DNA of 33,672 nt from Candidatus Omnitrophota bacterium (GCA_020430005.1 JAGQKQ010000001.1:1-33672); one strand, 5' to 3'. Shown: positions 1 to 33,672, numbered from the stretch's first letter. Made by a program: numbers and translations. The notes: generated by a model not told the origin, from the sequence alone.

Positions 1-356
1 TTCGATTTTTTGGAAACTCATTCCTTCCAATAGTTGTTCCTGCGTTGCTGCTATTGTAGGTTTGATTAGCTGACAGAGTATTAATAATGTTGCTGGAATT
101 GTGATTGGAATTCTTAGTATCTTCATTTTTAGAATCGGAGAGAGGAAAGGTTGTCTAGCATCATGGCATAACCTGTCGACTGGTGGTGTACGTTAGGGAG
201 TATGTTAGCTTCGGTGCGAGTTGTGGAGTAAGAACCTGTCATTGTCGAATGTGTTTGTAAAAGTAATTAAAACTCTCTCCGATTCCATTTCCCGCAACCT
301 TATGGTATTCTAGGATATTGTAGATTTTAGTCGAATTTTTATCCAGTGACGATTTC

Positions 357-1628
357 ATGATTAATACGTTATTTCATCATCAGCATCGCAGTTTTTTAAA
401 GCTGTGGATTGCTCAGTTGATTTCTCAATTCGGGGATCGTATCCATCAATTTGCCTTAATTGCCCTGGTGCATGAACGTTTTCCGGGGTCTTCTTTGGCA
501 TTGGCCAAGTTGATGGCGTGCACGATTATGCCGGTTTTTCTTATACAACCGTTTGCCGGTGTTTTTGTGGATCGCTGGGACCGGCGGACAACACTGTTTG
601 TGTGCGATGTGGTCCGGGGCGGTCTTGTTTTATTGATTCCGTTTTTCTTGATGTCGGCTGATTCGATGTGGCCGATTTATGGTGTGGTTTTTCTGGCGTT
701 TTGTTTTCCGCGTTTTCATGTCCCGGCCAAGATGGCGATTATTCCGGATCTTGTTCCTGAAGACAGCCTGTTGAAGGCCAATTCTTTAATCACGACGACG
801 GGACTGATTGCCGCCGTGCTCGGCGCGGCGTGCGGGGCTTTTTTGATTGAATATTTCGGTGCGCGTAACGGGTTTATTATTGATTCCATTACGTTTTTCG
901 TTTCGGCATTATTTGTCTGGAACATGGCTATCCCGCGACAGCTCAAAATAAATAAGGCGCAGTTACAGGAGTCCGTTCAAAAGATAAAGAAGTCAGTCTG
1001 GCATGAAATCCGGGAAGGGTTTGATTACATTATCAAACACAAAGAAATCCGTTTTGTCATTGATATGTTGTTTGTGCTTTTTATGGCGGCGGGATCGATT
1101 TATGTCTTAATCGTTGTTTTTGTTCAGGAAGCATTTCAGAGCGTAACCCGGGATGTGGGTGTTTTGGCTATCTTTCTGGTCGTCGGTTTGTTTGTCGGAA
1201 TTATGATTTACGGAAAGTGGGGGAAGCGGTTCAGCTGGTATAAAACGATTTTCTTTTGTCTGATTTTGGGGGGAACTATGCTGTCCGTTTTCGCTCTGCT
1301 TGTGCAGGAATATAATAATTTGACGATGGCGATGGGATTGGCCTTTTTCTGGGGGCTTACGATCGGCCCTATTTTTGTGGCCAGTAATACAGTAGTTCAT
1401 ATTGTCAGTGACGAGGAAAAAAGGGGACAGGTATTTAGCGCGCTCGAAATTGTGATCAATTTTGCCTTTTTAGTCGCTATGTTTATCAGCTCCTGGCTGT
1501 CCAATTTTGTGCCTAAATTCTCAATTCTTACGGTTGTCGGGGGATTATGTGCTTTTGTGGGCCTTTTGGGATTAACCCGTTCCCGGGATTTCCAAAAACT
1601 TGCATTGGACGGCGGAAAAATGGCATAA
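357..1628 (+). CDS. MFS transporter (MFS_3/EntS-like permease)
   Basis: The 423-aa ORF is hydrophobic throughout with about 12 predicted TM segments. It has the N-terminal FLKLWIAQLISQFGD motif and the GVFVDRWDRR loop after TM2, both typical of this MFS subfamily. Confidence 0.8.
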   Translation: MINTLFHHQHRSFLKLWIAQLISQFGDRIHQFALIALVHERFPGSSLALAKLMACTIMPVFLIQPFAGVFVDRWDRRTTLFVCDVVRGGLVLLIPFFLMSADSMWPIYGVVFLAFCFPRFHVPAKMAIIPDLVPEDSLLKANSLITTTGLIAAVLGAACGAFLIEYFGARNGFIIDSITFFVSALFVWNMAIPRQLKINKAQLQESVQKIKKSVWHEIREGFDYIIKHKEIRFVIDMLFVLFMAAGSIYVLIVVFVQEAFQSVTRDVGVLAIFLVVGLFVGIMIYGKWGKRFSWYKTIFFCLILGGTMLSVFALLVQEYNNLTMAMGLAFFWGLTIGPIFVASNTVVHIVSDEEKRGQVFSALEIVINFAFLVAMFISSWLSNFVPKFSILTVVGGLCAFVGLLGLTRSRDFQKLALDGGKMA

Positions 1629-1629
1629 T

Positions 1630-1710
1630 TGACAGAGGCAGAGGCCTCTGTCATCCCTGCGAAGTCAGGGATCTAGAAAAGTTAGAATAGATTCCCGCCT
1701 GCGCGGGAAT
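1630..1710. repeat. Three consecutive perfect hairpins (REP-like palindromic intergenic elements)
   Basis: Hairpin 1 is TGACAGAGGC-agag-GCCTCTGTCA (1630-1653). Hairpin 2 is TCCCTG-cgaagt-CAGGGA (1654-1671). Hairpin 3 is ATTCCCGC-ctgc-GCGGGAAT (1691-1710). None is followed by a T-run. Confidence 0.6.
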
Positions 1711-1728
1711 GACATCCACAAGGTAAAC

Positions 1729-2331
1729 ATGAAAAAATTCGCAGTATTTGCATCAGGTAACGGTTCCAATTTACAGGCTATTATTGAAGCGGTTAAGGCC
1801 GGAGATATTAAGGCGGAATTAGCGCTGGTCTTTTCTGATAATTACAAGGCCTATGCCTTAAAAAGGGCCGAAGAGATCGGTATTCCCACCTTATCCTTGC
1901 GTCCGAAGGATTACACAAACAAACAAAGTTTTGAACGGGATCTGGTTATTTACTTAAAGGAAAGGGACATTGACTTTGTTGTCCTTGCAGGATATATGCG
2001 GTTATTGACGCCGTATTTCATTAAGCAATATCCTCAAAAGATTCTTAACATCCACCCATCCTTATTGCCTTCCTTTAAAGGACGTAATGGAATAAAGGAC
2101 GCGTTTACCTACGGATGTAAGGTGGCCGGGGTCACTGTTCATTTTGTCAATGAGAAAATGGATAATGGGCCGATTATTATGCAGGATTCCCTGAAGATTT
2201 ATGAGAAAGACACACTGGAATCTTTGACTGAAAAAATTCATCAGCTGGAACATAAGGTGTATCCCAAAGCGATTGCGCTTTATGTTGAAGACCGTTTGAA
2301 TGTTCGGGGACGGAAAGTTAAGATTAAATAA
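1729..2331 (+). CDS. purN: phosphoribosylglycinamide formyltransferase
   Basis: The 200-aa ORF carries SGNGSNLQAII, VLAGYMRLL, NIHPSLLPSFKG and GVTVHFV..MDNGPII, which follow E. coli PurN motifs along the whole length. Confidence 0.9.
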   Translation: MKKFAVFASGNGSNLQAIIEAVKAGDIKAELALVFSDNYKAYALKRAEEIGIPTLSLRPKDYTNKQSFERDLVIYLKERDIDFVVLAGYMRLLTPYFIKQYPQKILNIHPSLLPSFKGRNGIKDAFTYGCKVAGVTVHFVNEKMDNGPIIMQDSLKIYEKDTLESLTEKIHQLEHKVYPKAIALYVEDRLNVRGRKVKIK

Positions 2332-2429
2332 AATTGTATCACACTTCCAAGAAGAAGATTCTCTGCTGGATTTCAATCTAAAAATAAAGTAGACTAAAGT
2401 GGTAACAGCACCCTAGATAGGAGAATTCT

Positions 2430-2813
2430 GTGTCCAGAAAAATTCTGATTGTCGATGATGAACCGCAGATTATTGAGGTACTGACCAAGCGCCTGGAGGC
2501 TAACCAATACACGGTTGTTTCCGCTTTTGACGGTGAACAAGGTATAGAGAAGGCCATGAGCGAAAAGCCTGATCTTATTATTATTGATATTATGATGCCC
2601 AATCTTGACGGCGGCCGGGCGGTGCGTTTATTAAAATCAGATCCTTCCACTCAGAATATCCCGGTTCTTTTTTTAACGGCTGTTCTAACTGGAACAGAAG
2701 GCATGGACCATCCGGGAATTAACATTGACGGCATCACTTATGCGGCCCTGGCCAAGCCGTTTGACTCGCAAGAACTTTTGGCTAAAATCATAGAATTGAT
2801 CGGCGACGATTAA
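2430..2813 (+). CDS. receiver-only response regulator (CheY-like)
   Basis: It uses a GTG start 6 nt after a TAGGAG SD. Motifs are ILIVDDEP, the phospho-acceptor context DLIIIDIMMP and the conserved ALAKPF lysine. There is no output domain. Confidence 0.85.
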   Translation: MSRKILIVDDEPQIIEVLTKRLEANQYTVVSAFDGEQGIEKAMSEKPDLIIIDIMMPNLDGGRAVRLLKSDPSTQNIPVLFLTAVLTGTEGMDHPGINIDGITYAALAKPFDSQELLAKIIELIGDD

Positions 2814-2817
2814 AGCC

Positions 2818-3192
2818 ATGGAAAAGACAATCCTCGTGGTTGATGACGAGCCCGACATTATGGAAACGCTGGGTCTGCGTTTACAAAGGGCGGGTTATCA
2901 CATGATTTCAGCGTCTGGTGGAGAAGAGGCCTTGCGTAAGGTTGCGGCGCTTCATCCCGATCTGATTGTTTTAGATCTGATGATGCCCTCACCGGACGGG
3001 ATGAAAGTTTGTCAGATAATAAAAAGTAATCCCGATTTTAAAAATATTCCGGTTATTCTGCTTTCGGCGAGATCGCCGGAGGATAATCAGGAAGCCTGCC
3101 GCATTAGCGGAGCAGACGCCTACGTTTCCAAGCCTTATTCGGCGGAAGAATTATTAGATGAAATACGGCGGTTATTAAAACTTCGAAATTAG
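2818..3192 (+). CDS. receiver-only response regulator (CheY-like)
   Basis: The 124-aa ORF has ILVVDDEPD, DLIVLDLMMP, LLSA and YVSKPY. It starts 4 nt after the preceding receiver gene. Confidence 0.85.
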   Translation: MEKTILVVDDEPDIMETLGLRLQRAGYHMISASGGEEALRKVAALHPDLIVLDLMMPSPDGMKVCQIIKSNPDFKNIPVILLSARSPEDNQEACRISGADAYVSKPYSAEELLDEIRRLLKLRN

Positions 3193-3199
3193 TTTTTTT

Positions 3200-4021
3200 A
3201 TGAGTCAACGTCCCCAAGATCCTCTAAAAATAAAATTATTCGATATCATTTTTGAAGCTGAAACTCCCTCCGGAAAACTGTTTGACGTTGTGTTGTTATG
3301 GGCGATTATTATCAGTGTGCTGGCGGTTATTCTGGAAAGCGTAGCGTCCATTCGTTTGCAATACGGTGAACTTCTGCTGGCCGTTGAATGGATTTTTACA
3401 ATCTTGTTTACGGTTGAATACGTGTTCCGTTTATTTTGTGTGCGTCGTCCGCTCAGTTACGCGTTGAGTTTTTTGGGAATCATCGATTTGTTAGCTATTC
3501 TTCCAACCTATCTCAGTTTATTTATGGTTGAAGGAACGTCTTCTTTACTTGTCATTCGGGCCTTAAGGCTTTTACGGGTTTTTCGTGTGTTAAAACTCGG
3601 TCACTTTCTGGGAGAATTTAATGTTCTTATCCGGTCTTTAAAAGCATCATGGAATAAAATGGTTGTCTTTTTGCTGTTGATTGCAATACTGACGTTAATC
3701 AACGGGACATTAATGTATCTTATTGAGGGAGCAGCCAATGGTTTTACAAGTATCCCTAAGAGTGTGTACTGGGCGGTCGTGACTATGACAACGGTTGGAT
3801 ATGGAGATATCGCGCCGAAGACCGTTTTGGGACAAATCCTGGCGTCGTTCATTATGGTTATCGGTTACGCGATTATCGTTGTTCCGACCGGAATTTTTTC
3901 TGTAGAACTGCATAAAACTATTCATAAACAACAAAGTACACATGTGTGTCCTCAATGTGCCCGTGAAGGACATGAAAACGATGCTGAATTCTGCCGTTTT
4001 TGCGGCAGTTCTCTTCATTAA
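3200..4021 (+). CDS. voltage-gated K+ channel (6-TM) with C-terminal zinc-ribbon
   Basis: It has the S4-type segment RALRLLRVFRVLKLGH with a positive charge every third residue, the TMTTVGYGD selectivity filter, and a C-terminal CPQC...CRFC four-cysteine motif. Confidence 0.85.
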   Translation: MSQRPQDPLKIKLFDIIFEAETPSGKLFDVVLLWAIIISVLAVILESVASIRLQYGELLLAVEWIFTILFTVEYVFRLFCVRRPLSYALSFLGIIDLLAILPTYLSLFMVEGTSSLLVIRALRLLRVFRVLKLGHFLGEFNVLIRSLKASWNKMVVFLLLIAILTLINGTLMYLIEGAANGFTSIPKSVYWAVVTMTTVGYGDIAPKTVLGQILASFIMVIGYAIIVVPTGIFSVELHKTIHKQQSTHVCPQCAREGHENDAEFCRFCGSSLH

Positions 4022-4035
4022 GCTGAAAGTCTGCT

Positions 4036-4797
4036 ATGAACGATATCACATTGTTGCCTTCCGATGCAGATCCGGAAATGGTTCAGCAACTACAGGCCAA
4101 ATGGCATTTTAAAGTTTGTTCCGGTGAAGAAAAAAACACGTACGCTTTGCAGGTCGAAGAGGGGCGGTTACAGCTTATCTGCCCGCATGACCGAGGATTT
4201 AAACCGTTTTATGTGGATTTTTCTTCGGATGTTCTGAACTACCGCCGGAAATTCGGCGGCGGACGCCGTCAGTCTATTGCCAAGGCTGTTGGTCTTAAAA
4301 AGGGAGCAATGCCCCGGGTTCTGGATGCAACGGCCGGGTTCGGACGGGACGCTTTTATTTTAGCATCTTTGGGATGCCGTGTGCATATGCTGGAACGGAA
4401 TCCTGTTGTGGCAGCTTTGCTGGAAGACGGACTGAAGCGGGCCAGTTTAGATTCTGAAATGGAAACATGGATTTCCCAGCGATTATCCTTATCCGGTCAG
4501 GATATTCTTCAGGATCAAAGCGGTCTGCCGTTTTCACCGGATGTTATCTATCTGGACCCGATGTATCCTCCGAAAACAAAAGCGGCCCTGGTCAAAAAGG
4601 ATATGCAGATTTTACAAGCAATTGTCCGTGAAAAGACAGATGTTGACGATTTGTTTCAGACGGTGTTTAATATGGCACAGGATCGGATTGTGATAAAACG
4701 TCCGGATTATGCGCCGTATGTGGCAGCCAGGGACCCGGACACTGTGATTAAAACCAAGAGTCATCGATTTGATATATATCTAAGAATTAAGAGTTAA
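4036..4797 (+). CDS. rsmJ: 16S rRNA (guanine1516-N2)-methyltransferase RsmJ-like SAM methyltransferase
   Basis: YRRKFGGGRRQSIAKAVG, VLDATAGFGRDAFILASLGCRVHMLERNPVVAALLEDGL, YLDPMYP and KRPDYAP are collinear with E. coli RsmJ as I recall it. Confidence 0.85.
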   Translation: MNDITLLPSDADPEMVQQLQAKWHFKVCSGEEKNTYALQVEEGRLQLICPHDRGFKPFYVDFSSDVLNYRRKFGGGRRQSIAKAVGLKKGAMPRVLDATAGFGRDAFILASLGCRVHMLERNPVVAALLEDGLKRASLDSEMETWISQRLSLSGQDILQDQSGLPFSPDVIYLDPMYPPKTKAALVKKDMQILQAIVREKTDVDDLFQTVFNMAQDRIVIKRPDYAPYVAARDPDTVIKTKSHRFDIYLRIKS

Positions 4798-4890
4798 ATG
4801 TTGAAAGTAAAATGTAACCATATCTGCGGATAATATTGGTAATATCATATTTTTTACATTTAACATTTTACACATTTATTGATATATCTT

Positions 4891-5283
4891 ATGAAGAAAG
4901 AACAAGAATCTGTCCGTATTGATAAATGGCTGTGGGCTGTGCGGATTTGCAAGACGCGGTTGATCGCGGCAGATTTGTGTAAACGGCAAAAGGTAAGTAC
5001 TGATGGACAATATATTAAGCCGTCGCGTGATGTGAAAGCCGGACAGGTGGTTACAGTTAAGAAGGACGGTATTGATTGGCAGTATAAAATTCTTCAATGC
5101 ATTGATAAACGGGTCGGGGCCAAAATCGCGGCGGCGTGTTACGAAGATTTGACCCCGGCAGAAGATGTCGAGAAGTTAAAAATGATTAAAAGCGTCTGGG
5201 TTCCTCGTCGGGCAAAAGGTGAAGGCCGGCCGACGAAAAAAGACCGCCGGGCGATTGAACGATTAAAAGATTTTAATGATTAG
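4891..5283 (+). CDS. hslR: S4-domain RNA-binding heat-shock protein 15 (ribosome-associated)
   Basis: VRIDKWLWAVRICKTRLIAADLC...KPSRDVKAGQVV is an S4/Hsp15 signature, followed by a basic C-terminal tail. I prefer the ATG at 4891 over the TTG at 4879 given in the ORF track. Confidence 0.8.
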   Translation: MKKEQESVRIDKWLWAVRICKTRLIAADLCKRQKVSTDGQYIKPSRDVKAGQVVTVKKDGIDWQYKILQCIDKRVGAKIAAACYEDLTPAEDVEKLKMIKSVWVPRRAKGEGRPTKKDRRAIERLKDFND

Positions 5284-5296
5284 AGAGGAGATCAAC

Positions 5297-6364
5297 ATGG
5301 ACCAGGAGTCGAAAAAGTTTTTAACGGATTTATTAGCGCAATGCGGACCGTCAGGGTTTGAAACGGATATTCAGGATGTCTGGTTGAAGAGAACCAAAAA
5401 ATATGCCGATACGGTGAGGAAAGATGTTCACGGAAACGCGATCGCCGTTCTCAATGCCAAGGCGGATTTTCGGATTATGCTGGCGGGACATTGCGATGAA
5501 ATTGGTTTTATAATTTCGCATATTACAGAGGAAGGGTTTTTATATTTTACGGCCATCGGTGGTATTGATGCCGGCGTTATTCCGGGATCGCAGGTCCAGA
5601 TCAAAACAAAAAAAGGATTTGTCGGCGGTGTTATCGGTAAACGGGCGATTCATATGATGACGGAAGCGGAACGAAAAACATCTGTTCCTTTAAAAGATTT
5701 GTACATTGATATCGGAGCAAAGGACCGTAAAAATGCTTTAAAATATGTTCAGTTAGGAGACTCTGCGGTCATTAAGCCGAATTTTATCGAACTGCAAAAC
5801 GGATTGTTTTCCTCCAAAGGATGCGATAACCGTACCGGAGCGTTTGTGGTTTCAGAAGTTTTAAAGATTCTTTCCAAGAGTAAAAGTAAACTAAAAGTCG
5901 GTGTTTACAGCGTCTCAACAGTTCAGGAAGAAGTTGGTTTGCGCGGTGCCATTACCAGTGCTTATGCCATTAAACCTCACGCCGCCATTGCGGTGGATGT
6001 GGGACACGCGACGGATACACCTGATATTGATCGACGTGTTCATGGAGAGACCTTTCTTGATAAGGGCCCTATTCTGGGTCACGGCCCGGTTATTAATCCT
6101 ATTCTGGGAAAAATTCTGATTGATACGGCCGATAAAAAGAAAATTCCTTATCAGATCAGAGCGACAAGTCGTCCGGGAGGAACGGATACGGCGATGATTC
6201 AGATTTCCCGTGAAGGAGTGGCGACAGCTTTGGTGGCTGTTCCGAACCGTTATATGCACACGGCGGCTGAAACCTGTTCATTTAATGACGTAGCTAACGC
6301 GGCAAAACTGATTGCCGAAGCGATCTTAACGATAAAACCCGGACAAGATTTTGTTCCGGCCTAG
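5297..6364 (+). CDS. M42 family metallopeptidase (FrvX/YpdE-like aminopeptidase)
   Basis: GHCDEIGF, DNRTGAF, VQEEVGLRGA, AVDVGHATD and RYMHT are M42 motifs. I prefer the start at 5297 because a GAGAGGAG SD lies 7 nt upstream. The 5276 start would overlap hslR. Confidence 0.85.
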   Translation: MDQESKKFLTDLLAQCGPSGFETDIQDVWLKRTKKYADTVRKDVHGNAIAVLNAKADFRIMLAGHCDEIGFIISHITEEGFLYFTAIGGIDAGVIPGSQVQIKTKKGFVGGVIGKRAIHMMTEAERKTSVPLKDLYIDIGAKDRKNALKYVQLGDSAVIKPNFIELQNGLFSSKGCDNRTGAFVVSEVLKILSKSKSKLKVGVYSVSTVQEEVGLRGAITSAYAIKPHAAIAVDVGHATDTPDIDRRVHGETFLDKGPILGHGPVINPILGKILIDTADKKKIPYQIRATSRPGGTDTAMIQISREGVATALVAVPNRYMHTAAETCSFNDVANAAKLIAEAILTIKPGQDFVPA

Positions 6365-6421
6365 ACATTATTTTTTATTAGATTAAAGATAGAATATTTT
6401 TGTTAATGAAAGGAATATGAG

Positions 6422-7393
6422 ATGAATGTTTTCAAAAAAGTTTTTGTGCTGTCAGCGATTGTATTATTTGCGGTTCAGCTTCAAGCGGAAGCCATGAAAC
6501 GTTATGATGTCAAGAGCGGTTACATGAAACTCGACATTACCGGGCAGACTCAGGGAACAGAAGAGCTTTATTGGACAAATTATGGCGAACAGGAAGGGCG
6601 TTATACCGAAACATCAGTAAAAGTTTTTGGTATTGAGCAAAATAACAGTTCGGTCAATATTATTGACGGAGAGTGGGGATATGCCATTAATCCGGATAAT
6701 AATACGGCCACAAAGGTCAATCATAAAGAAAAAATGACGGGAAAAACGCCGACAGATTTTAGTGAAAAAATGATTGAAGCTTTCGGCGGTGTAAAAACTG
6801 GAACGGAGAAAGTTCTAGGAAAAAACTGCGATATTTATAAATTAGAAAAATTTGGTGATATGAAGGTTTGGATTTATAAAGGGTTGGCGTTAAAAACAGA
6901 AGCTAACATTATGGGATTTGAATATAAGACACAGGCCGTAGAGTTTAGGGAAAATACGAAGGTGGATAAGGCGAAGGTTACATTACCGTCAAATATAAAA
7001 ATTGTCCACGAGATGGACGCCGATGATATGCCGAGCGCCGAACAAATGGATCAGGCTAGACAACAGTTAAAAGATATCCAGGATAATCCTGAATACCAGG
7101 AGGCATTGAAAAAAATGCAGGAAGTTCAGAATAGTCCTGAATACCAAGACGCCCTACAAAAACTGCAGGAATTAAAAGATAACCCCGAATATCTTAAAGC
7201 TATGCAAGAAGCACAAGAAGCCCAAGCGGAAGCAGGGTATTCGCAGGCTGCGAATGGGGACATGACATTGGGTGAAAAAACCGGCGAAATTATTAAAGAA
7301 GAAACATCCTCGGCTGTAGAAGAAACCGTTCGCGAAGAAACGCGTAAGAATGTGAAAAAAGCTTTGGGGAACGCGTTTAAATTATTTAAATAG
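6422..7393 (+). CDS. secreted hypothetical protein with C-terminal NPEYxxA(L/M) repeats
   Basis: It has a signal peptide (MNVFKKVFVLSAIVLFAVQLQAEA), a beta-rich N-terminal domain and an acidic helical repeat tail. I recognised no family. Confidence 0.6.
   Translation: MNVFKKVFVLSAIVLFAVQLQAEAMKRYDVKSGYMKLDITGQTQGTEELYWTNYGEQEGRYTETSVKVFGIEQNNSSVNIIDGEWGYAINPDNNTATKVNHKEKMTGKTPTDFSEKMIEAFGGVKTGTEKVLGKNCDIYKLEKFGDMKVWIYKGLALKTEANIMGFEYKTQAVEFRENTKVDKAKVTLPSNIKIVHEMDADDMPSAEQMDQARQQLKDIQDNPEYQEALKKMQEVQNSPEYQDALQKLQELKDNPEYLKAMQEAQEAQAEAGYSQAANGDMTLGEKTGEIIKEETSSAVEETVREETRKNVKKALGNAFKLFK
7082..7225 (+). repeat. 3 x 48-nt in-frame tandem repeat inside the CDS
   Basis: The repeats encode DNPEYQEALKKMQEVQ, NSPEYQDALQKLQELK and DNPEYLKAMQEAQEAQ. 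The nucleotide repeats have diverged but are clearly alignable. Confidence 0.8.
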
Positions 7394-7426
7394 ATTTTCA
7401 GATTAATGAACAGGAAGGACTGTCGA

Positions 7427-8317
7427 ATGAAAAAAGCGATTCTGTTATTTGCATTTATGTTGTCTCTAAGCGTTTTCGCGCAGGCGGAACAGGACTTTTC
7501 CAATGTGGAAATTAAAACACAGGCTGTTGCCGGGTCTGTTTATATGTTGGAGGGATCTGGAGGGAATATCGGTGTTTCCGTTGGGGAGGACGGAATTTTG
7601 ATTATTGACGATCAGTTCGCGCCGCTGGCTGATAAAATTCACGCTGCTTTAAAAGATTTAAGTAAAGGAGATTTAAAGTTTATTCTTAACACACATTGGC
7701 ACGGCGATCATACCGGCGGTAACGAAGAGTTTGGTCGGGAAGGAGTCATTATCGCGCATGAAAATGTCCGCAAGCGGTTATCTTCGCATCAAGAAGTAAA
7801 ATTGTTTAACATGGTTTCGGAACCACAACCGGAAGGAGCGCTGCCGGTTATTACGTTTGATGATGATTTATCTATTCACTTTAACGGGGAAGAAATAAAG
7901 ATGATTCACCTACCGTCGGGTCACACAGATGGAGATAGCATTATTTATTTTACAAAGTCCAATGTTGTCCACATGGGCGATCATTTATTTAACGGTTTTT
8001 ACCCTTTTATTGATCTGGACTCCGGCGGCAGTGTTCAAGGGGTTATCAAGAATCTTGAGAAGGTTCTCAGTATGGTTCCGGACGATGCCAAGGTTATTCC
8101 CGGTCACGGACCAGTAGGAACAGTGGATGATATTAGAGCGTCTCATGATATGATTAAGAAATGCGCTGTTTTGATGCAGCAGGCTATTGACGAAGGAAAG
8201 AGTCTTGAACAGATTAAAAAAGAAGGTTTGCCGGAAGATATTACGGAAAAATGGGGAAAGGGATTTCTAACAACAGATCAATGGATTGAAATTCTATATA
8301 ATAGTTATACCAAGTAA
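7427..8317 (+). CDS. secreted MBL-fold metallo-hydrolase
   Basis: It has the HWHGDHTGGN (HxHxDH) motif and later GH/HG metal ligands. The signal peptide MKKAILLFAFMLSLSVFA begins at the ATG at 7427, which follows an AGGAAGGA SD. Confidence 0.8.
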   Translation: MKKAILLFAFMLSLSVFAQAEQDFSNVEIKTQAVAGSVYMLEGSGGNIGVSVGEDGILIIDDQFAPLADKIHAALKDLSKGDLKFILNTHWHGDHTGGNEEFGREGVIIAHENVRKRLSSHQEVKLFNMVSEPQPEGALPVITFDDDLSIHFNGEEIKMIHLPSGHTDGDSIIYFTKSNVVHMGDHLFNGFYPFIDLDSGGSVQGVIKNLEKVLSMVPDDAKVIPGHGPVGTVDDIRASHDMIKKCAVLMQQAIDEGKSLEQIKKEGLPEDITEKWGKGFLTTDQWIEILYNSYTK

Positions 8318-8323
8318 ACTGTT

Positions 8324-9796
8324 ATGACCTTCTGGAAAAATAAAAATGCCGGAGAATGTCTGAAAGCGGCAAACTATTTGTGGTGGCTTCCGGCCTTATT
8401 TCCATTACTAGCGATTCTGTCTTTCTATATACATGGAATGTGGTCCTGGGGATTGATGGACGATGTGAATATGGTAGGCCGTCCCGGAACAATTTGGGAA
8501 AGGTTTTGTGTTTTATTTTCCGATTTATTCCATGCGGGACGTTTTAATCCGACCTTTAGTTTTCACTGCGCTTTTTTTTACCGTATTTTTGAAAATCACC
8601 CGAAAGCCTTTTTTATCTTCCGTTGGATGGAGGTGGTCACGGCTTTAATGCTATGGGGATTTCTGGCTTATAAAGTAACGCAGAAAAAAACAGCTATTCC
8701 TTTATTCTTCGCGATTGCCCTTTCTTTCCTGAAATTTTATGACGCGTTTTTCTTTTTATCCACCCAGGAAATTCTCGGTATATTCTTTTCCGGAGCGGCA
8801 TTGGTATTTTTCTTCTGTGCATTAAAACCGTCCTTTATACATTCCGGCAATCTTAGAAAAACTTCTTTTGTCACGGGAATATTATGCTTGCTGCTGGCGT
8901 TTGGTTCTAAAGAACCGTTTGTATCTGTCGGCATAGCGTTGGGTTTTAGTTTGATTGTGTCTTGGATCAAAGACCGACAGCGGAAAGATTTTTTGGCGGT
9001 GGGTATTATCATATTTTCGTTTTCCGTCGGATATGCGCTTTTCTTGAAAACCTTTATCGCCAAGGGATATTCGGCCGGATACTCTCTAACCTGGAATGAA
9101 ATCAGCGGGAATATTCAGCAATGGTTTTATGATGTTTTGATCGGTAGTCACGGGTTTTGGATCATTATCGCTGTTTTTATTCTATTAGGCACCATATTCT
9201 CGCAGGATAAAAAACAGGAACGATCTGTTTTTTATTTTTGGATTATGATCTTTGGTTTATCTGTTTACGTTTTGTACTTACTGTTGATCCTGCCCTGGAA
9301 TGCTTGGGGACATTATGTGACACCTTTAGGTATTTTCTTCGCGTTTACCCTAACTGTTTTTTTGGCCGGTCTTTTACATTCCGCGCGGACATGGGTTGTG
9401 GGACTGGCGGCTGTTATGAGTTTGGGTGTTAATCTGTATGCCGGTGGAAAGGCGTTACATTTTCACGCGCAGTATCAACAGGATACGCAACAGATGTTAG
9501 TGTGGCTTTCGCAAAACGCTTTGTTTCAGCATGAAGTGATGGAGGCCGGCGCGGTTGTCCGTTGTAATGCCAATGAACCGTCCGGGGCTATTCGGAAGCT
9601 GGTTAATAATTATCATGGACAAAATTATCCCAAGTTTATTTTTACACCTAAGGTGGGCGATATTCTTAATGATCCGGCAACACGATATTACATATGGGCG
9701 CCAAGCTGGGGAGATCAGGATTTAAGGCGGTTAGGGAATATGTGGACACCAATGTTTGTTAGTGAAAGCTGGATTGTCTTCCGAAGAATGCGTTAA
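8324..9796 (+). CDS. polytopic membrane protein, possible GT-C-type glycosyltransferase
   Basis: The 490-aa ORF has more than 10 TM segments and a soluble C-terminal domain. A DD pair (GLMDDVN) sits in the first extracytoplasmic loop, as in ArnT/PMT-like GT-C enzymes. The function is a guess. Confidence 0.45.
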   Translation: MTFWKNKNAGECLKAANYLWWLPALFPLLAILSFYIHGMWSWGLMDDVNMVGRPGTIWERFCVLFSDLFHAGRFNPTFSFHCAFFYRIFENHPKAFFIFRWMEVVTALMLWGFLAYKVTQKKTAIPLFFAIALSFLKFYDAFFFLSTQEILGIFFSGAALVFFFCALKPSFIHSGNLRKTSFVTGILCLLLAFGSKEPFVSVGIALGFSLIVSWIKDRQRKDFLAVGIIIFSFSVGYALFLKTFIAKGYSAGYSLTWNEISGNIQQWFYDVLIGSHGFWIIIAVFILLGTIFSQDKKQERSVFYFWIMIFGLSVYVLYLLLILPWNAWGHYVTPLGIFFAFTLTVFLAGLLHSARTWVVGLAAVMSLGVNLYAGGKALHFHAQYQQDTQQMLVWLSQNALFQHEVMEAGAVVRCNANEPSGAIRKLVNNYHGQNYPKFIFTPKVGDILNDPATRYYIWAPSWGDQDLRRLGNMWTPMFVSESWIVFRRMR

Positions 9797-9931
9797 TTAG
9801 GGACGTACACCTTTTCCCCCTTTTTTAGCGCTTAGCCATTAATTCTTAGTATTTGGTAGATACATCGTTTTCTAAGGACTGCGAACTAGGCGCCAGCTAC
9901 TAAAAGGGGGAAAAGGTGTACGTCCCTAATT
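9795..9931. repeat. 137-bp hairpin element with perfect 30-bp inverted arms (MITE-like or long-stem structure)
   Basis: AATTAGGGACGTACACCTTTTCCCCCTTTT (9795-9824) is the exact reverse complement of 9902-9931, with a 77-nt spacer. The left arm overlaps the TAA stop codon of the upstream CDS. Confidence 0.85.
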
Positions 9932-9945
9932 TACTAATTTATTTC

Positions 9946-9974
9946 TTGACAATTGTCATGACAATTGTTATAAT
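9946..9974 (+). promoter_or_regulatory. consensus sigma70 promoter overlapped by a perfect 20-bp palindromic operator
   Basis: The promoter is TTGACA (9946-9951), 17 nt, TATAAT (9969-9974). The palindrome ACAATTGTCATGACAATTGT (9949-9968) fills the spacer. Confidence 0.6.
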
Positions 9975-10004
9975 TCGAACACATTAAGAAAGAAAAGGAC
10001 GCGT

Positions 10005-10193
10005 ATGTCGGTAACGATTATTAAACAATTAGAGGATTATAGGCAAGGTAAGGGGCTGACATATGCCCAGCTGGCACAGGAGATGGATATACCGGAAACA
10101 TATCTCTACCGCTGGCGTAAAAAACAATGTGTTAAAGGAATTTATGCAAAATTTGTGACATTATTTCTGCAACAGCAAGAAGTCACAGTATAA
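10005..10193 (+). CDS. small helix-turn-helix DNA-binding protein
   Basis: The 62-aa ORF contains GLTYAQLAQEMDIPETYLYRWRKK, a typical HTH similar to excisionase or transposase-OrfA-like TLYRW motifs. It lies 30 nt downstream of the promoter/operator. Confidence 0.6.
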   Translation: MSVTIIKQLEDYRQGKGLTYAQLAQEMDIPETYLYRWRKKQCVKGIYAKFVTLFLQQQEVTV

Positions 10194-10204
10194 GAAAAAA
10201 CATC

Positions 10205-10384
10205 ATGAACATCTTACAGGTTATTAAACAATTTATTGCTTCGGGGTTTTCCTTCCAGTATGCCCCGGCACTGAGAAACTGCCACTCCGGCAGTTCAACC
10301 GTCTCAGTGCGCCCTGAGTGTAAGGCGATGGTGCACGGAATGATTTCCGGCATTGCCGTCTGGACGCTTATGAAGCAAAGATAA
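10205..10384 (+). CDS. possible 59-aa hypothetical protein (below the ORF-track cutoff)
   Basis: My own translation is MNILQVIKQFIASGFSFQYAPALRNCHSGSSTVSVRPECKAMVHGMISGIAVWTLMKQR. It starts 11 nt after the HTH gene and has no clear SD. A 75-aa ORF is open on the opposite strand over the same DNA, so coding status is uncertain. Confidence 0.25.
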   Translation: MNILQVIKQFIASGFSFQYAPALRNCHSGSSTVSVRPECKAMVHGMISGIAVWTLMKQR

Positions 10385-10557
10385 CCTGTTTTCTTCAATC
10401 GTAACACCAATCATTACAAAAAATTCATTTCAAGTTTAACAGGAATCTTTGGTTTCAACGGCCACAGCCAACGGTGACGTCTGCGTAGTGTTGTTTTTTA
10501 TTGTCTAATAACTAAGCACTAGTCACAAAGCACTAATTATGAAAGGAGGTCATAATC

Positions 10558-10650
10558 ATGGAAATGATTAATTTTAACGTTTTAACGCTGGTGTTTTTCT
10601 ATTACAACCAATGGATTAGAAAAAATACCAAAAATAAAGAAGAAAGCTAA
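10558..10650 (+). CDS. possible 30-aa hydrophobic/basic micropeptide
   Basis: A strong AAAGGAGGT SD lies 7 nt upstream of the ATG. The translation is MEMINFNVLTLVFFYYNQWIRKNTKNKEES, a hydrophobic core followed by a charged tail. Confidence 0.35.
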   Translation: MEMINFNVLTLVFFYYNQWIRKNTKNKEES

Positions 10651-10676
10651 TTTAAAAACATAACAACGAGGTTAAT

Positions 10677-10931
10677 ATGAAAAAAAGAATAGATACAGAA
10701 CAAAAAAACATAAAGCCATTATCCAGCCTTGAACAGGTCTTGCGATTAACGGCGTTGGTTTACCTTGAAGAAGCGTTGATTCTTCAGGAGTACGAGCGCT
10801 GCCCTGAATTGATTGCCAAGGCGAAAGCCTTCGGAGCGTCTAAACGGGCAATCCGACGTTTGTTAGCTGGATATGTCCGTGGTTCAAAACGCCGGGGAAA
10901 ACCCTCGGTTACAACCGTTCCACGGTTCTAA
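10677..10931 (+). CDS. hypothetical small basic protein
   Basis: The 84-aa ORF follows a GAGG SD. It has a helical middle (LEEALILQEYERCPELIAKAK, UVR-motif-like) and a very basic tail. I recognised no family. Confidence 0.5.
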   Translation: MKKRIDTEQKNIKPLSSLEQVLRLTALVYLEEALILQEYERCPELIAKAKAFGASKRAIRRLLAGYVRGSKRRGKPSVTTVPRF

Positions 10932-10968
10932 TCGGGAGGTAATCCTATGGCGCCATGTTGGCACCCTT

Positions 10969-11011
10969 GAAGAGGATGGTCCATTTCTAAAATGAGCCAT
11001 CCTCTTTTTTT
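10969..11011 (+). terminator. intrinsic terminator
   Basis: The GAAGAGGATGG stem pairs with CCATCCTCTT and is followed by a T7 run. Confidence 0.7.
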
Positions 11012-11113
11012 GTCTGCGAAAGTTGCTTGTTATCTTTACTTCATAAAATAAGTCGTGTATTATGGGTTAGTGTTTAGAGAAATCTTAGATTTTTTCACTA
11101 TAAAACGGTCTAT

Positions 11114-12196
11114 ATGAAAGTTCTTCAAGAAATTGCCGTCTTATTTTTTAAACTCGGACTCATTGCCTTTGGCGGACCGGCTGCTCATATTGCCATGATG
11201 GAAGACGAGGTGGTCACAAAACGCCAATGGATGTCCAGAGATCACTTTTTAGATCTGGTTGGTGCGACCAATTTGATCCCCGGTCCTAATTCCACCGAAA
11301 TGGCGATCCATTGCGGGTATCATCGCGGAGGATGGATGGGGCTTATCATCGCCGGTGTTTGTTTTATTCTTCCTGCCGTTGTTTTAACAGGTATTCTTGC
11401 CCATTTTTATGTTCTTTACGGAACTCTTCCTGCAATTGAACCATTTATTTACGGTATTCGTCCGGCTGTTTTAGCGATTATCATTGCGGCCATTATCAAG
11501 CTAGGAAAAAAGGCTTTGAAAGGATGGCAGCTGGCTGTCATCGGCAGCGCGGTAACGATAGGTGTGATCGGCGGATTTAATGAAATCGCGGCGATTCTTT
11601 GCGGCGGTTTGATCGGTGCTGTTTGGCTGAATGTTATAGATACGAAAGGACAGGGAAAAGGTGTTAAACTCTTAACCCTATCACCGCTATTTCTCGTGTT
11701 TTTAAAAATTGGGGCGGTTCTCTTTGGAAGCGGATACGTTTTAATTGCGTACTTGGAAGGAGAGCTTGTTGAAAAGCTGGGATGGATTACACAATCTCAA
11801 TTATTAGATGCTGTTGCGATAGGACAGTTTACTCCCGGCCCTGTTCTTTCCACGGCAACGTTTATTGGTTATCAGGTGCAGGGTGTGCAGGGAGCGGTTT
11901 TGGCGACGTTAGGTATCTTTTTGCCGTCCTTTTTATTCGTGGCGCTTTTAAATCCGCTTGTTCCGAAAATGCGTAAATCGCGTTGGTTATCAAAGTTTCT
12001 GGATGCTGTTAATATCAGCGCGGTCGGTGTGATGGCGGGAGTTACTATAAGTTTGACGATGACGACCGTTACATCCTGGCAGACAGGACTTATTGCATTG
12101 ATCAGTATACTGGCAGTGATTCTTATTAAGAAAATAAATGTGTTATGGATTGTGATCGGCGGTTCGGGACTGGGATATATTTTTTCCTATATTTAG
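11114..12196 (+). CDS. chrA: chromate transporter (CHR family)
   Basis: FFKLGLIAFGGPAAHIAMMEDEVV and a second FGSGYVLIAYLE half show the duplicated CHR domains. The protein is polytopic. Confidence 0.85.
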   Translation: MKVLQEIAVLFFKLGLIAFGGPAAHIAMMEDEVVTKRQWMSRDHFLDLVGATNLIPGPNSTEMAIHCGYHRGGWMGLIIAGVCFILPAVVLTGILAHFYVLYGTLPAIEPFIYGIRPAVLAIIIAAIIKLGKKALKGWQLAVIGSAVTIGVIGGFNEIAAILCGGLIGAVWLNVIDTKGQGKGVKLLTLSPLFLVFLKIGAVLFGSGYVLIAYLEGELVEKLGWITQSQLLDAVAIGQFTPGPVLSTATFIGYQVQGVQGAVLATLGIFLPSFLFVALLNPLVPKMRKSRWLSKFLDAVNISAVGVMAGVTISLTMTTVTSWQTGLIALISILAVILIKKINVLWIVIGGSGLGYIFSYI

Positions 12197-12242
12197 TCAT
12201 CGAATAGATTCGGACGATTTTAACCAAAAGGAGAAAAGGCTT

Positions 12243-12653
12243 ATGAGCAGAGCAGCAAATAAAGGATTACATGTCGGTCTTTTATGGCTGAGGGTTTTAA
12301 TGGGCTTTGGGATGGCCTACCATGGTTTCGGTAAAGTTTTTGGCGGAAACATGGACGGCTTTATTCAGGGCGTTACGAATTTGGGATTTCCCAAGCCGGA
12401 GATTTTTGCTTGGGCAGCGGCTTTGTCGGAATTTGGCGGCGGCCTGTTAATCGTAATCGGTCTGTTGACACGGCCGGCGGCTTTGTTTGTTTTGTGTACG
12501 ATGTTTGTGGCCGCTTTTATGCAGCATAGCGGGGACCCTTTTAAGGACAAAGAACTGGCTTTAGCCTATTTGGTGATAGCCGGAGCGTTAATGATGACCG
12601 GGGCGGGGCGATACAGTTTGGATGATAAAATTAAAAAGAAGTATTCGGGGTAA
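12243..12653 (+). CDS. DoxX family membrane protein
   Basis: The 136-aa ORF has 4 TM segments. LRVLMGFGMAYHGFGKVFGG and AALSEFGGGLLIVIGLLTRPAAL are DoxX-like. Confidence 0.8.
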   Translation: MSRAANKGLHVGLLWLRVLMGFGMAYHGFGKVFGGNMDGFIQGVTNLGFPKPEIFAWAAALSEFGGGLLIVIGLLTRPAALFVLCTMFVAAFMQHSGDPFKDKELALAYLVIAGALMMTGAGRYSLDDKIKKKYSG

Positions 12654-12658
12654 AAAAA

Positions 12659-12684
12659 AGGGCGGTCTTTATTAAGGCCGCCCT
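12659..12684. terminator. hairpin between convergent genes (bidirectional terminator candidate)
   Basis: GGGCGGTC...GGCCGCCC is flanked by an A-run on the left and a T-rich tract on the right. Confidence 0.5.
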
Positions 12685-12699
12685 CTTTGAAAAGAATCA

Positions 12700-13428
12700 T
12701 TAGAATGTGTAGTTAAGTCCTGTAATGAGCAAAGTATCGGTATTCTTTTTTCCCGCGGAAGGATCTGTATCATAATCAACCGTAAATTTTACGGACAAAT
12801 CCATATTCTTGCTGACAGGGTTTGTAAATTCTGTTGTAGACTTCAGACTTGTTCCATCGCCTTCCAATGACGGATAGACATAGAAATCTTCGGAAAGAAA
12901 AGCATTCTCCAGAATCTGTTTTTTCGCGAAAATACGGCCATAGGCGGTTACCGATTCGTCGTCCGGTTGAGCACTTTTATAGTTGGTGATGTTATAACCC
13001 AAACCGGCTTCTGTTGATAATGTCCAATCGTCTTCTCTGGCCCACCAGTAACCAATACCGGTAGAAGGCAGGATACGGTAATCCACATCAGCGAAAAAGT
13101 CGTGCTCAACTAATAATTGGAAAGAGTTAAACCAGCGTTTTTCTTCACCAAAGTCATAAGAATAACGGGTTGTACTGCTCCATTTTTGAGAATCCATTTT
13201 TCCTTCAGATTCGGAATAAAAAACGTCAACACCTGAGAAAAATTCTGAACTATCCATAACTTTTTTAATGGATCCCGCTAAAGCGAGTTGAGATTTCTCG
13301 GTATTTCCATTAGCTTGGTTATATCCGATCGATATTTTTCTTTTCCAGCCGATTTCTTCAGCTGACACATTTCCCCCGATATTCATCAACAGAATACAGG
13401 CCGTTATTGCGATAATTGTCCTTTTCAT
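12700..13428 (-). CDS. DUF481 family outer-membrane beta-barrel protein (YdiY-like)
   Basis: It has a signal peptide, GYNQANGNTEKS early on, alternating beta-strand patterning, and the terminal aromatic ...GLNYTF. A strong TAAGGAGGAG SD precedes the start. Confidence 0.7.
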   Translation of the reverse strand: MKRTIIAITACILLMNIGGNVSAEEIGWKRKISIGYNQANGNTEKSQLALAGSIKKVMDSSEFFSGVDVFYSESEGKMDSQKWSSTTRYSYDFGEEKRWFNSFQLLVEHDFFADVDYRILPSTGIGYWWAREDDWTLSTEAGLGYNITNYKSAQPDDESVTAYGRIFAKKQILENAFLSEDFYVYPSLEGDGTSLKSTTEFTNPVSKNMDLSVKFTVDYDTDPSAGKKNTDTLLITGLNYTF

Positions 13429-13465
13429 TACTCCTCCTTATGTATTGTCATTAAAATTTCGGCCC

Positions 13466-13493
13466 ATTATAGGGAAGCTCTCATATTTTTCAA
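13466..13493 (-). promoter_or_regulatory. sigma70-like promoter for the DUF481 gene
   Basis: On the minus strand it reads TTGAAA, 16 nt, TATAAT, about 35 nt upstream of the SD. Confidence 0.45.
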
Positions 13494-13551
13494 GTAAAAA
13501 ATTCCCGTATTTTGGAGCGGTTGCCACAAATGTGGAAATTTAGAAATAATG

Positions 13552-13580
13552 TATGTACAGCCGGAAATTTTTGGTATAAT
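13552..13580 (+). promoter_or_regulatory. extended -10 promoter candidate for the AdoMetDC-like gene
   Basis: TGGTATAAT lies at 13572-13580 with a weak -35 (TATGTA/TGTACA region). This leaves a leader of about 100 nt. Confidence 0.35.
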
Positions 13581-13682
13581 TGCAACGATCTGGAAGAAAA
13601 TAGAATTTAGGAAAATATATGAAATTGGGTGCCACGGCGCAACCGGAGAGGCTCCATTTAACACCAAGACAAAGGAGTGTCC

Positions 13683-14114
13683 ATGAAAAATATGGAACAA
13701 AAGGTGTCCGCAACCTCTCTTAAAAGCAGGGAAATCATGGCAAAGAACGCGGCCGTACAGGAAGACGTTTGGGGAATTGCCAGCAGTATTGATATTTATG
13801 AATGTTGTCCGGAAACTATCCGCAGCGCTGAACGGATTAAAGAATTTGTGGTTAAACTTTGTGATTTGATCGGTATGAAGCGTTTTGGAGAGACCCAGGT
13901 TGTTCATTTCGGTGAAGAGGAGCGGGTGGCCGGTTTTTCCATGGTCCAGTTAATCGAAACATCTTTGATCTCCGCGCATTTTGCCAATTTAACCAATACG
14001 GTTTATTTGGATGTATTCAGTTGTAAAGCTTATGATTTAGAAGTTGTCCGTGATTTTGCTCAAGAATTCTTTGGCGGACGCTACTGCCGCACCAATATGA
14101 CACACCGATATTAA
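13683..14114 (+). CDS. speH: S-adenosylmethionine decarboxylase-related pyruvoyl enzyme (SpeH/SpeD class 1)
   Basis: VQLIETSLISAHFANL...VYLDVFSCK aligns with the SpeH ISESHLTIH...IDLFTCG core. The residue before the processing Ser is Thr rather than Glu. The ATG at 13683 follows an AAGGAG SD by 5 nt. Confidence 0.7.
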   Translation: MKNMEQKVSATSLKSREIMAKNAAVQEDVWGIASSIDIYECCPETIRSAERIKEFVVKLCDLIGMKRFGETQVVHFGEEERVAGFSMVQLIETSLISAHFANLTNTVYLDVFSCKAYDLEVVRDFAQEFFGGRYCRTNMTHRY

Positions 14115-14120
14115 TCAAAA

Positions 14121-14168
14121 AGGGACGGGAATTACTTATTCACAGGTAAATAACCGTCCCTTTTTTTT
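14121..14168 (+). terminator. intrinsic terminator
   Basis: AGGGACGG...CCGTCCCT is followed by a T8 run. Confidence 0.75.
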
Positions 14169-14244
14169 CAAAACATGATAGGATATATCTGAGAAACAAA
14201 TGTCCATCATTGTCCGCCATTTTATCCTTAACCCATAAACTTTA

Positions 14245-15714
14245 ATGTTTGAGATAACAACCTTACTTATTATCTTATTCCAAATTTATATGGCCTTTAC
14301 GGTTATCGTGTTATTGCTGGATAACCGGGAACCGGCCGAAACATTTGCCTGGATATTCATTTTCATTTTAATGCCCGGTGTCGGCTTTATTGTTTATCTG
14401 TTCGCTGGTCGGAATTGGCGGAACGCGGGCAAGCGCCGGCGCAATCTTCCGCAGTATCTTGCCAAGAATCTCTTTTCTGTATTTAAGCCTCTGGAAGATG
14501 CTCAGGAAGAAAAAATGGCTATTGTGGAGGATGAGTTGTCCTCCTATCAAGATGATTTAATACGGCTGCTTTATAATAATTCCCATTCTTTAATGACGAC
14601 ACGGAATAGGGTTAAGTTTTTCCATAGCGGAAAAGAAAAGTTTGAAGCGTTAATTAGAGATATTGAAGAGGCCAAAGATTATATTCATATGGAGTACTTT
14701 ATCTGGACTTCCCATGATCCCTTGGGAAAACGGTTGAAAGAACTTCTCATCAGAAAGGCCGGAGAAGGAGTAGAGATCCGTATTCTCTTTGATTTTTCGG
14801 GATGCTTTTTTAAACTAAATTATTTTTACGTTCGAAGTCTAAGAAAAGCCGGTATTAAGATTTTCCCATTCTTTAATTATTTATCTCCGTTTAAACTGCA
14901 CACTTTTAATTACCGAAATCATCGCAAGATAGCCGTTATTGATGGAAGGATTGCCTATACAGGTGGTATGAACATCGGTCAGGAATATATTGACGGTGGT
15001 CAGAAATATGAATCGTGGCGAGATACCCATATGCGTGTTGAAGGAGAGTCGGTGGCTGTATTACAGGCTATTTTTGCTATCGACTGGTATAACACCACGG
15101 AAGAAGAAAATGTGTTTAAAGGAAAGTATTATCCTTCAGTGCTCTGTAATCAAAATGATTATGACTATATCCCTATGCAGTTTCCCACGTCCGGATTTGA
15201 TTCAAAGTGGCCGTCCATTTTGCATTTGTACTTTTCGATTATTACAATGGCTCAAAAAAATATTTATATTACATCACCATATTTTATTCCCGAACCGAGT
15301 TTGCTAATGGCTCTGAAGACAGCCGCGATGAGAGGGATAGAGGTTATAGTTCTCCTTACCGGTGTTCCGGATAAAAAACTTCCTTACTGGGCGGCTTTTT
15401 CTTATTTTGAAGAATTGCTCCAGGCCGGCGTCAGGGTTTTTCATTATCAGAAGGGATTCTTGCATGCCAAGATTATTTCCTCCGATGAAAATGTGTGTAC
15501 TATAGGAACGGCGAATTTTGATATACGAAGTTTAAAATTAAATTATGAAGTTAATGCCTTAATCTATGACGAAATTTTTACCAAAGAAATTGATCAACAA
15601 TTTTATAAAGATTTAGAGGCGTCTAAGGAAATGAGTTTGGCGGATTTCAAACAGGTTTCCGTTTTGGTCAAATTGCGAAATTCCTTAATCCGATTATTAT
15701 CACCGTTATTATAA
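14245..15714 (+). CDS. cls: cardiolipin synthase (PLD superfamily, two HKD motifs)
   Basis: It has two N-terminal TM helices and the HKD motifs HRKIAVIDG...GGMNIG and LHAKIISSD...GTANFD. Length and architecture match ClsA. Confidence 0.9.
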   Translation: MFEITTLLIILFQIYMAFTVIVLLLDNREPAETFAWIFIFILMPGVGFIVYLFAGRNWRNAGKRRRNLPQYLAKNLFSVFKPLEDAQEEKMAIVEDELSSYQDDLIRLLYNNSHSLMTTRNRVKFFHSGKEKFEALIRDIEEAKDYIHMEYFIWTSHDPLGKRLKELLIRKAGEGVEIRILFDFSGCFFKLNYFYVRSLRKAGIKIFPFFNYLSPFKLHTFNYRNHRKIAVIDGRIAYTGGMNIGQEYIDGGQKYESWRDTHMRVEGESVAVLQAIFAIDWYNTTEEENVFKGKYYPSVLCNQNDYDYIPMQFPTSGFDSKWPSILHLYFSIITMAQKNIYITSPYFIPEPSLLMALKTAAMRGIEVIVLLTGVPDKKLPYWAAFSYFEELLQAGVRVFHYQKGFLHAKIISSDENVCTIGTANFDIRSLKLNYEVNALIYDEIFTKEIDQQFYKDLEASKEMSLADFKQVSVLVKLRNSLIRLLSPLL

Positions 15715-15742
15715 GAATAGTTTTTATAAAGAAGGTTGTGAT

Positions 15743-17983
15743 ATGTCTTTGAATAATTTTCTATGGAAATTATTTATGTCCCGGGTGGCCAGAAAACACG
15801 GTTTTGTGGACCCGATGGTTTTGTTTTCACGACTGGTAAGATTTTCTCAACCTTCGGAAGTTGCCGCTCCGACGGAATTGTTGCGCGCTACGGCGGTCCT
15901 GCACGCCAGAGGGTTGGTGAATAGTCAGGCCATTCAACATAATCTGGATTGGGTCTGGCCTTATTGGGTGAAACGGCAGTTTGATCCTAAGGATGAATCT
16001 TTTGTTCCCCGAGCGTTTTCTCTCACACATATTAATCTGACACACAGGACATGGACGGCTTTGGGTTTGCCGGACTCCTCGGAAACCCCGTTAGTCGATC
16101 CCCGCGGTTTGGTAACCCCGTTTTGGGATGGTTGGTCTATTGACGGTTGGATTATGAGGGAGGGTGAAGTGGTTGTTCCGTCTCATAAAAAGACAGCGGA
16201 ACAGAAGTTGGATATTCACCAACAAGGCTATGCTGTTATCACTAAGATTAAAGATAAAAATACTGAACTGTGTATTAACAGCCGCCTTCTTAAGATCGAG
16301 CAACAAAAAGAAGTGTGTTATACAAGCTATCAGTTAGATGGGCCGGGAAGTCTTGTTATTTCAATTCGTCCCTACAATCCGGAAGGGATTAGTTTTATCG
16401 AATCTATCGATATCCTCGAAGATCAGGCGGCATTACTTATTAATAATGAACATAAGATATTCTTTGACCGACAATGGTCGAAATGTTTGTTGTCTAATTA
16501 CAAAAATGGTGATGTTGTTCATCGTCTGGAGGAGGATGGAGAGAAGAAGCATGTGAAGTGTCCGGTCGGTCTTGCGACCGCCGCAATAATTTTTTCTAAC
16601 CCAATTCAGGAAAAATTGGAAGTCAATGTTACTGCACCTTTAAAAGCCGATAAGCAAAGGAAATCTTATGTTGTGAGAGATTCTTCCAATAAATCTGTCT
16701 GGACAGAAGCCCTGGAAAAAACGCCGATCTTAAGAATTCCTGATGAGAAATTTCAGCATTTATATGATGTCGCCGTTCGGACATTATTTATCCATACTGT
16801 AGAAGATGTATTCGCCGGCCCTTTTGTCTATAAACGTTTTTGGTTTAGAGATGCCGCTTTTATTTTAAACGCGCTGCTATCACTGGGTATGTTTGATCGT
16901 GTGGAACGCAGAATTCAACAGTTTCCCGCCCGTCAAAAAATCTCAGGATACTTTCTTTCACAGGAAGGAGAATGGGATTCCAATGGAGAAGTGCTATGGC
17001 TTCTGGAACGTTATAGCCGTTTATCCCATCGTCGTCTGGAAGATGAAATTTATGAGAGCGCTCTAAAAGGAGCGCAGTGGATTATTAAAAAGCGGTTAAG
17101 AGATAACCTTAATAAACCGCACTCCGGATTAATGCCCGCAGGTTTTAGCGCGGAACATTTCGGTCCGAACGATTATTATTATTGGGATAGCTTCTGGAGT
17201 ATGGCCGGATTATCCTCCGCTTCTTATTTGGCAGAAAAGGCCGGGGATAACAAATCCGCCGATCGTTTTTTGGGTCAATCGCAACAGTTAAAAAGTTGTG
17301 TGGAAAAGAGCCTGCAGGTTGTGGCGAATCGTCTGGGGCGCTTGGCTATTCCGGCGTCACCCTATCGACGTTTGGATAGCGCGGCGGTGGGTTCGCTGGT
17401 TGCCGGTTATCCGCTGCAATTAGATTTTCAAAAGAATGCCCGGCTTATTGATACTGTAAATTATTTAATGGATCATTGTCTGGTCGAAGGCGGTTTTTTT
17501 CATGACATGAGCCATTCCGGGGTTAATCCTTATTTAACGCTTCATATGGCGCAGGTCTTATTAATGTTAGATGATCCTCGGTATTTGGATTTAATGACGG
17601 CGATTGCCCGTTTTTCAACGGATACAGGAGTATGGGCGGAGGCGATGCATCCCCGGACCAAAGGAGGATGTATGGGGGATTGTCAGCATGTCTGGGCGGC
17701 GGCGGAGTGGGTTATGATGATTCATCATTGTTTTATTAGAGAAGAGGGGGAGAAACTCGTTCTATGCTCCGGAATACCCGAGGAATGGATTAAGGATGAA
17801 AAAATGATTTCATTGGGCCCTGTACGAACACGTCATGGCAAGTTGGCGCTGGATATTGTTTTGTCACAGGATACCATTGAGATTTGTTACACGGCCCGTT
17901 GGCATGCCCAAAAACCTGAAATGGAAGTTCGTTTTACCGATGATCGACTGAAGGATAAAAAAATTAATCTCATTGAAGCATAG
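15743..17983 (+). CDS. six-hairpin (alpha/alpha)6 glycosidase-like protein, GH15/glucoamylase-related
   Basis: The C-terminal half of this 746-aa ORF has FWFRDAAFILNALL, EWDSNGEVLWLL and YYYWDSFW, patterns typical of GH15-type barrels. The N-terminal half is unassigned and has no signal peptide. Confidence 0.5.
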   Translation: MSLNNFLWKLFMSRVARKHGFVDPMVLFSRLVRFSQPSEVAAPTELLRATAVLHARGLVNSQAIQHNLDWVWPYWVKRQFDPKDESFVPRAFSLTHINLTHRTWTALGLPDSSETPLVDPRGLVTPFWDGWSIDGWIMREGEVVVPSHKKTAEQKLDIHQQGYAVITKIKDKNTELCINSRLLKIEQQKEVCYTSYQLDGPGSLVISIRPYNPEGISFIESIDILEDQAALLINNEHKIFFDRQWSKCLLSNYKNGDVVHRLEEDGEKKHVKCPVGLATAAIIFSNPIQEKLEVNVTAPLKADKQRKSYVVRDSSNKSVWTEALEKTPILRIPDEKFQHLYDVAVRTLFIHTVEDVFAGPFVYKRFWFRDAAFILNALLSLGMFDRVERRIQQFPARQKISGYFLSQEGEWDSNGEVLWLLERYSRLSHRRLEDEIYESALKGAQWIIKKRLRDNLNKPHSGLMPAGFSAEHFGPNDYYYWDSFWSMAGLSSASYLAEKAGDNKSADRFLGQSQQLKSCVEKSLQVVANRLGRLAIPASPYRRLDSAAVGSLVAGYPLQLDFQKNARLIDTVNYLMDHCLVEGGFFHDMSHSGVNPYLTLHMAQVLLMLDDPRYLDLMTAIARFSTDTGVWAEAMHPRTKGGCMGDCQHVWAAAEWVMMIHHCFIREEGEKLVLCSGIPEEWIKDEKMISLGPVRTRHGKLALDIVLSQDTIEICYTARWHAQKPEMEVRFTDDRLKDKKINLIEA

Positions 17984-18003
17984 AGTGCGACTGGAGAAAA
18001 CGT

Positions 18004-19347
18004 ATGGCGAAAAAAACTATGAACATTGTCATGATGACGAACACATATATACCGATTATCGGAGGATTGGAAAAATCTGTGGAATCTTTCTCGCAGGAAT
18101 ACCGAAAACGTGGACATAATGTTTTAATTGTTGCTCCGGAATTTGAGGGTGTTCCGGAAAAAGAAGAAGGCGTTTTTCGTATTCCGGCGATTCAGAATTT
18201 TAACGGAACGGACTTTTCGGTTGAACTTCCCATTTCTCCTGAGCTTTCGAAAACACTTAAAGCGTTTAAGCCGGATATTATTCATACGCATCATCCTTTT
18301 CTCATCGGTGACACGGCGTTAAGGGCGGCTTCGGAATTTAATGTTCCGATTATTTTTACGCATCATACCTTGTATGAAAAAAACACCCATTATGTTCCGG
18401 GGGATTCTAAAACGGTGCAGCGTTTCGTTGTTCAGCTGGCGAGAGGATACGCCAACTTATGTGACCGTGTTATCGCGCCTAGTCCCAGTATCGCCAAACT
18501 GCTCAAACAACGGAAAGTAAAAACGCCTGTAGATGTTCTTCCAACAGGTATTTATTTGGACAGGTTCAAAAAGGGCAATGGAGAAGTCTTTCGCCAATTT
18601 TTTGAAATTCCTGCCAAAGCTTTTGTGGTCGGTATTGTCGGGCGGGTTGCTCCTGAGAAAAACGTTCAGTTCTTGGCCAAAGCGGCTATGCGATTTTTAA
18701 AAATGTGTGACAACGCGTATTTTGTTGTTGTTGGGAGCGGCCCGTCATTGGAGTCGATGAGGAAGGATTTTGAAAAGAGAAAATTAGCGGATCGCTTGGT
18801 TTGTACAGGAGTGCTAAAAGGAAATCAGCTAATAAGTGCGTATAAAGCGTTGGATGTTTTTGCTTTCGCCTCACATAGTGAAACGCAGGGATTAGTTTTA
18901 AATGAAGCAATGGCTGCCGGTACCCCGGTGGTTGCTGTTAACGCTCCGGGTGTAAGAGATGTCCTCAGAGATCAAGAAAACGGGCGGATGATCGCCAGGG
19001 ACAATGTGAAACAGTTTGTGATGGCCTTACAATGGATGTTCCAACAATCTCCTCAAAAAATAAAACAGATGAAAGAAGAGGCCAGATGTATGGCGGCAGA
19101 GTTCTCAATGGATCAATGTGTGCAGAAGGCGCTGGATATTTATCAGAAAGTGATTGATCAAGAGTTGGCTGAGAAAAATATCCATGATAACTCATGGCGA
19201 AAAACGCTACGGATATTGGATACCCAAAAAGATCTGATGATTAATATGACAAAGGCTACGACAAAGGCTGTGGGCGAAGGGCCGAAGCGGTTTATTCGAA
19301 AAACCACACGAAAGATTCAAAGAAAAATTAAACATATGGTACTATAA
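18004..19347 (+). CDS. GT4 family glycosyltransferase (diacylglycerol glycosyltransferase-like)
   Basis: The N-terminus MTNTYIPIIGGLEKSV matches GT4 lipid glycosyltransferases, and the ETQGLVLNEAMAAGTPVV EX7E region is present. It ends in a basic amphipathic C-terminal tail. Confidence 0.8.
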   Translation: MAKKTMNIVMMTNTYIPIIGGLEKSVESFSQEYRKRGHNVLIVAPEFEGVPEKEEGVFRIPAIQNFNGTDFSVELPISPELSKTLKAFKPDIIHTHHPFLIGDTALRAASEFNVPIIFTHHTLYEKNTHYVPGDSKTVQRFVVQLARGYANLCDRVIAPSPSIAKLLKQRKVKTPVDVLPTGIYLDRFKKGNGEVFRQFFEIPAKAFVVGIVGRVAPEKNVQFLAKAAMRFLKMCDNAYFVVVGSGPSLESMRKDFEKRKLADRLVCTGVLKGNQLISAYKALDVFAFASHSETQGLVLNEAMAAGTPVVAVNAPGVRDVLRDQENGRMIARDNVKQFVMALQWMFQQSPQKIKQMKEEARCMAAEFSMDQCVQKALDIYQKVIDQELAEKNIHDNSWRKTLRILDTQKDLMINMTKATTKAVGEGPKRFIRKTTRKIQRKIKHMVL

Positions 19348-19356
19348 ACTAATAAT

Positions 19357-19824
19357 ATGAACATTTTTATGAAAAGAATATTACAATTAGTCATTATTAT
19401 TGTTATTGTCCTTTGCGGGCGTTGTTTCGCGGAAGATCTTTCAGAGATGGATCATATTGCATCTGCTGAACAGCAAGCACAGCGGACAGCCGCTTTAGAC
19501 GCCGCTCAGGCATGGCTTGAAACGATTGATCTTGTCCGTTATCCTCAAAGCTGGGACATGTCATCGGTTTTGTTTCAAAAGGCTGTTAATCAGGAAGAGT
19601 GGGTTAACATTTTAAGTGTGATACGTAATCCCTTAGGGCAGACAAATCAGCGCGAGCAGGTTTTTATTGAAAATTATACTGAGCTTCCTGATGCTCCTGA
19701 TGGAGAGTATATTGTTATTCAATATCAAACGGATTTTGAAAACAGACCGGGTTCCTTTGAAACAGTGACCATGATGCTGGAAGAAGATGGCACATGGAAG
19801 GGTGCCGGTTATTATATTAGATAA
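19357..19824 (+). CDS. DUF4019-like secreted protein
   Basis: It has a signal peptide, then AAQAWLETIDLVRYPQSW, RNPLGQ, LPDAPDGEYIVIQYQTDFEN and DGTWKGAGYYI, which match the DUF4019 pattern as I recall it. Confidence 0.6.
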   Translation: MNIFMKRILQLVIIIVIVLCGRCFAEDLSEMDHIASAEQQAQRTAALDAAQAWLETIDLVRYPQSWDMSSVLFQKAVNQEEWVNILSVIRNPLGQTNQREQVFIENYTELPDAPDGEYIVIQYQTDFENRPGSFETVTMMLEEDGTWKGAGYYIR

Positions 19825-19833
19825 GATCGGATT

Positions 19834-20007
19834 ATGTCAGAAACAGTTTTAAGAATTTGTATTGTCATCGGCTGCGTGGGGACCGTTTGGTTAATCCTCA
19901 AGGCCGTAAAATGGATTTGGAAGATTCTATTTATTGCCGGACTGGTTACGGCTGTCTGGTTTTTTTATCCCGCCATTGAAGCCTTCTTCAAAACGTTACT
20001 CAGCTAG
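19834..20007 (+). CDS. possible 57-aa two-TM membrane protein (below the ORF-track cutoff)
   Basis: My own translation is MSETVLRICIVIGCVGTVWLILKAVKWIWKILFIAGLVTAVWFFYPAIEAFFKTLLS. It starts 9 nt after the previous stop and has a weak SD. Confidence 0.35.
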   Translation: MSETVLRICIVIGCVGTVWLILKAVKWIWKILFIAGLVTAVWFFYPAIEAFFKTLLS

Positions 20008-20052
20008 CTATCTCGTTTAATTTCATATAGTTGTATATTATTTTCTAAAAAT

Positions 20053-20083
20053 GAAACTTTTTGTGTGGTCCTCCTGTCTAACT
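20053..20083 (+). promoter_or_regulatory. ECF-sigma-type promoter
   Basis: GAAACTT, 16 nt, GTCTAACT. The -10 element ends 47 nt before the ATG at 20129. Confidence 0.55.
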
Positions 20084-20128
20084 AGGTAAATTCGGGAAAA
20101 TAACTATTACTATGAAAAGGGGGATCTC

Positions 20129-20740
20129 ATGGTAACGAAAAATGCGTGGAAAATTATGATCTTGTTGTTTTTAGGCGGCGTAGTTTTGACACAATCAACC
20201 AATGCCTATGCCTGGCACTGGCATTATCGTCAGCATAAAGGACACTGGTCTGACCGGCAGCACAATGAGTATAAAACCTATAAAGTTGTTCAAACAAACC
20301 ATCCGCAAGTTTATGGGACCGTCATCGTTGATCTTCCTTTTGGTGCTGTCGCCTTAAATCTTGGAGGAGAAAAATATCATTATCATCAAGGACGCTACTA
20401 TAAAAAATCGTATCAAAAATATCAGGTTGTCCGGGCTCCGCGAGGAATTTGTATCCCACGTATGCCGTTCGGTTATAAAACGGCGTATATTAAAAGTAAA
20501 CGATATTATATTTATGACGATGTTTATTATATCCGTGTAAAAGATGGCTATCAGGTTGTCGATGACCCGAATGCCATTTATGAGGAAAAAGATTTTACTG
20601 TCAGTATACCCAATGAATATGGCGGATATACAAGTATTAAATTAACACGTCAAGATGATGGATTTGTCGGTCCGCAGGGCGAATATTATGAGGAATTTCC
20701 GAAAGTTGCACAATTACAGGTGATGTATGGCGGGAAATAA
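20129..20740 (+). CDS. secreted Tyr/His-rich hypothetical protein
   Basis: It has a signal peptide ending NAYA and repeated YY..G.Y.VV..P modules (GRYYKKSYQKYQVVRAPRG; DVYYIRVKDGYQVVDDP). A good AAGGGGGA SD precedes the start. Confidence 0.6.
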   Translation: MVTKNAWKIMILLFLGGVVLTQSTNAYAWHWHYRQHKGHWSDRQHNEYKTYKVVQTNHPQVYGTVIVDLPFGAVALNLGGEKYHYHQGRYYKKSYQKYQVVRAPRGICIPRMPFGYKTAYIKSKRYYIYDDVYYIRVKDGYQVVDDPNAIYEEKDFTVSIPNEYGGYTSIKLTRQDDGFVGPQGEYYEEFPKVAQLQVMYGGK

Positions 20741-20797
20741 CAATTCAGTATACAATGGTAGGAAATAATTGTTATTTTTAAGGAAAGTATTATACGT

Positions 20798-21343
20798 ATG
20801 GATGACTTAACGGAAGACATAGTATTACAAGCCGCGCGCGGTGATGTTGAGGCCTTTGAGAATATCTATAAACATTATTCCGCTTTTGTATATAACGTGG
20901 CTTTACGCATGCTAAAGAATATCGAGAATGCCCAGGAAGTGACACAGGATGTTTTTGTAACACTTTATCGCAAATTGGAGACGTTTCGTTTTGAATCATC
21001 TTTAAAAACATGGATTTACAGGATTACGATGAACACAGCCATTAATTACGCAAAAAAAGTTTCCAGAATTCAGGACCGCACGGTTGAATTTGACGCGAAT
21101 CGTTACCCGGCCGCCTCTCCATCGAAAGTCATTTCCCAGGATCAATTGCAAAAAAGGATTGATGCTCTATTGTCCGTTTTAAATCCGGATCAAAAGGCTT
21201 GTGTTATTCTCAGAAGTTTAGAAGGGCTTAGTTACGAGGAAATTGCCAGCACATTAAATATTAATATTAACACTGTGCGAAGCCGTCTAAAGCGGGCCCG
21301 GGAAAAAATGCTTTCTATTAAAGAAGAGGTGATGAACTTATGA
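20798..21343 (+). CDS. ECF (group IV) RNA polymerase sigma factor
   Basis: Region 2 (FENIYKHYSAFVYNVALRML...AQEVTQDVFV) and region 4 (LEGLSYEEIASTLNININTVRSRLKRAR) are both present. Confidence 0.9.
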   Translation: MDDLTEDIVLQAARGDVEAFENIYKHYSAFVYNVALRMLKNIENAQEVTQDVFVTLYRKLETFRFESSLKTWIYRITMNTAINYAKKVSRIQDRTVEFDANRYPAASPSKVISQDQLQKRIDALLSVLNPDQKACVILRSLEGLSYEEIASTLNININTVRSRLKRAREKMLSIKEEVMNL

Positions 21344-21828
21344 ACTGTCAAAATGTTAAAGATCTGATTCTTACGGATTATTTAGATGACCAATTGGATC
21401 CACAGCAAAAATCGGCCATGGAGGCTCATCTTAAAGGATGTCAGGAATGTCGTGTTTATCTGGACGCTGTACGAAATGTCTCCACGCTTCCTTTTGAGAA
21501 AGCCCAGCACGTTCATCCACCTGAGCATATATGGCATAATATCAAGGTCGCGATTGAGAACGAACATGAAACGGCTGATATTGTTCAGGAGACGACTGTG
21601 CCCGGTTTTTGGCAACAGTTGGGCATTTTAAAAAGATTAGCTCTCGGAGCTGTTTCATTGGTGCTTCTGATGATTGCGGTCACAACGGTCCAGAAAACGT
21701 CGCATAGGCCGATTGTGAAGATTGATAATACGGCCCAAATTGAATACTTTGCTTATTTAATTGCAGGAGAAGATGCGGACGATGTTACGGAAGATTACGG
21801 CACAATGATTGAAGAATATTTCCTATAA
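21340..21828 (+). CDS. anti-sigma factor (zf-HC2, single TM)
   Basis: It overlaps the sigma gene by 4 nt (ATGA). It has the HLKGCQECRVYLD zinc-finger motif and one central TM helix. Confidence 0.75.
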   Translation: MNCQNVKDLILTDYLDDQLDPQQKSAMEAHLKGCQECRVYLDAVRNVSTLPFEKAQHVHPPEHIWHNIKVAIENEHETADIVQETTVPGFWQQLGILKRLALGAVSLVLLMIAVTTVQKTSHRPIVKIDNTAQIEYFAYLIAGEDADDVTEDYGTMIEEYFL

Positions 21829-21829
21829 T

Positions 21830-21859
21830 GGAACTTTAGTTAGAGGATTTTGTCTAACT
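21830..21859 (+). promoter_or_regulatory. ECF-sigma-type promoter (second copy)
   Basis: GGAACTT, 15 nt, GTCTAACT. It starts 2 nt after the anti-sigma stop codon, and the -10 element ends 46 nt before the ATG at 21904. Confidence 0.55.
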
Positions 21860-21903
21860 GATAAACCGGTTAGGAAATAAAAGGAAAGAGGAGGATATAT
21901 AAT

Positions 21904-22377
21904 ATGGAAAGAGTAATGAACAAATTGGTTGCCGGAATATGTATGATAGCGTTAATGCTGACGGCAACAACAGCTTTTGCGGGTGATGGAGAAGGTGGTT
22001 ATAAAGAGTTTAGAAAAGAACGCATCGCCAAAATGTACGAAAAACTGGAATTGAGTCAGGAGCAAAAAGAACAGTTGGAAGCCCATCGAAAATCCCAGAA
22101 AGAGGAGTATCGAGCGGTATTCCAAGAACTTAAATCTAATAAAGATGCATTAGCTGAAGAATTAGAGAAAAAGAATATCGATAAAGATAAGGTTCAGCAA
22201 ATCCATGCAAAAATTAAAGTGCTGAATGCCAAAAAAGAAGATATGCGTTTAGAAGGTATTATGCAAGTACGGGAAATTTTGACGGATGAACAGTTTTCTG
22301 AATTTATGAAGCTAAAAGAATCCCGGAAAGAAAAATTTAAGAAGGGCAGCCATCACGAAGGGCCTATGGAAGAATAA
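21904..22377 (+). CDS. Spy/CpxP-family periplasmic protein (LTxxQ motifs)
   Basis: It has a signal peptide, a helical and highly charged body, and the LSQEQ and LTDEQ motifs. Confidence 0.7.
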   Translation: MERVMNKLVAGICMIALMLTATTAFAGDGEGGYKEFRKERIAKMYEKLELSQEQKEQLEAHRKSQKEEYRAVFQELKSNKDALAEELEKKNIDKDKVQQIHAKIKVLNAKKEDMRLEGIMQVREILTDEQFSEFMKLKESRKEKFKKGSHHEGPMEE

Positions 22378-22400
22378 CACGATACAGAAAATAGAGTTTA

Positions 22401-22437
22401 AAGGGATAGATAGGAACGATATCTATCCCTTTTTTTA
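22401..22437 (+). terminator. intrinsic terminator
   Basis: AAGGGATAGATA...TATCTATCCCTT is followed by a T-run. Confidence 0.8.
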
Positions 22438-22472
22438 TATTTACCCTTAAAATTGCCCGGCCTAAAAAAAGA

Positions 22473-22501
22473 TTGAAAACAAAAGGCGACGCCCCTAATA
22501 T
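22473..22501 (+). promoter_or_regulatory. sigma70-like promoter
   Basis: TTGAAA, 17 nt, TAATAT, located 48 nt upstream of the ATG at 22550. Confidence 0.45.
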
Positions 22502-22549
22502 AGAGACAGTTTTAAGGACAAAAATAATGGTTTTAATGAAAGGGATAAC

Positions 22550-23317
22550 ATGAAAAAAGCAGTTTCTATTGTTGGTATGGGAGAAATGGGGGGTGTCTTT
22601 GCCCGGGGATTCTTAAAGCTTGGTCATCCGGTCTATCCCATTACACGTCATAACAATGTGAATGATATTCCTGAAGAGGCGGAGTCCGTTATTGTGGCCG
22701 TTGGGGAAAAAGCCCTGCCGGATATTTTAAAGGGAATTCCTGAAAATTTTAAGGATCGGGTGGTTTTACTGCAAAATGAATTGCTGCCTAAAGATTGGGC
22801 GGTATATCCTGTTAACCCTACGGTCATATCGGTATGGTTTGAAAAAAAGCAGCCGAACGATTATAAAGTTATTATTCCTTCACCGGTTTACGGTCCGCAG
22901 GCTCAACTTGTCAGTGACGCGCTGGGGGCGATTAATATTTCTTCCAAAGTTCTGAATAGTGCGGATGAGCTTCTGTTTGAGCTTATCGTGAAGAATCTTT
23001 ATATTCTCACGGTGAATATTGCCGGTTTGGAAGTCGGCGGAACAGTGTCCGAGCTTTGGAACAATCATCGGGAATTTGCCCAGGCTGTTGCGAATGATGT
23101 TTTGGATATCCAATTTGTTATGGCGGAAAAAGAATTAGACCGGCAGAAACTTATCGATGGTATGTTAGAAGCTTTTAATGGTGATCCTGAACATAAATGC
23201 ATGGGACGTTCGGCGCCAGCGCGTTTAGAGCGGGCCGTCGCACAGGCCGATGAATACGGTTTGGACGCAAAAACCTTGAGAGATATTCAAACAAGACAGG
23301 CCCAAGCGTCAAAGTAA
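22550..23317 (+). CDS. NAD(P)-binding Rossmann protein, ketopantoate reductase (ApbA/PanE)-like
   Basis: It has the N-terminal VSIVGMGEMGG dinucleotide fold. The KNLYILTVNIAGL helix resembles the KPR-family K..N...N motif. Substrate is unknown. Confidence 0.45.
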   Translation: MKKAVSIVGMGEMGGVFARGFLKLGHPVYPITRHNNVNDIPEEAESVIVAVGEKALPDILKGIPENFKDRVVLLQNELLPKDWAVYPVNPTVISVWFEKKQPNDYKVIIPSPVYGPQAQLVSDALGAINISSKVLNSADELLFELIVKNLYILTVNIAGLEVGGTVSELWNNHREFAQAVANDVLDIQFVMAEKELDRQKLIDGMLEAFNGDPEHKCMGRSAPARLERAVAQADEYGLDAKTLRDIQTRQAQASK

Positions 23318-23328
23318 GGTTGCAAATA

Positions 23329-24102
23329 ATGTTGGATATTACCGACCCGAAAGATTCCCAAGTTTTAAACGTTCAGCATTTGCGCAAGCGGTCGTACCGT
23401 CAACAAACCGGGTGCGTTATTGTGGAGGGTTATCCGGAAGTAAAAAAAGCCTCACAATGTCGTGTTCCTTTTGAAACACTATACATTTGTCCGGAAATTT
23501 TTGAAGATGTTTATCATGAGTTTAAAGACTATCCCGTTCAAACAGTCTCAAAAGATGTTTTTGCCGCGATGGCATTCGGTGAACGCCTGAAGGGGATATT
23601 AGCGGTCTGCCAGCCAAAGATTTATACTTTTGAAGATATTCATTTTAAAACACGGCCCTTGGTTGTGCTTTTAGAAAATGTGGAAAAGCCGGGTAACCTT
23701 GGGGCTGTCTTAAGAAGCTGTGACGGGGCGGGTGTGGATTGTCTGCTGGCCTGTGAAAGTCAAACCGATATTTATAATCAGCATGTTGTCCGGTCGAGTA
23801 TCGGCGCTATTTTCAGTGTGCCGACAATCGCCTGTTCCAACACACAGGCCCTGGATTTTTTAAAACAGCATAATATCAGGGTATTGGCCGCGTCATCAAA
23901 AACAGATACGATTTATACTTTGGAAAATCTTAAGGAACCAACGGCTTTTGTTATTGGAAACGAACACTCTGGATTATCCCCGTTTTGGCTGGAGCATGCG
24001 GATAGCCCGGTCAAAATTCCTATGCAGGGCATTGGACAGTGCTTAAACGCGGCGGCCAGCGCGTCTGTTTTAGTTTATGAAGCCTTGCGTCAGCGTTCTT
24101 GA
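23329..24102 (+). CDS. TrmH/SpoU family RNA 2'-O-methyltransferase
   Basis: LENVEKPGNLGAVLRSCDGAG, VIGNEHSGLS and NAAASASVLVYE are SpoU motifs 1-3. I prefer the ATG at 23329 over the TTG at 23320. Confidence 0.8.
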   Translation: MLDITDPKDSQVLNVQHLRKRSYRQQTGCVIVEGYPEVKKASQCRVPFETLYICPEIFEDVYHEFKDYPVQTVSKDVFAAMAFGERLKGILAVCQPKIYTFEDIHFKTRPLVVLLENVEKPGNLGAVLRSCDGAGVDCLLACESQTDIYNQHVVRSSIGAIFSVPTIACSNTQALDFLKQHNIRVLAASSKTDTIYTLENLKEPTAFVIGNEHSGLSPFWLEHADSPVKIPMQGIGQCLNAAASASVLVYEALRQRS

Positions 24103-24207
24103 AAGAGTTTTCTAAATTAATATTTGAATATTTTTTTGGATTCCCTCTCTATTGTATAATGTTTCAAACAACATTGATCGTAACCATATTTAAAAAAGGA
24201 TTAAACA

Positions 24208-25080
24208 GTGGAAACATTCTCTAAATGGATTAATACCCCGATTATTCATGTGGGTGATACCCCTGTCACCTTTGGCGGCATTGGTAGTGCCATGGTCGTT
24301 TTTTTTGTTGTCTTGATCGTTTCGGCTATTGTTCAGCGTGTTGTATCCAATTATATAGGAAAGCGGATGCAGGTGGCTAATGCCACGTTATATGCCATTC
24401 GAAGAATTCTTCATTATGTGTTTGTTTGTGTGGCCATTGTGTTAGCCGCGCAATGTGTTGGACTGAACTTTGGTACTCTGGCGGTGGCCTTTGGTTTTCT
24501 GGGTGTCGGGATTGGGTTGGGTTTACAAAATATTACAGCCAACTTTGTATCGGGATTAATTCTTTTGTTGGAAAGGCCTGTGAGAATTGGTGATCTGATT
24601 AATATCGACGGAAAAATATCAGAAGTAATCGGTATTAATATGCGGGTTACGGTCGTCCGTACGTTTGATAATGTTACGGTTCTTGTACCAAATACAAAAT
24701 TAGTCGAGAATGAAGTGGTTAACTGGACAGTGGATGATCCCCGCACAAGGATTCATTGTCCTGTCGGCGTGGCTTACGGATCGGATACGACAAAAGTGAA
24801 AGAGGTTTTACTTACTGTTGCGAAGAATCACAAAGATGTCCTGGAGAAGCCTGAGCCGGAAGTTAGATTTTTGGAATTCGGCGATTCATCATTAAACTTT
24901 GATTTGTTAGTATGGACCAGCAAACCCGAAAATCAAAAAATATTACGCAGTGATATTAATTTTATGATTGATGCGGCATTTAGAGAGCACGACATTAAAA
25001 TTCCTTTTCCGCAAAGGGATATTCATTTGCAAATGACACCGGCTGTTGAGAAACTATCTGAATCGAAAGAGGCCCGTTAA
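24208..25080 (+). CDS. small-conductance mechanosensitive channel (MscS family)
   Basis: It has 3 TM segments plus NFVSGLILLLERPVRIGDLI and a beta-domain. The start codon is GTG. Confidence 0.85.
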   Translation: METFSKWINTPIIHVGDTPVTFGGIGSAMVVFFVVLIVSAIVQRVVSNYIGKRMQVANATLYAIRRILHYVFVCVAIVLAAQCVGLNFGTLAVAFGFLGVGIGLGLQNITANFVSGLILLLERPVRIGDLINIDGKISEVIGINMRVTVVRTFDNVTVLVPNTKLVENEVVNWTVDDPRTRIHCPVGVAYGSDTTKVKEVLLTVAKNHKDVLEKPEPEVRFLEFGDSSLNFDLLVWTSKPENQKILRSDINFMIDAAFREHDIKIPFPQRDIHLQMTPAVEKLSESKEAR

Positions 25081-25084
25081 TACG

Positions 25085-25372
25085 ATGACCTTTACAGATT
25101 TTCAGCAATCCTTGCAACAAGAATCCCCGCCGAGTTTTTCCGATTTATTGTCGGCGTTATGGTGGGATGCCAAAGGTCAATGGGAAAAGGCTCACGAGAT
25201 TGCGCAGGACGTTTATACGAATGACGGCTTCTGGGTTCATGCTTATCTTCATCGTAAAGAGGGAGATGAATTTAATGCGGGGTATTGGTATAATCGGGCT
25301 GGCAAATCCAAAAGCCGGCTGTCATTAGATGAGGAATGGGAAAATATTGTTAAGGCGCTATTGGAGAAATAA
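25085..25372 (+). CDS. conserved hypothetical protein (WVHAYLHRKEGD motif)
   Basis: The 95-aa version starts at the ATG at 25085, 4 nt after the mscS stop. I remember the ALWWDAKGQWEKAH...WVHAYLHRKEGD...YWY pattern as a widespread uncharacterised family. Confidence 0.55.
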   Translation: MTFTDFQQSLQQESPPSFSDLLSALWWDAKGQWEKAHEIAQDVYTNDGFWVHAYLHRKEGDEFNAGYWYNRAGKSKSRLSLDEEWENIVKALLEK

Positions 25373-25701
25373 TGGCTTATAATGAACAGTTGGCGAAACG
25401 GGCGAGGGATATTCTGAAAACTCAAAAGGGGTTTTCCGAAAAAAAGATGTTCGGCGGTTTGTGTTTTTTGTTAAATGGTAATATGTGCTGTGGTGTTGAA
25501 AAAGATAACTTTATGGTGCGTGTCGGGCCACAACAGTATGAAAAGGTTTTATCGTTAAAATACGCCCGTCCGATGGATTTTACAGGCAGGCCGTTAAAAG
25601 GTTTTGTTTATGTGGATGCACAAGGCGTTAAAACAAAGACGGCCTTACGAAAATGGGTTCAATACGGAATCGATTTTGCAGGCTCTCTTCCCGGAAAGTA
25701 G
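25372..25701 (+). CDS. TfoX N-terminal domain protein
   Basis: KKMFGGLCFLLNGNMCCGV is typical of TfoX_N. The start overlaps the previous stop codon (TAATG). Confidence 0.7.
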   Translation: MAYNEQLAKRARDILKTQKGFSEKKMFGGLCFLLNGNMCCGVEKDNFMVRVGPQQYEKVLSLKYARPMDFTGRPLKGFVYVDAQGVKTKTALRKWVQYGIDFAGSLPGK

Positions 25702-25705
25702 TATT

Positions 25706-26269
25706 ATGTTTAAGCGAATAAGAAAAATTGTTATTATCGGAGCTTTTGTTTTAACAGGATGTACAGCAACATACGTTGAGAAAAACGTTGATTCGAAAAC
25801 GGGTGTTGTTAGCGAAGAAAAATATTCCAAATATTATGAGGCCCCGGCACAGCGTTTATTCGCGAGTGTCTATGTGATGGCCTTTGCCCAGGTAAAATAT
25901 CGGCCGGCATTAAAAAATAGTCTTAATAGGGACGTTCCTCCGGCAGAGCGTCTGGATCGTGTGAATATTAAGGTTTATTTTTCCAATAATACCGAATTTC
26001 GGTACCGTTTTAAAGTTCTCGCTGTTGGCTACGAAAGCGAGGGGCATAGCGGTATCATCTCCAATAACAGTCAGGAAATTATTCTGGTTCCGAATTCTAT
26101 TGAACGTATTGAAGCCGTCAAGGATAATGTTGAGCAGAGCGCAAAGGAAATTCGCGTTGATATTTATTACCAAGTTGGTGATCAGTCCCAGAAAAAAAAG
26201 AGTGTCGTTTTGAGCCGGCTGACAACAGAAGAAGCTAAAAAGAATTCCCGCTTTCCTTTCAAATTTTAA
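25706..26269 (+). CDS. lipoprotein, function unknown
   Basis: The ATG at 25706 gives MFKRIRKIVIIGAFVLTGC, a lipobox (LTG|C). The upstream extension in the ORF track overlaps the TfoX-like CDS. Confidence 0.6.
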   Translation: MFKRIRKIVIIGAFVLTGCTATYVEKNVDSKTGVVSEEKYSKYYEAPAQRLFASVYVMAFAQVKYRPALKNSLNRDVPPAERLDRVNIKVYFSNNTEFRYRFKVLAVGYESEGHSGIISNNSQEIILVPNSIERIEAVKDNVEQSAKEIRVDIYYQVGDQSQKKKSVVLSRLTTEEAKKNSRFPFKF

Positions 26270-26289
26270 GGTTTTGGTTTATTCATCTT

Positions 26290-28215
26290 ATGAAATATGA
26301 TCCGTTCCAACAACAGGCTATCGATTACATTAATGAGGGCCACTCTGTTATTGTCTCCGCTCCGACAGGGGCCGGAAAAACGGCGATAGCCGAACATGTT
26401 ATCCAGCAGTGTCTCCAGCGCAGAGAAAAAGTTATTTATACAGCGCCTATTAAGGCCCTTTCCAATCAAAAATATCGGGAGTTTCAAAAGTACACACAGG
26501 ACAAAGTGGGTATTTTGACCGGGGATATTACCCTTAATGCCGGCGCGTCAGTGCTGGTTATGACGACAGAGATTTTCCGGAACAAAATTCTGGAAGAGCA
26601 CAGTTCTATTAAGGATTTTAGCTGGATTGTCTTTGATGAAATTCATTATCTGGACGATTGGGAACGGGGAACGGTCTGGGAAGAATCCTTAATTTTTATG
26701 CCGGATCATATGCGTTTTTTGGGATTGTCGGCCACCATTCCGAATATCGACGAAATGAAACACTGGCTGGAAAAGATTCATAAAAGGCCGGTTAAGATTG
26801 TTAAAGAAAATAACCGTCCGGTTCCATTGCATTTTTTCTATCAATGCCAAAGTCAAATCTACGATGATATTAAGCTTCTTTCCAAAAAAGGTTTTACCGT
26901 TCCCGGCAATAAATACCTGAGAGGGCGGAAAATGCCCCGGTCGATTCGTTTGAAGCCTAATCGACTGAGTCCACTGATTGAGGACTTATATCAGAAAGAA
27001 CGGATGCCCTGTATCTATTTCGCTTTCAGCCGTCGACGAACAGAAGAACTGGCCAATGAAATGACAGAGTTTAATTTTCTTAGCACAACCGAGCGCAATG
27101 AAATTCGTACCATGTATGACACTTTGTGCGAGCGGTACGATTTAAAGGGAGAGAAAACAGCGGAGGAGTTAAAACCATTACTCGACCGTGGAATTGCTTA
27201 TCATCATGCCGGAATGTTGCCAACCTTGAAAGAAGTCGTTGAACAGTTATTTACAAGTAAACTTCTTAAACTGATTTTTACGACAGAAACTTTCGCATTG
27301 GGGATTAATATGCCGGCCAAGACAGTTATCTTTGACGAACTGCGTAAGTTTTATGGGCGCTCATTCAGCAATCTGCGTACGCGTGATTTTTATCAAATGG
27401 CCGGGCGTGCCGGCCGGCGTTCTATTGATAAAGAAGGTTTTGTGTTTTGCCGGGTCAATCCTCATTATATTTCGCCGGAAGAGGTTTACAGGATTATTTA
27501 TAGCGAACCGGAGAAAGTGAGTTCTCAGTTTAACGCCTCTTATGCCACTGTTTTAAATTTATATAATCATTATGGTGAGAAATTGTATGACATTTATCCA
27601 AGGTCATTTCATTATTTTCAGAAACGCAAGTTTTTACATAAACAGGCCTTGTATTTTCTAAAGGCGAAGGTTGATATTTTAAAAGAGCTAAAATATATTC
27701 AGGACGAACAGCTTACGGAAAAAGGAATTTTTGCCAGCAAGGTTTATGGATATGAGATGATTCTGGCCGAGCTGTTTGATCAGGGCGTGCTGGAGCAATT
27801 ATCGGTGCGGCAATTGGGAACCTTGTGTTTGGCGGTCGTCTATGAGCCGAGAAAAGGGACACATAAACCCCAGCTGATGAAGGAAACCAAGAAGCTCGAA
27901 ATGATCACTGATAAAATTATCCATGATGTCAACCGGCTGGAGCGGTTTTTGAAATTTAAGGATCTCAGCAAGCGGTGCTTTTTCCATTTAACACCGGCCT
28001 TTGAGGCCTGGCTCAAGCAGGAGTCTTTCAGTCAGATTCTGGAATATATTGATGCGGATGAGGGGGAGGTTGTCCGGTATTTCCGTATGACGATTCAGGT
28101 CCTCCGTGAGATTGCGGAAACCCCTATCAGCGTAGAGTTACAGGAAAAAATCTATCAGCTGATTAAGCTGATCGACCGGGACGTTATTGACTCGGAAAAA
28201 CAGCTTTCCGTGTAG
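26290..28215 (+). CDS. SF2 DEAD/DEAH-box helicase, Ski2/HelY-like
   Basis: It has motif I SAPTGAGKT, motif Ia TAPIKALSNQK, motif II DEIH, motif III SAT, motif VI QMAGRAGRR, and a C-terminal helical DSHCT-like extension. Confidence 0.85.
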   Translation: MKYDPFQQQAIDYINEGHSVIVSAPTGAGKTAIAEHVIQQCLQRREKVIYTAPIKALSNQKYREFQKYTQDKVGILTGDITLNAGASVLVMTTEIFRNKILEEHSSIKDFSWIVFDEIHYLDDWERGTVWEESLIFMPDHMRFLGLSATIPNIDEMKHWLEKIHKRPVKIVKENNRPVPLHFFYQCQSQIYDDIKLLSKKGFTVPGNKYLRGRKMPRSIRLKPNRLSPLIEDLYQKERMPCIYFAFSRRRTEELANEMTEFNFLSTTERNEIRTMYDTLCERYDLKGEKTAEELKPLLDRGIAYHHAGMLPTLKEVVEQLFTSKLLKLIFTTETFALGINMPAKTVIFDELRKFYGRSFSNLRTRDFYQMAGRAGRRSIDKEGFVFCRVNPHYISPEEVYRIIYSEPEKVSSQFNASYATVLNLYNHYGEKLYDIYPRSFHYFQKRKFLHKQALYFLKAKVDILKELKYIQDEQLTEKGIFASKVYGYEMILAELFDQGVLEQLSVRQLGTLCLAVVYEPRKGTHKPQLMKETKKLEMITDKIIHDVNRLERFLKFKDLSKRCFFHLTPAFEAWLKQESFSQILEYIDADEGEVVRYFRMTIQVLREIAETPISVELQEKIYQLIKLIDRDVIDSEKQLSV

Positions 28216-28218
28216 GTT

Positions 28219-28247
28219 TTGCCAAATGCCAGGAGATAGGGTATACT
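28219..28247 (+). promoter_or_regulatory. near-consensus sigma70 promoter
   Basis: TTGCCA (28219-28224), 17 nt, TATACT (28242-28247). It begins 4 nt after the helicase stop codon. Confidence 0.55.
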
Positions 28248-28261
28248 TGTCTATAGAACCG

Positions 28262-28400
28262 ATAAAGGCAAACCCGCCGTAAGACGGGGACCCCGGTAAG
28301 GCCTAAAAGTCCTCCGGGTCCGGCCGGAAATATCCAGCCGGAGCAAAGCCAAGGGTCCTTAAGTGATATGGATAGCCTGGTTGCCAGTGAAATAAACAGA
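28262..28400 (+). promoter_or_regulatory. structured GC-rich leader, riboswitch-like aptamer candidate (c-di-GMP-I/GEMM-I-like motifs)
   Basis: Motifs occur in this order: AAAGGCAAACC (28264-28274), CGCC-GUAA-GACG hairpin, GGGGAC, two additional GC hairpins, GCAAAGCC (28343-28350), CCUUAAG...UAUGG (28357-28371), and GGTTGCC (28379-28385), which is complementary to GGCAA(A)CC. Confidence 0.45.
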
Positions 28401-28409
28401 CATTGCACG

Positions 28410-28445
28410 AACCTATCCAAAAACTGACGGATAGGTTTTCTTATT
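28410..28445 (+). terminator. intrinsic terminator (expression platform of the leader)
   Basis: AACCTATCC, 10 nt, GGATAGGTT, followed by TTCTTATT. It ends 6 nt before the GGAGG SD of the response regulator. Confidence 0.7.
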
Positions 28446-28462
28446 AGTGAGGAGGCAGGGGA

Positions 28463-28828
28463 ATGGCCAAAATTCTCGTTATTGATGACGATCATGAAAT
28501 ATGTAATCTCCTGGTGCAGCGGCTCAAGGCTAATAATTTTCATGTTGCCACGGCCAGTACTATTTTGGAGAGCTTTCAGCAATTAAGCCAGGAAGTGCCG
28601 GATGTGATCATTCTGGATTTTATGTTGCCGGGTATTTTAGGGACCACTTTTTCAGAAGACCTGAAGAAAGACACTCAGTATCAGGAAATTCCTATTATTT
28701 TTGTGTCAGGACAGTCTGAAGAAGAGATTAAAAAGATGGACGCAAACGTTCGTTTTGACGCCTACATAAGAAAACCTTTCGAAGCGCAGGACCTCATTCA
28801 AACCATCCATAAAGTTTTATCCAACTAA
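28463..28828 (+). CDS. receiver-only response regulator (CheY-like)
   Basis: The 121-aa ORF has ILVIDDDHE, DVIILDFMLP, FVSG and YIRKPF. There is no output domain. Confidence 0.85.
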   Translation: MAKILVIDDDHEICNLLVQRLKANNFHVATASTILESFQQLSQEVPDVIILDFMLPGILGTTFSEDLKKDTQYQEIPIIFVSGQSEEEIKKMDANVRFDAYIRKPFEAQDLIQTIHKVLSN

Positions 28829-28830
28829 AA

Positions 28831-31059
28831 CTATTTCTTCTTACTTATTTTTTCATACCGTTGAAGGTCTGCAGCGGCCTCTTTGGTTTTTCCCAGTTTT
28901 TTGTACAGGCGAGCCCGATTCTTATAGGCGGCCGCGTAATTGGGATCTAGCTGAATTGCTTTATTAAGATGATTTAAGGCTGCTGAAGAATTGTTTACGA
29001 GTTGGTAGGCCATCCCAAGATTATTATGGGCTTCGGCGTATTGGTCGTTAATTGATATCGCTTTATTGAAGTCAGCAATCGCTTTGTCATAATCTTCAAG
29101 TTTGGCATAAATAACGCCGCGTTGATTGTAGGCTTTTACCAAATTCGGACTCAGCTTTAAGGATCTGTTGGCATCGGCAAGGGCCTTGGGTAAATCATTC
29201 TTAAGAAGAAAAAGCATTGCCCGATTAAAGTAGAACGTGCCGTTATTTGGTTCCATGGCAATCGCCTTGTTAATATAAACCATAGATTCATCAAGTCTAT
29301 TCTGATATTTTCTGATCAAAGACATATTGCTATAGGGATGGGAATAATGCGGATTGGCTTTGTTTGCCCGTTGGAAATCATCAAAGGCCTTATCATACTT
29401 TCCGAACTTTCCATAAATCGCGCCGCGTACGTTCCAGGCCTCATGATCGTTGGGATTTAGAGAAATGGCCTTTGTAAGAATTTTAAGAGCACCTTCGTAG
29501 TCGCCACGTCTTTTTAGAATTTTGGCTTTATTTGTATAAGGGACAGAAATATTGGGATCAATGGCAATTGCTCGATTAAAATCAGCCAGGGCTTTGTCCA
29601 GCTCTCCTGTCTCCATGTAAATGAAACCGCGGTTATTGTAAGCAGAGAGATGGTCATTTTGTAATTCCAGAGCTTTGTTAAGGGCCACCATTGCTTTATC
29701 AAATTTTCGTTCGACGGTATATAGACTTCCCAGATTGGCCCAAGCTAAAGGTTTTTTAGGTGATTTTTTGACGATATCCGACCACAAAGCAATTTCGTTT
29801 TGCCATAATTTATTTCGTTGAAAAGCCAGGTAGGAAAAAGTGGTAACAATAATAGTCATGCAAACGATATACTTTATAAAACTTTTGAATTTTGTAAAAA
29901 GGAAATAGGCCAGGGCGATGCAGGGCCCGACAGAGGCCAGATAAAGTTTGTGTTCAAAAATGATATGGTTACGGGGAACAAAATTGGTGGATAACGTCAA
30001 AAAGAACCACAACAGACCAAACGATAAAAGCATCGAATATTTTCTAATTTTTATTGCAATAGCCAGCGCAGCAGAATAGGCGAGAAAGCTTAAAAAGGTT
30101 ACCCATTCAAAAAAACTGTGGGACATAGGAAAATCGTAGCTGACATTCTGCCAAAACGGGACTACCAGCAACCGGATGAAATGCATCATGACACGAAACT
30201 GTGTCAGGATATATGTCCCTAAAGTAAAAACGTCCCCAATATGGGATTCAGATTTTCTTGGTCGCAATAAAGCTTCCAGAAATCCATTATAAACAAATAA
30301 TAAAAAGAAGATGATAAGCAGAGCGCACACGGCAAACAGTATTATATACTTTAATATCTGATTTGATTCTGACTCCGGATTCTTTTTTGTCATATATGGG
30401 GCAATGAGATAAAACTCTAATAGACAAATCATGAACGGTATGGTGAGGCTCGTTTCTTTTGAGAAGAAGCATAGCGCGATAGACATTGATGTAAGAATAT
30501 AGAGGACAAAGGTTTTCAGATTAATGCGTCCAACTAAGCGGCATTTTATATAAAAGAATATAGATGAAAGATAGAGCATTGCTGATAATGAGGCTAATCG
30601 TTGTGAAATATAAGAAACAGCTTGTGTACAAACAGGATGTGTCGCAAAGACCAAGGCGGCAAACAAGGCCGCGATTTGTAGTCGGGTATCCAGAGCTTTT
30701 TGGGTGTATAGCAGAAAGAAATTTCTCGCTAAAAGCCAAACTAAAAGAGATGCAATAATATGGATGCTGAAGTTAGTGACATGATAAATAAAGGGGTTTA
30801 GTTGGCCATATTGGTAATTGAGGGCGAAAGTATAAAAAACGATGAAACGAGATCTATGTTTGCTTAAAAGGCCGTCCAGATTTTCCATATCACGGATATC
30901 AGGGTTATTAATAACGAAGTCTTTGTCGTCGTACTGAAATGGGCCGTGAAATGTCTGGGAATACACAAGAAAAGCCACTGCGCCGATCACTATAATCGGT
31001 AAGATTATAGACAGGCACTTCTTGAGCCCCGCATTCATTGTGAATGATATATTAGGCAT
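28831..31059 (-). CDS. PMT/TMTC-like GT-C membrane protein fused to a C-terminal TPR array
   Basis: The 742-aa ORF has an N-terminal domain of about 420 aa with about 11 TM segments and an early YDD motif in loop 1 (FQYDDKDFV). About 9 TPR repeats follow (A..N.G..Y....YD.A...F..A..L.P). Confidence 0.8.
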   Translation of the reverse strand: MPNISFTMNAGLKKCLSIILPIIVIGAVAFLVYSQTFHGPFQYDDKDFVINNPDIRDMENLDGLLSKHRSRFIVFYTFALNYQYGQLNPFIYHVTNFSIHIIASLLVWLLARNFFLLYTQKALDTRLQIAALFAALVFATHPVCTQAVSYISQRLASLSAMLYLSSIFFYIKCRLVGRINLKTFVLYILTSMSIALCFFSKETSLTIPFMICLLEFYLIAPYMTKKNPESESNQILKYIILFAVCALLIIFFLLFVYNGFLEALLRPRKSESHIGDVFTLGTYILTQFRVMMHFIRLLVVPFWQNVSYDFPMSHSFFEWVTFLSFLAYSAALAIAIKIRKYSMLLSFGLLWFFLTLSTNFVPRNHIIFEHKLYLASVGPCIALAYFLFTKFKSFIKYIVCMTIIVTTFSYLAFQRNKLWQNEIALWSDIVKKSPKKPLAWANLGSLYTVERKFDKAMVALNKALELQNDHLSAYNNRGFIYMETGELDKALADFNRAIAIDPNISVPYTNKAKILKRRGDYEGALKILTKAISLNPNDHEAWNVRGAIYGKFGKYDKAFDDFQRANKANPHYSHPYSNMSLIRKYQNRLDESMVYINKAIAMEPNNGTFYFNRAMLFLLKNDLPKALADANRSLKLSPNLVKAYNQRGVIYAKLEDYDKAIADFNKAISINDQYAEAHNNLGMAYQLVNNSSAALNHLNKAIQLDPNYAAAYKNRARLYKKLGKTKEAAADLQRYEKISKKK

Positions 31060-31169
31060 GTAAATACTTGCAAATTAAAGGGTATGAATTTATACGTCAC
31101 TTAGTATAACGGCAGTGATTGAAACTGTAAATAGAATTGTTTATTGTTAAAAATTAGGAAGTTATTTTG

Positions 31170-31604
31170 TTAGGGTGTTGCCATATAGTGTGGACATTTT
31201 GATGATTGACAAAAAGGATTTGGAGGGTAAAGGTTTTGTATGGGTTCATCTGAGCGAAATTCCCAATAGTAGTATTTTCTCCAATCACCTACACGATGAG
31301 CCTGCGCTGTATATGTAGAAGTATTAAAACCAATATTATAATCAAAGTAAGGATCTGATATTTTGATATTGAATAAGCTGTTAATGGCGTCTATGCCATA
31401 TACAGAGCCAGCTGGATAGTCTTGATTTTTAATCTTGTATATTTCCCCTGCAGCATGAATAGTCAATAGATTAATTTTTACTTGGCGTGAGTGACTTTTT
31501 TCGATGGCGCGGCTATAGCTTGGTATAGCAAAAGCGGCAGTCACACCGACAATAATAGTGACTGTGATGAGTTCCATTAATGTAAAAGCTTTTTTATCCA
31601 TCAT
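31170..31604 (-). CDS. prepilin-type N-terminal cleavage/methylation domain protein (type IV pilin / pseudopilin-like)
   Basis: MMDKKAFTLMELITVTIIVGVTAAFAIPSY is a class III signal with Glu at +5 and a hydrophobic helix. The C-terminus has a CQSSKC cysteine pair. Confidence 0.8.
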   Translation of the reverse strand: MMDKKAFTLMELITVTIIVGVTAAFAIPSYSRAIEKSHSRQVKINLLTIHAAGEIYKIKNQDYPAGSVYGIDAINSLFNIKISDPYFDYNIGFNTSTYTAQAHRVGDWRKYYYWEFRSDEPIQNLYPPNPFCQSSKCPHYMATP

Positions 31605-31885
31605 TTTTTACCTTTTTTTCTGCTTTTTTAAGTATATCTGGCTAAATTAGGGGTAACAAGGCGTTGGGGCCGGATAATTTCGCATCGAGCCTTTTATATT
31701 ATTTTTGCCTTCATTTTGTAAGATATTGATATATAATAAGTTATTAAAAATTAACATTTGTTTTTCTTAAATAAATAAAGCGGTTTCTATAACACCTGTA
31801 ATCCACGATATGGTATATTAATTTCAGACCGGCAGACCGGAAGTAGGTATATTTTAGGCTAAAATAGGGGAGAAAATTCAGGAAA

Positions 31886-32617
31886 ATGAATATGAGCTTT
31901 GATGCTTCTCAGTGGGTCGTTAGCATTCCTACGTATAATGAATACAAAAATAGCCAAACGTTATTCAACATGATTTTTGACAGTTATCCCGGAATATCCA
32001 TTATAGTTGTTGATGGAGGGTCTAAAGATGGGACTGTGGAGGTTCTACAACAGATAGAGCAAGAACGAAAACCGCATTTTCATGTTATTCATCAGAAAAG
32101 CCCGATAGGGCGTGGGGCCGCAGATTGGGAGGGATTCAAATACGCGCAAGCGCATGGTTTTAAATACGTTGTTCAAATGGATGCTGATTTATCACATGCG
32201 CCGCATTATATCAGTCAATTTGCCTCCTGCATGCTAGAGAATGATATGGTGATCGGGTCACGGTTGATTTCGGGGGGGAAGATATTGGAGCGTAAAAAGC
32301 GGCGTAATCTATTAACATGGGCGGCCAACATTTTTATCCGCAGGATGCTAAATATTCCAGTCTACGATTGCACATCAGGATATCGGTGTTTCAATATTGA
32401 ATTATTAAATAAAATAGGTCAACAGAATACGATGACCAACGGTCCGGCCAATCTTACGGAAGTTCTTTATTATGCCCATCAATTAGGGGCAAAAATAAAA
32501 GAGGTTCCGATTATTTTTGCAGATCGTCAACACGGACAATCAAAACTTACAGGAAAGGAATTAATGGAATCTGTAAGGATTGTTTTTCGATTAAGAGGAC
32601 AGTATGCTAAGCTTTAG
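31886..32617 (+). CDS. GT2 polyprenol-phosphate mannosyl/glycosyl transferase (Dpm1/Ppm1-like)
   Basis: IPTYNE, VVDGGSKDGT, VQMDADLSHAP, VIGSRLISGG and DCTSGYRCF follow the Dpm1/Ppm1 motif order. Confidence 0.8.
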   Translation: MNMSFDASQWVVSIPTYNEYKNSQTLFNMIFDSYPGISIIVVDGGSKDGTVEVLQQIEQERKPHFHVIHQKSPIGRGAADWEGFKYAQAHGFKYVVQMDADLSHAPHYISQFASCMLENDMVIGSRLISGGKILERKKRRNLLTWAANIFIRRMLNIPVYDCTSGYRCFNIELLNKIGQQNTMTNGPANLTEVLYYAHQLGAKIKEVPIIFADRQHGQSKLTGKELMESVRIVFRLRGQYAKL

Positions 32618-33672
32618 ACAAAAACCCGAATATTATCATTGGTTGAATATCATCTTTGTTATTTGTCTTGCACTATTGGCCTATGGTACGACATTAGGGC
32701 ATTCTTTTGTTTGGGACGATTTTTATCTGATTGTGGATAATGATTTTGTTAAGTCGTGGGACAATATCCACTTGCTGTTTAAGAATGATTATCTTACTCC
32801 GTTAAATAAGCTGGACTATACAGGAGAGATGTTTATCGGTTCCGGTGAGTTAAGTTATCGCCCGGTCAGCACATTATCCCATTTCGTTGAGTATCATTTC
32901 TGGAAACTTAATCCTTTTGGTTATCATTTGACCAACATGATTCTGCATACTATAAACGCGATTCTGGTTTATGCATTTGTTTGTTTACTCCGGCAACCTA
33001 AAAGAATATCGTTACTGACGTCGGTATTATTTGCTATTCATCCGGTTAATAGCGAAGTCGTTAATGTTATATCGTTCCGGGAAGATTTGCTGGTTGTATT
33101 TTTTGGTTTATTGGCTTTAATAGCATACCTTTTTCTATGTGAAAACAGAAAATACAATTTCTGGATATATTGTTCCTCGATGGTTTTTTATTTTCTGGCA
33201 TTATTTTCTAAGGAAATGGCTATTACAATTCCTTTTTTAATGCTCTTATCACGGTATTATGTCAAACAGGAAAAATTGTCCAAAGAAAGTTTTTGGCCTC
33301 ATATAAAAAAGTACGGCGGCGGATATATTATTCTTACGTTATTTTATTTATGGGTCTGGGCCTTTCCGATGGCGCGTAATACGGACTTGATGATTAATTA
33401 CTTTGATGGAAATGTATTAGTCCGTATTATGACGATGACTAAAGTTATTGGCGTCTATCTTGTCTGGTTGTGTTTTCCGGTAGATATTCATGCCACAATT
33501 TCCGACTATTCTTTTGTTGTTCGTTCTATTTCAGATCCTTATTTTTTGACCGCGGCTTTTTCTATCATATGTTTAACATTGTTTGTTTATCAATGGCGAC
33601 AACTCATGGCCTTTCTTTGTTTCGCAACGTTATGGTTTTGGATAACACTGTTACCGGTTCTTAATATAAAAC
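32604..33672 (+). CDS. PMT/TMTC-like GT-C membrane protein, 5' partial (runs off the window)
   Basis: It is missing from the ORF track because it has no stop codon in the window. My translation from the ATG at 32604 is open for 356 codons (MLSFRQKPEYYHWLNIIFVICLALLAYGTTLGHSFVWDDFYLIV...). It is a clear paralog of the N-terminal domain of 28831-31059: WDD vs YDD loop, HLTNMILH vs HVTNFSIH, FAIHPVNSEVV vs FATHPVCTQAV, FSKEMAITIPF vs FSKETSLTIPF. It overlaps the GT2 gene by 14 nt. Confidence 0.7.
   Translation, partial: MLSFRQKPEYYHWLNIIFVICLALLAYGTTLGHSFVWDDFYLIVDNDFVKSWDNIHLLFKNDYLTPLNKLDYTGEMFIGSGELSYRPVSTLSHFVEYHFWKLNPFGYHLTNMILHTINAILVYAFVCLLRQPKRISLLTSVLFAIHPVNSEVVNVISFREDLLVVFFGLLALIAYLFLCENRKYNFWIYCSSMVFYFLALFSKEMAITIPFLMLLSRYYVKQEKLSKESFWPHIKKYGGGYIILTLFYLWVWAFPMARNTDLMINYFDGNVLVRIMTMTKVIGVYLVWLCFPVDIHATISDYSFVVRSISDPYFLTAAFSIICLTLFVYQWRQLMAFLCFATLWFWITLLPVLNIK

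What the first reader, a model, noticed from the sequence alone, without database searches (positions are those of the whole stretch)
9946..11011. Compact accessory cassette: consensus promoter with embedded perfect palindrome operator, small HTH gene, micro-ORFs and own terminator
Seen: TTGACA, 17 nt, TATAAT is an exact consensus promoter, which is rare in this window. Its spacer is filled by the perfect 20-bp palindrome ACAATTGTCATGACAATTGT (9949-9968), made of two copies of the self-complementary octamer ACAATTGT. Thirty nt downstream begins a 62-aa HTH protein. After it come a 59-aa ORF, a 30-aa hydrophobic peptide with a very strong SD, an 84-aa basic protein, and a clean terminator (10969-11011). 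The block sits between two unrelated housekeeping-type genes (a membrane protein and chrA) and is preceded by the 30-bp-arm hairpin element. From established knowledge, strong promoters overlapped by dyad operators and followed by a tiny HTH gene are the hallmark of autoregulated modules. These include toxin-antitoxin pairs, restriction-modification controller (C) proteins, phage immunity/Cro-like switches and abortive-infection cassettes. My inference is that this is a self-contained, tightly autorepressed small-protein module of unknown function, possibly a novel TA-like or phage-derived system whose effector is one of the small proteins.
Basis: partly seen in the sequence, partly recalled or inferred. 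Interest (0 to 1): 0.7.

Follow-up and report, generated by a model that had tools for sequence, protein, structure and literature searches.

The report
Autoregulated small-protein operon with RNA switch
This stretch of an uncultured Omnitrophota bacterium is one small operon: a repressor gene that most likely shuts off its own very strong promoter, a conserved folded RNA that had been read as a 59-aa gene, and two tiny proteins found throughout this phylum; it shows no toxin-antitoxin or phage features.

Summary
The window has one exact TTGACA-17-TATAAT promoter, a perfect 20-bp palindrome in its spacer, four ORFs and a strong terminator.

Comparison with relatives changes the interpretation.
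1. The promoter/operator (21 nt identical) and the 62-aa HTH occur together in three diverged Omnitrophota lineages. They occur in none of about 60 related loci that lack the HTH. This supports an autorepressor.
2. The "59-aa ORF" is a conserved structured RNA. Its fold z-scores are -6.2, -6.0 and -4.1. The same four-way junction recurs, and 14 of 22 tested pairs show compensatory changes. It has no codon periodicity and no Rfam match. The frame is nevertheless open in all three lineages. The closing stem has a nearly isoenergetic alternative partner in a conserved downstream block.
3. The 30-aa and 84-aa genes are real. They belong to an unannotated Omnitrophota-specific family. The family usually occurs about once per genome, between unrelated housekeeping genes. 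It normally sits behind a different conserved leader (a ~29-aa ORF plus terminator) that is absent here.
4. There are no phage, plasmid, defence or toxin matches.

Best reading: an HTH-autoregulated operon whose structured, translated RNA leader controls a phylum-specific small-protein pair. The biochemical function is unknown.

The parts
9787..9939 (.). Long hairpin element (arms 9787-9824 and 9902-9939) lying between the stop codon of the 490-aa gene and the promoter. It is a probable terminator or insulator, or a MITE-like insert, and is specific to this species.
   Evidence: I1: 38-nt arms, 92% complementary. (-73.8 kcal/mol, z = -10.2). (found only in contigs of the same species); contig L006 joins a different left flank exactly at 9793.
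9946..9974 (+). Consensus sigma-70 promoter: -35 TTGACA, 17-nt spacer, extended -10 TGtTATAAT.
   Evidence: 12/12 match, unique in the window, 0/100 shuffles. The same -35 and spacing occur in L073 and L111.
9947..9970 (.). Putative operator: two tandem 12-bp palindromic units, TGACAATTGTCA and TGACAATTGTTA. They contain the perfect 20-bp palindrome at 9949-9968 and cover the -35, the spacer and the edge of the -10.
   Evidence: (I19, D7). The 21-mer TGACAATTGTCATGACAATTG is identical in L073 and L111 while the flanking DNA is unalignable. Among family loci it is present only where the HTH gene is present.
10005..10193 (+). 62-aa Xre/Cro-like helix-turn-helix protein, the presumed autorepressor.
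   Evidence: Pfam HTH_23 8.8e-6 and HTH_3 2.5e-4. PHROG transcriptional regulator 2.5e-6. AF2 model pLDDT 75.7 with 4 helices. Nearest folds are HipB, SinR-N, HigA2, CapH, C.BclI, C.Esp1396I and 434 Cro, all weak (E 0.25-1, TM 0.5-0.67). Within the species, 7 synonymous and 0 nonsynonymous changes. Differences by codon position [16,4,28], [18,8,32] and [13,6,23] between lineages.
10205..10384 (+). The 59-codon open frame ('59-aa ORF'). It is kept open in three lineages, but its peptide is not conserved. It starts 11 nt after the HTH stop codon, and its own stop codon lies in the 3' strand of stem P1.
   Evidence: Chance of an open frame is 0.09 (window) and 0.066 (L073). No BLASTP alignment to the L073 ORF. 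Differences by codon position are flat: [16,14,16], [23,23,23], [18,21,19]. Within the species, 1 synonymous and 3 nonsynonymous changes.
10216..10389 (+). Conserved structured RNA, a four-way junction. P1 is 10216-10225 paired with 10380-10389; P1b is 10236-10242 paired with 10372-10378. The hairpins are Ha 10243-10266, Hb 10268-10310 and Hc 10315-10370.
   Evidence: MFE -77.8 kcal/mol, z = -6.15; the minus strand gives only z = -3.25. L073 has z = -4.09 and L111 has z = -6.0, with the same helices at the same offsets. Independent folds share 39/62 pairs, against at most 30 in 500 shuffles and at most 23 in 500 natural segments. For Ha plus Hb, 87.5% of cells are paired against 35-44% with slid partners, and 14/22 pairs have compensatory changes, reached by 0/500 shuffles. 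All 3 within-species SNPs at paired sites keep the pair. No Rfam match.
10439..10456 (+). Conserved spacer block ACAGGAATCTTTGGTTTC, a near-copy of the 5' strand of P1. It is an alternative pairing partner for the 3' strands of P1 and P1b.
   Evidence: The block CAGGRATCTTTGSTT is conserved in window, L111 and L073 within an otherwise diverged spacer. In full-length folds of window and L111 the minimum-free-energy structure pairs it with the P1 3' strand. In all three lineages the minimum-free-energy fold and the fold with P1 enforced differ by 1 kcal/mol or less.
10457..10499 (+). Weak hairpin followed by a U-run (TTTTTT at 10494-10499); a possible leaky internal terminator.
   Evidence: z about 0 in window and L073. 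The L111 counterpart is stronger: -19.2 kcal/mol, z = -1.8. Its function is not established.
10558..10650 (+). 30-aa micro-protein with a hydrophobic N-terminal segment, a charged tail (..KNTKNKEES) and a very strong Shine-Dalgarno sequence (AAAGGAGGT, 10542-10550).
   Evidence: Homologous micro-ORFs lie directly upstream of the family gene in L013, L014/L028, L015-017, L020, L024, L026, L030, L048, L111, L112 and L113, with a conserved ..LENSMKKEKS-type tail. 50% identity to L111. Within the species, 2 synonymous and 0 nonsynonymous changes.
10677..10931 (+). 84-aa basic (pI 10.4) three-helix protein, a member of an unannotated Omnitrophota-specific family. The family motif is LKxTALxYLKEALxxExYExCxELIxxAKxFGA, and the C-terminus often ends in RF.
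   Evidence: 139 representative clusters at E<=1e-3 and 155 at 90% clustering; every hit that carries a source name is called Omnitrophica/Omnitrophota. 62 genomic loci. Alignments A1 and A4. AF2 pLDDT 62.8 with helices 17-36, 43-51 and 56-72. No Pfam, PDB, Foldseek or NCBIfam match. Within the species, 7 synonymous and 1 nonsynonymous change. Differences by codon position [24,13,40].
10969..11012 (+). Intrinsic terminator of the operon.
   Evidence: I3; the 89-nt segment 10932-11020, which holds this 17-bp hairpin plus a U7 run, folds at -32.4 kcal/mol, z = -3.2. Equivalent terminators follow the family gene in L111 (z = -5.6) and L073 (z = -3.7).
11029..11046 (.). 18-nt inverted copy (17/18) of 10368-10385, that is, of the 3' strands of P1b and P1. 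It lies just past the terminator, over the putative -35 of chrA. Unexplained.
   Evidence: I2; promoter-like site at 11035-11063. Reading the post-terminator sequence of L073 and L111 showed no such copy; no search was run.

Best explanation
The region 9946-11012 is one operon of an uncultured Omnitrophota bacterium. It has two stacked layers of cis-control placed in front of a phylum-specific pair of small proteins.

(1) Promoter and repressor. The promoter is a consensus extended -10 sigma-70 promoter. Its -35-to-(-10) interval consists of two tandem 12-bp palindromes. The first gene encodes a 62-aa Xre/Cro-like HTH protein. It most likely binds these palindromes as a dimer or a pair of dimers and blocks RNA polymerase. 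That would give negative autoregulation of the whole transcript. The conservation and co-occurrence are shown; the binding and its repressive sign are inferred.

(2) Structured RNA. The next ~175 nt, previously read as a 59-aa gene, form a conserved four-way-junction RNA. The covariation is shown. A 56-59-codon frame runs through it, starting 10-28 nt after the HTH stop codon and ending in or just before the 3' strand of the closing stem. The frame is kept open, but the peptide is unconstrained. I infer that ribosomes translate it and thereby remodel the RNA. The 3' strand of the closing stem can pair almost equally well with a conserved block ~55 nt downstream, so the RNA is bistable. I infer that this is a translation-coupled RNA switch that sets how much transcription or translation reaches the two downstream genes. 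What the switch controls is not resolved.

(3) Payload. The payload is a 30-aa protein with a hydrophobic N-terminal segment and an 84-aa basic three-helix protein. They form a conserved pair found across Omnitrophota between unrelated housekeeping genes. In most genomes the pair is driven by a different conserved leader: a strong promoter, a ~29-aa leader ORF that is often leaderless, and a terminator. In this lineage the HTH-plus-RNA module stands in the place of that leader.

The biochemical role of the pair is unknown. Its basic disordered tails and a weak HU/HeH-like helix-turn suggest nucleic-acid binding, but that is speculation.
For: Promoter and operator:
- They are unique in the window and exact.
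- The 21-nt operator is identical in window, L073 and L111, although the HTH proteins are 61-70% identical, the family proteins 40-46% identical, and the flanking intergenic DNA unalignable.
- Among the family loci (62 from the genome scan, plus those fetched by protein look-up) the operator occurs only in the HTH-bearing ones.

HTH protein:
- Pfam and PHROG hits and the predicted fold.
- A clear coding signature.

Structured RNA:
- Fold z-scores of -6.15, -6.0 and -4.09.
- Shared topology: 39/62, 31/62 and 33/60 pairs shared, against maxima of 21-30 in controls.
- Covariation: 14/22 pairs, reached by 0/500 shuffles, with slid-partner controls at 35-44% paired.
- Within-species SNPs at paired sites all preserve pairing.
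- No codon periodicity.
- Non-coding DNA together with the orf59 stretch diverges about four times less than third codon positions (Fisher p = 1.6e-4).

Open frame: chance of 0.09 x 0.066 for two of the lineages, and a third lineage is also open.

Bistability: a conserved block, the switch of partner in full-length folds, and an energy difference of 1 kcal/mol or less in all three lineages.

Single transcription unit: no promoter-like site on the + strand between 9975 and 11034, and one strong terminator at the end.

Payload family. Six different genomic contexts. The usual leader is present in at least 33 loci, and its ORF is intact in 28/28 aligned copies. It is absent from the window, L073 and L111.
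Against: - No binding, transcript or translation data exist. Repression is inferred only from the position of the operator.
- The RNA evidence rests on three lineages plus one strain variant.
- A covariance model built from the window alone scores the L073 element at only 10.7 bits (E 0.56 in 77 kb).
- The closing stem and the alternative block are conserved in sequence, so covariation cannot test either of them.
- The spacer hairpin plus U-run is weak in window and L073 (z about 0). In L111 a hairpin precedes the U-run in both conformations. What the switch controls is therefore unclear.
- An unrecognised internal promoter in 10385-10557 cannot be excluded.
- The open frame may mean a real but fast-evolving peptide.
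- The AF2 model of the 84-aa protein has low confidence (pLDDT 62.8), so nothing firm can be said about its activity.
- The three HTH-type family proteins are no closer to each other than to proteins of the other locus type. The history of the leader exchange is therefore unresolved.
Confidence: 0.55

Rival explanations
1. One reading: a mobile accessory module (type II toxin-antitoxin-like, abortive infection, a restriction-modification controller unit or a phage immunity remnant). In this view the HTH is an antitoxin or immunity repressor and one of the small proteins is a toxin or effector.
For: - The architecture is a small HTH gene first, with a strong promoter overlapped by a dyad operator.
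- The nearest folds of the HTH model include HipB, HigA2, CapH and C proteins.
- There are weak PADLOC HTH hits.
- The 30-aa product resembles type I toxins in its layout: a hydrophobic N-terminal segment, a charged tail and a strong Shine-Dalgarno sequence.
- The genomic context differs between lineages, and contig L006 has an alternative left junction.
Against: - The 30-aa and 84-aa genes belong to a phylum-wide family, mostly one copy per genome, set between housekeeping genes and under purifying selection.
- Most family loci have no HTH at all.
- No toxin, defence or phage family matches any non-HTH product.
- There is no match in phage or plasmid DNA collections.
- No restriction-modification, integrase or transposase gene is adjacent.
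- The operator scans of viral and metagenome contigs returned only unrelated sequences.
Confidence: 0.07
2. The 59-codon frame encodes a genuine, rapidly evolving small protein (the effector or a co-regulator). The strong RNA structure is secondary, serving for example mRNA stability or control of translation rate.
For: - The frame is open in all three lineages, at 59, 59 and 56 codons, from a homologous ATG.
- The chance of this is about 0.006 for two lineages.
- Purine-rich Shine-Dalgarno-like sequences lie upstream of the ATG in L073 and L111.
- tblastn of window against L111 gives 31% identity, E 1.4e-4, in a small database.
- NCBI annotates it as a gene in L001.
Against: - There is no third-position excess in any pairwise comparison, whereas the neighbouring genes show it clearly.
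- There is no protein similarity between window and L073.
- Within the species there are 3 nonsynonymous changes against 1 synonymous, and all 3 nonsynonymous changes preserve base pairs.
- No family or domain matches.
- The gene caller used for the ENA contigs did not call it.
- Compensatory changes explain the substitution pattern.
Confidence: 0.15
3. The structured RNA is not a switch for the downstream genes. It could be a stand-alone or processed small RNA, an mRNA-stabilising or processing element, or the 3' end of an HTH-only transcript. In that case the 30-aa and 84-aa pair is transcribed separately.
For: - A hairpin plus U-run lies in the spacer of all three lineages and is fairly strong in L111.
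- In loci of the usual type the pair also sits behind a terminator.
- The output of the alternative pairing could not be identified.
Against: - No promoter-like site on the + strand lies between the spacer U-run and the micro-ORF.
- The spacer hairpins in window and L073 are no better than shuffled sequence.
- The order HTH, RNA, micro-ORF, family gene and the spacing are conserved in three lineages with different flanks.
- The alternative-partner block is conserved and the two conformations are nearly isoenergetic in all three lineages.
Confidence: 0.2

Closest known systems
Small Xre/Cro-type autorepressors with operators inside their own promoter (phage 434 Cro/cI, restriction-modification controller proteins C.Esp1396I, C.BclI and C.AhdI, antitoxins HipB and HigA)
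   Same: It is a ~60-aa protein made only of an HTH domain and encoded first in its operon. Tandem palindromic sites overlap the -35 and the spacer. The nearest predicted folds are these proteins.
   Different: There is no restriction-modification, toxin or phage partner. The best sequence hit is HTH_23, with weak similarity to IS3-type HTH domains. The operator sequence (TGACAATTGTCA, twice) is specific to this group. The genes it would control are a conserved, phylum-specific small-protein pair.
Translated, structured mRNA leaders (mgtA/mgtL and mgtCBR leaders, tnaC, pyrBI and classical leader-peptide attenuators)
   Same: An ORF is embedded in a conserved RNA structure upstream of the regulated genes. 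Alternative pairings are mutually exclusive and of similar energy. A U-run lies downstream.
   Different: The ORF is long (56-59 codons) and shows no conserved regulatory codons or peptide. It lies inside an operon, after a regulator gene, not at the 5' end. Coupling between terminator and antiterminator was not demonstrated. No Rfam family matches.
Riboswitches with multi-helix junctions (SAM-I and cobalamin classes)
   Same: It is a ~175-nt junction RNA closed by a P1 stem, and the 3' strand of P1 has an alternative partner downstream.
   Different: No Rfam model matches, even at E<=10. No ligand is suggested by the downstream genes. The element is translated through. Only three lineages are known.
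Type I toxin peptides (Fst, Hok, Ldr, AapA1), compared with the 30-aa product
   Same: It is about 30 aa, with a hydrophobic N-terminal segment, a charged C-terminal tail and a strong Shine-Dalgarno sequence, and it lies downstream of highly structured RNA.
   Different: It is conserved next to the 84-aa gene across many Omnitrophota. There is no convincing antisense promoter: the only minus-strand site scores 9/12, at chance level. No toxin family matches.

Membership tests
Xre/Cro-C1-type HTH autorepressor | Helix-turn-helix DNA-binding domain | tested here: met
   HTH_23 at 25.8 bits against a cut-off of 24.6; HTH_3 at 21.5 against 23, just below. PHROG regulator 2.5e-6. The AF2 model has 4 helices, and its nearest folds are Xre-type.
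Xre/Cro-C1-type HTH autorepressor | Dyad-symmetric operator overlapping its own promoter and co-inherited with the gene | tested here: met
   The 21-nt operator is identical in 3 lineages and absent from family loci that lack the HTH.
Xre/Cro-C1-type HTH autorepressor | The protein binds the operator and represses transcription | not testable with these tools
   Needs EMSA or footprinting and reporter assays.
Type II toxin-antitoxin module | A toxin gene of a recognisable toxin fold or family next to the HTH antitoxin | tested here: not met
   No Pfam, PADLOC, NCBIfam or PHROGs match for the 59-, 30- or 84-aa products. No PDB sequence or fold match for the 84-aa family.
Type II toxin-antitoxin module | Patchy, mobile distribution, with antitoxin and toxin always paired | tested here: not met
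   The 84-aa family is phylum-wide and mostly single copy. In at least 33 loci it is paired with a different leader and no HTH.
Restriction-modification controller (C-protein) unit | Adjacent restriction endonuclease and methyltransferase genes | tested here: not met
   The flanks encode an M42 peptidase, an MBL hydrolase, a membrane protein, ChrA, DoxX and DUF481.
Phage-derived immunity or Cro switch | Homology to, or location in, phage or prophage DNA | tested here: not met
   No blastn match in 50,697 phage records. PHROGs gives only generic HTH hits. Viral-contig operator matches are unrelated.
Type I toxin-antitoxin | A small hydrophobic toxin plus an overlapping antisense RNA with its own promoter | tested here: inconclusive
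   The peptide has the right shape. The only antisense promoter-like site (10564-10536, 9/12) is at the chance level. Conservation alongside the 84-aa gene argues against this class.
Cis-regulatory structured RNA (riboswitch or attenuator class) | Secondary structure conserved and supported by covariation | tested here: met
Cis-regulatory structured RNA (riboswitch or attenuator class) | Alternative, mutually exclusive pairing linked to a terminator or Shine-Dalgarno sequence | tested here: inconclusive
   A conserved, nearly isoenergetic alternative partner for the P1 3' strand exists. Its link to the spacer hairpin and U-run or to the micro-ORF Shine-Dalgarno sequence is not clear.
Cis-regulatory structured RNA (riboswitch or attenuator class) | Membership of a described Rfam family | tested here: not met
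   No relevant hit at E<=10 in the window or at E<=1 in L073 and L111.

The most novel reading that the evidence does not exclude
The ~175-nt element could be a new class of translation-coupled RNA switch, possibly sensing a ligand or a protein. It would act together with a dedicated HTH repressor to control a phylum-specific small-protein pair, and in these lineages it would have replaced a second undescribed regulatory device. That device is a conserved ~29-aa leader ORF plus terminator, often leaderless, found across Omnitrophota, which may act as a nascent-peptide attenuator. A further possibility the data do not exclude: the basic 84-aa protein itself binds one of these RNAs and closes an autoregulatory loop.
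Probability: 0.22. Interest if true: 0.75.

Novelty: new variant of a known kind. Interest (0 to 1): 0.55.

Why it matters
Omnitrophota are a widespread, uncultured phylum of very small cells, and almost none of their phylum-specific genes have a known role.

This locus yields several items that are absent from Pfam, NCBIfam, PHROGs, PADLOC, PDB and Rfam:
- a conserved small-protein family (84 aa) and its micro-protein partner (30 aa);
- a covarying structured RNA that an annotation pipeline calls a protein gene;
- a repressor-operator pair with an exactly conserved site, which can be tested directly in E. coli.

Across the phylum, the same pair of genes sits behind two quite different regulatory front ends. 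That is a natural example of regulatory replacement.

There is also a practical lesson. An ORF with its own start and stop, open in several genomes, can still be primarily an RNA element.

Tried and rejected
- Word-indexed protein searches with the 84-aa and 62-aa products found only the proteins themselves. The exhaustive HMMER search was needed to find the family.
- blastn of the cassette against phage and plasmid collections found nothing.
- Scanning metagenome and viral contigs for the 19-nt operator gave 32 loci. All are unrelated: (TGTCATGACAAT)n tandem repeats, coding sequence of a MATE transporter, and others. None has an HTH or family homologue.
- The first related-loci run with the 59-sequence alignment failed because the alignment had no conserved stretch. 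A 10-sequence alignment worked.
- I looked for the usual leader unit in the window and in L073 with nhmmer at maximum sensitivity. All scores were negative, so it is absent.
- RNAalifold on the usual leader found only its terminator and one short stem. Its ORF conservation (28/28) is the stronger signal.
- A covariance model built from the window RNA alone gave only a weak full-length hit on L073. I replaced this approach with comparison of independent folds and explicit pair counting.
- Foldseek with the low-confidence 84-aa model returned no match. The profile search against PDB hit only designed helical repeats and, weakly, HU.
- The spacer 10385-10560 taken alone shows no unusual folding (z = 0.2).
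- Literature searches on Omnitrophota small proteins and riboswitches returned nothing relevant.
- Extra context look-ups (P0004, P0158, P0142, P0167) gave loci of the usual type, truncated loci, or no DNA. None was of the HTH type.
Full report
OBSERVATION

TTGACA (9946-9951), a 17-nt spacer and TATAAT (9969-9974) form the only exact consensus promoter in the 33.7-kb window, with 0 of 100 shuffles giving one. A TG lies one base upstream of the -10, which makes it an extended -10. The perfect 20-bp palindrome at 9949-9968 is unique in the window. It is more naturally read as two tandem 12-bp palindromic units, TGACAATTGTCA and TGACAATTGTTA, at 9947-9970 (D7).

The four + strand ORFs of 62, 59, 30 and 84 aa are present. 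So are the terminator hairpin at 10969-11007 with its U-run (z = -3.2) and the large upstream hairpin at 9787-9939 (-73.8 kcal/mol, z = -10). The 62-aa product is an HTH protein (Pfam HTH_23, E 8.8e-6). The other three have no Pfam, PHROGs, PADLOC or NCBIfam match.

WHOSE DNA, AND WHICH ORFS ARE GENES

Identical or near-identical copies occur on short metagenome contigs and in a Candidatus Omnitrophica MAG (GCA_020429925.1, locus L001). L001 is 93.5% identical to the window over 3.2 kb, which allows a test for selection.

| Region | Synonymous | Nonsynonymous |
|---|---|---|
| HTH gene | 7 | 0 |
| 84-aa gene | 7 | 1 |
| 30-aa ORF | 2 | 0 |
| 59-aa ORF | 1 | 3 |

Non-coding stretches together with the 59-aa ORF stretch are about four times less diverged than third codon positions of the three genes (18/754 against 16/179, Fisher p = 1.6e-4). 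These stretches are therefore constrained at the nucleotide level.

THE 84-AA AND 30-AA PRODUCTS BELONG TO A PHYLUM-WIDE FAMILY

Word-indexed searches found nothing for the 84-aa and 62-aa products. An exhaustive HMMER search with the 84-aa protein found 139 representative clusters. A profile search found 155 more at 90% clustering, and every hit that carries a source name is called Omnitrophica or Omnitrophota.

The family is 70-95 aa long. Its motif is LKxTALxYLKEALxxExYExCxELIxxAKxFGA, followed by a basic tail that often ends in RF. No Pfam or PDB relative exists. The AF2 model has low confidence (pLDDT 62.8) and shows three helices with disordered ends. Foldseek finds nothing.

A scan of one genome per species returned 62 loci, nearly always one per genome. 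The neighbours differ every time: MlaD, MscS and ABC-F; PAS and T2SS; CysS and a deaminase; ChrA here; NicO and cyclophilin in L073.

A homologue of the 30-aa micro-ORF, with a strong Shine-Dalgarno sequence and a conserved ..LENSMKKEKS-type tail, lies directly upstream of the family gene in a dozen lineages.

This is the pattern of a lineage-specific core gene pair, not of a mobile cassette.

THE USUAL FRONT END IS DIFFERENT

In at least 33 of these loci the pair, or the family gene alone, is preceded by a ~200-nt conserved unit. The unit consists of:
- a promoter, TTGACA-17-TGnTAnACT;
- about 10 nt later, an ATG opening a 28-41-codon ORF (consensus M[KN]xLxxQKHxVxCxMLxxxWRKxxGxGVF), intact in 28 of 28 aligned copies with in-frame indels only;
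- a strong terminator, GCCACC...GGTGGCTTTTTT, that often ends less than 20 nt before the next start codon.

It has no Rfam match. It looks like a leader-peptide attenuator. It is absent from the window.

THE HTH-TYPE FRONT END RECURS IN THREE LINEAGES

Two loci carry the same arrangement as the window. L073 is an Omnitrophota MAG (nzgw314). L111 is a Logan contig reached through the closest family protein.

The shared arrangement is:
- promoter and operator;
- HTH gene;
- a 56-59-codon frame;
- a spacer of ~150-170 nt;
- the micro-ORF (split in L073 by a small palindromic insert);
- the family gene;
- a terminator.

The 21-mer TGACAATTGTCATGACAATTG is identical in all three. The HTH proteins are only 61-70% identical, the family proteins 40-46%, and the surrounding intergenic DNA cannot be aligned.

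The HTH genes show the classical coding pattern of differences by codon position: [16,4,28], [18,8,32] and [13,6,23]. The AF2 model (pLDDT 75.7) has four helices. Its nearest folds, all at weak E-values, are HipB, SinR-N, HigA2, CapH, the C proteins and 434 Cro.

An operator that spans the -35 and the spacer implies repression by occlusion. This is an inference from established knowledge of Cro/C-protein-type systems. Binding itself is untested.

THE '59-AA ORF' IS A STRUCTURED RNA

The region folds far better than shuffled sequence. The window gives -77.8 kcal/mol and z = -6.15. L111 gives -75.7 kcal/mol and z = -6.0. L073 gives -64.8 kcal/mol and z = -4.09. The window's minus strand reaches only z = -3.25.

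Independent minimum-free-energy folds give the same topology at the same offsets from the ATG: a closing stem P1 around consecutive hairpins Ha, Hb and Hc, with a fourth hairpin in L111. Window and L073 share 39 of 62 pairs within +/-3 nt. The controls give 2.9 +/- 5.0 (maximum 30) for 500 shuffles and 3.4 +/- 5.3 (maximum 23) for 500 natural segments. L111 shares 31 pairs with the window and 33 with L073, against shuffle maxima of 23 and 21.

On a gapless alignment of Ha and Hb, one search gives:
- 87.5% of cells form standard pairs, against 35-44% when partners are slid;
- 14 of 22 pairs carry changes on both sides;
- 0 of 500 shuffles reach the observed values.

The three within-species SNPs at paired sites all keep the pair (C-G to U-G, A-U to G-U, G-U to A-U), although all three change the amino acid.

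Differences by codon position are flat: [16,14,16], [23,23,23] and [18,21,19]. The window and L073 'proteins' have no detectable similarity. No Rfam model matches.

The frame is nevertheless open in all three lineages. It runs from a homologous ATG placed 10-28 nt after the HTH stop codon to a TAA in or just before the 3' strand of P1. The chance of this is 0.09 x 0.066 for two of the lineages, and the third is open too. The simplest reconciliation is that the frame is translated but only the act of translation matters. That is an inference.

AN ALTERNATIVE PAIRING

The otherwise diverged spacer contains a conserved block, CAGGRATCTTTGSTT (window 10439-10456). It is a near-copy of the 5' strand of P1.

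When the RNA is folded from the ATG to the spacer U-run, the minimum-free-energy structure in window and L111 pairs the P1 3' strand with this block instead of with P1 5'. In all three lineages the free minimum-energy fold and the fold with P1 enforced lie within 1 kcal/mol of each other:

| Lineage | Unconstrained MFE (kcal/mol) | P1 enforced (kcal/mol) |
|---|---|---|
| window | -92.6 | -91.6 |
| L111 | -100.6 | -100.1 |
| L073 | -79.8 | -79.5 |

This is what a bistable RNA switch looks like. I could not identify its output. The hairpin plus U-run that follows is weak in window and L073. In L111 it is stronger, but there a hairpin precedes the U-run in both states. P1 and the block are conserved in sequence, so covariation cannot test them.

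SYNTHESIS

The cassette is best read as a single transcription unit. No other + strand promoter-like site lies between 9975 and 11034, and there is one strong terminator. It places a conserved Omnitrophota small-protein pair under a dedicated HTH autorepressor and a translated, structured RNA leader. This module stands where most relatives have the leader-ORF-plus-terminator unit.

Nothing supports a toxin-antitoxin, restriction-modification controller, abortive-infection or phage origin. No partner genes are adjacent. No homology exists to such systems. Phage and plasmid collections hold no match.

What the pair does remains unknown. The basic tails and a weak HU-like match (E about 0.2) hint at nucleic-acid binding, and the 30-aa product looks membrane-anchored.

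CAVEATS

- The RNA evidence comes from three lineages.
- No expression or binding data exist.
- An unrecognised internal promoter cannot be excluded.
- The three HTH-type family proteins are no closer to one another than to proteins of the usual locus type. Whether the front end was exchanged once or moved several times is therefore open.
- Contig L006 joins the hairpin element to a different left-hand gene (a GNAT) exactly at 9793. This may mean the hairpin is a repeated element, or it may be an assembly artefact.

Noticed in passing
Not in the window. Examples: L013:3500-3734, L014:2930-3144, L015:3627-3838, L112:178-418; alignment A6.: A ~200-nt unit is conserved upstream of the 84-aa family gene in at least 33 Omnitrophota loci. 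It has a TTGACA-17-TGnTAnACT promoter, a 28-41-codon ORF that is often leaderless (M[KN]xL..C..WRK..G.GVF, intact in 28/28 copies) and a strong terminator that often ends less than 20 nt before the next gene. It has no Rfam match. It is a candidate new leader-peptide attenuator or small-protein gene.
   Followed up: partly
window 28257-28388 (+): A c-di-GMP-I riboswitch aptamer (Rfam RF01051, 37 bits against a gathering score of 35). It lies upstream of a stand-alone response-regulator receiver gene at 28463-28828.
   Followed up: no
window 9787-9939; L006:359-505: A 153-nt near-perfect hairpin (z = -10) seen only in this species. In contig L006 it is joined, exactly at window position 9793, to a divergent GNAT acetyltransferase gene instead of the 490-aa membrane-protein gene. 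This suggests a repeated MITE-like element, a strain rearrangement or an assembly chimera. Strain variants carry an 8-bp deletion at 9926-9933.
   Followed up: partly
window 10368-10385 and 11029-11046: An 18-nt inverted repeat (17/18) links the 3' strands of P1b and P1 of the structured RNA to a site just past the operon terminator, over the putative -35 of chrA. Reading the post-terminator sequence of L073 and L111 showed no such copy. Its meaning is unknown.
   Followed up: partly
L073:1911-2104: In L073 the micro-ORF is split. Its N-terminal hydrophobic part ends at a stop codon inside a small palindromic insert (GTGTAGGAAAGG...CCTTTCCTACAC). The conserved ..LENSRKKEKS tail continues in a separate short ORF. 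It is probably a pseudogenised micro-ORF.
   Followed up: no
L113:125-2000: A group II intron (RVT_1 plus GIIM reverse transcriptase, with a GUGCG 5' end) is inserted right after a terminator, between the upstream unit and the micro-ORF/family gene pair. In L014:3216-3560, short ORFs that resemble an IS200-type transposase lie in the equivalent gap; this was not verified.
   Followed up: no
window 11114-12196; L073:42-1241: In two of the three HTH-type loci the cassette lies next to metal-ion transport genes: chrA here, and the C-terminus of a P-type ATPase plus NicO in L073. L073 also has a duplicated ATPase C-terminal fragment at 1146-1241, directly upstream of the promoter. This may be coincidence.
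   Followed up: no
L079-L103 (for example Ga0209712 contigs): The operator 12-mer occurs as long tandem arrays, (TGTCATGACAAT)n, on unrelated metagenome contigs. It also occurs inside coding sequence of a MATE transporter. Short-pattern scans for this operator are therefore not specific.
   Followed up: yes
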